Both the position numbers and the translations under genes were made by a program. 64,000 nt of DNA from NCBI GenBank assembly GCA_051294905.1, contig CM119377.1, positions 4,650,001 through 4,714,000 of the forward strand. The letters are read 5' to 3'. The notes under the pieces were generated by a model that saw nothing but the letters and a program-made list of their open reading frames with translations, ran no database searches and was not told where the DNA came from. Positions 1 through 64,000 of this stretch are shown in pieces (position 1 is the stretch's first letter; each line of letters starts with the position of its first letter). Source of the stretch: Botryllus schlosseri (Eukaryota).

Positions 1-40
1 ACTTCAATTTCTATTACTTTGGTACCAATGATGGCTGATG

Positions 41-452
41 CAGTCCGACTCGAGTCACGATTTTTTGGTGACTCGACTTGTACTCATTGCCGAGACTCAC
101 ATTTCATTGTAACTTCCAAACATAGCAAGGTTATCACATTATTGGTATTTCGGCTATCAGTCCTGATACTTGGAAAATAAGGCCAGAAACTGTTAAGACT
201 GAGGAGAATCACTATATTATGAATGCGAGCCATTCTATATCACTCACGCAGAGTTGAAAAAGTGGGTTGGACCGGATTGAGCTGAAAACTGAACAGAGAA
301 CACGATGACTTGGACACGAGTCAAAACACTATGACTTGGACTAGACCCTCTACTAGCTGACCGGGACTACGACTTGACTCGGTGTTGAATTGAAAATAAC
401 TCCAGTCAAAACTATAAAAGTGACATTGACTTGTGACTTGGTTACAACCCTG
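41..452 (+). mobile_element. GACTCGAGTC-rich hAT MITE (copy A, deleted near left end)
   Basis: Ends in GGTTACAACCCTG; flanks GGCTGATG (33-40) / GGCTGACG (453-460) match 7/8. Confidence 0.75.
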
Positions 453-491
453 GGCTGACGTGACGCACGTACAGTCGTACATCCTACATAC

Positions 492-3400
492 CTGATGGAA
501 ATGCTCCTTCCTTTTGTAACGTGTCACTAACATCAAACGCAGTCGAGGACAGCAGAATGTCGCCTTTGCTGTGCGGATACAAAGACTCCGTGTGACCATC
601 GTGCGATGCTGATTTGAAGCTGTCGTTCAATGTGAAACGGGCAGCGTTTTCAAGCGTTTTAGGAACTTGCGGGCTGTCGGTGTTGTTTTCCGCGTCCTCC
701 ACAAGAATTCCCGAAAGCTTTGTCGCTCTTGCTGTCTTGAGGTCGAGCGATGGAGTGTGGCACTTTGTACATGAGCATGTTGGACGGTGTGCTTTACAAA
801 ACCTAACTTCCTGTGTATTACCTGCTTGACATGCTTCAAGTAGCCTGAGCCATCGTCGCAGGAAAACTGACAGCTCCTGCACGGATACACTTTCAAACCT
901 TTGTGCTTTTTGACTTTGCGCACATGTTTCTTCAAGTTGTCCATGTCACGGCATCTAGAAACGCAATTATCACTTTGCAAAGCCATTGACCGGAGTGCAG
1001 CACACAGCTAGGAGTAGAATCCTTGGCATGAGGGGGTGATGGAAAATGAACAGTTACTTATTAGCTGATAAAGCAACAACTAGTGGGGATTTCATTAATT
1101 GGGAGAAAAACAAACCTCCAGCCGCAGAGGTGGTACTATTTCTCAGAGTCGAGTGGTTATGTTCTAAGACTACCTCCGCACAGTTCAAGCATAACTACTA
1201 TCTCTTCACAATTTGGATACTGAAAAGTAGAACACAGTTGTCTACATCACAGTCACCAATGAAATTGTCATATGAGCCGTGTGAAATAGTCCCAATATCA
1301 CGGGAAGTGAATAATATTTTCGAAGATTTTGTAGCGTCACTTGGATAATCTGAGAAAGTCACAAAGGTACATCTTGTAGATTCAAAAGTAGCCACCTCAG
1401 ATTAACTGCTAACAGTGTCCCGAATCGTCAGCCATAAGTTTTGATACTATGTAGTAATTTTCAACTTTAAGTTGTTTGACATGTCTTGGAAATTGCTACT
1501 TTGCAATTGAGTAGAAATTTACGGTGTTACTTCTACTTGACTACTGAGTAGCAAGCTAGCGACACTGACTACTTTGGCCTGTGGGAATAATTCAAATAAA
1601 TTGGTAACAAACCTGTATTCACAGTACGGACATTTGAAAGGCATTTTCCCAGTATGTTTCACTTTGTGCCTTTTCAACGACTGCGCATTATTGCACGTAA
1701 AATTGCACTTGTCACAGTGATAGGGTTGATCGTAGCTGTGCGACCTATAAACCAAAGCAGACGTGACGTCGAACATATCAAAACGAGACAGAAAACTCCG
1801 TTACTTTTTGTGTCTCTTGAGTAGTTGAGCAGTCCTCGCGCTGTAGCTACACTCGTCACACGTGAATGGTTTTTCACCTACAATTTGAACATCGTCCAAG
1901 TTGGTGGAGACTTATCAAACTAATTGTACTTGATTCTGAGTCTGATATTGACTGTAATGATTCTAATCAAACACTTCATAGATTTTTTCAAAATAGCAGT
2001 ACCAAAGTTATGGGTCCCTACATCACCAACGTTACCAATTTGTTGGTCAACTGCTTCAAAACAGTGCAAGTACCAGGTCAGCCCTGCCTATATATCGATG
2101 CCTGTCAACTCAGCAATTTACCGGGGTTGTAATGACTCTAGAGTTAGACTCGAGTCACGATTTTCTCAAAATATTGAAATGACTCGACTCGAGTCAATCT
2201 GTGTATTGACTCGACTTGGACTCAAGTCATTGCGCATGACTCGAACCAAGTCATATGACTCGGGACTCAGACAGTCAAGACCGGCATTTCATTGTAATTT
2301 CAAAGAACAGTAAAGCAACCACCCTATTGGGATTTCGTCTATTGGTACTGGTTAGGCTTACCATATTTCGGAAATGAAAAAAGAGGACACTTTTTCAGAA
2401 ATTTCAAACAAGCAAAACTGGAGAAGGATTCTCAAAAACAGGTAAAAATTACACCCGCTTCATGATCGGTTGACTAAAAAAAAAAAAAAAAGGTCATCAC
2501 TTCCGCTCAGAGCTCAAAAACACGTTTTTCACTCCACGTTGCTAGCTCAGAGCTGAAATCACCACTTTTCCGTCCGAAATACCCGCCGGAGCTTCACTTC
2601 TGCGCTAATTTGCGGCATATCACTCGCAATTTCCTCTAAATCTTACCTACATTTTCAAAAAAGAGGACAAAATCTCAAAAAAGAGGACAAAAGGGCGTCC
2701 TCCGAGGACACTTTCAAAAAAGTCAAAAAAGAGGACAAATCCTCTTAAAAGAGGACGTATGGTAAGCCTAGTACTGGTACTTGAAAGTGCGACGACAAAC
2801 TTTTTAAAGTGAGGAAAATTAGTATATTATAAATGCGAACCATTGGATATCACCAAACAGAGTTATAAAAGTGGGTTTAACAAGACTATAACTAAAAACT
2901 GAGCAGTCGACACAACAACTTGGACTTGAGTCATAATACCATGACTCGGACACTGCTTGATGACTCGGTGGTGAATTGAAAATGACTCGACTTGACTCGA
3001 GTCAAAACTATAAAAGCAAGATTGACTTGTGACTCAGAGCTTTGTGATTTGGTCACAACCCTGCAATTTACCTGTGTGAATTCTGAAGTGTTCTTTTAAA
3101 TCGTACTCCGTATGGAAGCACGCCTTGCATATCTTGCAAATTTCTGGCCGGAAACCCGTGTGAAAACGCATGTGCCGATCAACAGCAGACTTGGACAAAA
3201 AAGCTTCCCCGCATTCCTGAAGGCGGGTAAATTGACAGCTTAGAATCAACGGCAGAGAAACTGGTGAAAGCAACGAGCACACTACACCAAATAAGCACGA
3301 GTACTCCGTTACTGACCATGACCACCACTGGAGAATTTGTAACAAGTCAATCTACCCAGTCCTTACCGTGCATCTGAAATTTCTCGCCCTCTCATCGGGC

Positions 3401-6400
3401 TGGTCGTGTTTGGCAATCATGTGGGACGTTAGACTTCTCTTCTTCTCAAATCCTTCCCCGCAAAACTTGCATCTTATCTTCATGATGCCTAAAGCGAACA
3501 AATGTATCGTCAAGCTACTCTTATTTCGTATCCATGCCACACTATAAATAAACTTTTGACCTCTGAAAACATTGATTGCATTACTAGCATTCGCTCTGAC
3601 ATTATTCAATCAGCGATACAGTCAGTATGGAGGTTTTGTGTCACAAGTCCTTTTAACACACCGTAAATTTTGACTCAATTGAAGTCAAAGTTTCAAAAAA
3701 TTAGTCTTGAGTAGAGTAGTGAAATTTTTCAAGTACATCCAACTCATCTGAAATTATCTGATTTCGAGTGGCAAACAAATTTCAGTGTTCTCGAGTCTTC
3801 TGAATTATTCTACGGACATGTATCACGAGTAATGGCCATACTAGGTCGAACTTGGAGCCGTGTCATTTCGAAATTATACTGGGACCACGCGAGTCACGAC
3901 TCCTTCACGTAAGTTACAGCGAATAGTTTTCAATGCTAAATACTACGGGATTATAGTTCAATCCAAACCACATCAGTTGGCTTAAATGTTGCACAACAGC
4001 TATATAGTTAATCAATGCAGACCTCATTATGTGCAGATGAGAAATAAAGTTAAGTTTAGAGGTCTAGGAGATATTTTTACTCTTCATTTCAAAATGACAT
4101 GGCTGGTTTGGGAAACTGCAGATATACCGAGAGGTGCAGAATGCTTTGCTAAGTAGAATATATGATGACTTTAACCAAGACTTGAAACTTTAACCCACAC
4201 AGTTCTGATATCTGAAGTTTGAGTTCAAGTCTATCATAATATGAAGAATATACCAGGTAACTGGAAGAAATCATAGCATACCAAAGTGTCTCTGTAGGTG
4301 ACTCCTGAGATCACTGCGGCATCGGAATTTCGCTTTACACTGGGTGCACGAATACGGGCACAGGGACTGATGTTTTCGCAAGTGACGGACAAAATTTTTC
4401 CACGCGTCAAACGACACGTCGCAGCCGTTCACGATGCAGTTGTACGGCGGACACTTGAGCTTCTTCATCAGCATTTTCTCCCGCTTTAGCACAGACTGAT
4501 CTGTGCCTTTCTCCGTCTATAGAATAGCAGAGGTGGTAAGTTATTTGAACCTGGGCTGTATTGACTCGATACATTTTATAGGACTTATCCCAGTATCGTA
4601 TATCAGGCAGGGTTGTAATGACTCGAGTCATGACTCGACTCGAGTCACGATTTTCAAATGACTCGAGTCATGACTCGACTCGAGTCACGATTTTCAAATG
4701 ACTCGAGTCATTTTCTCAAAATACGGAAATGACTCGACTCGAGTCAATATGTGTATTGACTCGACTTGGACTCGAGTCATTACGCATGACTCAAACCAAG
4801 TCATATGACTCTAGACTCAGCCAGCCAAGAGCGGCGTTTCATTGAAATTTCGAAGAGTAGTAAAGTATAACAACCCTATTGGGAGTTCGTCTATGGGTAC
4901 TGTTACTTGAAAATGCGACCAGAAACCATTAAATGTGAGGAAAATTAGTATATTATAAATGAGAACCATTCGATGTTACCAAACAGGGTTTTAACAGTGG
5001 GTTTCACAAGACTTTATCCGGAAACTGAGCAGTCAACACAATGACTTGGACTCGGACTCGAGTCATAATGCCATGACTCGGACTTGAACCTCTTCTCGAT
5101 GACTTGGACTTGGACTTGACTCGGTGGCGAATTTAAAATAACTCGACTCGAGTCAAAATTAAAAAAGTGAGATTGACTTGTGACTTGCAGCCTTGTGACT
5201 TGGTTACAACCCTGATATCAGGACCGATATTTGAAAAATAGGCTCAGAAACTGTCTTCTATCAGTTTGAATAAACATATTTAGAGTGCGAAAAATGAGAA
5301 TATTATGAATTAGAAGACTTCGATATTACCCAAAAGTTCCACGGAAGTGAGTTAAGCCTGACTTGAACTCGATATAAAACAATAAACACGACTTGGACTC
5401 GAATATTAACACTATGACTCGACCCGTTGCTCCCTGACTTGAACTTGACTCGGTGGTGAATTGAAAATGACCCAACTTGACTTGAGTCAAAATTATCAAA
5501 GTCAAATTGACTTGTGATATTCAAACCTTGTGACTCAGTTCCAACCTCAACTTGAACTTTTCCAGAATACTCAGGTACAACTACTTGTTATGTTACACTC
5601 TGGATTTCAAAAAGTAGTGCCGCAGTTTTATGAAATTTTTGTAGGAACCATCCATGTGAAATAGCCCTCTATTATGGTAACTGAATATGTTTTCAAATAT
5701 TACCTACCGTATTTGTGTTGTCATTAGTCAATTTGTACATGACTGTAGAATAGGGGTGTTCAAAAATGACTTTTTTTCGCAAATTCTACTGGCTACTTGA
5801 TAAAATTGTTAGGTTACCCAATTGAAGCCTGCACACCAAATTTGGTTCAATTCCAATGAGTAGCCGCATTGCTACAGCAGAAGAAAGTTTTATTTATGAC
5901 ATAAAAATAAATGGAAAAAAATTTCAAAATTTTCTGTTCACCCAATGAAATTGTTCAGTTGTCTACAGGAACGATGCCCACCATATGCTCAATTCCAACC
6001 ACTAGAAGCGGAGTTATTGCCGTCGAAAAATTTTGGATTTGAATAAAATAGCATTTACGGTGACCAATTCTTGAATTATTTATTATAGTTGTGCTCACCG
6101 TGAACACCGTTTTATTCAAATCCAAATTTTTCGACATCAATAACTCCGCTTCCGCTGGTTGGAATTGAGCATAGGGTGAGCATCGTTCCTATAGATAACT
6201 GAACAATTTCATGGGGAATTTTTTTATCTACTTCTATGCAATAAATAAAAAACTTCCTTCTGCTGTAGCAATGCGGCTACTGGTTGGAATTGAACCAAAT
6301 TTGGTGTGCAGGCTTCAATTAGGTAACCTAACAATTTTATCAAGTAGCCAGTAGAATTTGAGAAAAAAAGTTATTTTTGAACACCCCTACCGTAGATACA

Positions 6401-9400
6401 CTTGATTAACCTACAAAAGTACGCAAACCTCAATGGAATCTGCTTTTTACATCTACTTGAGTAATTATTATCAAACCTTCCATTTTCTAATTCCACTGGA
6501 AGTGGTTTTGACATATTTTGCGAATTGCTTCTTCTACCCGAATTGAGTCGATTTTTAGGACATTACATCTATTTTTACTCACTTCTGACTTGATCAATGC
6601 TGCTTTACCGGCTGATACGTCTCTCATATCGCTCGGTAATTCGGAAGCCTGGTCGTCACTACTTTCTTCGTAAAGGTCAGATATTTCTGTATCACTGAAA
6701 CGCAACAGCATCAATTGTTGACCTTCCTTGGAAATTACACGGAAATTACATCAAACGCATGCACGTGTCGAAACGAGATTGTACAGTACGTAATTTACAA
6801 ACAAATTGTGGTGTGGCGAATGCAGCTGAACTATTGTGGACGTGCTTTAGTGAATAGATATATTTTACACACATATTGTGGTGTGATTTCGAAGACTTTG
6901 ACAACAGAGATATAATACCAAACAGTGACATTAGTAACCGCGTGCTATCATGTTACCCATTTCGTTTAGGATTAAGATTAGAGCCACAAAGACGTTTTTC
7001 AGTGTCAGGGACTGAGCTGGATTGCAGTTGAAATCCATCCCCACGCTGCATGCCATGTCAGCAAACAATGGCAAGTTTTATTGTAGACAAAAACATGCAT
7101 ACCGAGCGGCGAGCAAACAACATGGATGTTAGGGTTGTTCAGAATTGACCGACTTTCAAAAAGTCTAGGTTTTCAGTCCGTTTCCCATGCCTTATACCTT
7201 AAAAACAAATTCTGGCAACTTTTTTTTGTAATTCATCCCCTGCATCCGTGTGCACATTGCCGTTTTCTCATGCACCTAAAAATTTCTTCGGAATTAGGGG
7301 ATTCCCCCGTTGTCAGTGACTCGACAGGAATGGCGTGTGTTCTCATTGACGTGACGCGTAAGTTCTAGCGCTGATGAAGCGCTGAGCACGGCTGTGAAAC
7401 GGGGATCATTGATTAGTCAGGTGCCTTGCTGCTTTGTTGTCGATGGACTGTGTTACGATTGAGGTGCAGGACTTATCAGGCGGCGTTTTGACTCATGCTA
7501 TTAGCGAGTTTAGCGTGTGATTAGTGAACATAGTATTATAGCAGTATACAACTATTTGATATAATAGACCTGATACTCTTTTCCTTTCTACTGGGATAGA
7601 AACAAAGCTTGCAAATGTCTATTCTAGTGAATGGGGGAAACCGCCAGTCGATTGCTCTAAATTTTTTGTTATATCCCAAGATATCAATATACTGGTATGA
7701 GTTTTTCCAATTTAGGAATAACTATCTTCGATAATCTATAACTGGATCTAATCTGGCTACTCCTGTGCAAGTTATGCAGTATGTGTTCGACCTAAAACTC
7801 TAAAAGAACTGAAATGTTTTCCACTATTCTTTGTTGCTTGACTGAGTTTATGTATATCTGTTTTTCTAGGATTAGCTGTAGTGCGAAATGTCTGAAAAAA
7901 AAGAACATCGTCATCTAGTGAAGCAGTACCGAAGAAAACTAGAAGACCACGATCGCAGACACAGCATTTCTTAGTTGGGCCATCTGAGGAAGCCATTACG
8001 GGATCGAAGTTGCCCACTCTGAGGCAAGTTATGCAATATGTGCTACACCTGAGAGAGCATTCATTTTTAAAAAATGAACCAGTCAAGTCACACATCCAGG
8101 TCGCAGTAGATGAAGTGATCGGTTTTTGGTTACTTGCTGGCATAAAGACTATCACAAAAGTCAATGCCACTAAAAGATTGGAAACATTATGGAAACAATG
8201 GCTGTCACTAAAGAAAACTGCAGGCCGGCAATATGTATCAAAAAAAAGCGACTTTGAAGCCAAACTGAGTAAGCTATGGGATATAGGAGCCCCTGACGCG
8301 ATAGCGACAATTGAAGCAAGTAGACTTCTATCTGACGATAAAAAACGTGAAGACATAGCATTTTATCAGGATCAAAGGGGTCCGAGATTAGCAACGATCG
8401 GTGGCAGAGAGAAAGTGTTGAAAGCGAAAATCATGCATCAAAAGAGACGGACCATGAGTGCAAGAGAGTCTGCACCAGCATCAAGTAGCGAAGGTGAATT
8501 TACAGAGAGCTCATCTATATCTTCACAGGTAGCTGACACTTCTCACAGCACTGATTTTGAACTTGCACAGTCGACATCTGAACATTCCGCTAAATTTGTG
8601 ACTCTAAAAGCTCCTGTAAACCTATTCAGCGACGAAGACCTATGCCAAGTTTTTGATCGCTTGAAAGTCAGTGATAATGCCGCTACCATGATAACTTCAG
8701 CACTGATTAAAGCTTGCGATGGCAACCCTAATGACTTCCATCTTTCAAGATCTGGGACCTATCGACGACGCATTGCAAGTCGTTTGAAAATTTCCGAATC
8801 TATCTTTGAAAAAATATCCACCAATCCACCAGAGCACATTGCATTGCACTGGGATGGAAAGCTCACTAAGAGTCGTCTAGGATATCAATTTGAGGCCTTG
8901 GCAGTGCTCGCATCGTCTGCGTATTCCGGCGCATTTAAGAAAGGGAAACTTCTTTGCATTCAAACTCTGGAAAGTGCTGCAGGAAAAGCACAGGCTGATG
9001 CATCATTTGAACTGCTGGAACTTTGGAATTTAACATAATCTGTTAGAGCTCTTGTGTTTGACACAACATCCTCAAACACTGGTAAAAACAAAGGTGCGGT
9101 TCCGTTACTTGAAGAATTGATTAACAGGAAAGTTTTCTACAATGCCTGTCGCCATCATATTTATGAACTTGTCATTCGAGAGGTTTGGAAGTGTTTGTTT
9201 GGATCGACAACCACAGGCCCTGAAAACACGGATTTTAATACCTTCAAGAAGAAGGGGAAACATATTGATAAATCAAGAAGCTATAAAACGCTAAGGTTTA
9301 TTGAAGGCAGCTGGTTGGCAATGTAAGCTGATGAAGCAAAGCAAGAAATACTTCCACTGATGAAACCCAATGATGGAAAGCAGAAAGAAGTCTTGATAAG

Positions 9401-12400
9401 AGATGACTACAGAGAATGTGCAACAGGCACCTTGGCGATTTTGGATGACAAATATGTTGATCATCGTTTTCGCAAGCCTGGTGCTACTCATAGCGCTAGA
9501 TGGATGAGTCAAGTCCTGTACTGTCAAAAAATGTTCATGTGGAGTGAGCAAATGGACTATTCTGAAGAGTTCATTGGAAAGTTGGAACGAATCAATACAT
9601 TCATTGCTTTGCTTTATGTTCCAGCTTGGTTGAAAACTGGTATTGCATGTGACGCACCTTGGAATGATCTCAAATTCCTTCATGACATGAAAAACTTTTC
9701 ATTATGCGATGTCACTGTTGCTGATGTGGCATACAAGAAATTGCGAAAACATCATTGGTATCTAACTGAGAAAATGGTGGTATTTACCATGTTCTCGGCT
9801 AATCCAAAGATTCCTGACAAACTGAAGGAAGCGATGGCTGCTAAATTGCTGAAAATGCCAATCCCTGAAAAATGTCGCAGAGGTATCCCTCTCAGTCTGA
9901 TCTCTGACTCTGTCTCTGAGTCAATGAGTATGGTCGATTTGATTGGGCCAGAATCGTGGTTTCTATTTGATGCTATACATGTAGAACATGATTGGTTGAG
10001 TCTTCCAGTTTCGGAATGGCATACTGATCCGGATTTCGTGACTGCTCAAGAATTTGTGAATACTGTTGAAGTAGTTAATGATGCAGCAGAGCGTATGGTA
10101 AAATTAAATACCGACTATGCTGCGTTCATAACGGATGACAAAAAACAGCGAGCGAGCCTCCTACAAGCTGTGGAAGATCACCGGAACAGATATGCAGATT
10201 TCTCGAAAGCAACCATTTCATCCACCTGATTTACGTAATATTTTGCCAAGTTGATCTCTTTCTTTGCCTTATTTTTTCGTTTCCTGTGATGTTTATTATG
10301 TGGCTGTGAGTGGATGTTACATGTACAGTTGTATTCTTGCACAAGGGGATCCAGGAAATTGATGAACAGTGCCGGGTAGGTTTGAGGGGTGTAGGATATG
10401 TGATCCAACAAAATGACTATCAGTTTGAGGTAGTTTTGAGCAGTTCTAAGGCAGTGTGGGACATGGAAATGATATCCTGAACTAGGAATGCCTTGTATAG
10501 TGGGGTTTTGAAGCACTCCAAACCGCAACAGCTGCATAAATCCATAATATATGTCACTTTAACTAGGCTAGGTAAAATCGTGACACTCAGATTTTAGGGG
10601 AATCCCCTATTTTCAGCTGCTATTCTTCCAGCTCAATGTGCACACGGATGCAGGGGACGAGTTACAAAAAAAAGTAGCCAGAATATGTTTTTAAGGTATA
10701 AGGCATGGGAATCGGACTGAAAACCTGGACTTTTTGAAAGTCGGTCAATTCTGAACAACCCTAATGGATGTACTAGCCAAAAGAAATGGACCGTTGACCA
10801 AGTTCTGGAAGATGCTGGTGAACAGCAGACAGACTTGTCTAAATGTATACCACCAGCATATATCGTCGCTGTGGAATCAAAGTTGCTTATGGCTATTTTA
10901 CACATTTTGGGAACATTAACTTGATCTAAAGATTTCATTTTCTTTCTGCCATGGTTAACTTTCAAACAATTTGTCAAACGTAAAGTTGGCCAAGATGTGG
11001 AAAAAAATTAAAATTGTACAAAAATTTGATCCTCTGTAAATTTGAACAATGGGCATAAGGTACTTGGACTCCACAGGGACGATATCAGCAATACAATAAA
11101 AAAAAAGTTTACACGAGACAGGCATTTGCAAAAATACATGTAAATAGGAATGGGGTGGATTAAAATTCGGACTAGTTCATGCACTTTTATGACTGAGTTA
11201 ATTGCTACCTGTCGGCATCCCCCATGTAATTTACATCTTTACTTGGCATGATATCTGCATTTCCACTGCCGTCCAACTCGTCAGTAGCATCTGAAGATGA
11301 AATAGTGCTATCGGGTGAATATTAAGGTAGCCCACTACAATTTCTATCAAGGTGGAAGCTCTAAATTAGAGATTCCCAACCTTTTTGTACACAGTGGCCC
11401 CCTTCGAAAATTTTGAAATTTCAATAGCCCCTATTTTTTCAGCATTTTAAATAAATTAATTTCATTGATAAATTAATTATTATTAATTAATAAAATAATT
11501 GTTAGAAAAATTAATTTGCTTTCAGAATTAACGGCATACAATGGTACAATTTCATTGAGCAGATGGTATGCTCTGCTTAGTTTCGTCCCAAATATGGGGA
11601 ATCTTTCTAAAAGTTCAATCGAGATGCTCTCTTTGCTTGAAACTTGAATTTCAATTTATTTCAATTGTGATAATGAAGTGGAGTTGAATATGATAGGTTT
11701 TTAAAACATTTTTTCATGGCCCCTCTGAATAACGCTTAGGGGGGCATGACCCGTAGGTTAGGAACCTCTGCTCTAAACAATGGACCAAAACGCAACACAT
11801 TTTTTTGCCATCGCTCGGAAAGTGCCCATAATAGCAAAGAGCTAAAATTCACTGCACATGTAAAGAAAGTTCACAGTCCCAGAAACGGTGAGAATAATTA
11901 TGTCGTCTATAATAATATAGTGTATTATTAGTAATATTATGATTGACAATCTTTCCAAAAGGATTATAGAAGATTGTGCAATGAAAATCTCAATGCTAAA
12001 GGCTGAAGGAGAAGAGAGAAAGAGCTACTATATTAGACGATAGCAACATCGTACCTTGATAAGATGAATCGCACTTCTTCGAGTTCGTTCTGTTAGATGA
12101 GCGCAGATTGCAAGATGAAGGCAACGCCGCATGCTCCACTTCTGATGATTCTGATAACTTCGATAGATTGAGTTGCTTGAAAAATTCATCCTCCTTGCTG
12201 ACTTCATGTAATTCCTTCAAATTGTTCATTTGGTTAGAGTCGTTAGACTGATTTAGTAGTAAGTCGAGCAATTTTGGAAGTAATCTACAATCGGTTTATT
12301 GATTATATCGGGTCGGTTTTGCACATGTCGGCTATGTGGGCCATACCGCAGCTATGTACGTTTGTGTATAATGACTAATCAGTTATCACCAGGAGTTGAA

Positions 12401-12591
12401 GCGGCTCGATTAAGGTAAAGACTTTGATTTCAACTCCAGCCAACCAGCACTTTCAGTATTTCCGAAATAATGTAGCACCATAAACATGAACAAACAGATA
12501 ACAGATTTAATGCCGCAACATACAAAATCATTCCTTCGCATGATTCTTCTTTGATTTCGAGGATTTGATGAAAGTTTCTTGGAATTTTCAT
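492..12591 (-). CDS. C2H2 zinc-finger protein (9 fingers), multi-exon, 3'-incomplete (continues beyond position 1); start codon uncertain
   Basis: Phase-consistent GT-AG exons, in transcript order: 12524-12591, 12055-12284, 11209-11290, 6583-6694, 4282-4516, 3367-3488, 3072-3216, 1805-1877, 1613-1744, 822-954, 492-762 (at least 534 codons). Acidic/Ser-rich N-terminus (EIKEE), then fingers such as CTQCKAKFRCRSDLRSHLQRH, CTECGEAFLSKSAVDRHMRFHTG, CKICKACFHTEYDLKEHFRIHTGEKPF and CDKCNFTCNNAQSLKRHKVKHTGKMPF. The finger exons are secure; the first three exons are less so. Confidence 0.85.
2122..3063 (+). mobile_element. GACTCGAGTC-rich hAT MITE (copy B) with nested insertion
   Basis: CGGGGTTGTAAT...CACAACCCTG; perfect TSD CAATTTAC (2114-2121, 3064-3071). 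Confidence 0.85.
2353..2770 (+). mobile_element. TAGGCTTACC/GAGGAC-family hAT MITE nested in copy B
   Basis: 13-bp TIR TAGGCTTACCATA, subterminal GAGGAC repeats, perfect TSD GTACTGGT (2345-2352, 2771-2778). Confidence 0.88.
4608..5214 (+). mobile_element. GACTCGAGTC-rich hAT MITE (copy D)
   Basis: CAGGGTTGTAAT...GTTACAACCCTG; perfect TSD ATATCAGG (4600-4607, 5215-5222); internal ~40-bp tandem duplication near the left end. Confidence 0.88.
5223..5545 (+). repeat. Right half of an older GACTC-family element interrupted by copy D
   Basis: Colinear with 155-450 of copy A (aaaataggctcagaaactg...gacttgtgac). Confidence 0.65.
5751..6389. mobile_element. Foldback non-autonomous element with ~310-bp inverted arms, hATm-like termini
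   Basis: TAGGGGTGTTCAAAAA...TTTTTGAACACCCCTA. The arms are imperfectly complementary across nearly the whole length around a ~35-nt centre (about 6063-6095). Flanks CTGTAGAA / CCGTAGAT match 6/8 as a TSD. Confidence 0.8.
7130..10763 (+). mobile_element. Full-length hAT-superfamily DNA transposon (hATm-like), 3634 bp, in a zinc-finger gene intron
   Basis: 130-bp TIRs (7130-7259 and 10634-10763, about 6 mismatches) with TAGGG...CCCTA termini. Perfect 8-bp TSD ATGGATGT (7122-7129, 10764-10771). Encodes a DDE transposase. The hATm subgroup call comes from my recall of termini and motifs. Confidence 0.9.
7888..10229 (+). pseudogene. Disrupted DDE transposase (~780 aa) of the hATm-like element
   Basis: ORF-track pieces 8010-9038, 9054-9326 and 9360-10229 share one frame that is open from 7896, split only by in-frame TAA at 9036-9038 and 9324-9326. 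The ATG at 7888 needs one more A in the A8 run (7895-7902) to join that frame. Motifs HWDGK (D at 8853), FDTTSSNTG (D at 9060), CRHH (CxxH at 9147), ARWM, NDAAER (E at 10089). Confidence 0.88.
11367..11770. mobile_element. hAT Charlie/Buster-type MITE
   Basis: Degenerate CAGAGGTTCCCAACC-type TIRs; TSD CTCTAAAT / CTCTAAAC (7/8, central TA). Confidence 0.7.
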
Positions 12592-12779
12592 GATATCCGT
12601 TACCTTGGTTTGCAAATGAAGTCTTATTGCGGGAATGCAGGAGCATTAAATGGTGCACATTAGTATACTTGGAAGTGATTTCCTGCCGACATGTACAAAA
12701 TAGACTGATCCGATTATAAGTATACTATGATTTTTATCAACTGACCGTAGTATTCTGTATTTCCGCACACTACGTTGGT

Positions 12780-13114
12780 TAGGCTTACCATACGTCCTCT
12801 TTTAAGAGGATTTGTCCTCTTTTTTGACTTTTTTGAAAGTGTCCTCGGAGGACGCCCTTTCGTCCTCTTTTTTGAGATATTGTCCTCTTTTTTGAAAATT
12901 TAGGTTAGATTTAGAGCAAATTGCGAGTGATATGCCGAAAATTAGCACAGAAGTGAAGCTACGGCGGGTATTACGGAGAGAAAACACGGTGAATTTAGCT
13001 CTGAGCGAATTGATGACCTTTTTTTTTTTTTTTTTTGAGAATTTTTCTCCGGTTTTGCAAGTCTGGAATTTCTGAAGTGTCCTCTTTTTAGATTTCCAAA
13101 ATATGGTAAGCCTA
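12780..13114 (-). mobile_element. TAGGCTTACC/GAGGAC-family hAT MITE (inverted relative to 2353-2770)
   Basis: TIR TAGGCTTACCATA at both ends; TSD ACGTTGGT / GCGTTGGT (7/8). Confidence 0.85.
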
Positions 13115-13249
13115 GCGTTGGTATGCATGGCATCTGATAGAACAAACACTTTCAATTCTCATTAAAAGTTAATTATTACAAACTGTATATAATTAAATTG
13201 ACTACTCACCATAATTATCTTGCGTACGTAGTCCAGTTGTGCTCGGCAA

Positions 13250-13850
13250 ATCGAATGCAGATGCAGACAATAGATTCAGCAAAGAACCGGGCCCGTCGCA
13301 TCCCACGGTTGTAGCGATATCATAAACATAAACACGCGACTGGTTTGATGAGCTTGGTCAATGCGAAATATAGCCAGTAACCACCTGCAAGATTATTTGC
13401 AAGCGCACTTGTTTGTTTTTTACTACTATGCGTAATTTAAGAGGTCATTATTACGTCACGTTTCCCGTGCACACAACTTCTCTCTCAGAACTTTCTTTGT
13501 TTTTGTCAGCCTATTTTTTCTCTCATTGATTCAGATTGACGTAACATTTACGAAAGGGGAATCGCGTCGGCGGCGGCGTTCTGCTGTTCTGCGCGTTCTC
13601 TGTTAGATTTCAGTCAGATAAATGTGGCGCCGCAGATTTCGATCTACATCCACGCGTATTTCTATCCCGCAAATGGAAGTCCTTCGACGAATAAATATGA
13701 ACGCGGCACCTAGCGGGGACTGTTGCTTGTCGAGAGGGTGTGAACTACAAATGCACAGGCGTGAAAGTTGCACTTTTGAGAATCGTGCGTTGACATGGCA
13801 CGGTGATGTGACTAAGCGTGAGACTTAATTTTGTCAGCGGGAAGGGAAAT
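13250..13850. promoter_or_regulatory. Probable bidirectional promoter and first exons of the zinc-finger gene (-) and G-alpha gene (+)
   Basis: CpG-richer, TE-free stretch between head-to-head genes; a strong - strand donor ATG|GTGAGT at 13209; CRE-like TGACGT motifs near 13452 and 13537. The TSSs themselves are not visible. Confidence 0.45.
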
Positions 13851-15899
13851 GTACTACCTTAGCTGCCAGTGTGGTGGCATTTCCGGTCACATTGTTTCCA
13901 ATCTATTTCTCGTGAAGTTCAGTTACAGTTTTGTTTCTCTATATGACTGTATTAGACGAGCTTATTTAGGGCTAATTGTAGTGTATATTAATGTTTGTCA
14001 TACAGATACAGCGGTTTCTATCAAACAGTATTCACCTTTGTATGTTCTCTGTTGCATCATTCATACATAGTTCAAGCGTTAGAGAACGAGGGCTTAGCTG
14101 GACCGCATGAACTGAATACCGTAATTTCAAATGTCATGCACTTTTATTAGTTTGGAAAACTGCTTTTCAACATCGATATCACAGCCCCAAGCGAAAGAAG
14201 TTTTGTCTAATAACGAAGATTACATATAGAGTTGTTATTAAGATAACACTATATGTATTCATAATAGTATTGCGAGGTTCCGAATAATTCTCAGTTATTT
14301 TTTTGAGTATTTTGATTTAGATTGTCCTGGCCTGAATAATGCCGACAAAAAATTCTGGTCACATCACGAAGGCCTACTGTTGACGCTCTATATCCATCAC
14401 ACATGTTGCTTGCTATCAGTTGTTGGAATTTTTATAATAAAATTGTCTGATACCTTATTATCATGGTAATGTGTTATATATTTGTAAACACACATGCTGA
14501 TAACAAAAGTCCCCATTCCTTCCATGCATAAAAGTATTGAACGATTGTTTCGCATTTTTCTAATTCATATTTAACGGCTTTAAGGTAGCCATAAGTTATT
14601 GGAAGCCATGATAATTGATAGAATACTTATTGCATTCATGACCAGGTTAATATTTCATTTTCATTTCGAATATCAGTAAATGGTTCTTCGCTTAGCCTTA
14701 GTGGCAATCGATATGGTAACCTATGTTTTGCAGGACCGGAATCTTAGATTTAGGTGATTGTGTTTTAACGCCTTCCTCTCGTGCATTCTTGTGATACTCT
14801 GCATGTTCTCGTTTTCATGTCAACCACATCACATGCGTTTAATTGAAACATTTAGGTCCGATTCCATAATTTTATACACTTGATTATGTGTTTATGGTCT
14901 TCGCCAATTGCACGTATCATCTGATCCGCATTTTGAAATCAAGGAAAGAAAATTACCATGACACTATTCTAAACTACTCGAACTGTAGAGTCGCACTATA
15001 TAAATAATATTTTGCATATACTTTGAAAGTTTAAAGCATGAAACCTGATAATCACGTAGTACGTATGTTTAGAATAAATGATGCCTTGTATGCCCTATTT
15101 GGTTTGTAGGCATCATACCAGGCATTGACTGTTACCAGTGATATGATCATGATCTTTGTGTCAACCATAGCCATGTAGTAAATGGTTATTCAAACAAAAT
15201 AAAGTCATCAACTTTAACTAATGACTAACTTGGTTAAACTAATACAGAATATTATAGTAGGCCTAGGCCTACAAAGTGCAATAATACGACTCGCTGCAGT
15301 TAGCGTTTGTGGTAGACTATGAATATCACTAGCCTACACTATTGAAAATAGTTCAGAAGAGAGATCGGGAAATTCATCTGATATGAAGCTCTGAACTTAT
15401 ACAAAAAAATTGAAATTGTCATAATTGGAGAATCATTATTATGGTCAAATTTAACTGGTTATGGCCTTGATGATGAAAGCGTGATTCAATGATACTATCT
15501 CATAATTACAAGATTGATCTTATTTTCACTAGCCTACATACTGGTAGTCCTTTTTTCAGTTGAGGATAATTATGCTGTTTATAATTGTAGACAGAGGCAT
15601 GACCAATCAGCAGTAGTGGTCATTCAATAATACTACAGGCTATAGATCTCGTAATGCCTCGGCAATTCTTCAATCTGTGTGCTTGAATATCTCAAGAGCT
15701 ATTCAATAAATAGTTTGTATGAACAGTTCAACATGAGCCTGCTTATTCTTATTTGCAGAATTATCGTACCTGCTTTATGGAACAGTCGGCGAGTCTATAA
15801 ATTCATAATCAATTTTCATGTGACCTTGCATAATTCTTGGATCTGTATAGTCAACTTTCTGTTTGGATTGGCCGGTCCGGCCGCTGCTATCAATCAAGC

Positions 15900-18800
15900 A
15901 TGGTCGGCTGTGGACTCAATTGTTTTGTCACTGACCCATCGACGGCGATTAGTAATCAAATAGACAAAAAGTTGGCGAAGGAGAAAATGTACTACAAAAG
16001 ACTGGTGAGCATATAAACATTTATATTACTGTACCAAGGGCTCTTAGCCTCCCATATTTTACTATTTTATCTTTATACCAGTGTCTTGTTGATGTAATTT
16101 ATGAACTGGTTGGTTTGGTTCTCAGGGTCAACTGTCAATTTAGCACCATTTAGAAGACGTTTACACTATATTTCACTATCCAAACAAAATTTTCATATAC
16201 TTGTTGGTAGTTAATTTTCCATACGATTCCAGATGCATGCATCAGTTTCATTAATCCGTCTTCACAAAAATACTATAATTATTGACACAAGGTACACACT
16301 AACTGACTTAGAGTAAATACAAAACCAATTGAGAACTACTTGAAAAGCTATCCGAGCTCCAAATCTCTTGTTGCTGACCCTCGTTGACTTTATGTTATGA
16401 TCACATCGCATTTATGATGTATCTACTGGATCATGAATGCTAAAATTCCTCTTATGGAGCATTCAGTACACCTGTAAATACCATGTATGTCACGCAGGTA
16501 GATGCGTCTTATAGTTGTTGAGAATTGTGCTGACTTGATCTATGGTAAACTGTGACTAGTTGTCCGAGGCAATGTTTTGAGCTATGCGTTTATGTACTTT
16601 ATGCAGGCTTTTGTCTAATGCGCTATTCTAGAAAAAAAATTTGCAACCTCGTATGATTATTTTCACCTTGGTGATTATTTTTACCATCTTCAATATACTA
16701 TCGATAGGATGTGTTTATGTCGAAACAGTTTGCAAGATTCATAGTACCAGTTAAACTTTTGAATCGTAATGATGGTTATCAGTCTGTACCTTGGGTGTTC
16801 AATAATGGACTGTCCAACGACGCTATCTAATCGCAATGTTTTATCTGGTAATTGTTGGTCAAAATAGGTGTTTTATTGGCCCATTATACTTGAGTCCGGA
16901 CTGTGTTTTTTCAAATAGTTTCCTATCTGTTCATTGCGCCACAGCATTTTGATGTATCCACACGTAGAAAATTTCCCAGCTCAATTGCTTGACGATGCAA
17001 TTGAATTTCAGGTGAAATTGCTACTGCTTGGCGCAGGAGAAAGCGGAAAGAGTACTTTTCTGAAACAAATGAGAATAATCCGAGGCGAAGGCTTTGCGAA
17101 AAAAGATCTGCTGGAATTCCGGCCGATAATATACCAAAATATGATCAAAGGAATGAAGGTACATCGTTGGGTTTGAAGTAATTACCTTTCCGCTGAGTAA
17201 TTTCTCCAATTTCTTAGACACTCAGATTTCTCTGGCTAAAGTTTCTGAAACACATGAACCATGAATTGCGATCAGTTGATTAGGCCTATATTTTTGCTGG
17301 ACGGCCGAAGTAGTGGTGTGGTATTTAGGCTAATCGGCCGTGATTCAAAACTTGAAACCTCCAATAACGTTTTTGTGTTCAATTTGAGAGTGCCAGGATG
17401 GCATTGGTCGCGCTTTAGCTTGATGAATTTCCTGTTCGGTGTCATCATCACGCCTTTTGTATGCTTCGGTAGACTAGTTATTGACAAACTACGGTACGCA
17501 GACTGTTGAATTTGGTAAAATACTCTTTAGTCTTGGGCAACTAGATAGTTCTAGTTGTCAAATTAGATTAATACGAGGAAATGCTGGTAATCTAATTGCC
17601 GGTATTATCAAATTTTTGAAATGTTTCTATGCTATAATTTTAATTCTAATCTAATTTCTGTTCTTCCCGACAAGGACACAGGAGATCTGTATGGTGCAAA
17701 ACGAGTCCGGCTTGCTGTACTGTCTTGTAAGCCTGAGGATGAACCCTGACTTGATAAGAACTGAAGTTGATACAATTCTCAAGTTGTCGCGGACTCAGTA
17801 ATTTTAATCTTGTTTGGAAAAACTGTGTAGCTGTAATTCTATTTCTAGTGTAATATGGGAGAAAATGTGTGGCTAATTCTAATTCCAATCTAATTCGGAA
17901 AAGCTGAACATTTTCTAGTTGTCCAGCTGTGTACGGTCCTGGCACGTACTATACCAGGACCGGCCAACCTGTGGCCCGCGAGGTAATTTCCGAAATTAGT
18001 AATAGGCCTATTATCAAAAATGGATTACCCAGATTGTGAACTTGCAAGGCCAACCAAAAATTCGATTAGGCTAGTCTGGCCGCAACACTTGAGATGTGAT
18101 GACTAAAATTTCAGTTGCGACGCATTGGCAGATTCATGAGCCAGTCAAATTTTGGTAGATCTTAGTACACTGCAATAAAGCAGAAGAATTTGCGATAGAT
18201 TTACCAAAAGTAAAAATTTTCTACACGCTTGCGCAACATCATGTCACTCGATTTCTTGCTTTTAATATTGTTACCCCGTTGTGAAAATGAAAGAACGCCG
18301 AATGTATCAGATTGAGTCTAACTGTATTCTCGATGACGAGACAAAGGTTCGTTCAACATATGCGAACTTGCGTTTGCGCTCGCAGAAAGACCGTCCAAAA
18401 TGAAACCTGGGCACAAAATGATTGACGCATGTTGGTCGAAGCTTTCGATATCGATATGTCCAGGCATCGAATAGTCCAGTCCTTGCAAACTGAGCCCAGC
18501 GATATATAGCAGGCCCGCAATATATTCAAATGGCAACAGTATTGACCTATGAACTTCGAAAAATTTTCGCTTCGCGCGGCTAGTGGCCCGCGCAATTGTT
18601 CGTCAATCGAATGTGGCCCTTTGGCTGAAAAGGTTGGCCGCCCCTGTACTATATTTTTCATAGTTTGACTCTAGCTTATGTTTGCTCACCCGTTGCCATA
18701 TTTACCCATAATTTATACTGTGCATAGTAAAACGAATAATGGTAGCAAGTAAAAACTTTGACAATGAAAGAACTGCACCATTACTTCGCTGTCCAAGCAC

Positions 18801-21800
18801 CATTTCAATTTGGTTAATTAAAGACCATAAAACAATCTAGGTTTGTATCTGTGTGCATAATTAGGATATATTGACTGAACTTCGATGAAAACCCAGTTGA
18901 AAAGAAACGTCCTTATGGGCCATTGGCCCATGTTCAATGAGTAGGCCTAGTCTACCGCCAAATCACCGATATTCATTCATCTGCTTTTCATGCTTGAAAG
19001 GCTTTGTGGTTTTAACTGGTGTTTCACATTTTTCCCCCGTGATACGGAACATTCTAAAAACATAAGCAATAGTATTGGCAATATATAAACAAGCATTATT
19101 CGCCTCGATTTGGTATGGCGTAGTACATTTAGCTCTACAGTATATCAGTTTTTGGTTGCTGCACGTACGACTGTGTATTGCGTCTTTATGGAATGCACTT
19201 GTAATTTTCTGTAGGTTTTGGTGGACGCCAGAGACAAACTGGGTATCTTATGGGGCGAGCCGAATCGGCAGACTGAAGCGGATTTCGTAATGGCTTTTAA
19301 CCGATACACGGACGCCGACCCTGAGATTTTTCGTCAATGCGCGCCACACATTCGAGAACTGTGGACGGACAGCGGCATACGGCAAGCTTACGAGAGAAGA
19401 CGTGAATTTCAATTGGTAGGTTTCAACCTATTGCGTTAATGGCATATCTGTGACGGTGACGTTCTTATGCTTATTGTATCGTTTGATTGTCTGAAGTATT
19501 ATGTCATCGTTGTGCAATGTGCAGCCTATTGTGGTGTAGTACATACATATATTTCACTATCTTTTCTACATGATTTCAGGTGCAGATGTTTTTTCCGTGA
19601 ATTCGCTAAAACCTACCTGTTATTGTATGTATGTCAATCTGTTCTTTTTCTATTTTATTTTGTCAAATTATCGTAGCTAATTAGCTCTTTTGAAAATTGT
19701 TTATTTTAAATCAATTTTTAATGGTGTACGTAATTGCTATTGTATGTTGCTGAAAAATAATCGACTTACGTCAAGCCTTTATGAAAAATGAATAATATCG
19801 ACCCTGTCTTGTACTATAGGCACGAGACACCAATTTCTTTTCCATGACTGTTGTTTTGATAAATTTGTAGCAATCCAAATTCTCTTGTAATGTGTCAGTT
19901 GGGAACTGCATGCAATATTAGAGTTATTCATCACAAATCGTTGTTGTGTTTCCACAAGACAAGATTATAAGGTCTCGAATCAGAGCACAATGAGAATTCC
20001 TAGCTTTTCTCTAGATCTATCTTGCGTTATCGTGCTTAAAATTGTAACAGAAGAGATGGCCTGAATATATAATATGTGTGTGTTTGCCGTATGTGAAGGC
20101 GAATATATTCGCAGCGTGCTGATGTCGTAACCGATTTAAAATTGTGAATACTTCTTGCAGGGAGAATCGGTTTCATATTTTTACGAAAATCTCGAAAGAA
20201 TCAGTGAACTTGTGAGTAGCAATTATCCCACGTACTTTTGTGGCAATCAATTCTGTATCATGCGTTTCTTCCCGGCGCCGCACTTGTGGCTCTTCAGATT
20301 CAGAATTTTGAATGCACAACTCATTATATTCTCAATACGGTAGAAGATTATTCTACTATTGCCCTTGAGCAAAAAAAAGGATTTACCGAGTTCGTACGTT
20401 GAACTTTTACGAATTACAAAACTTCGATCACTTTAAGTTTATCTCGGATGAACAATTTGTCAAAAGAAATAGACGATATCATGTCGTAACGTCGGCAAGG
20501 TATCGTAGCTCATTTTGCTGAGGAGTTATTACTATAAATAGATGACTTAGTATCAAGTGTGGGCAATAGACTCTCGTGTCAATGACCAACATGTTATCGC
20601 CTGAGTAAATGATGTACACTTGCATACAACGCATTGTCTGTAATGAAACCGATGTGTCACCTCTTTAGAATATATGTTACTCATGATGTTTTCGAGTGGC
20701 GACGTTGGCATCTGCAGGATGGATTATTCTCTATTCTGTGTTTTGACAAACAATATACGTGTGACATCAGAAATGCAATATTTGTGATTTGTTTTTAAGG
20801 ATTACATACCCAGCGAAAAGGATATGTTGTTATCCAGGAAGGCCACAAAAGGGATTCAGGAATATGGATTTAAATTCAGAAACGTGCCTTTTCGGTTTTT
20901 CGATGTCGGCGGTCAACGCAGCCAAAGACAGGTTGATATATCCATCTTCTTGGTTATCTTTCGTTTTGGTATCTTGGTATCTTGTACTTGTGATTTTGTT
21001 ATTCAACTGGGGCTTGTGGGCACGCTGTTTACATCGGCTGTTTTCATGAATACTTTTGCACAATATATATCGGGAAATATATTGATATACATCAAAGTTT
21101 TTGATTATTTGTTGTTTTGGTATCTTGGTATTTTGTACTTGTAATTTTGGTATTCAGCTAGGGCTTGTGGGCACACTGTCTTAATCGATTGTTTTCATCA
21201 ATACTTTTACACAATATACATTGAAAAATATAGTGATATATATAAAACTTTTTGATTCTTTGTTGTTTTGGTACCTTGGCATTTTGTACTTCTAATTTTG
21301 GTATTCAACTAGGGCTTGTGGGCACACTGTCTTGATCGATTGTTTTCATCAATACTTTTACACAATATGTATTGAAAAATATATTGAAATATATATACCG
21401 TAAAACTTTTTGATTCTTTGTTGTTTTTGTATCTTGATATTTTTTAATAGTAATTTTGTTGTTCAACTTAGGCTTGTGTCAAAATCGATTATTTTATCAA
21501 TACTTTTACACAAGATTCAATTGTTTACTACTCTTTTTTTAGAAATGGTTCCAGTGTTTTGAAGATGTCACATCAATTTTATTTATGGCGTCTACCTCAG
21601 AATTCGACCAAGTATTAATGGAAGACCGCAGGACTAATCGTTTACGGGTTAGTGAGCTTGCTGCCTCTGAAATTTTGTAGTGTCTGTTCCTACAGAGTGC
21701 AGATTGCCTTTCCTATGCGAGGTGTCTCACTGTAAACGATTGCGTTAGCGATTATTCTTGAGTCGATGTTTTGTTTGGAGAGATCTAAAACACTTATCTA

Positions 21801-24800
21801 ATACTATTCGGAAGTTTAAATAAATTATGGTAATCTCCAAATTGATAGTAAAGTATCAAGTTGTCATTTTCCAGGCCTTGAATCATTGATGCCGGTACCT
21901 CCAACAGTTACCTTGACATACTTGACTTAAGATCTACTTATATTAAGATATGTTTTTAACTGGGGGCAATCTAATGTGAGACGCTAGAATTTAAATCTGA
22001 ATGGGCGAGGTTGTATTCTTACCAATGTGATTGAGATTTAACACTCAAGATATTCAAGTCCACAAAGGTATCAATAATTCGCTGATCTGTACTCTTATGT
22101 TACTGAGAATAGGCTGGCCTATATGTAATTTAAATTATGACATGTCATCCGTATTTATGTCACAATGCGAACATGAAATGTCAAATAACGGAGCCTTGCG
22201 ATTTCACGGAAGACATTTAGTGAAGATTGTTCACACTAGTCTTACACTGTGTGACATTTCACACTGATTCTGCTGTATATACTTTGGCTGCATAACCTAG
22301 ATTCATCTGTAACAGGTTAAGTGTTGACCGCAATGTGTGGCCTGCGATACCATTCTGAAATAGTGCAGATATGGTCTTTCTGTGACTTGACCACCAGCAT
22401 GACCTTGATGTATTTATATTAGTCACTATAGTAAAGCATGTTTTGTTCTGTAAAATCTATTTTATTTTGGAAACAAGTAGGCCTATCTGTTCATCAAAGA
22501 CAATGTATACTTTACTCATTTTAATCCGAAGATATCAATGAACATCTAACTTGAAATGGTTCTACTTTTTTTGGCAAAACTCCATACGCTTGCTGTATGC
22601 AAATGTCGTGATTATGTACAGATTCTTTGGATTACTTACCAATTATTAACAACTTCATTAAATATTCATGCTATTCAGTCAAATCTCTGCGGTGAATCCC
22701 ATGACTTGGTGTATAGCCTGCTGTAATTATGTGACGCAATTCATTGCGCAAGCTTATTCAGCTCCATACGAATGAAATCATATGCACCACCTGTCATAAC
22801 GACTGATCAATCAATTGACATCACGTCTTTCATGAGACGGCTTTGAGGCATGTTGAGGGTTTTCGTGAAAGCGAAGGTAAATTAGAAGACCTTTGGAATG
22901 TAGTTGGGACCCTGGTCAGGTCTGTGTGAAATTGTTGACAGTTTCGTAGCAGTGTCATCTGCTAGGAATGGAAATTGTCGAATGATAAAGTATGCTCTGG
23001 AATCGGCTTTATCCGAACTGTGTTGAATTGATCCATGGTTATCGGCCATAGTCAATCGTGTTTGGTTCCACATCATTATTTCAGTTCAGCAATTATCGAT
23101 GTAGAATGGAAATTGCTATGTGTGTTATTTTGTCAATTTTCTCGGATTCAATGCAAAGATGACCCCTGTAATGATTCTGTAACTGTATGGGCGTTAGTCA
23201 TCGTTTTAACATTGTCAAAATGCACTGCTTCGTTGGCGTGGACTGAAGCAACTTATCATCAAAATTACAAGCATAAAAGTAGTGGCAAATAACTCGAGAG
23301 AGAGAGAGAGAGAGAGTCTTTATTTTCATCGAACCAAAATACACAACAAACGGCAGTGATGGTGGTACAGAAAATATGCGTGCACAGTATTCGGTATTAG
23401 ATAGGAAATAGGAATCATGATTTTGTGCACAATACCCGTTTTATCCAGTTCCTATTTATGCCACACACACACGGAATCCTAATATAAAACCTTAAATGTT
23501 TACTTCCTGTGATATATGATATTTTAAAGCCTCCGTCCCATGTTATGTCTTCCTCGCAAACCTTCCTAAATCTTACCACTCTGAAAGGCTTTGTTTGCTA
23601 GCTGTTGACAGGTGTGCTGGTACCGTGAATGAACGGTATGGAACCCCTTTAAATATTTGCCACACTATGGTTTATGGTTTTTCAATTCGATTCAAAGCCT
23701 AAACGGACTGGCAAGCCGTTATGCAAGTTGATTTGCCGAAAATAACACGCAATTTATTATCATCACACAGTCGATATCCTTAACGTCATTGCATGCTGTC
23801 AGCTCATGAGTTACTGTTACTGCGGTATTTTGCGGTACTGAGTTACCGTAACTGTAGTAATTAGATGTTTTAATCTAAAATAATGAAGTTACTCATGTGT
23901 ATATGTATACAATACCTGCTACTGCCACTCAAATGACATCTTAGGTCAGTAATTTGCTTACAAGGCTCTATCACTGTGTTATGATGATAACTTGTATTCA
24001 GCAAATTTGTAGGCTACTTGTATTTCTACATTATAAATTGCATTCACTGGTGTTTATTGTAGATATGTTGCGATAATAAGTCGGTGTCACTGCTGCAATC
24101 AAGTCACAATATCATGAGATAATCTTTGATTTTCTGATAACAGTCGATGCTATTTATATGAATGTCTCTTTGATCAGCCCACAGACAAGGGTGTTTTTCT
24201 GGGAAACTACTGAGGCAGTTCATTGATTGGAAGGTGTTTCATAAGGTTGCCCGACATATAAACATACTATGCAGCAGAATGGAAAACCTCGTTTACGCAT
24301 GTGAATTTATAACCCAAAAACTTACCCTAACCCGAAACATAGCCCTGAAATTAACCCTCGTATACATCCTAACCCAAGACTAACCCTAATCTGTAAGTAA
24401 ACATAGCCCTGAAATTAATCCTTGTATGCATCCTAACCCAAGACTAACCCTAACCTGTAAGTAAACCCACATGCTCATGTGTCGCATGCCGAAGTGTCGC
24501 ATGCTATGATATCGCATGCTCATATGTCTACCGACCATTTCACAATTCATCTGCAGGATATTGTGGTAAACGGTAAAATCTGAGAACCATTTTGTCCAAA
24601 TATGTCCGCATTTTGATATCTCAAGAATCTTAATTTCAAGTATGGCCATTGTTCTTATAAACTTTGACGCTATTTCAGGGTATAGTCAAGTCGATAAGTG
24701 TTGGACTCAACGCCAATGGTCCCTCTAATTTCTCTCGAGTCTGCGCGGTCTCATCAACTCGCTGCGCGACATTCGCTGCGGCCAGCTTGAGTTTTTTTTA

Positions 24801-27521
24801 TTGCATTTACATTTTCTACAAAAAGAGACTGTGTCATTTCGTCTGATAATTTTTTTAAACCACGGGCTGATTTGTTGTTGTGCGCGGTGCACATTTTTCT
24901 GTGCACGCTGGCTTTGTCATTAGTGTGCGCAGCTTAGAGGGAACATTGCTCGAAGCTATCAATTTTCACCTTCAGGGGAAATTGTGGTTATAGGTTATAG
25001 GTGTTTGTTTGAATGCGAGTGTAGTCTATGTTACCGTAATTAAAAATAAACATATGGTTCGCCTTTATTATTTCTTATTTTCATCTGATTCTATCAAAGT
25101 ATGGTTTTTGCGGCGTCTCATCACATTGAGTAGCCTACATGTTGTTGCTGGAAAACCAAATTGTCTTATGTCCGATGTTGGTGATTTTGCCTTTGACCAT
25201 GTAATTGGACATCAACCATTTTTCTTTTCAATTTACCTTGAACATTCAAGCTCATACGTTTACTTCAATACAGATTTCTACCACCTAGAAAAATGTAACC
25301 CAGCTAAAACAAAAGATCTTTGTCCAAAACTCAAAATTACCAAATTTGGACATAAAACAGCTTGGTTTTCCAGCGACGATGTAATCACTGTGGTGAGTCC
25401 TCTGACCATCTCCATAAGAATCAGGAATTGTTACATAGCAAATAAAATAGTGATTTTTATTTCAAATTCCTATCTGCGCGTCAAGCATTTGTCGCCGATG
25501 ATGAGAATCAGAATTGTTGCCATAATGACGGTTTATTGCAATTACATTGTTTGCAACTTCCTTTCCCTGCGAGTTCCAGGAACTTTACATTTAACGAGCC
25601 CTTAGTGATTGCCGCCGCGTTTCGTTGAACCTGATTTGTTTTCTGTGTCTTTTTCAGGAATCGCTCGACATATTCGAGGTGATCGTGAACAACTCTTATT
25701 TGAAAGACATTTCCATTATTCTTTTCCTCAACAAGTATGATTTGCTGATCGCCAAAATCCAGCAGGGAATTAAAATCTCAGACTATTTTCCGGAGTTCCT
25801 CGACACTCATAAGGGGGACCCGCTCAATTTGGACCACGTGAAAGGGTTTCTTCTGTACAAGTAAGGATTGAGCTTCTACTTTTACCACTCGCGACCACGT
25901 CGTCGAACTACCATATGGCAGACAAAAAAGATCGCCGCTCTATCAAATATGCGGGACGGGCTTTGTGGAACAGTGCAGGGTTGTAATGACTCGAGTCACG
26001 ATTTTCTGATGACTCGACTTGACTCGAGTCATTTTCACAAAATTCGGAAATGTCTCGACATTGACTCGAATCAAGTCATGACTCGCCACTCAGACGGCCA
26101 AGGCAGACATTTCATTGTAATTTCGAAGAATAGTAAAGTTACCACACTATTGGGAGTTCGTCTATTGGTACTGGTACTTGAAAATACGACCAGAAACTGC
26201 TAAAAGTGAAGAAAATTAGTATATTCTAAATGCGTGCCATTCGACATCACCAAACAGAGTTATAAAAAGTGGGTTAACAAGACTTTAACTGGAAACTGAG
26301 CAGTTAACACACAATGACGTGGACTCGGACTCGAGTCATAATACCATGACTCGGAGTCGACCCTCTGCTCGCTGACTTGGACTCGGACTTGACTCGGTGG
26401 TGAATTGAAAATGACTCGACTTGACTCGAGTCAAAACTATAAAAGTGAGATTTACTTGTGACTCGGAGAATTGTGACTTCGTTACTACATCCCTGGAACA
26501 GTGTCACGCCGGTTAGCACTCTAGTTTACCGGACCATGACCTGACATATCGATCTGGCCTTCCGACACATGCCGCCTTTTTTGTCGCCTGTCCTTTCATA
26601 TTATCTTTTTTTACTTTTCGTTCAGTGTGCATGCCTCCTTTTCTACATCGCCTAGGCCCAGGTTGGTGTCCGATTTCGAAGACCACTCCAAGTCGTTTCG
26701 ACACCTTCCTATCGTTCATGGTATCGCAGTCTTGTGGTGTATTGAAATGATGAAATTTTTAGCAATAAATTGAATTGAATTGAAGTCCTAAAGCGCTGTT
26801 TTAAGCCTGTAACATATACCAACACAAGCCTTGTAGCCGAAGTCGCTCTCATTCAGCTAGCAACGCTAGCCAGAGAAATTTGAGCGATTTTCGTGACCTT
26901 ATAGTCAGAAAGCTATTTTCCATCAGACCATCCAACAGTTTAAAATTTTGTCCCAGACGGGCCTGGTGGGTCAGACCGGATACTGGTTGTACCACTGGCC
27001 TGGGTGGTCAAAATAGTCAGTGTCGGTAGGCCTACTACGGTAGAAGTAGAATAATGTAAATTTCTACTCAATTACAAGTAGAAATAGCCATTCGCGAGTG
27101 GGAGCGGAAATTAATGCCTAAAAGTTATTTGTGTGACTTGTTTCAAAAAGTAGGCCTAGATTTGATTTGTGGGGTCACTTAGGACTGCTCGGAGGTGGTA
27201 CTCGTGGTTAAGTACTCTGAAAAAGCGGACGTATGCTGCTTTGCTGCTGGTCACCTCTGAAAACTGGTATCACTGTGATTGCGCATGTGAAATGATAATG
27301 AATAATTATGAATGAAAAAAAATCAATTTTCCTTGTAGCAATGGCATTTGAAAAACTTGTTTTTTTCTCGTCGCAGATTCGAGTCTCAGAGGAGAAATCG
27401 CAACGCGCCATTTTTCCACCACTTCACGACAGCCATCGACACGGAGAACATTCGCTTTGTGTACAACGCAGTCGAGGACACCATACTGCAGGATAACCTA
27501 AAGAAACTGATGTTGGAATGA
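15900..27521 (+). CDS. GNA12/13: Heterotrimeric G protein alpha subunit, G12/13 class, 362 aa, 8 coding exons
   Basis: Exons 15900-16004, 17012-17158, 19215-19415, 20161-20211, 20800-20931, 21543-21647, 25658-25860, 27377-27521 join in frame. Motifs: [18 protein letters not shown] (switch I Arg), [18 protein letters not shown]. Class-diagnostic [23 protein letters not shown] and C-terminal DNLKKLMLE. Confidence 0.95.
17955..18646. mobile_element. hAT Charlie/Buster-type non-autonomous element
   Basis: CAGGACCGGCCAACC...GGTTGGCCGCCCCTG; TSD TACTATAC / TACTATAT (7/8, central TA). Confidence 0.75.
20960..21512. repeat. Tandem repeat, ~151-bp unit x ~3.6, filling G-alpha intron 5
   Basis: Unit starts at about 20968, 21119, 21270 and 21428 (ggtatcttggtattttgtacttgtaattttggtattcaactagggcttgtgggcac...). 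Confidence 0.9.
23297..23315. repeat. (GA)n microsatellite
   Basis: Direct inspection. Confidence 0.85.
24335..24466. repeat. 64-bp tandem duplication rich in TAACCC-like motifs, probably part of a non-autonomous TE
   Basis: aaacatagccctgaaattaa...cctaacccaagactaaccctaa.ctgtaagt occurs at 24335 and 24399. Confidence 0.75.
24714..24948. mobile_element. Small hAT MITE (CAGTGTTCCCTCTAA-type TIR)
   Basis: CAATGGTCCCTCTAA...TTAGAGGGAACATTG; flanks CTCAACGC / CTCGAAGC (6/8). Confidence 0.6.
25976..26495 (+). mobile_element. GACTCGAGTC-rich hAT MITE (copy E)
   Basis: CAGGGTTGTAAT...CATCCCTG; perfect TSD GAACAGTG (25968-25975, 26496-26503). Confidence 0.88.
26532..26784 (+). mobile_element. 3' tail of a non-LTR retroelement (LINE/SINE)
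   Basis: Ends AATAAA-(TTGAA)3; a diverged second copy lies at 58337-58501 plus 60068-60155. Confidence 0.55.
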
Positions 27522-28693
27522 AGTTGCAACGACAGGAAAAGGCAACTTCATTCCTGGAATGGACCGGTGCGCCCCCAGGCGACGCCGGCTATCGTTAACG
27601 ATCTGAAAAATTGTGGGCCCCGGCGAGATTGACGCTGTACGACTGGCTGTCTTTGTTCTGTCGCATTTCGATAACTGCATTTTTCTTCCTTGTAAATTAC
27701 CAAGTCCGTACGCCTGCATGGTCAAAAACAATATTTTTAATCCGCGCGCGTCAACAGACGTTTAATAGTATCACACCGTAGCAAATATGCAGTAGAGAAT
27801 ACAGACCATCGTCAAGATCTGGGTCCTACTATGTTCCATTGTCGTGCTGTCAAAGTCCTTGAAAGGCCACTTTCGTGCCAGTATTATGTCGTAGCTGCAT
27901 AATCGACATATTTATTGGAAAATGTCATGTTTGAAATGTCGAGAATACAATTTTCCCTCCAATAACGCCTTGACGATGTCCCTCGTCGTAACCCACGCTG
28001 AACTGCAGATTTCATTGTGTTTTTTTCCGCTTTTGACTGTTCCCTGTTTCACCGCAGATATCAGAATAACGTGCCTTGAGATATATACCCTCGTTAGACA
28101 GCCACATTTTCGACTGGCGAATCATGTCATTGTAATCTGATAATCCGCTGTTGTGTTTTTGAGGTTATTGTGGGATAGGTGGTTATTAAAATCTCAAAAC
28201 GATTACTGCAATTAATTGAACCTTTATGAATCTGTCAACCTCGTCCACTTAAAAACGAGACATACTGTCTCATGCCTTCACGGTAATGACGTCGTTTGGC
28301 AGTTTTTATGCATTTCGTAATTGCTTGCTTGTTTTATCGGTAGGATGGCCCCATTCGAGGAGTTGTGCCAATGCGAATAGATCACCAGTGCTTTATCTTT
28401 TTAATATCTTGTTAGCGCCAGATGAGATGTACTCCGTTGTGTTGAGTGGCCCTAAAATATGTTCCGGCGCTGCTTGACGCGTTAATCTCGGCAGCCCGGC
28501 CTCGTGATTCTCAACTGTACTGCGATCTGAGATGCAATCAAATGTCACGCGTATTTTCTGAATTATTACTTATGTCTCTATATGTTCTCGTTTCAAAGCA
28601 TAGTACGTTAATTTAGTTCATCTATCAGGTGTATTCGAATCTTGGTCAGTAACGGAATTTTTCGTGTAGCTCCGGGGCCATTATGATTTCAAC

Positions 28694-29466
28694 CAGTGGT
28701 TCTCAACCTTTAGTGCTTGCGCACCGGTAGAATTTCAAAATAAATTCAGCTGTCTGGCAAACTTTTTAAAAATGGATACCAACTAATAATTACTAATTGG
28801 TGTCATCTGCTGATGATGATTAGGGACATCAGCTTTATTAGGTTATAAGCATATAACCCAAAGAACACCTGAAGAAATGATGTTGCAAATTATAGGTTAA
28901 TTACAACACTGGGCGCACAAGCTGTTCATGTACTTGATTTGCTGTAGCGAGAATCGGGATGTGGTAACACTCCGTCATTTAGAGATGTGTTATCACAAAA
29001 GTATGCTTCTCAAAACAAAGAAATGGAACTTGAATTTACTGCTGTCTTTTAGATATTACACCTGTTATGCGTGGTTCTGTCAAAGTGTCTGCGAGGCAAT
29101 GAAACCACCGACTTTGTTATGGCCGATGGGTTGTTGCGACTTTGCAGTTTGCTAGATTCTGTTATGCTGTCAAATGTCGCTAAATTGTGCTTATGAAATT
29201 TGTCAAACTTTGATGGAAAAGTCCTCTGAGCTTTCACATATTACTGGTCTTGAACGAGTTGTGGGCTACTTTTATGCGGTTTGGTACGACGCTTGCGGCA
29301 TTGTGATGCAGCATTGGTCCAGAGTAAACTGTGAACTCTATTTCATGTCAGAAATCGTTCTAAATGGGTTTCGTTGAATTTTGTATTTTCTCAAATTCAT
29401 TCTTTAAATCATGCACCGGTTCTTGCAAATATAATTTGAATCTATTTGGAGGGTTGAGAACCACTA
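28694..29466. mobile_element. hAT Charlie-type non-autonomous element, downstream of the G-alpha stop codon
   Basis: CAGTGGTTCTCAACC...GGTTGAGAACCACTA; no matching TSD found. Confidence 0.6.
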
Positions 29467-32367
29467 AACAACACTAAGTAACGACATTGTTGCCAAGGCT
29501 ATAAAATTAGTCAAATCGGACACTGATTAACCGGTATATAGGCCTACTGATATCCACCAAGAGAAATTGTTTGTAATTTGTTCATATTACCAGCTCATTT
29601 TAGAGTGCAGTTTCAAAGTGTTTCTGCTAGATATTGCGGTCGCATTTCTGTGACAATGTGCTAACGAACAACCTACTGTATTTTCTTGTTTTTAAATTCG
29701 TGCTTCCAATTAGTATTTGGCCAACGTTGCATCGCTTGCAATGCTAAACGGTTTTCAGTGCCATGATGACTCGCATATCGGATTTTTTCATGCAAAATTT
29801 ACTCGTCGATGAAGGCATAGTCCTTTTCTGTATTTTTATTGTACTCCAAACATGAAAAAGAGGGTCTTGGTATATACAAGGCATGCAGACTCTTTTCGTT
29901 CTGAAATTTTGACGTGAAAATTGTATTCGCGTTTGTCATCCACGCTAGCGAACTGCATGTCCGAGAAATGTCGCTTGAGATTTTCGCGGTTCCGTATCGC
30001 TCCGCTCCGAAGAGATTATTCTAAAAATTGTTCTTGCTACTTAAGGATGTGATGTGTCCCAGTTATCTCCTAAATACACCGATTTGTGTGCCAGTTTCTA
30101 TGCTGCTAATTCTTGATTTTAATTCGCAAAGGGTCGTGTTACCGTTGTAACTCGTTAGGTGTTGATTTTATATCGAGTGACATTCTAGAGACGAATCCTA
30201 CAAATTACTGACTAGTATGCGTCAAGTATCTTGGTTTACAATCCATGCCATAATAGGTCCGCGTTATTAAGTATTCAATAGGTCATTGTGACTTATTTGC
30301 CATGCATAGTTTATTTCATTATTCATTGTGCGAGTGAGCTACTGACGCCAAATTTTTGTCTTACACCTACTACGTTTACTTTTTTCTACGGAACAAATCA
30401 TTTTATCAAATCGCATTCGTCGTGCCATCGCAAATGTTTAGATGCCAGTGACCAAAGATATGCGTCTGCCCAAATAACGAAATCGTTTTCATTGTGCCTT
30501 TTATTTTATCGCTGTACATACCTTGATGCTAATTCGGAGGTATACTCTCCGTAGCCAATGAACTTCTTTGTGACGTGAGGCATACTGACGAGCGTTCTCT
30601 ACTATTGTGTTATTGTTTCTGGAACATGCTCATTTATATTATTGGGAACACATTAAATTTTTCGGAATGAACGAACGTGTAAGTCTTAAAACAAACTGTG
30701 CAATAAGTAAATTCAGACAGTTGTGAGGCGATCATCAATAACTGAGGAATCGCTTGCGATTAATACAAATACATTGATTGATTGCCATCAAACGCGGACT
30801 TGTTTAGCAGCTCTGGCTAAATTCCATAGAAATTTCGAAGAATCTAACGGTGAAGCGCCCGTTGATTTGGTTGTGAAATTACCTATTTTTACCGGCCCTA
30901 ATGAAATTAGCTGTTGATAGACACGTTTTCGTTGCTTGCATTATGTTATGGTTGCTTTTTATTACCACAATAAGTACTAGTCGTTGATCAGTTTACATCC
31001 ATCAGCCTTGAAATCTTGTCTGAACGCAGTGTATAAGCTAGGTCGGTGCAAATAAATTGTCGGTCGGTTAAGATTAAATCGTATATTGGTGCAATACTCG
31101 CTATCATCACTTGATATCTAAATGTGGTTGTCCAACCAAAGCATGTCGAATACATCAATTGAGCAATGCTTGTGGCTATATCGCCTGCAGTATTTGCTGT
31201 CGTATTGACTGATGTCTGTACGATAACTATGCATGTTATCCCAGTCAGCTGTGTCTCTCAGCTGCAAAACACTGGCGTTTTGAAGATATTGTTAACAACT
31301 ATGTATCGTCCATACTGTCCCGCATTTAATTGCTAATGCGCGTCTGTCTGCTGTCTGATTATTCAGACCAACAAGAAAACACCCTTTATTTCCCCATGCA
31401 TTTGTCTGCTCTCGTGCGCGCCTTTCATTGTAGGCCTAGTGCTAAGGGATATTGACATGATTTGTTTATGTTCGGATTGTTCACGCATGAGCGCCTGTGC
31501 TGTTTTGAAACTTAACTTTGTGTTGTACATAGTTGGAAACGCATTGCTGTTTATTTGGTTTGCATCTCACGATCTCTTTTCGTAGTGTCTTGTCTTTTTT
31601 GTCATTATAATACAAGTAATAATACTCAAAATTTCTGTTTCGGTTTACTTGTCTTGAATCTGTAGCATACGCTGTAAACCTATTAATATAAATATTCAAG
31701 AATAGTTCAATTGTATTGTATCCTAGGGCTGGGACAAAATTTCTTGCAGACGTGGCTGAACCAATTCGGTATGATTAAAACCAGTTGCTGACGTTGAATA
31801 GCATATGCCGAAAATGGAATATGAAGTATGCCACAAGGCTCGAAAGAAAGATTTGGCAGTACCAAACCATTCCTGACTTTCGAAAGACTCAGAATTTGTT
31901 GCTCTGATGGTCATTAGAATCTGAGGTGGTCACTGTAGTCATTCTTGTGACCCTCGCATGAATTTCTACTCAATTATAAGCAGAGGCGGTCTAAGTTATC
32001 GGCGCTGGTACTCCGATAGAAGTAACATGGTAAATTTGACCTGCACAGGGATATCCTAGATTTGTCGATTATACTTTTCAAGTATAAAATGGAAGGTTTA
32101 AAAGATACTCAAGTAAGTGGTTTAAAAATGTAGCTTTGGTTGATGGGTCACGTATGTTTAGCTGTTAATCGAAGGCTGCTAGTTCACGAATTGCACGATG
32201 AATCTTCATGAATAACGCAAAATGTCAAAGGCTACTACAAATGGATGCAGTCCAATTGATGGGAATATTCATGCCCACAAAATTTGGGTTTTTATCGCTT
32301 ACAGTGGTGCACGTAGATTTCAGAAAATTTACTGTACGAAAATATGCTGAATGCATGCATATTGTAA

Positions 32368-32502
32368 TAGGGTTACCATACGTCCTTTTTATAGCAAACA
32401 CAGGGCTGTCGGTTCAAAATCACCGGTTTTCTTGACCTGGGCTGAAGCTTTCAGGATTTTTGAAGTGTCCTCTATTTCGAATCTCAAAATATGGTAACCC
32501 TC
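32368..32502. mobile_element. 135-bp mini-MITE related to the TAGGCTTACC family
   Basis: TAGGGTTACCATACGTCC...ATATGGTAACCCTC; flanks TATTGTAA / TATTATAA (7/8). Confidence 0.7.
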
Positions 32503-32715
32503 TATTATAATAATATTAATAATATATATTTACCGTTAGAATATTCAGAAGACAGTATTATCCACAGACGAGTCACTTTAATCGGAGTGCTATCAAGAAG
32601 TAACTATCTACATTTCTACTACTGTACCTTTTTTCTTTCGCTCAAGATATTTGCTCCGAATAGAATTGTCAAGCAAAACCTTAATTCTATTTCTTAATCA
32701 CTGATGACATCTAAC

Positions 32716-33979
32716 CAGGCCTGTTTATTTTTGGATTTCTCCAAAAATAACAAAAATAGCTTATTTTTGGATGTTTTCAAATTTTATTTTTGGAGGATCT
32801 CCAAAAATAAGAATTGAAGGTGTTTTGAGCCCCATTACTACTGAAAAAATCCACCAAAAGTATGTTATTATCATGTATTCAAGTCCTGCAACACATAGAT
32901 ATCATCAGTGATCTTGATCTAACTTTCCAATACATTTTTCACAAATTTAGTCTTTGGCCTGGAGCATGCCTTCTAAAGAATATTAATCACTGCGAGACGC
33001 TCCCCCTCCTTGATTTTCGAGATATCGGTCTCGAACATCGCAATTGTGGGGAACATCGAGGTTAGGGGTCCAAAAATGGAGGAATGTCTAACTCTTCAAA
33101 CTTTCCAATCTTCCTTTGCTCCTGAAAAGCGCTCGTCAGTAATGAGCTTGAAACCTCTGATACTCCGCGAAGTTGCGTGCTTCATTGAACTTGACAGCCC
33201 AACACCATCTGACCAGAAAACCTTCCTTGTGGCGGTCCTCGTCCCAGTCCTCACCTGGACATAGGCGTTCGACCAGGTGCATGAGCTCCTGCTGCTGCAT
33301 GATCAGAACGTCAAGACCATGAAGCTTCGTGACGGTGGTGCTCAGCTATGTGCGAGCGTGACCATGCGATCGAGAACGATCAGATGGATCCACCACAGCA
33401 GCGAAGTTGCACACGCCGGACTGTTTTCGTCCATAACATCGAGGAGTTTGGTACGGTTTCCAGTCAACCAAGAGGCCACCCTCTTCATTGACAATAAACG
33501 AGCGACAACAAACTTGGGGCGCACGCTTTCCATCTACTCTGGATCAAGTTGTGTTGTCGTCTGAAGCATCAGCAGATGAGTCCCGTCATCGTGTGGACGA
33601 AGTGATTGTGACAGAGGTGGCTGTATATGATTTCGCCGTTCCCTTTGCCTCACTCAAGCTGCATTCCCGTCTTCTCTACGTGTCGCACTGTGAAACTTAT
33701 AGGAGTACAATGGCGGAGGGGCGGGCAGGCAGGCAGGCAATGTCAGCAGAAACGTGAAGTGGATTGAATGGAAGTAGTTTTAGCGTTTCGGTGACCCCTT
33801 CCCTCACATAGATGCTGTTTTGTGTGTTTTTATGAGTTTTCTAGTCGTTTACATCGCTCTGACTTGTTTATTTCACTGAAAAACATCATCCAAAAAAATC
33901 TTATTTTTGGATGTTTTCAAATCCTATTTTTGGAGAATCTCCAAAAATAAAACCCAATATCCAAAAATAAACAGGCCTG
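32716..33979. mobile_element. 1264-bp non-autonomous hAT element with GC-rich internal cargo
   Basis: Perfect 21-bp TIR CAGGCCTGTTTATTTTTGGAT; perfect TSD CATCTAAC (32708-32715, 33980-33987); subterminal TATTTTTGGA/TCCAAAAATA repeats. Confidence 0.9.
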
Positions 33980-36385
33980 CATCTAACCCATTATAGGACT
34001 AAACCCACGTTGAGTGTACACAAACACACCGCTTTCGGTCCTGGTATATTCCATATTGAACCACAAGAAATCAGAAACTTGAAAACTGTCCTAAAAAAGT
34101 TGAGAAAATACTGTAGTATTATATATTAAAGAACCATCGGTCTAGACAAGAAATCATGTCGACTTACTGAATACGAACGTTGCAATAATGTGTGGATGTA
34201 CAAAAAATGTTATAACATCAATTTCTCTGTAACTCACACATATGCACTTTTCTTTTGCTAAAACACTAATGTAGGCAGACATTGAATTCATGATAAAATC
34301 AATTCAAAGATTGACAAGTATATTATTATTTATAGACACGTCATTTGGTGTAGGGCTAGTCATTAAATAAGGAAAGACAGACACAAGTCTAGCCATCAAT
34401 CAACACTAAAGTAACGTCCATCCTTATACATGTGAGAGGTCATTGATCCAATGTACAACAGCATACCCAACAATACCAGTTTCAATATAGGGTTATCTAA
34501 GGCCGTCAAAAATATCCAAATCTCATTAAGGATTATCCCAATACAGTAGGAATTAAAACAAACCAAGACTTGGGAATTGCACAGTAATTGTAGAGAGGCT
34601 TCAATATCTAGAATAGATGAATCCAAATCCTAAGAAGATTAGTATCCCCTTATTGTTATTATCCAGATATCAATTTCCCAGTATGAGATGTTGGAGCATT
34701 ATGCTTCACCCATGCCACATAAGAAGTGCAAAAGGGTTCACAAACTCTCACATGAGGCTATAAACAATTGAGTTGTAACTAGATGCCATGGATTTCACTG
34801 GATGCCTTACCAAAAACAATATTAAAGACTGAATATATTCAAAGTAAAAGCAGAACCATGTTGAGTGAATGCCACATTTATTACTGTCAGAGCTGTTTGG
34901 CATTTCAGCTTAAATGTCTTTCAGTACTGAAGCCAACACTTTTTGTAGGTTGAAAAACAGCCTGGTCGTTGTGTTCAAGTGTGACTTGTGCTTAAGACAT
35001 GACTATATCGGTGTGCTAACATATTCTCTATTACAAATGCGGGTAAGCGATATATACCAAGGCCATCATCATCACCATGAGTGGGTTCAAAATCATTTCT
35101 CCTCAACAGGCACTGTATTTTCATATACAACCAGTATTCAGCTATTATGTAGTGCTAAATATTGCATCTTTGTTTGAGACCAGACACGTTTTCAGTACCC
35201 TCTCGTTCAATGGTCTATTCACAGCAACGTTAAACTTTGTGTTTATAACTAGAAAGTTTCATCGACGTTAGCTCGAGATACAAAATCTTACCTCTGTTAT
35301 TCTGGTCGCATTTGCACAACACTAATATAAAAGCAAAGATACAAATTCAATGGGTAAAGGGCAAAGAGCAATTCGATAAGATTGCACAATTGTTTCGTTA
35401 TTCATCAGAGGTGATCAAGTTATTGATGCTCGGGTATAAAGGTATGACTTGAAAACACGTCTGAAGCGGTCTTCAAATTATTTGAAATGTGACAGAGAGT
35501 TCAGTTGCGAGGACCGAAAATTGCATGCCATATCTGATTTCGGGAAAGCAGATAGGACAGCTATTATCGCGTAAATGAAGCAAGTAGCGTCAAAATCGGT
35601 CGCACACTTTCAGCAGTTGATCCGACATCACAACTTTCGAAATCGCAAGATGTATCTTCGCGAGTGAAACAACAAATACCGATAAAATCTTTAAATAATC
35701 CTCAGTTACAATTCCTCTCATAGAAGTGATGCAAACTTCTCCCAATAGTCCATTCAAGTTTCCAAAACAAGCGAGTAGTTTTTCCTTAAAAACTGTTAAA
35801 ATATAGGAGAAGTGGACCAAAAACGCAACCACTTGTGCAAGCATTGCAAGTAAGCAAACCCTACATGAGTACTCTGGAAAAGTAGTACCTTGTTACACAC
35901 CACCTTATATCATCAAGCATTAAGTGCTCATCCGTAAATCATTTCACATTAGTATCGGTATGTAAAGCCAAAACAAAACCGCTCGAGCAACAACAGCTGA
36001 CCACCTCTGGCCCAAATTTCTTTACATCCTGCCCCATCATATTTTACAAACCAGTTAAACGGACCGACCCAAAGCATCGTTAAACGAGGGCCAGGAGAGC
36101 GCAGGTACAAACCTACGTCATCCAAGCACTATTCAATATAATCGTAACACGACAAAAAATCTCAAGAACCATATAAAAAGCACAATGAATTTCACTACAT
36201 AGCAACACGTAACGACACTTAAAAAAAATCAGTACAAGAAAGTAAAAAGCAAAAAAACGCAAGGAATGTCCTATCGTATGACTGACAGTTCACCGACGTT
36301 AGCGGTAAAGAGATTCGGCAAGTTCTCTCCGCAGGAAGATTGTGTCTCGGCAGTACCGTTCTCGATACGGATATCCCCATTCAGG

Positions 36386-37078
36386 TCAAGTCGAGGTGAT
36401 AGCCACTGAAAGTGTGACGCTCGCCTCCTGTAGAGACGTCGTCAGACTTTCGGCTGGTCGTTTTTGCGCGATTTTCGAATCCGAAACGACTTGAGACGAA
36501 ACCTCTCTCGTATCGGACGCGGAGAACTTGAAATCTCTCTCCTCTTCGTCCTCCTCATCGTCGCTCTGCGAGGAATCTGCGTCGCCTTCGATGTGCCGCA
36601 TCTCAAAGTCCGTAATGCTAGGCTTGCGAACCAGCGACGCAGACGTCTTCATGAGGATGGTCGACTTCAACTTTTGCTTCGTGTAATCCGATATTGAACC
36701 GGTGCGGTATATTTTTCGGTGCAGCAGCACTCCAGATTTTTCATTATCAACAGATTTTTCCTTATCATCGCTATCCTCAACACACACCGGCATAGAAGAA
36801 GACCGTAGTAACGGCGCTCTGACCCTGCTGGGCACGTGCAGGTGTTTCAAGCGAGGGTCCTCTTTCAAACGTTTGGTGCGGTTTTCTTGCGTTTGGGAAT
36901 CATTTTTCGTCGGCGAACTCAAACCCGACGCTTGACTCTGCGCTGGCGTGATTTTCGTGTACGACTTCTCGCCCGATTTCACGATAGTGACGCCGGCAGC
37001 CGGCGTCTTTCCCTGGTCTTTATCAACGGTGTCGCTTTCATTCGATACATTCACGGTACCATCTGCTGTTTCCTCCAT
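36386..37078 (-). CDS. Intronless 230-aa Ser/acidic-rich protein carrying a Cabin1-type MEF2-binding motif and an LxVP calcineurin-docking-like motif
   Basis: Single ORF with ATG and TGA, in a locally GC-richer stretch. GSISDYTKQKLKSTILMKTSASLVRKPSI (36614-36700) matches the human Cabin1 tail as I recall it ([29 protein letters not shown]). It is followed by SSQ plus an acidic run, and preceded by KHLHVPS. Confidence 0.75.
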   Translation of the reverse strand: MEETADGTVNVSNESDTVDKDQGKTPAAGVTIVKSGEKSYTKITPAQSQASGLSSPTKNDSQTQENRTKRLKEDPRLKHLHVPSRVRAPLLRSSSMPVCVEDSDDKEKSVDNEKSGVLLHRKIYRTGSISDYTKQKLKSTILMKTSASLVRKPSITDFEMRHIEGDADSSQSDDEEDEEERDFKFSASDTREVSSQVVSDSKIAQKRPAESLTTSLQEASVTLSVAITST

Positions 37079-37531
37079 TTGAGATCGCGTATCTTACACG
37101 GTAATAGCTCGGACGCGAGGCATGTTAAGCTAAAATGTGACTGTCAAAATAAACAGTGAAAATCAGAAGCGGTTGATGTATTTAGAGACTCGGAGTTGCT
37201 ACTAGGGTTGAAGTATTATTAACAACATAAATATCTACTCGATAACGAGCAGAGGCGGAAATTTCAAAGACAAACAGAAATCACTGCGTGTAGAAGTAGA
37301 AAATGTACATCTGAACGGTACTTCGTATACGCTGTTTCAAAATGTAGATTTGGTCGACGGGTAGCATATTGCTAGAAGTTAATTGGAGATGCCCATTTTT
37401 GAAACGGCAGGACGCATGATCGATGGCACTACAAATAGGTACAATTTTCAAAAACATATCCAGTACTTTGATACAGTGGCTCTTTGGCCTGGTCGTCACG
37501 ACAATTTCACTCGTATTCAAGCAATGTAAAC

Positions 37532-38144
37532 CAGTGGCTCTCAACCTTTTTGAAGTTGCGGACTTGTGAACCTTACAGAAACTAAAATACATCAGAGATT
37601 TAATTACCGTACGACAAATGCATGCAACTTCATGTAATATTGGAAATTCATTCATCGATGCTTTTTTGATACTTGATATTTCTACATGGTTTTATTGAGG
37701 TTTCAGCAAGGCGGAGCTTGTGAATTCATGTTAAAGATCGCTAACCTGATTATAATTATATCCTAAGAAAGAAATGGGTCTTCGCTATTTTCTAGCCTTT
37801 ATTCAACTGCCAAGTATCGCTTAATTGCATTGTCATAATTTGTCGAAGTTTGTTTGAAAGTCTCCCGAGCTTTCACACGTAACTTGTGTGAAACTAGGTG
37901 CAGGCTAAATTCAAACAGTTTCTTATAACACATTCAAACTTCCGACGCATGCTCAAAGTAGACCATTAACTCTCTAATTGCGACACCACAAAAATACGTT
38001 CCATACTTCTAAATTAATTTTAACGTTTTATTTCTTTTATTAATAAGCAAGCGCCCAACTTATTGCATTCTGCAATTGAGATATAAAATTCTATCTCGCG
38101 AACAGTCAGGAAACTTGTCTCATACCGACGGTTGAGAACCACTG
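37532..38144. mobile_element. hAT Charlie-type non-autonomous element between TRAPPC2 and the Cabin1-tail ORF
   Basis: CAGTGGCTCTCAACC...GGTTGAGAACCACTG; TSD ATGTAAAC / ATGTTAAC (7/8). Confidence 0.78.
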
Positions 38145-38599
38145 ATGTTAACAATTGACATATCTTAACACCACATTCTGCTTTATAATATATAAAGCAG
38201 AAGAGGAGGTATAATAACATGATCACTTGAGTAAGAGATAGGCCTACAAGTAAGCAAAACCTACTCGACTTCTAAAGAGAAAAAGTAGTAGTCCGATACT
38301 GACGAACTCTTGTGAAAATTCGCAATAACAAATATTCAACTTATGAAATCGGATTCTAAATCCAGTTTGCAAAAGAATAAAGACGAGTTAGTAATATGCG
38401 GCCAACCGACTGTGATAACAGGGCGCCTTCATGAATAATGAAGTTCAAAATACTCAACCACAGAGAAACCCCATGAGTCACTGGTCGCCACGCTAAGAAT
38501 AGCTCCTCTAATCCCAGTGTGGAAATAAGCGCGTTATTGCACTTAGTTTGAGATAATATAGGTCACACGCTGTAGCCTGAAGATCAATGCGGGGATTTC

Positions 38600-39022
38600 C
38601 TACAGCAGGTGTCTCTGCCCGAAGAATTGCACCTTCCTTTGAAAACTATGCGACTGGATGCGAGTGTTTTTTTCGTAAAACGGATTCATTATGAACTTGA
38701 TGTAGACTTCGTACACCTCGTTGAAAAAGTTCTTGATCCCGTCCTCGTTTTTGACGTCGTGCAACAGCAAAAATCGCATTCCGCTCGCCGTTACAAAGGC
38801 CGAGACAAACCACTCATTAAATTTATCCACCGTCTTCAAATACATATTATTAGTTTTCCACATGTGCTCGTCGACTAGATCCAATGCCGCGTGGGCGATG
38901 AACTGATTCATATGTCTATTATCATCCTTTTTGGCCGCAGCGGCCTTCGGTGTCATTATCTCCTCTTCATACACTGGGTTATCGCTGTGCTCCACGATAA
39001 CAAAATAATAGCTTCCAGGCAT
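38600..39022 (-). CDS. TRAPPC2: Trafficking protein particle complex subunit 2 (sedlin), 140 aa, intronless CDS
   Basis: [19 protein letters not shown]...[69 protein letters not shown] is unmistakably sedlin. The true ATG is at 39022; the ORF-track start at 39055 lies inside a 5'UTR intron (39047-39120). Confidence 0.96.
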
Positions 39023-41163
39023 ATTTATAAGATTAGTCCACACCGGCTGCATCACAAAAATAAAACAGTAAAGGATAGAGCATCCACTCTCTAATACTAA
39101 TCACATCATTGAGTGCTTACTTTGTATATACACCATGATTACACATAGCTTTGCATCACCACTTGTGTGTTCGACTTTATACACAATCTTACAAGTAATG
39201 CAGCGGCCTGTCATAATCAATCGAGCACCAAACATACTTAATAGTACTTTGAAGAAATATACCATACAAGGCATTCCAATTATAGACGTAATAGGAGCCT
39301 TTCAGCATTGTTTATTGTTAAATCATAAGAGGATATGGACAAAAATGGCCGAACATAAGAGTCCATCAAACATCTACAGCCTATTTATAGAATTCAGATA
39401 CATAGCAAGTGAATCGGTTCTATGTAACATAGTGGTCATTATAGAAATGAACACCATCAGCATTGAGATAAATCAGAGGAACACATTTATAAAATCAGCA
39501 ACCAGCACAGCATGAAATACATTGACAGGGTCAAATTGACTGAAATTTACCACATTCAGACCAAAAGTGTATATCTCGAACTCACTCGAGCACTTGGCCA
39601 AGACAGCATTTGGTGGCTGGTCATGCAATATATCAATGAGAAATAGAGAAACATCAACACAACATACCCTAAAATCAAAAGCCGGCCCAAGTTTTCAGGA
39701 CACTTTCCGGGTGGGGTAACAAGAAAATTTTCAGTCAAATTTTAGACGGATGTAGGGTTGCCATGGTGTCAAAGACAATAACTGCGGTGCAAATTTATTT
39801 CTCAAGACTCGTTCTATTTAGAAATCCTTACCACACTATGGGCCTTGATATGTCCAAGCCTTTTAGGTCAGCCACCCTGATTATATGAAAAATTAAGGAA
39901 CTGTAAGCAGTAACAACATATCAAGGATTGGATGAAATTTACGAATTTCTCAGTGTCACACAAAAAACCAGAACACTGTTGGACAGTAAAGCAAATATTA
40001 CAAATCTACCCACCCCTGTAGAAGTACCCTAAGGTAACAGGAGAATTGCATGGAGGGCATTTAACCATAAAGAACCCCCATGTATCGCAATCATACCAGT
40101 ATATTGGTAACAGAAAATATAACATGAAACGCTAGTGAAATGGATATCACACAAAAATTGTAAGGATGCTTCTACGTACACACATTCTGTGCCATATTAA
40201 CCAGAAACGAGTATGTCCTTTTGAACACAGCGTAAAAGGAAGAATTGACAGACCTTCAATTCACATTATTTTATGCTACAACTGCTCTCTGCTTGAATAG
40301 AAAACGAAGATCATTTGCAAGATTCAACATTAAAATAGGTATGGAGCACGGAATGTCGTTATTTTGGCAAGAAACAAAACGAAACAAACTCATCTTACAA
40401 ATTTGATGCAGAGTTAATGACACGAAAAACATGAGTCTTCCACGGAGCAACTAGGGCAATAAACCGGATATTATAGATCACAAATGTGTCATGCTCAGTT
40501 GGAGTCTACCTTGGCAACTCTTAAACGCCTTTTCAGTGATGCCAGTTATCATCAATAATATCACTATATGCACAATCATAATCAAATCACAAAGTGAAAG
40601 TGATCATCCACCGATGAAATTGACTATTCATTTTGAAAAAGTGGAATTGCTCGAGTCGACATTTGAAACCAGGAGTAAATTAAAGGTAAATGTCCAATTT
40701 GGGCATTTCAGCCGTGCTAGCAACACAGTTCTTATCAATTTCATCCTTTCCCGCTGTTAAAAGGGCACTGCGGTATAACTATAATGTCACAATTGAAGAG
40801 TGAGTAAGAAATTTCAGGAAAGAGCCATTTCTCTCCGAGAGTCACCATTTTCAAACTGCAGCAAAATGATTTTCACGAGCGGACTTATTGCACTGCATCA
40901 ATCTCTGTGGTATCAAGGTCTTGCGTGTGTTAGGCTCATATCACTAAAATTCCATCATAACATTGGCTGACATCTATCTGAAATTTGTTCTACGGGTGGT
41001 ACCACATAGATTATTGAAAAGCAATAGGGCCACTCGTGAAAATCGTCCAGCCGTAGTTCGCATACGGTGGCTTTCTGAGGAAATGGCTGACGCCCAAATA
41101 TTTTTAACACTACCAACTTTAATTTGAGACCCCATCATAATCTATAAAATTCAAACAAAAAAT

Positions 41164-41766
41164 TTATTGGATAGTACAGCACCAAGAGTTCATTTTTTTG
41201 GATTGCTTATAAAATGCTTTCGATTGCGTGCTCAAGTCGTCCGATCTCGCGACCAAGTCATCTAACTTTTCGCCGCGTTGCATCAGCGATTCCATAGTGT
41301 CATGCAAAATAATTTTGGTCTCATCGAGTTCATTTTGCACCCGAGTCATCGCGTCGGCGTGTTTCGGGTCTTGATATTTCGAAAGCCACTCTGGCAATTC
41401 CTCGTATTGAATACCGACCGAAGGGCCACTAGGCCAGTCTTTCATAGGCACTTTGGAAGCGAAGTCTTCGCAAACTTTCGACATCATCGTAAACACCACT
41501 CTTCGCGGATATTCATGATCTGAAATCACCACACATCCGAGTCTATCGTCTCTTATAAAGACGTGGCACATGTAGTTCTGTTCCTTGACGGATTGCCTCT
41601 GTCCTACTTGTGTGCGTTCGGCGCACACGGTGGTTGTGAACTTGAGAAATTCAGCCACGCTGGACCGCTGGAAGAATCCGAATTCTGTGACATCCTGCGC
41701 CGATTTTAGCGCGTTGACTTTGGAGTGAGCCTTGAAAACGACAGCAACCGAATAAAGCTTTACCAT
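41164..41766 (-). CDS. YKT6: Synaptobrevin homolog YKT6 (longin R-SNARE), 200 aa, intronless CDS
   Basis: Longin domain (FGFFQRSSV.EF, EYP.RV.F), SNARE motif (VQ.ELDETKIILHDTMESLMQRGEKLDDLV.RS..LS.QSKAFYK) and C-terminal CC-aaX lipidation signal (CCTIQ). Splice acceptor tttcag lies 18 nt upstream of the ATG. Confidence 0.97.
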   Translation of the reverse strand: MVKLYSVAVVFKAHSKVNALKSAQDVTEFGFFQRSSVAEFLKFTTTVCAERTQVGQRQSVKEQNYMCHVFIRDDRLGCVVISDHEYPRRVVFTMMSKVCEDFASKVPMKDWPSGPSVGIQYEELPEWLSKYQDPKHADAMTRVQNELDETKIILHDTMESLMQRGEKLDDLVARSDDLSTQSKAFYKQSKKMNSWCCTIQ

Positions 41767-41954
41767 TTTATTATTTGATTACCTGAAATAGGAATGAACA
41801 ATTTGAATTACCATGCATGGCTAAATCACAGCCCGATGTAGCCGCCTAACCATGCAAGGAAGTTTTTGAGGAGACTGTTTGAGGTACAGAAAACGTCAAC
41901 AACTAGTAGCCTAGAGATTTCAAAAGAACTTAAAACATCAACACTTGTATGACC

Positions 41955-42290
41955 AAAGGAAAGGAAAGGACGTAGTTTATTTTTGTCCTTCATGTTTTTG
42001 CGGCATATACACCGACTCATGATATGCATACACACGATCTGCGCATATGCATACCATGAGTGCATGATGTGCATATGCCGCTGGACAAGGAAGTGCAGAT
42101 ATAGCCTTTACGACTTTCCAAGTCATGCACCACCCCTCCATGCTATCCCAGTAATGCATGAGCGCCAAGCAGGGAAGCCATGGATACCAGTGTTACTAAT
42201 GAGGTCTTTGGTCTGACCCGGCCGGGAATCGAACCCACGACCTACCGATCAAGAAGCCGGACGCTTAACCATTACGCTATCTTGATCGGT
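41955..42290 (-). mobile_element. tRNA-derived SINE (~336 bp)
   Basis: On the - strand: Pol III A box (TAGCGTAATGGTT, 42267-42279), B box (GGTTCGATTCC, 42225-42235), body, AATAAA and a (CCTTT)3 tail. A partial second copy lies at about 43995-44100. Confidence 0.8.
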
Positions 42291-42383
42291 AATAATAATA
42301 TTACGATGGCACTGGCATAAAAATTTTGAATATTCGAGGCAAACAGATGGCTTATGCTCGATGTACTGAATGGCTCAAAAGTA

Positions 42384-43710
42384 GGGGAGAGTGGGTAGGT
42401 ATGGGCCACTGTTGAGGTGTGGGCCACTGCCATATCTGGTGACTGTGACATCCCATATGGTTGCCAAGCTCTGTGATTGTTAGCAAAAGGCTCCAGACTC
42501 ACCCATGTTACTCACAGCCATGAGGCCAGCGGAGTTTTTGACTCAGCTAGAGATATATAATTTTTTCGGCCTAAAGTAAATTTATTTGAAAATAGGGAAT
42601 TTGGGTTTGAGTCCACATATGTGCATGTTTAGATCAGACTTACATTTGGTGTGAAAGCTATAGAAATATGCTGCCTACAGAGTATAGTTTTAATGCTTTG
42701 TCAATCTCTCGGATCTTGAAATTATGGTAAGAATCCCCAAGATGGAGTGTTTGAGGTATGGGCCTTTTAGCAGGTTGGGGTATGGGCCGGCCCATACCTC
42801 AATAGGCTGGGGTATGGGACAGCATAACATATACCTGAAATCAATATTTGAATGATCCTATTAAATATATTTATCTCTAGAATACAGAATGTGTTGGTCT
42901 TATCCCTCCCATATACAATCACTTGAAAGTAAATCATGAAACCCATAAATAGCCAGTTTTCAGAGTCAGATCTGAGCTTGGCAATATGAAACGTTAAAGC
43001 ATGGGAGGGAGAGAAGAATGCCGTCAGTACAAAATTGGTGCAGCTACATTAAACAGGTATATGGAAAACCAGGGGATGAGTCTCAAATGAAAAAGATTTC
43101 AAAATCGTTTTCCAATACTGTCTTTAATGACGGGGAGAAAAGTTTTTGGCACAGTATGTCATCATAATATGCTCTAATACGTATCATGGTTTGTCACCCC
43201 CACTTAAATAATAGATAGAGCTGTGACATTTGGATTTGATGGGGTAGTTGAGGCAAAAGAAGCATGATTTCCTAGTGATTTTCATGTTACATATCTTTAG
43301 TTATCTTGTTTCATTGTGCGTTACGGCTTTCAATCAATACGGGAATTGAAATATATGAATTGTCCACTTCCAGCCCAGCTTTATATCAGTATATACAAAT
43401 TGTTGGTAACTGTGACAAGAGTTGAGGTTTGCAGGATATGAATGGCATTTACTGATTCAATACAGACAACGGCCCATACCTCACTACCCCCGGCCCATAC
43501 CTCGGAGCCTATTTTTTACTTACAAAAATGATGTATTGTTACAAAATTTGATGTCACTTCCAAATACATGGGTATTTTAGCTTAATTCTACCAGTAATAG
43601 TTAGTCAGATAACTAATGATAGTCTATACCAAAATTTAGGAATATTAGACAAAGTTTGGCCAAGTTATAGCTTTGTAAGATTTAGTGGCCCATACCTACC
43701 GACTCTCCCC
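42384..43710. mobile_element. 1327-bp non-autonomous Tc1/mariner/pogo-like element
   Basis: 27-bp TIR GGGGAGAGT(G/C)GGTAGGTATGGGCCACT (1 mismatch), flanked by TA on both sides; internal ATGGGCC/GGCCCATACC repeats; no long ORF. Confidence 0.82.
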
Positions 43711-43992
43711 TACTCCTATATATTGACCCTAAATCTAAACTGTTCACCGGGTCAAAGCCAGGACAAATATTGGGGTTCATTTCGATACAAATAATATTAT
43801 TCAAGCAATTTTTCGGTCTGAATAACTAAGCCTGTAGCCTAATCTACAGCCTGCAGCCTAATCTACAGAAGGCAACACCATACCACTACACCATCTGATC
43901 CGTGAGGTGTGAGGATTTGAAGAAAAGTTATATTTTAATTTCTCATCATAACTTGGCAGCAAGAATCCTATAGGTAATAGGACATTTATGTT

Positions 43993-44100
43993 TTTGTGGC
44001 ACATACACCAACTCATGCTAGACATACAAACGATCTGTGCATATGCATACCATCAGTGCATGATGTGCACAGTGCATATGTCGCTGGACAGTGGAATGTG
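43993..44100 (-). repeat. 3' fragment of the same SINE
   Basis: Colinear with 41995-42095 (catacaccaactcatg...gatctgtgcatatgcatacc...gcatatgtcgctggaca). Confidence 0.7.
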
Positions 44101-45678
44101 ACATGCATATACAACTGCTCAATCTCTCTTGTTATTGTGTTGAATTTAAAGCTTTACAGAATGTCTACGTACAACCGACGTTGCAGCTGACGAAAATACC
44201 AATACCGTAACTCCATAAAATTTGTTGATGCAATTATCTACTCTACTCCAAATCCAATTCAATGATGAACAATGAACACCATTATCAGGACTATACATCA
44301 ACATCACTGGTATCTGGTATCACAGCAGTCAATTAGTTGACAATTTGATGTGCGTCTATACAATATTCATTGTCAACTTATACCCTGCGAATCACGAGTA
44401 TCATTACATCACCATCGCTCAAGAGATATATCGCATTCTCATTAATTCATTCATAATTTCCACGTCTCCGAAAATTAGTAAGCGCCTTTCTTCCTGCTTG
44501 CCTTTACCAGTTGTCATCATCAATCTATTTTGGGATCAAAACGACCACTAGCCGGCAAAATCATTTGTGTGGCTCAGTGCTTTCAAGAGACCTATATAAA
44601 CAAAATATTGATTTCCATCTAATCCTGTACGATTTCGAAATCGGTAATGCTGATTTTTTTGTATCCTAAGAATATTTTACCACTCAATTTTTTTATGTTT
44701 TCAAGCAAAATTCTCGTTCAACCTGAGATAAAAAAAAAACTTCAGTTATCAAGTGAGATAAAACTGTATTCCTAAATTTTCCTACTATATTTAAAAATTT
44801 AATAATAGTATATAAACAAGGCGATACACCAACCAAATCGTTATACATTCGTTGGTCCAGTGGTTTAAAATGGACAAGTTTCTGGAGTCACCCACTTATT
44901 TACATATGATATGGTTGATCGCGTTCACATGTGGCTCAGAGCAAATGTTTTGATTATTAGCTTCAGCTGGCCACAAGATAGATCGGAGTGTAACCAACTA
45001 GCAATCAAAAATTGTCTCAATAAGCTAGTTGTGTCTTGTGTGTTCTTTTCTCATGTCAAATTTCCGGTCTCATTTTTAAGACCACAGACCATGTTGTTTC
45101 TGGATTAGCAAAATTCGTCTTGAAAACAAGAACAAAAATATTGATGCATCAAAAAACAGTCTTAATTAATTAATTAATTATAAGATGCGCTTGTTGGTCT
45201 TATTATGATTATTATGAAGGTCCGAATGATCGTGACAATTCTGTATGGTCGTAAGCAGCTGAATCTGTCTCAATTTTAAGACCTCACTCCACCAGTAAGA
45301 CGGAAATTGCTGAAAAAGATACCAAATCATCCTAATGTGTTAAATTTGAGACCAAATTTATCTAATTTTTTTGTAGCGTAGGCCGTAGGAAATATCGGCG
45401 AGAATATGTTATATATCGGTATCGGCTCAAAATTATAATATCAGTCTGATCTGATGGCTCTTCTCATGTGAGTCATGTCCACAAATCATTGTTTGTTCCT
45501 CATATTTCACATTTTGGTTTTGTCTTTATTTTAGAAACTCGGTGTTTTTTTCTCAATCTCTATACTTGTATTTATAATTGACAAATCTAACGTTTTGTTA
45601 CAAACCTTGAGTTGAGTGAATACACTGGCTGGTCGTTGTAAGCTGTATATACACCGAAAGATTGGGACTTAACTGGAG

Positions 45679-48600
45679 ATGACGACATTGGAAACTCCAC
45701 GGTTATTGAGTGGGAAGGAATCGTACACGAACGTTCTGGGAGTTTGTAATGTTCCCGACTCCAACCAAGCCTTGATAACACATGACGCAAGAGCGGTTCT
45801 AATCCAGGTGAGCCTCACACCAGTGCTGGAAGTTGATTGGGTAGGCTCAATGTTATATGTCTGCTGTGAATTCGATATCTCTGTTTGGGCCGTTTGGGGT
45901 GTTCTAAAGGATGTATCGTAATTGCATGATTACTATAGGTTGAATGGTGAAAGATGGTGCATCGAATTTATTTTGATATTATGACAAAGGAGCATGGGGT
46001 GTAATTAAGTGCAGCCCCCCACCCTCCGATTCTTAGAGACATATTTTTAGACAATTCATAGACAAATCCCAATTATCATGTCCCATAAGGTGTCAAGAAA
46101 TAATGTCCTGCTTCTCCCTAACGAAATAGTATTCAACTTGAGTTATCGCCAATTGGAGACTGTTGGAAATAACTCACAGTGAGGTTACAACTGACATCCC
46201 GCCAAATACTCTCGAACAAGTATATAGCAATTGAAAGTTATATTAGACACTGATTAATAATGGAGATGAATGGTAAATATGAGTTTACATAATTTTGAGA
46301 TTGGTTCAGCTGGTTAGCTGTAAGATTACCACTTTTGTAGATTGTATTACGAGCACAGGAACTCGTTAGTTAGCGGGAAAGTATATTCCTTCCAATGCGG
46401 CAGTACAAGCCCATTGACCTTTGTTGTAGTCGAAAAAATTAGTCTGCAATTGAAATACAAACCGAATGTACCATAATTTGGGTCTTTCATGATGCAAGTT
46501 CCGACTCAAAATTTCTGGAATGCTATGCTATATTCAAATATGCATTTCAGCCATATGATGGAAAAGTTATCCGGTCCTGGAACTGTCCGAACGCAAAGGG
46601 CCGGAAGATAACCGCACCCGGAATATTCTCAGAGGAAGAACAGGAATTTGTGTTCATACAAAACAAAAGGACGTTACGCACACTGAAGTTGCATAATTTC
46701 GACGAAAGTGAAACGTTTACGGTAGAAGATTTATTTTCTCTTGTGACCAGACAATCTTGTTTGAGTAAAGAATTTGGTCGGTTTAGATCTAAATATTGTT
46801 CCAAGGATTGAGAACCAGCTAAATCTAGGTGCACTCGAGACGTAATTCCTCATAAACAAATATTTAAAATTGAACTACAGTAACCACATACCCGAATGAA
46901 CCAACCATAGCACAGTGTTCAATGCTTCAGAAAAAAGGATAATATTTCGCTGCAATGAGATCTCTTGTCTGAAACGCATTTTTCGTCTTTGTAGCCAAAT
47001 TTGCCATTCTTGGTGATAGAAATATTCAAAATTCTGTAAGTGCAACTCATAATATTAAACCAACTCATGAAGTTACAAGTTCGAAGAATTTTCAAACCTG
47101 ATTCGAAACCTTTGACTGCTTGCACTTGGACCATTACAAAACTCCTTTCACTTGAGCAAGTTTGACTTCTCTTAAAGTAGTATCATTAAATTGGAAGCAC
47201 ATATTCAGTATGGAGCAGAGCCCATTAGCCCAAACCACAATGATTACACAGACGCCATCTTTATTGCAGGTCAAACATCCTATCCACTGCATTGCGACTC
47301 ATCCCGGTGTGGAGCCAGTTGTAATATTCGAAGAAGGCTCCATCCACTTCCTGTCAGACATCCTGGAAGACCCAAAGAACATATCGCCCTGCTCTTCCGT
47401 TCCCATTAAAATTGTAAAAATCATGTCCGTCGACACTGCGATTCTAGATGACGGTAGTCTCATGATCATGATTGTTTGCTGGGATGAAACGGTAAGTCAT
47501 TTGCCAGTGATGCCGTAATCTAACTTTTGAGCAATGTTTCTGAGGCTATTGGTCGAGGGAGCGAATGTTTTCTCTTGCTATGCTGCTGAGTATCCATTTG
47601 AATGGGAGGCATTGGTAGAAAATCATTATCTGTTATCAGAAAAGTCACCAGTGGTAATTAACTGCCCGTTTTTTCGAAGAACTATTTTATCGACAGGAAT
47701 TACTGCTAGGCCTACGACACCATCTTCCATTGAAGCTTTGAAACTTTGATTAGCATCCAAAGCGTGAGGCTACAAGATAGATAGTTTTGACGAACGAATA
47801 AGAAAACATATAAGTTTGATGAAAGTAACTTGCTTACTTTTCTTTGCCATTATATGAAAGTAACACAAGTTCAAATTCGCTTTTACTATTTATAGCGTCT
47901 TGGTGAGTTGACTCTGCCTGACTAGAATCTTGATGCTCAACTCGGAATGCTGAGTGCTGCGATGTCATGTTATCTTGTTTTGATAACTGCGTAGGATCAT
48001 TATGATATTGGCCAAATTTTCAATACAATTGTCTATTCTAGCTCGTAGTGGCTGAAACTTCCATTCCTCGGCTCTTTGCAGTCGAATGGTCCGAGTAACT
48101 GTTGAACTGCTGTTCAAATAACATTTTCTTACAATATCGTCACTTGTTACAGAATTAGCCACCGTAAATCCTGCTTTTTTTCAAATTCAAAATTTGGATG
48201 GAATCGAGCCAAATTTGCTGTACATCAACTTTTAAACAACATGACAATTTCGTGGAGTGGTTGGGTAATTTGAAAAAATTTAATACTGAATTTTATTTAT
48301 CAAATCTGAAATTTCTCCTCTAGTAGCAAAGCTTCTACGGGTTGTAGTCGAGGTGAATTTGGTGTGTAGCGTATTTTAGGTAACCTAACAAATTTATCAA
48401 GTAGCCAGTAAAATAGTGTCAGCTGTGGAAAGTAGTGTCGAATTCTCGTGGATAAATCAACTCTTAGTGGCAAGGACTGTATACTTTCAGTACTCGAAAA
48501 AATTAGACCCAATTACCACTCATAACTAGGGCAATTTTTTTACCTGAAAACCGAAGATTTTGACCTAAAATGTCAAAATTTTGAAATTTTTTTACCTTAA

Positions 48601-51600
48601 AAAACTTGATTTTGTCCTAACGTATGCATATACAAATTAGGTGTTTTCCCACATAATGTATTAATTGTACTAGTTATGTTCATTTCTGGCTCGAAATGTC
48701 AGGCCTTAGTTCGGCCTGAAAAACTTTTTTGACTCAAAAAGAGACAAATTTTTTCATGAAAAACATTATTTTAACGAATTCCGGCCCTATGAAGATTTCC
48801 AGTAGTTACATCACGTATTATGGTAAAAATAATTAAAATCTGTTGTAGTACAACAATGAAAGATACTTTCCTGCATTCTCGGATAGAAAGTTGTGCGTGC
48901 GTACACTGCTAGTGACACACCGTGTTGCTTCATTCTGCATCACAATTTTTCATCATGCGCTTCTTGATATAAGAACCATGCAATGCCCAAGCAGTATTGC
49001 TTCAGTTAGGATTTTGCGGTACCTTGAGCATAACACCATGTCAACTTATTTGTTTTATTTGAATGTTTATGATTCACAATGAGCAGACAATGGGCCGCCC
49101 ACAACGGTAGGCCTATAAAGTAGGCTACAAGCTGTAAAATGTCAAACGATAAGTTCCCCGGCAATGCAGAATCTACATTACAAACGAAATGCAGGTTTTG
49201 AAAGAATTTTGACTGTTTACAATTTTGACTTTTTTTGACATGTCAAAAAAAATCGCCCTACTCATAACGCATCACTTCTCGTTCAGAACCCGCACTTGCT
49301 GACGGCAGTCATGAAGCCTGACGAAGACACACCACATTACCTGCAGTCGCCCTTATTAAACGAGGACTCGAGTCTGGTATCGACTTGTTGTCTCCGGACA
49401 AAAGTGGGCCCGTCCTACGCCGTTTTATGTGGGTGTCGATTAGTTGGTGCAATGCTTTCTTAAAGTTCACTCTTGTAAGCACACCTTGTCTTTTTACGCA
49501 GGGAGTGACGGATGGCTGACCACTGTGAAGCTATATCGTACATATACGTCGTTAAATATCCAAGCTGATCGTGTGATGCAACTAGAGGTGGGGTCAAAAA
49601 ATTTTTATATTTATTAATATTGTTATTTTCGTCACAATATCCATTGCAAAAATACATATATTTAAAATGGAAAACTTTTCGGGAGTTACTTGTGACGAGT
49701 TTCTGTACAATTTGCAATATCCCATTAGTTTGATTTGTGTTTGTCATACCGGTATGTCGTTTTACCTGTAACTGTACTTTGTTTGGTGTCACCGTTGTTG
49801 CTATGCTTATTTCATGGTAATTCACAGGCTGTTATAGCATACTTTGCTATCTTGGTTTCACCTAATTGAATCTGTTCGAATCCGTTTAGTGTGACGATAA
49901 CTCTTGATGACAAGCGCCTGAGAAGTGTTGAAGATAAAATATATATATATATATATGTATATTGTTGCGGTAGATATTGTGTTGAGAGCAATCTTCTAGT
50001 TCTATACCACTGACCATCTATTTGATATCTTTTTATTCCATTTCCTTTATAGGCGAATAAGGATCGCAAGCTGGTCTCTATCTGCCCAGATCAGGTCGTC
50101 GCGCTTTCTGGTATTATTGCTCATCCCGCAACATTTTCCCATCCCACGGTAACGACATTGATGTGTGTTATTTTGGCAGAGGGTAAGCTGGAACTGATCG
50201 ACATCAAGTTTGGAAGTATACTGCAGACTCTGGACGTAGTAGCGGATATCAATCGAGTTAGTTACTTGATTTACATGGTTTTACATCTCTAATATACGTC
50301 AATCTTGTTGGTAACTAACCAAATAACTAATTCACTGGTTTGGTTGGTGTCTGGGTATAATTATTCTGATCTTGGTAAAACCCAGATCAATGTTTACAAC
50401 ACTCTGTTCTCGCAAATAAAATCTCACGGGTTCAATACCCATGGCTGTCCTCAAAGAACCCAGCCACTGACGAGACGAACCGGTGCCCGCCCCGGCGAGC
50501 CTGTAGGAATAGGTTGCGACAGCAAGGACATCGTCGTAAAAATTCAGCCAAATCATGATACGGGTGATTGAGCTGTAGCAGCCCACACGCGGGATGTTAA
50601 GATCTGTAGAACACTTTTTTTTTATCTGTCTGCCGTTATTGCGGCATCATAGAGTTGCCAGTATGAAAATAACAGGGGGGCAGGCTTGGATAACCACATA
50701 ATTCTTATGTCTAGTGAGACTGATGACAAGGGCAAGTTTCTGTAACTTTTTTTACAACTTCCAGCAGGTTCCTCAATACTCAGGAGTTTGTAGTATGGTG
50801 TTTTAAGCTGCTTGGGGGAATATATTGCTACTTTATGCAACTTTTTTCGATTTTTCGTGCAACCAACCTACTGGAAATATGTGGCACTATATGTAAATTG
50901 ATCGCTTGATTATTTCATTGTCGTTTAAATTTGAGGTCCTTTCTGATTTGACGTACATTCAGGCTAGATCAGTGGTTCCCAGCGTGGGCGATATCGCCCC
51001 CCAGGGGCCGATTTGGCAGTCTAGGGGGGCGAAAACGGACGAAGGGGGCGAAAGCAACGAAGGGGGCGATGGCGCGTTAAAACGGCAATATTGGAGTCGA
51101 GACCGCAACTACCGCATCCCAAACTCCCCAATTGGAGGTGGGGGCCCGAACTCGAGGGGGGCCCAAAATTATTTTGTGAATTAACAATAATTATAGAGTA
51201 ATCTTTTAGAAATTCATGCAACTTTTTCAGAAATTTTTCGCGCGGCGCTCGATTTAATAATATAATATATCTTGATTTTGTGGTACCCGTCACCCAACAA
51301 AAATACGCATGATTTATGGAAGTGGGAGACTTCGGCGTCGATCATTACTGCGCCACGACGCACCAATACATATGAAGTTAGAGGCCATATAACATGCGAC
51401 TCCGAGAAGTGTGCCAGAACGATCAGCTGCGAAAAGGCCTTGGCCGAAAAGGAATGCCCTTGTGCTGACAGGAAACTTTGATATACATATATGTTTAATT
51501 GTCCATAGGCGCCTCAATGGCTGGCGTCGAATGTTCCTGTCCTGGCGACCTTAACCCTACAGGACAAATGCCATCCCGCAAGGAAAAAATTATTTGCCAG

Positions 51601-54600
51601 TACAGAAATACCAATTTGAAATCATGTGCGTCTTTTAGTTTGGTACGTTTTGACGATTTCCATATCTTCTGACATAGCAGATATAGGAGGTCACGAAATA
51701 GCATGATGTAACGAAGTCAATATAACAACGATTCCGACCGAAGTTGTTTAATTATTATTTAGGGGTCCTACCTTTTCCAATACACCAAACTCAGTTCTAC
51801 CGGTAAATCTGATTACGCTAGCAGAAAGAGGATAAAAATTGATAGCGATGTGTACGCAATTCCCGACCATATTGACCGATTCAAACATGAGTTTATAAAT
51901 TTATCGCGCTTCGCGCGATTAGGCGAAATACGGTGACTCACCAAACAGTACATGAAATAGAGTATAGCTTATATGTAGCGACAAAAGGCCCACTGGCTGA
52001 GGGAGGTCTGCGGTTTGGCTTATCACCCTATGTGGCCAAAGACCAATGTTTGGGGGGCTGACGAAGTGCTGTTTTTAGTTGCCCAATATTTGGGGGGCGA
52101 TGATCGGTGTGGAGCTTCAAAAGGGGGCGATGAGCCGAAAAAGGTTGGGAACCACTGGGCTAGATTATATTTTCACTGGGTAACTTTTCAGGCTATTGAT
52201 TTTGTTGAAGTCGCCAACACTGAGTTTTGCTACAGTACCTTCAATACTGATCGATTCGAGTATTTCATACCCTGATAATTTCAAGGAACTTGTACGTGAA
52301 TGCAACTTTTGTGGTAAATATATGCAAGTCTCCACGGATTTGACAAAAACTCGCCCTACTAATAATTCTATAATTTTAAACTGATTTCTAATTTGTAGCC
52401 TATAATATACAAATTTACTCGAGTCGAGTCCAACTTTTGGTGTTGGAATATATTCGCAAGCTGTAAAAATTTTACCCCGCCAGATTTTTGCCCTCGACGA
52501 CGTTCTCGTGTTGGACTCGCCCGATAAAGTGCACAAGGTCGAGTTCAAGGTCGGCGCCTTGACGTTGTCCCAAGCGATCATGAAAAACGAACAGGCCAAC
52601 GCCGTGAGCATGCCCAGCTGCCCCCAATGGACGCAGACAAAGGTAGTTCGAGTCTGTTCGAGATCTTTTGTTTGTCATATTTATTCTTTCGCTGTGTTGC
52701 AGGGATTCCACTTTTACGACGAAAACAGGATCAAGAAGCTGGTCGACGTAAGTATGCTGAGAGCAGGGTTGTAATGACCATAGTCGTGACTTGACTTGAG
52801 TCATTTTTTCAAACGCGTAAAATCACTCGACTCGAGTCAATTTCTGTATTCAGTAGAGTCCTTGTGTATGATTCATACTGAGTCGTATGACTCGAGACTA
52901 GGCCAGGCAAGACAGACGTTTCATTGTAACTTCGAAGAATAGTAAAGTCACCACATTCTTGGTATAAAAGTGAGATTGACTTGTGACTCGGAACCTTGCG
53001 ACTTGGTTACAACCCTGGCTGAGAGCAAAGGGTAGCGTGGGACATTATGCACTATAAAAATCTGGGTAGGTAATCCGTTGATTAAGTTCTGGAATTGTCC
53101 ACTAAGAAGAGATATGAATATGTGGTCACGTCGTTCGAGGTTCTACACGGCGCATTCAATCTGAAATCTTCACCGACGTTCTTCTTAAATGTTCAATGGC
53201 ATGCAATATTGAGTTTTCTAACCAATCAACCTTAACGAACCGTATTCTTAGCCAGGCCCATTGTACACACGCGTATAAACATCTTTACGAGTAGGATGTA
53301 TTTTCAAGAACCTAATACACCACAGTGGAGTACAATGACAATTGAAGGCAAATTGACTTGCATGATTCCATTCCTTGATAGTATCTGTCTAGAGAGTTGC
53401 GACTTTGAGATATCGTGTAGCGTGCTGCCTATGAATTATGTTAACCTAAAAAGGCCTTGAGCGTCAATGTCGTTAGTATGAGTAATAATAAAAATTTTGT
53501 CGTGTTGGCCATTGTGTAAAAAAGGTATGGGAAACGCTACTCGACTGTAAACAGCAGTAACACCGCGTATATTTGTAGTGCATTGTAAGTAAAAGTAACG
53601 ATTTTCGAGATGTGTCACAGCTACTTCAAGTGGAAGTACAAAATGAAGATGAAAAGTATCTGAGCGAGTAGTTTCCAAAAGTCATCTAATTGAAGGGTTG
53701 CCTACTTGCTATTGATGAGATAAACGGATATGGCTATACTTTTGAAAATTGATTCAATTGCAGTGACTCAGGGCTAATTCTCATAGTTTTTGTGGCAAAT
53801 GATGCAAACGTCAGCTATAACTGCTTTATAAGTAGTCCAAGCATATAAACACTGAGTCGGTCGTTCAAGCCACTTTTAAATATATATTTCAGTTATCTGA
53901 AGAGCTTCTTGGAGGTACAGCACTTCAATATACCGCTGAATAATATATTCATATTGCAAAATTGAATATTTTTGGTTGACACTCGTCAGCTACTAGTAGA
54001 GAATCCTCGATAATTTGAAATTTCATGCCGGTGATGTCACATTTTGTGATACGATTGTTGACATATAACGTTTTTTTCTAATTCTCTACTAGTAAATGAC
54101 GATTACCCCTGACGAGTGTCAGCATCAAAATTTCGGGTTTATTTCCATATGAATATAACTATTCAATTTCAGTATCTGTTCGATGTTGTCCCGGCTGATG
54201 TAGTAAGGCCCTGCTTTTTCATATGCTCTGATTTTTCATTGCTCATCCGATGTCGGTTAAAATTATTTTATATCGCGACCTCGCAGGCGAATTCCCAGGC
54301 GAAATTCGAACGCTTGTGGTCGGAGTTTGTGGGCATTCACAACGAAACATACATGGAGAGGTTCTACCGTACGGATACGATGCGAAGCATTTTCGACAAA
54401 GTGGGAACGGACGACGGCAGAAAAGATTTTTGGCCACGCGAAACTTTACTGAAAATTGTCGACACGGGTCATATCCAAGGGAGGTGAGTGACATTCAAGA
54501 CGTGGGACCTCTGAGGCGTGTGGTTGAAATTCTACCAAGTAGGCTATGAAAAAAAAAAATGGTGTGAGTGGTGGTGAGTTACGAAGTACTTCTCTATCCT

Positions 54601-57585
54601 CAAGTAGATTTTGCGCCACTTTTAGGCTACTACAATTTTATTTCGTCACAGGATTTATCTGCTGAATCAACTTGAATTTCTCTTTTAAAAGATTAGTATT
54701 CATAACTGGGTTGTAATGACTCGAGTCGGGATTTTCTGATGACTCGACTGGACTCGAGTCATTTTGTCAAAATACTGCGCATGACTCGATCCAAGTCATA
54801 TGACTCGAGACTCAGACGGCCAAGACCGACATTTCCTTGTAATTTCGAAGAATAGTTATGTAACCACACTATTGGGATTTTGTCTATTGGTACTGGTACT
54901 TGATAATGCGACCAGAAACTGCTAAAAGTGAGGAAAATTAGTGAAATATATATGCGTACCATTCGATATCACCAAACAGTTATAAAAAGTGAATTTAACA
55001 AGACTTTAACTGGAGACTGAGCAGTCAACACAATGACTTTGACTCGAGTCATAATACCATGACTCGGACTCGACCCTCTGCTCGCTGACTTGGACTCGGA
55101 CTTGACTTGGTGGTGAATGGAAAATGACTCGACTTGACTCGAGTCAAAACTATGAAAGTGAGATTGACTTGTGACTCGGAGATTTCCGACTTGGTTACAA
55201 CCCTGATACATAATTACAGTATGGTGAATGACGAGTTGGTCTGTATTTTCACATCACTCGCAATCTTCCTTATATGTCTGCTATTTGTGCCGTTTGGTTG
55301 CTAGTTATGACTATTCGCAGGTGGGCGCACGGACTAATTTCACAAATACTTCATAAAGAAGACTGGGAATTCGCACGTGTTTGCATTCGAAAATTGAACG
55401 AGACACCCGAGTCCATCGTCGTGCAGTGTATCACGTCTGTAATGACCCGGTCAGTATCTGTCTTTTGTGCTCTCTCTCTTGACCCTCCTGTTGTGATGGT
55501 TGAAATTTATTTTAAACATTTTTTTTACCTACATTTTTCTTGTCTGATACCGTAATGCTGATGGCAAAGTTCAAGTTCTGAGAATATTCATTTTCAGTTG
55601 TTAAACCCACTATCAGTAAGCGCCAACAAATATTTTTCATTTAGTTCTGAAGATGACACAAATGGAGGAACTGACGAAAACAGCCAATCAAGCATCATGT
55701 ATCCTTTATAATCATAGTGATATGTACAACGTCTTACGATGTTACTGATAACTAGCAATGATATGTGCCTGGCTGCGGTATTTGGTGCACGAAACTGGAC
55801 TCGTTATTTGTAAAACCGATGCCTTAATCCCAGGGTTCCCAACCATTTTAACCGTGTTGACCCCCTTTGAAAATTTTGAAAAATCAATGGCCCCTCTATT
55901 TTTAACCTTATGAAAAAATTGATTGATTTAAAAAAACGGTTTATCCAGTATCTAGTCGTTAGAATGATAAAGTGATATAAATAGAACGGAAAATGAACAT
56001 GATAGTACCTTAATTAGTCATTACGTATTCAGTTTTGTGATGGTTGAGCTTATTTTTGCTCTTATAAAATGTTTGGTGGTGAAAAGAAGCCAGCCTCATG
56101 TCATGATGAATATCCAAGACACTGCGATAGTGTTTTGATTTGTTTTCATAAGTAACGGCGCGCAATGGCATCGCTATTTGATCAGGCTTAGGGTACCCTT
56201 TTCCCCGAGATAGGGTCTAACTATCTTTCTCTAATCTCAGTCGAGTGGCCACCTCTTCCTGCAGCTTAAATTTTAATTTATTTTCTTTGACTTGATCGTG
56301 ATAAGATGAGTTTTTTTAAAGCTTGCTATCATTTCCCCCTTCTTGAAAAATGCCCATGGCCCACCGGTTGGAAACCCCTGCTTTATTCCGTGTCTGGTAT
56401 TGAGCAACAATTTTACAAGATTTACTATTTTTGTTTGTCAACCTTGACTCGTGTGATGTCAGGCGCGAAACCATTCAGTTGGAGTACACCACGTCTATTT
56501 TGAGGGAGGAATTAACCGCGATGCCATTTCCTGCGGTTCGGGTAGGTGTTTATCGCGGTGAAGAATATGCAAGCTGTGTTTGTAACATTTTCGAAAAATT
56601 GGTTCTACTACCACTGGTACATTTTTGACTTCGTCACTTCTACTGTGTCTGCTTTTCTAATACTTTCAATACTTGCAACTTTGTAGGGTGAGAATTTTTC
56701 AATTACTTTTCACTACTTTTGCATTGAAATGCTGCAAAACCTCGATTCATAAGCACTTGCCTGTAATACACCATTTATCGGCAGTTTTATGAAGGACGAG
56801 TTTTATTTTTGGCGATAGATCGCAGTATATTGCAACTTTCTCCACGCGAGTCTACAGTAATAACTATTTTGCGACTTAGTCTGTGTGGTCACAATTGATT
56901 GGTGATCGATCATCAATTTGCGCTGTTCGTGTGTCTGCTTGTCGTTCGTATGCCTGAAATCGAAATCTTTCTCCTTTTTTGAATTTGTGGTGTTGTAATT
57001 GATAATACCAAACGTAGAATGTTGAACAAAGCTTTCTAGTCTGGATTTGGGAATCGGGCCAATTATAGTTCTGGTCAATTTCTTGTTGGGAAGTCCCTTG
57101 CCCAATGCTGGATTTTCAAACTACCGTTTCTGCAATTTTAGTACTTGAATTAGATCTTTTTTGTCCACATTACGCTACTCTGCTTATTTATAAACTTTCG
57201 CAAATTTTGCATTACTTTCAGAAATTTTTGGCCTTCCTAACCGGACTCCTCGAAGAATTGGGTCTCTCGTCGTCAGAACCGAGTTTGAATCAGGTATTGT
57301 TGGCTGTTAGAGTTTTGCAAGGCTCGTGTCGAAGCATTGTTACATTTTTCAATGCAGGTCGTTTCGTGGCTGAGCCTGCTGCTCGATTCTCACATTACCG
57401 AAATGGTGATGCTGGAAGACTGCTGGCCTTCGATACGTAGGCTGCAGAAGGCCGTGGGGTTGCAACACGAAATCTTTGAGGAGTTGACAACAATCAGCAT
57501 GCTGATGGCCCGGATCGAGTGCAAGATGGAGGCTCCCAGGGAGAAACGCATGTATTATTATGTGCAGAGGATGCATTTAGTGTAA
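45679..57585 (+). CDS. NOL11: Nucleolar protein 11 (UTP8-like), 615 aa, 15 coding exons
   Basis: Exons 45679-45807, 46551-46721, 47270-47491, 49287-49428, 49502-49587, 50053-50110, 50180-50256, 52484-52642, 52703-52747, 54287-54483, 55321-55449, 55645-55698, 56463-56541, 57222-57293, 57358-57585 join in frame (1848 nt). Colinear similarity to NOL11 as recalled: EPVVIFEEGSI (EPLVLFKEGAV), FWPRETL (FYPRNCL), TPESIV (IPESVT), PSLNQVVSWLSLLLDSH (PTLNQIMDWICLLLDAN). Confidence 0.85.
50970..52157. mobile_element. hAT Charlie/Buster-type non-autonomous element (1188 bp) in a NOL11 intron
   Basis: CAGTGGTTCCCAGC...GGTTGGGAACCACTG; perfect TSD GGCTAGAT (50962-50969, 52158-52165) with central TA. Confidence 0.88.
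52764..53017 (+). mobile_element. GACTCGAGTC-rich hAT MITE (copy F, internally deleted, 254 bp)
   Basis: CAGGGTTGTAAT...GTTACAACCCTG; perfect TSD GCTGAGAG (52756-52763, 53018-53025). Confidence 0.88.
54706..55205 (+). mobile_element. GACTCGAGTC-rich hAT MITE (copy G)
   Basis: CTGGGTTGTAAT...GTTACAACCCTG; TSD ATTCATAA / ATACATAA (7/8). Confidence 0.85.
55830..56380. mobile_element. hAT Charlie-type MITE
   Basis: CAGGGTTCCCAACC...GGTTGGAAACCCCTG; flanks CCTTAATC / CTTTATTC (6/8). The left part resembles 11367-11430. Confidence 0.65.
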
Positions 57586-57589
57586 TAAA
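57584..57589 (+). terminator. Polyadenylation signal AATAAA overlapping the NOL11 stop codon
   Basis: GTG-TAA-TAAAG: the stop occupies 57583-57585 and AATAAA occupies 57584-57589. Confidence 0.55.
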
Positions 57590-57894
57590 GCCTATCTTGT
57601 AAAACTGGAGTTGGAATAGGAGAGGGTGGGCAAAGTGAAGGATAAATGATTGGTAGAGTCTGAATTTAGGGTGTAGGAGTTTAAAAGTAGCACCATCTTT
57701 TCAAGGCAAACAATTACAACGTAGTGCATGGATGGGTCCCGGCACACTGGTGGGCCACGGGAGCATTTGAGTTGGGCTACTAAGCCATTTGGAAAATTTT
57801 AGAAAATAAGGTAAGTTTAGTTATGTTGAACGCTAAAAATGTATTCATCAACCTTTTCATCCGACTATGATGAGACGTATAGTGGCACACGGAG

Positions 57895-58178
57895 TCATCT
57901 CCTCCGCTCAGAACTCAAAATACCGTTTTTCTCCCCACATTGCTAGGTGGATGACTAAAAAAAAAAAAAAAGGTCATCTTTTCGCTCAGAGCTATAATCA
58001 CCGTTTTTCACCCGTCGGAGCTTCACGTCTGTGCTAATATATGGCATACCACTCGCAATTTGCTCTAAATCGGCTCTAAATCCTAAAAAAGAGGACAAAA
58101 TCTCAAAAAAGAGGACAAAAGGGCGTCCTCCGACGACACTTTCAAAAAAGTCAAAAAAGAGGACGTATGGTAAGCCTA
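57895..58178 (+). mobile_element. 5'-truncated copy of the TAGGCTTACC/GAGGAC family
   Basis: Colinear with about 2500-2770; ends GTATGGTAAGCCTA. Confidence 0.75.
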
Positions 58179-58501
58179 GTATATAATGACTGAAAGGTAA
58201 TGCTGAAGTAACCCACTACTCCGACAGGGTCATATACTTTCACTGCCGGCCATCCGGCAGTCGACGAGCATGACCACATTCAAGTCGAAATACAAGCAAT
58301 TACTACTAAATAAATACAGTCCATCCTCAAGATTACCGGACCACGACTGACCTATCGATCTCGCTTCCCATGACATGCCGCCCTATTTCTTGTCGCTTTC
58401 TTTTTCTATACTATCTTCTTTACTTTCATTCAGTGTGCATGCCTCCTCTTTACATCGCCTAGGCCAAGGTGGGTGTCCGATTCCATAGACAACTCCTAGT
58501 C

Positions 58502-60059
58502 CAGCGGTTCCCAACCGGGGAGGAATTCCCCCCTTGGGGGGAATTTTGCAATTTCTAGGGAGGAATTCGACTATAGAATTGTAACGGATTTCCCAAATTG
58601 TTCATGTTCGAACTGTCATGTAGTCTACCAGTTATATCCGAAAGTATGCTTCTTATGGCTGTTTTTTGTTTGCTTAAAGTATGTTCAAATGCTATTTGAA
58701 ATTTCCTTTTCATATACAAATCCCCCCACCCCTATTTTAACTAGTTCAGATGTGCTGCGGTTCGCAAGACAATTTTGCAGGCCAGCGACGGCCTCTCAAT
58801 CAAATATATCCTAAGCGAGTAAATGTCATGCCGAATCCATCACAATTAAGGCATTTAGTGAATGTATTTATCTTATATTTTCAAGTCAACATTTTCAGAC
58901 AGTTACTAAATATTCCAACGTCATCGCTTCAAGTCGAAGAGATCGCCAGCCTTGCTTTATTTTTAGCGAACAGCTACCCGATCGAAAAAGGACATGATGA
59001 ACTTGGTGCAATGTTGCCGAAACGTAATGGGTGTCCTAAATTTCAATGAGCCCCAGCAGGGAATCTGATCACGTGTATGTTATATATCAGGGCAGTAACA
59101 CAGTCACCGGGCTCCCAGTCTCATGTAAATCTCACTTTCATAGTTTTGACTCGTGTCAAGTCGAGTCATTTTCAATTCACCATTGAGTCAAGTCCGAGTC
59201 CAAGTCACCGAGCAGACGGTCGAGTCCGAGTCATGGTATTATGACTCGAGTACGAGTCCAAGTCACACACAAGTCAACACTGTTTGGTGATATTGAATGA
59301 TTTGGATTTATGATATACTAATTTTCCTGACTTGTTTCTTGTCGACAACTAATTTTCCTGACTTGTTTCTTGTCGCATTGTCAAGTACCAGGATCAATAG
59401 ACGAAATTCCAACATTCATGTCCAACTGTACTTTTCTTCGAAATTACAATGAAATGTCGGTCTTGGCCGTTGTACAGTCTTGAGTCATATGGCTTGGTTC
59501 GAGTCATGCACAATGACTCGAGTCCAAGTCGAGTCAATACCCAAATTGTCTCGACGAGTCGTTTCCGTATTTTGAGAAAATGACTCATGTCAAGTCGAGT
59601 TATCAGATAATGGTGACTCGAGTCAAACTCGAGTCTGGTCAACCCGGCTGTGTATGAAAGTGCCACTATTGTTGGCGAAATGCATACGCAAACTTGAAAA
59701 AAAAATCGCGAGACCACCAGTAAATTTATGGATACTGATTTTTCACTGCAGTTATATTAGCGATTGCTGCATGGTATGCCGAAAACACAAATGGACGTGT
59801 GGGGCTCTGTTGAGTCAAGCCTTCCAGAATATGTGTGATTGGGACTAAGACCATATGGTTGTTGGAGGTCTATAAAGTGTTATTACAGCACTGCTAGAAA
59901 CAAACACTCGGTACCGCCCGTCTTATTCTCTCAGTCAACAGGTGTTCGCGCGGTAAAATTGACCATTTTTATTCATCGGGCAGATTTATCCTTAGGGGGG
60001 AATTTTGGCTAAAATTTCGGCCAAGGGAGGCACGAGATGAAAAAGGTTGGGAAACACTG
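58502..60059. mobile_element. hAT Charlie/Buster-type element (1558 bp including a nested MITE)
   Basis: CAGCGGTTCCCAACC...GGTTGGGAAACACTG; perfect TSD TCCTAGTC (58494-58501, 60060-60067). Confidence 0.88.
59088..59648 (-). mobile_element. Degenerate GACTCGAGTC-rich MITE (copy H), inverted
   Basis: Reverse complement of the family body; the ends are degenerate and no TSD could be resolved. Confidence 0.7.
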
Positions 60060-61269
60060 TCCTAGTCGCTTCGACATCTTCCTTTCTTTTCATTGTATCG
60101 CATTTTTGTGGTGTATTGGACTGATAAAATTGCTAATAAACCAATGATGATGATGTTTACGAAGTTCTAGTGGAAAATGTTCCTGCAATATCGATTGGCT
60201 CGAAATTCTTATATAGATCTCTGCCTATTTATAACTACATGCGCAGAATAACCCAGATCGTTTCAGGCAGCTTTGATGTAGAGACCACCTCAACGAAACA
60301 CTTCACATTTTTTACTGTCCCTGACCAAACCCCGCTTTCAGAACGTCTGTGATTCAAAAGAACATCTGGTACTGTATTCGCTCATTCAAATGATAATCAG
60401 CTTCAAACATTTCATAGTCAATTTCCTCATTCTTTTGCATATAACGGAATAAATCAAACCAAGTATAGTATATTTAGCAAAGTATATAATACAAGGAGTG
60501 TGCAGCTCAAAAATGAAGAATCAGCATTTCATTCGATTTCAAGGTAGATGTACTCAAAACTTGAAGACAGATCGCGGTTAAAGATGTATTTTCATAAGTA
60601 TACTCAGAACAATAATACGATCATGTGTGTAATGACACGTTGACTTATTGGAAAGTCATAATTAATGTAAGGTGTCGGTTATAACAATGACCATGACAGG
60701 CACGTCTCGGGACTAACACACAAAAGACAAACAATAATTTACGAACGTGTGGAACTCAAAAAATTCTCAACTGTATTTGTTCAGCAATTTAACATTAATG
60801 GACAAATATCAAGATACCGTAAGTTAGCTAGTTCTGAAACTTTCTAATGGCTTCATATCCCAAATTTATAAACAAGTGATATCCAGGCTAGTAGGATAGG
60901 TTGTAAGTTGGGCAAAAAATCTTCAACCATAAGATTGTGTAGCCATAGTATTAAATTATCAAGCTACACTTCAAAGGTAGTGACATTTTTCCATAAATCA
61001 TATGGGAAGAATGTGAAAGCATGCATACGGAATCGATTGCACAATGCATATTAAAGAGTGTTTACAATCGAAAAGAATCTCTATTAACTGCTTATGATTA
61101 TATACGTGCAATGGAAATTATTAGTTAACGATATATGGTAAATAAATAACGCTAGCGGCAAATGATGGCCTTTCACAGACAAAACAGAAGTTTGAACTAA
61201 AAAATTCTTGAATAATACGCAATATGTCATGATTAAGTAGAACTTATGGTGATACACAACAAAAAAGAT

Positions 61270-63079
61270 TTAAACAAGCGTGGAAGTGTCGATCGCTCTC
61301 ATAATTTGATTTGCGGCTTTCGCACTGGAGGAGGAACTGTTGTAAGCGATTATGCCGCCAGTGTTTGCTGTCCAATTGGTCGAAGACCCAAGCCGGCGTT
61401 CGCAATATAGCACTTGACAATTTTCGAATACGCTACCGATATCTGTGTCGACTTTCGATGAGGCGTCTGAAAAATGGAATTTGAAAATCCCAAATCGTTT
61501 CTTGATTTAAAGAATCTCTAACTCTGAGATGTGCGCAGGCTAGTGAACAGGCACTTGAGCAATGGAGTTTAAAAATAAGGTTTAAAAACACCAAATCGTG
61601 ACCAGGCACGTTTTCGGGCTGCTGCATCTGCTTTCACACTTCGTTGATCCGAAACTGACTACCTTTTGAAATTTTATTTCGATAGCTGTGAGTGATATCG
61701 CTGTGATCATGATGTCGGCCCAGCATCATCAGAGGGGGTTACTTGACTTTTGCTTTTACACTTCTCTCCTTGGTGGCGTCATGCAATTCTCATACCTACA
61801 GAAAATTACCACCACTTGAACGTAGGGATGGTATGAACGTGAGGTTCACGTTCGTGTTCTGTGTGTGAACCTCGGAAATTTAGAGGTTCACAAACACGAA
61901 CCTCAGTAGGTTCTGCACTGTGAACCTTTTCATATACAACAATTTTCACTTCATTATGTCATCTTTGGCTCAAAGTAATGCATTTTAACTACGGTCCACT
62001 CTATGCATGCATAGCGCTGGCAGCATAAAAAATTAACACTAAACCAGCATGTCCCATCACAACTTCAAAAATTTTACTTGCTTTGTTACGAAATTTTGAT
62101 CGAATTATCCAGCTTTCCATTTGTGAATATTTAGTGACTCTTTGAGCTTGACCCGCAATCACACAACAATAGCGAAATGCACTACATGTAGTCGGCGAAT
62201 TATGCTTATTCAACCAATCAATGAGATTGTTATTGTTGTCTGATGTAAAAAATCTAGCAGGCATACGGGGTCGATCTTGACTTCATGTGTTTACTGTACC
62301 ATAAAAACGAAATCCGCGCGATTGGGGTGTTGGGTACTGCTGCATAACTTGTTAATGGGGTAATATCGGTAGCAAGTACAGAAACCCGTTTTATGCTCTG
62401 CTCAATATCAACGTAGCAATACTCAGACGCCGAATAGATTGTCCGGTCTGGCTTAAACCGTCAAGGCGTAATATTATATTTTCTCGTCGAAATTGTTGGG
62501 AAAGCGACGAAAGATATTGATTACATGGGATCATTATATCATTCGACTGTCCCAGTTGATACATTTGGCGACGTTTGAAACGTCAACTTCAGCATTGTGG
62601 CATTATGTGGCCCGAGTCCACGCCAGGTATCGTGTACATTAATATAAGCTATCACTTCACAGAAATGTAGGGTTGGAATTAGCAATATGACGTCACGTGA
62701 CGTCATGAGGTTCACACCATCCCTACTTAAACCCCCTCTACCTAAACGTCACAAGCAACTCACAGCATTCATAAACAAGCCGAAAGATACGTCAACACTT
62801 CCGGTACTTACCGTAGGATCGAACGGCGTCTTTCAAAACCGCAATACCGCCACCGCAAGACAGCAGTATCGCATGCGGGGCGCAAGTGTCCCACTTGTAG
62901 CTGCCGCTGTTTGTGTACAGGAACAGATCCGACGACCGGTCGGCCACGGTGATGCACTTGTAGCCGGCGCCGCGAGACAAACACTTGTCCATCGCGTCCG
63001 ATAGTTTTTCCACGGTTGCTTTGGCGACAGGGTCGTGCATACTGAGTATGACAAGTGGCTTTCGGTTGCCATTCAGGAT
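61270..63079 (-). CDS. INPP1: Inositol polyphosphate 1-phosphatase, last two coding exons (5' part lies beyond the window)
   Basis: Exons 62812-63079 and 61270-61466 join in phase 1. RGAGYKC...SYKWDTCAPHAILLSCGGGI (inositol monophosphatase-family WD..A motif, INPP1-type) and QVLY...WTANTGGIIAYN, ending in TAA. Confidence 0.88.
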
Positions 63080-63292
63080 CTGCAGAGAAAATACCCAGAG
63101 TTGTCAAATTAGTCAAGTAGGAGTACAAGAATCGTCGTCAATTTTTTCTTGATTGCGAGCGCTTCATGGAGATACAGAAAACTTTAATATACAATTGAAT
63201 AGTATCTTCGATCTTCATACTGAAATGAACCCAAACATTTTCAGGTGACACTGACGTCATGGGTAAAAATCATTAGCCACTAGTAGAGAATC

Positions 63293-63862
63293 CAGGGTTG
63301 TAACCAAGTCACAAGTCAATCTCACTTCTATAGTTTTGACTCGAGTCAAGTCGAGTCATTTTCAATTCACCACCGAGTCAAGTCCGAGTCCAAGTCAGCG
63401 AAAATAGGCTCGAGTCCGAGTCACGGTATTATGACTCGAGTCGAGTCCAAGTCATTGTGTTGACTACTCGGATTCCTGTCAACGTCTTGTTAAACCCACC
63501 TTTTATAACTCCGTTTGATGATATCGAATGGTTCGCATTTATAATATACTAATTTTCCTCACTTTTAGCAGTTCCTGGTCGCATTTTCAAGTACCAGTAC
63601 CAATAGTCGAGATCCCAATAGCGTGGCAACTTTACTATTCTTCGAAATTACAATGAATCGTCGGTCTTCGAAGTCCGAGTCTCGAGTCATATGACTTGGT
63701 TCGAGTCATGCGCAATTACTCGAGTCCAAGTCGAGTCAATACACAGATTGACTCGAGTCGAGTCGAGTCATTTCTGAATTTTGCGAAAATGACTCGAGTC
63801 AAGTCGAGTCATTAGAAAATCGTGACTCGAGTCGAGTCATGACTCGAGTCATTACAACCCTG
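63293..63862 (-). mobile_element. GACTCGAGTC-rich hAT MITE (copy I), inverted, in an INPP1 intron
   Basis: CAGGGTTGTAACC...ATTACAACCCTG; perfect TSD AGAGAATC (63285-63292, 63863-63870). Confidence 0.9.
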
Positions 63863-64000
63863 AGAGAATCGCAAAGAACATCTTATACCAACCGTCGCGT
63901 CACAAAATATGACGTCGCCGGCATGAAATTTCGAATAATCGGGACGAAGAGAGCTTTTAAGGTCAATGTACTATTTTTAGACGGCACATAAACTCATTCG

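What the first reader, a model, noticed from the sequence alone, without database searches (positions are those of the whole stretch)
36386..37078. Stand-alone 'Cabin1-tail' protein: a calcineurin/MEF2 regulatory module without the Cabin1 body
Seen: an intronless 230-aa low-complexity ORF with, in order, KHLHVPS (aa 78-84), RSSSMP, GSISDYTKQKLKSTILMKTSASLVRKPSI (aa 127-155) and SSQ plus an acidic run. Established (from memory): the last ~90 aa of vertebrate Cabin1/Cain read KLVIPS...PEITVT...[29 protein letters not shown]...[16 protein letters not shown], containing the calcineurin-inhibitory and MEF2-binding helices. Three motifs match in the same order; PEITVT has only a weak counterpart (MPVCVE). 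Cabin1 is a ~2200-aa TPR protein of the HIRA complex, but no TPR exons are present here, and the upstream same-strand space is occupied by TRAPPC2 and YKT6. Inference: a small independent Ca2+/calcineurin-MEF2 repressor, either the pre-fusion ancestor of the vertebrate tail or a fission product. RSSSMP (14-3-3-like) and RKPS (PKA-like) sites suggest phospho-regulated shuttling like class IIa HDACs or MITR.
Basis: partly seen in the sequence, partly recalled or inferred. Interest (0 to 1): 0.82.

Follow-up and report, generated by a model that had tools for sequence, protein, structure and literature searches.

The report
Stand-alone copy of the Cabin1 tail
This sea squirt has a small, conserved, uncharacterised gene that duplicates only the MEF2-binding tail of the large chromatin protein Cabin1, while the intact Cabin1 gene, with its own tail, sits on another chromosome.

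Summary
Window 36386-37078 (minus strand) is an uninterrupted 230-aa ORF. It hits Pfam MEF2_binding above the curated cut-off (33.1 bits against 27) and aligns colinearly with real vertebrate Cabin1 tails.

It is a real gene:
- Seven orthologues of 234-274 aa share the same start and end.
- Synonymous sites are saturated while pN is 0.2-0.25. In the closest pair dN/dS is 0.12 overall and 0.02 over the helix.
- Low-depth reads of correct-strand sense, from a run labelled single-cell RNA-seq, cover the ORF plus about 330 nt of 3'UTR.

The "pre-fusion ancestor or fission product" reading fails. This genome's only Cabin1 (contig C11, 2258 aa, one exon) keeps its own tail, which is 42% identical to the small protein. 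Styela clava also has both genes. An intron after RKPSIT has the same position and phase in the S. clava small gene and in Clavelina Cabin1, which points to a DNA-level partial duplication.

The calcineurin part is not supported. No tunicate tail has PxIxIT. All have RS[ST]S[MV]P and three basophilic-kinase sites instead.

The most likely function is a phospho-regulated MEF2-groove binder that lacks the co-repressor body. The most conserved 3'UTR element is a seed match to this animal's own miR-1.

The parts
36386..37078 (-). Complete single-exon coding sequence (230 aa plus stop) of the stand-alone Cabin1-tail paralogue
   Evidence: ORF. Seven orthologues of 234-274 aa share its start and end. 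dN/dS is 0.12 in the closest pair. It is 42% identical over 141 aa to this genome's own Cabin1 tail, E 8e-25.
36950..36994 (-). aa 29-43, GVTIVKSGEKSYTKI: a conserved beta-hairpin motif also present in tunicate Cabin1 tails (Clavelina KVTIVERGGRTYTRI, own Cabin1 EITTIIQGGKTYTKI). Function unknown.
   Evidence: Alignments. The AlphaFold2 model has strands at 30-35 and 38-43, with pLDDT about 74 for that block.
36827..36874 (-). aa 69-84, KRLKEDPRLKHLHVPS: a basic patch (possible nuclear localisation signal, inferred). It is the counterpart of vertebrate [14 protein letters not shown].
   Evidence: Alignment. It is conserved in the small proteins and in Phallusia and P0008 Cabin1, but degraded in the Cabin1 tails of this genome and S. 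clava.
36788..36805 (-). aa 92-97, RSSSMP: a perfect mode-I 14-3-3 consensus (RSxSxP). It sits in the alignment column where vertebrates have PEITVT.
   Evidence: The pattern scan finds RS[ST]S[MV]P in all 8 stand-alone proteins and all 5 tunicate Cabin1 tails, and in none of the 3 vertebrate tails. Alignment.
36614..36703 (-). aa 126-155: the MEF2-binding amphipathic helix block (TKQKLKSTIL core), flanked by the basophilic-kinase consensus sites IYRTGS and LVRKPS
   Evidence: Pfam PF09047, 33.1 bits. 1n6j_G alignment. Model helix at 131-148. Nearly invariant across orthologues. dN/dS 0.02.
36539..36574 (-). aa 169-180: SSQSD plus an acidic run, the counterpart of vertebrate [16 protein letters not shown]
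   Evidence: Alignments.
36389..36436 (-). aa 215-230, SLQEASVTLSVAITST: a conserved C-terminal motif, the counterpart of the ..V(I/V)TTAGST end of Phallusia, Clavelina and P0008 Cabin1
   Evidence: Invariant columns S215 L216 E218 V221 L223 A226 I227 T228 S229. Alignment.
36050..36385 (-). Inferred 3'UTR (about 330 nt; the end is approximate)
   Evidence: Reads of minus-strand sense from the run labelled single-cell RNA-seq (X21): depth 4.05 at 36051-36250 and 1.48 at 36251-36450. Depth falls to 0.06 upstream of the ATG, at 37051-37250.
36261..36270 (-). GACATTCCTT: the longest element shared by the 3'UTRs of three species. It contains ACATTCC, a 7mer-m8 seed match to miR-1.
   Evidence: It lies at colinear positions 116, 141 and 148 nt after the stop in the window, L010 and L011. 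None of 1000 shuffles reached the observed k-mer sharing. This genome's own mir-1 precursor is confirmed: Rfam RF00103, 47.1 bits against a cut-off of 45.6, with mature sequence UGGAAUGUAAAGAAGUAUGU.
37094..37096 (-). In-frame TAA six codons upstream of the ATG. It closes the reading frame, and the only AG between it and the ATG overlaps it.
   Evidence: Read from the sequence. The orthologues also have in-frame stops 3-46 codons upstream of the same start.
38600..39022 (-). Single-exon TRAPPC2 directly upstream on the same strand. This is a conserved neighbour, not part of the gene.
   Evidence: Pfam Sedlin_N, 167 bits. The same TRAPPC2-then-small-gene order and strand occur in contig L010 from another species.

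Best explanation
The ORF is a complete, independently maintained gene of styelid ascidians. It arose by duplication of only the 3' end of Cabin1 and encodes just the last ~200 residues of an ascidian Cabin1: hairpin motif, basic patch, RSxSxP site, MEF2-binding helix, acidic run and C-terminal motif. Full-length Cabin1, with its own tail, persists elsewhere in the genome. This much is shown. The product is a mostly disordered protein whose one helix most likely docks in the hydrophobic groove of the MEF2 MADS/MEF2 dimer, as the mammalian Cabin1 helix does. Because it lacks the TPR body, through which mammalian Cabin1 recruits mSin3/HDAC, it would act by occupying that groove. That could block co-activators (net MEF2 inhibition, as the isolated mammalian tail fragment does) or compete with Cabin1 and class IIa HDACs. 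The invariant RSxSxP motif and the three hydrophobic-x-R-x-x-S sites bracketing the helix suggest control by basophilic kinases and 14-3-3, rather than by calcineurin docking. A conserved miR-1 seed match suggests the mRNA is cleared where miR-1 is expressed, meaning muscle. All of this is inferred. The window copy has lost all three coding introns still present in S. clava.
For: Gene reality:
- The ORF and its in-frame upstream stop.
- Seven orthologues, colinear from Met1 to the C-terminus.
- Between the window and the other orthologues pS is 0.86-0.94 and pN 0.2-0.25. For P0004/P0005, dN/dS is 0.116 overall and 0.022 for aa 126-175.
- Minus-sense reads from the run labelled single-cell RNA-seq are confined to the ORF and 3'UTR, with no splice joints.

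Paralogy, not fission:
- This genome has exactly two MEF2_binding loci. The second lies inside a 2271-codon open frame on C11, a 2258-aa protein with TPR and MEF2_binding.
- It is the only Cabin1 locus.
- BLASTP of the small protein against the own Cabin1 tail gives 42% identity, E 8e-25.
- S. clava has both cabin-1-like P0015 (2377 aa, with PF09047) and the small gene P0007.
- The small proteins form one clade, support 94/95.

DNA-level duplication:
- A phase-1 intron directly after RKPSIT is shared by the S. clava small gene and Clavelina Cabin1.

MEF2 binding:
- Pfam hit above the cut-off, 1n6j_G alignment, and a TKQKLKSTIL core identical in the small protein and the own Cabin1 tail.
- Model helix at 131-148.
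- This genome's MEF2 N-terminal sequence is close to the canonical metazoan one as I recall it.
- The complex prediction with MEF2 gave weak support. The score was 0.37 and the best control 0.02. In calibration the mark was reached by 51 of 78 solved complexes and 2 of 108 mismatched pairs. A pass at 0.60 or under was seen in only 5 of the 78 solved complexes and in all 4 passing mismatches (of 180). The runs agree in at least 58% of contacts, and the partner's pLDDT is at least 46. A similar complex is solved, so the pass may come from memory.

The tail alone is active:
- Human CABIN1 2156-2220 inhibited MEF2D-driven transcription more effectively than full-length CABIN1 (PMC12434140).
- mSin3 is recruited through the Cabin1 N-terminal region (PMC2193671).

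miR-1:
-. miR-1 represses HDAC4 (PMC2935565). miR-1 and Mef2 are expressed in ascidian muscle (PMC6589888).
Against: - There is no direct binding or functional data, and the complex prediction is only weak support.
- Expression evidence is thin: about 20 reads from 3% of one run labelled single-cell RNA-seq. The bulk RNA run was uninformative.
- The 5' end of the transcript is undefined, so a 5'UTR intron, trans-splicing or an operon with TRAPPC2 is not excluded.
- The timing of the duplication is unresolved. Both tested topologies pass the AU test, with p 0.37 and 0.105.
- Only one of the three S. clava introns has a counterpart in Clavelina Cabin1.
- The miR-1 site was recognised after the fact. 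It is absent from 600 nt downstream of the S. clava gene.
- The flanks of the S. clava and window loci share no other genes, so in-situ intron loss cannot be told apart from replacement by a retrocopy.
Confidence: 0.7

Rival explanations
1. The tail-only protein is real, but its main job is not MEF2 control. The conserved module (hairpin, RSxSxP, helix, C-terminal motif) would serve another partner, for example 14-3-3 or kinase scaffolding, calmodulin (which in mammals competes with MEF2 for the same region), or a chromatin partner of the Cabin1 tail.
For: Several motifs outside the helix are as conserved as the helix and have no known function: the aa 29-43 hairpin and the C-terminal SVAITS motif. 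Calmodulin and MEF2 bind the mammalian tail in a mutually exclusive way (PMC2193671). The complex prediction with MEF2 gave only weak support.
Against: The helix block is the most strongly constrained part (dN/dS 0.02), and it matches the curated MEF2_binding model above the cut-off.
Confidence: 0.2
2. One reading: a pre-fusion ancestor of the vertebrate Cabin1 tail, or a fission product that left Cabin1 without its tail.
For: The small gene keeps some ancestral tail motifs (KRLKEDPxLKHL and the C-terminal motif) better than the styelid Cabin1 tails do. In the free tree it does not group with the styelid Cabin1 tails.
Against: The Cabin1 proteins of this genome, S. clava and Clavelina all carry a MEF2_binding tail, and P0012 and P0008 look like Cabin1 tail fragments too. 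The L014 species has its tail exons downstream of Cabin1 body exons. Vertebrate Cabin1 also carries the tail, so the fusion predates the split between tunicates and vertebrates. Stand-alone copies were found only in S. clava and its closer relatives.
Confidence: 0.03
3. The ORF is the last exon of a larger gene (Cabin1 or another), spliced at the AG at 37093-37094 or at an internal acceptor.
For: An AG lies 15 nt upstream of the ATG. The transcript's 5' end was not mapped.
Against: Cabin1 lies on another contig and ends with its own stop. That AG overlaps an in-frame TAA. All orthologues start at the same Met, with in-frame stops upstream. NCBI models the S. clava gene as a 274-aa protein with the same start. 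Reads from the run labelled single-cell RNA-seq fall to about zero just upstream of the ATG, and no splice joints were seen. In a tunicate, the AG could as well be a spliced-leader acceptor.
Confidence: 0.04
4. A decaying retro-pseudogene or a chance ORF.
For: It has no introns, and it shares no synteny with the S. clava locus.
Against: The frame is intact in every species examined, with saturated synonymous change and strong purifying selection. The 3'UTR contains conserved elements. The TRAPPC2 neighbour is conserved in another species. Many genes in this genome lack introns, including its only Cabin1.
Confidence: 0.02

Closest known systems
C-terminal tail of Cabin1/Cain (calcineurin-binding protein 1, HIRA-complex subunit); Pfam PF09047 MEF2_binding; PDB 1N6J
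   Same: Homologous over essentially its whole length to the last ~200 residues of ascidian Cabin1, and colinear with the last ~90 residues of vertebrate Cabin1. The MEF2-binding helix core TKQKLKSxIL, the SSQ-acidic run and the K(H)L-x-(V/I)PS patch are shared.
   Different: There is no TPR/HIR3 body, so nothing corresponds to the region through which mammalian Cabin1 recruits mSin3 or joins HIRA. It is a separate gene on another chromosome. It lacks the vertebrate PxIxIT motif (PEITVT) and carries RSxSxP at that position, as ascidian Cabin1 tails also do.
MITR/HDRP (the deacetylase-less HDAC9 isoform) and class IIa HDAC N-termini
   Same: The logic is analogous (from established knowledge): a short amphipathic helix that docks in the MEF2 groove, flanked by basophilic-kinase and 14-3-3 consensus sites, in a protein without the large catalytic or scaffold part. 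In vertebrates the related HDAC4 mRNA is a miR-1 target (PMC2935565).
   Different: It is not homologous to the HDACs. MITR is a splice isoform of the parent gene, whereas this is a separate duplicated gene. 14-3-3 binding and shuttling are untested here.
Engineered CABIN1 C-terminal fragment CB15 (residues 2156-2220; PMC12434140)
   Same: A tail-only polypeptide containing the MEF2-binding core. It inhibited MEF2D-dependent transcription without the Cabin1 body.
   Different: CB15 is a laboratory construct of the human protein. The ascidian gene is natural, is longer (230 aa), and carries extra conserved motifs.

Membership tests
Pfam PF09047 MEF2_binding (Cabin1-type MEF2-binding helix) | Match to the curated HMM at or above the gathering score (27 bits) | tested here: met
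   33.1 bits, E 5.3e-8, aa 127-154, HMM positions 7-34 of 35. The six-frame genome search gave 37 bits.
Pfam PF09047 MEF2_binding (Cabin1-type MEF2-binding helix) | Physical binding to the MEF2 MADS/MEF2 dimer | tested here: inconclusive
   Prediction only, and it gave weak support. The score was 0.37 and the best control 0.02. In calibration the mark was reached by 51 of 78 solved complexes and 2 of 108 mismatched pairs. A pass at 0.60 or under was seen in only 5 of the 78 solved complexes and in all 4 passing mismatches (of 180). The runs agree in at least 58% of contacts, and the partner's pLDDT is at least 46. The similar solved complex 1N6J means the pass may come from memory.
Cabin1 / Hir3 (HIRA-complex scaffold) | Long TPR / HIR3 body (about 2000 aa) | tested here: not met
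   The 230-aa protein has only the MEF2_binding hit. The genuine Cabin1 is a separate 2258-aa ORF on C11 with TPR hits.
Cabin1 / Hir3 (HIRA-complex scaffold) | Homology to the Cabin1 C-terminal tail | tested here: met
   42% identity over 141 aa to the own Cabin1 tail, E 8e-25. The six-frame search gave 50% over aa 21-186. Colinear alignment with tunicate and vertebrate tails.
Calcineurin-docking proteins (Cabin1/Cain type inhibitors) | PxIxIT docking motif (vertebrate Cabin1: PEITVT) | tested here: not met
   The regular expression P[^PG][IVLF][^PG][IVLF][TSHEDQNKR] gives 0 hits in all 8 stand-alone proteins and all 5 tunicate Cabin1 tails. PEITVT is found in all 3 vertebrate tails.
Calcineurin-docking proteins (Cabin1/Cain type inhibitors) | LxVP-type second docking motif | tested here: inconclusive
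   LHVP is present in the window protein and P0001 only. It is absent from the other five full-length orthologues. Vertebrates have L(V/F/L)IP at the aligned site.
14-3-3 clients regulated like class IIa HDACs | Mode-I consensus RSxpSxP and basophilic-kinase sites (hydrophobic-x-R-x-x-S) | tested here: met
   RS[ST]S[MV]P, together with LLRSSS, IYRTGS and LVRKPS, is invariant in the small proteins and present in tunicate Cabin1 tails. This is sequence consensus only.
14-3-3 clients regulated like class IIa HDACs | Phosphorylation-dependent 14-3-3 binding and nuclear export | not testable with these tools
   Needs biochemistry and cell imaging.
miR-1 target mRNAs | Conserved 7-8 nt seed match in the 3'UTR, with the miRNA present in the genome | tested here: met
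   ACATTCC lies inside a 10-mer conserved at colinear 3'UTR positions in 3 species, and no shuffle in 1000 reached the observed sharing. mir-1 is in this genome. The site was not found in the S. clava 3' flank.
miR-1 target mRNAs | Repression by miR-1 | not testable with these tools
   Needs a reporter assay with a seed mutant.

The most novel reading that the evidence does not exclude
Styelid ascidians evolved a natural 'decoy' for the MEF2 co-factor groove by duplicating only the Cabin1 tail. The decoy would be wired into a MEF2/miR-1 circuit (miR-1 clears it in muscle, as miR-1 clears HDAC4 in vertebrates) and switched by basophilic kinases and 14-3-3. More broadly, the ancestral chordate Cabin1 tail would be a kinase/14-3-3-regulated MEF2 module, and calcineurin docking (PEITVT) would be a vertebrate innovation that replaced the RSxSxP site at the same position.
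Probability: 0.22. Interest if true: 0.65.

Novelty: new variant of a known kind. Interest (0 to 1): 0.45.

Why it matters
Cabin1's tail has been studied only as part of a 2200-aa scaffold or as an engineered peptide. Here a tail-only gene has been kept under strong selection in a group of chordates, alongside an intact Cabin1. That gives a natural test of what the tail does without the mSin3/HIRA-binding body. The comparison also suggests that the calcineurin-docking motif which gave Cabin1 its name is absent from tunicate tails, which carry a 14-3-3-type site at that position. This can be tested directly and bears on how Ca2+ control of MEF2 evolved. The gene is currently annotated only as 'uncharacterized protein' in S. 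clava.

Tried and rejected
- The exhaustive protein search gave only 9 hits at E <= 0.001. The apparent extra 'small' homologue P0012 turned out to be a tail exon of a normal full-length Cabin1 with introns (L014). P0009 sits on a 1.5-kb contig and is ambiguous, so no stand-alone copy is shown outside S. clava and its closer relatives.
- The tail phylogeny recovers a clade of small genes. It cannot say whether the duplication came before or after the split of the ascidian orders (AU p 0.37 and 0.105), and the long branch of the own Cabin1 tail distorts the tree.
- S. clava Cabin1 (P0015) has no genomic record in the collection, so I could not compare introns within one species.
- The bulk RNA run X23 was unusable: 302 of 325 reads lay only partly on the stretch. 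Contig runs X1 and X15 cover intergenic DNA as well, so they are probably genomic and are not evidence of expression. The many 'RNA?' holders are not counted as evidence for the same reason.
- The ESM Atlas search gave nothing (best score 0.79).
- A MEF2-site scan (YTAWWWWTAR) found only two generic AT-rich matches in the 1.5 kb upstream, so I make no feedback claim.
- No spliced-leader sequence turned up in the orthologue contigs, and there is no canonical AATAAA or ATTAAA in the window's 3'UTR.
- I looked for synteny with the S. clava locus and found none: no TRAPPC2 or YKT6 within 10 kb there, and no other shared ORFs.
- I considered the hairpin motif (AEITIV in some orthologues) and the C-terminal SVAIT motif as displaced PxIxIT sites. 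I dropped the idea because neither fits the consensus.
Full report
OBSERVATION

The window holds an uninterrupted 230-aa ORF at 36386-37078 on the minus strand. The Pfam model MEF2_binding (PF09047) matches aa 127-154 at 33.1 bits, above the curated cut-off of 27. The only PDB hit is the Cabin1 peptide of 1N6J, aligned to aa 126-155.

I retrieved real Cabin1 sequences from vertebrates and other animals and aligned their tails.
- KRLKEDPRLKHLHVPS aligns with [14 protein letters not shown].
- LLRSSSMPV aligns with [10 protein letters not shown].
- GSISDYTKQKLKSTILMKTSASLVRKPS aligns with [28 protein letters not shown].
- The SSQ-acidic runs align with each other.

The same-strand upstream genes are TRAPPC2 and YKT6, each in a single exon.

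IT IS A REAL, INDEPENDENT GENE

A length-restricted search found seven proteins of 146-274 aa (six of them full-length, 234-274 aa). All carry PF09047, and one is 'uncharacterized protein LOC120343564' of the ascidian Styela clava. They align from the same start Met to the same C-terminal ..SVAITS(A/T/V).

An in-frame TAA lies six codons upstream of the window's ATG. The orthologues also have in-frame stops 3-46 codons upstream of their starts.

Selection is strong. Between the window and the other orthologues, synonymous differences are saturated (pS 0.86-0.94) while pN is only 0.2-0.25. In the closest pair (P0004/P0005), dN/dS is 0.116 overall and 0.022 over the helix and SSQ block.

For expression I had one read-laying run. 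The run labelled single-cell RNA-seq (X21) gave reads only of minus-strand sense, as it did over YKT6. Depth was 1-1.6 over the ORF and 4.05 in the 200 nt bin 36051-36250. It fell to 0.06 just upstream of the ATG, and no splice joints appeared. That is what a short unspliced polyadenylated mRNA would give, but it rests on about 20 reads. The other three runs were uninformative.

IT IS A PARALOGUE, NOT AN ANCESTOR OR A FISSION PRODUCT

A search of the whole assembly with PF09047 and with the ORF found exactly one other locus, on contig C11 inside a 2271-codon open frame.

That frame encodes a 2258-aa Cabin1 with N-terminal TPRs. Its best full-length match is S. clava 'cabin-1-like', followed by Cabin1 of Phallusia, Clavelina, mammals, fishes and arthropods. 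It is the only Cabin1 locus in the genome.

It ends with its own tail (..EITTIIQGGKTYTKI..RSASLP..SVSDYTKQKLKSTILMKTSASLVKKPSIT..SSQSEDEEE..). That tail is 42% identical to the small protein over 141 residues, E 8e-25.

S. clava also has both genes (P0015 with PF09047, and P0007). So the tail was already part of Cabin1 before tunicates and vertebrates split, and the small gene is a partial duplicate. The small proteins form one clade (support 94/95), which means a single origin before the split between S. clava and the window's lineage. Whether that origin is older than the ascidian orders cannot be decided: both constrained trees pass the AU test.

No stand-alone copy was found outside this group. 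One candidate, P0012, is a tail exon lying downstream of Cabin1 body exons in an 11-kb contig.

HOW THE DUPLICATE AROSE

In S. clava the small gene has four coding exons. Its second exon ends exactly after ..RKPSIT, with a phase-1 intron in the following Asp codon. Clavelina Cabin1 has an intron at the same position and phase. A processed retrocopy would not inherit an intron, so the original event was a DNA-level duplication of the 3' end of Cabin1.

The window copy, and the copies in L010, L011 and L012, have no coding introns. The flanks of the S. clava and window loci share nothing else. I therefore cannot say whether the introns were lost in place or whether a retrocopy replaced the gene.

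Loss of introns seems common in this genome. Its only Cabin1 is a single 6.8-kb exon, whereas Clavelina's spans 30 kb. TRAPPC2 and YKT6 are single exons. An earlier follow-up in this scan reported an intronless DNMT3 (s1-268356).

After the duplication, the styelid Cabin1 tails diverged more than the small gene did. The own Cabin1 tail has a branch length of 1.95. It has lost the KRLKxDPxLKHL patch and the C-terminal motif, and its MEF2_binding score is 23.3 bits by hmmscan. The small gene keeps all these features.

WHAT IT PROBABLY DOES

The AlphaFold2 model built from the orthologue alignment is mostly disordered (mean pLDDT 53). It has two more confident elements: a hairpin at aa 30-43 and a helix at aa 131-148. 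The helix is the MEF2_binding block.

This genome's MEF2 has an N-terminal sequence close to the canonical metazoan one as I recall it: MGRKKIQISRIGDERNRQ followed by [68 protein letters not shown].

A complex prediction of two copies of MEF2 exon 2 with aa 105-170 of the small protein gave weak support. The score was 0.37 and the best control 0.02. In calibration the mark was reached by 51 of 78 solved complexes and 2 of 108 mismatched pairs. A pass at 0.60 or under was seen in only 5 of the 78 solved complexes and in all 4 passing mismatches (of 180). The runs agree in at least 58% of their contacts, and the partner's pLDDT is at least 46. Because 1N6J is a similar solved complex, the pass may reflect memory. 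I count it as a small addition.

From the literature:
- The calcineurin-binding site maps to residues 2117-2140.
- mSin3 is recruited through the Cabin1 N-terminal region (PMC2193671).
- The isolated fragment 2156-2220 inhibited MEF2D-dependent transcription more effectively than full-length CABIN1 (PMC12434140).

A natural tail-only protein can therefore plausibly inhibit MEF2 by occupying its groove. Equally, it could displace body-bearing co-repressors. The sequence cannot say which.

THE CALCINEURIN CLAIM FAILS THE MOTIF TEST

An explicit PxIxIT pattern finds PEITVT in all three vertebrate tails. It finds nothing in any of the 8 stand-alone proteins or the 5 tunicate Cabin1 tails. At the aligned position every tunicate tail has RS[ST]S[MV]P, a perfect mode-I 14-3-3 consensus, which the vertebrates lack.

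Three hydrophobic-x-R-x-x-S sites (LLRSSS, IYRTGS, LVRKPS) are invariant in the small proteins, and two of them bracket the helix. Vertebrates lack these as well. The LxVP-like LHVP is limited to the window protein and its closest relative.

The 'calcineurin regulatory module' label is not. Whether tunicate tails bind calcineurin in some other way is untested.

A CONSERVED miR-1 SITE

Synonymous sites are saturated, yet the 3'UTRs of the window, L010 and L011 share colinear islands. The longest is the 10-mer GACATTCCTT at 116, 141 and 148 nt after the stop (window 36261-36270). None of 1000 shuffles reached the observed k-mer sharing.

The 10-mer contains ACATTCC, the 7mer-m8 match to the miR-1 seed. 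This genome encodes a mir-1 precursor above Rfam's gathering score, with the canonical mature sequence. The site lies within the stretch covered by the X21 single-cell reads.

In vertebrates, miR-1 represses the MEF2 co-repressor HDAC4 (PMC2935565). In Ciona, miR-1/133 and Mef2 are expressed in muscle (PMC6589888).

I recognised the seed only after seeing the conservation. The site is absent from the 600 nt downstream of the S. clava gene and from the own Cabin1 3' flank. I rate miR-1 targeting at about even odds.

VERDICT

The thing is a lineage-restricted, selectively maintained, tail-only paralogue of Cabin1, a new variant of a known module. The more exciting evolutionary reading (ancestor or fission) is excluded. 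Interest is moderate. It offers a natural test of tail function without the scaffold, and a testable suggestion that calcineurin docking in Cabin1 is specific to vertebrates.

Noticed in passing
G000:C11:12309263-12316039 (L009:763-7539, plus strand): This genome's only Cabin1 gene is a single uninterrupted 2258-codon exon. Clavelina Cabin1 spans about 30 kb with many introns (L013), and another ascidian (L014) has introns in the same region. This is wholesale intron loss, or replacement by a retrocopy, in a 6.8-kb coding sequence.
   Followed up: partly
window 38600-41766, minus strand: YKT6 (41164-41766), TRAPPC2 (38600-39022) and the small gene (36386-37078) are three single-exon genes in a row on one strand. 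The X21 run gives a strong minus-sense 3'-end-like peak (depth 153 at 39051-39250 and 61 at 39251-39450) that stops about 30-60 nt upstream of the TRAPPC2 start codon. This could be a long YKT6 3'UTR abutting TRAPPC2, an operon-like arrangement as in other tunicates. I did not test it further.
   Followed up: no
window 36160-36190, minus strand (3'UTR, about 198-225 nt after the stop): There is a second conserved 3'UTR island, TCATTGTG(C/T)TTTT(T)AT, in the window, L010 and L011. It contains a UUUU(U)AU element that resembles a cytoplasmic polyadenylation element. A third island, (A/C)GGTACT(G/C)C, lies about 30-40 nt after the stop.
   Followed up: no
P0001 and P0002 (both from Logan run SRR25569784): Two distinct full-length versions of the small protein come from the same sequencing run: 234 aa at about 89% identity to the window, and 244 aa at about 67-70%. 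Either the sample mixes species, or that species has two copies. The window's genome has only one.
   Followed up: no
L018 (G000:C2:25545316-25548438), 1386-1710, plus strand: This is the genome's MEF2 gene. The MADS box is split by a 67-nt intron after codon 18 (exon 1 at 1386-1439, exon 2 at 1507-1710). It was the only locus that passed E <= 1e-5 for SRF-TF in the six-frame search, so no separate SRF locus was reported.
   Followed up: no
L019:1451-1529 (G000:C10:25807939-25808017, plus strand): A mir-1 precursor (Rfam RF00103, 47.1 bits) with the canonical mature miR-1 sequence. I did not check whether miR-133 lies next to it, as it does in Ciona.
   Followed up: no
Alignment of Cabin1 tails: Invertebrate and tunicate Cabin1 tails carry conserved motifs that vertebrates lack: the (V/I)T(M/I)V(E/K)xGxxYT(K/R)I hairpin, SAFT, RSxSxP and a C-terminal V(I/V)TTAGST. 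Vertebrates have PEITVT where tunicates have RSxSxP. This suggests the tail's regulatory inputs were rewired in vertebrates.
   Followed up: partly
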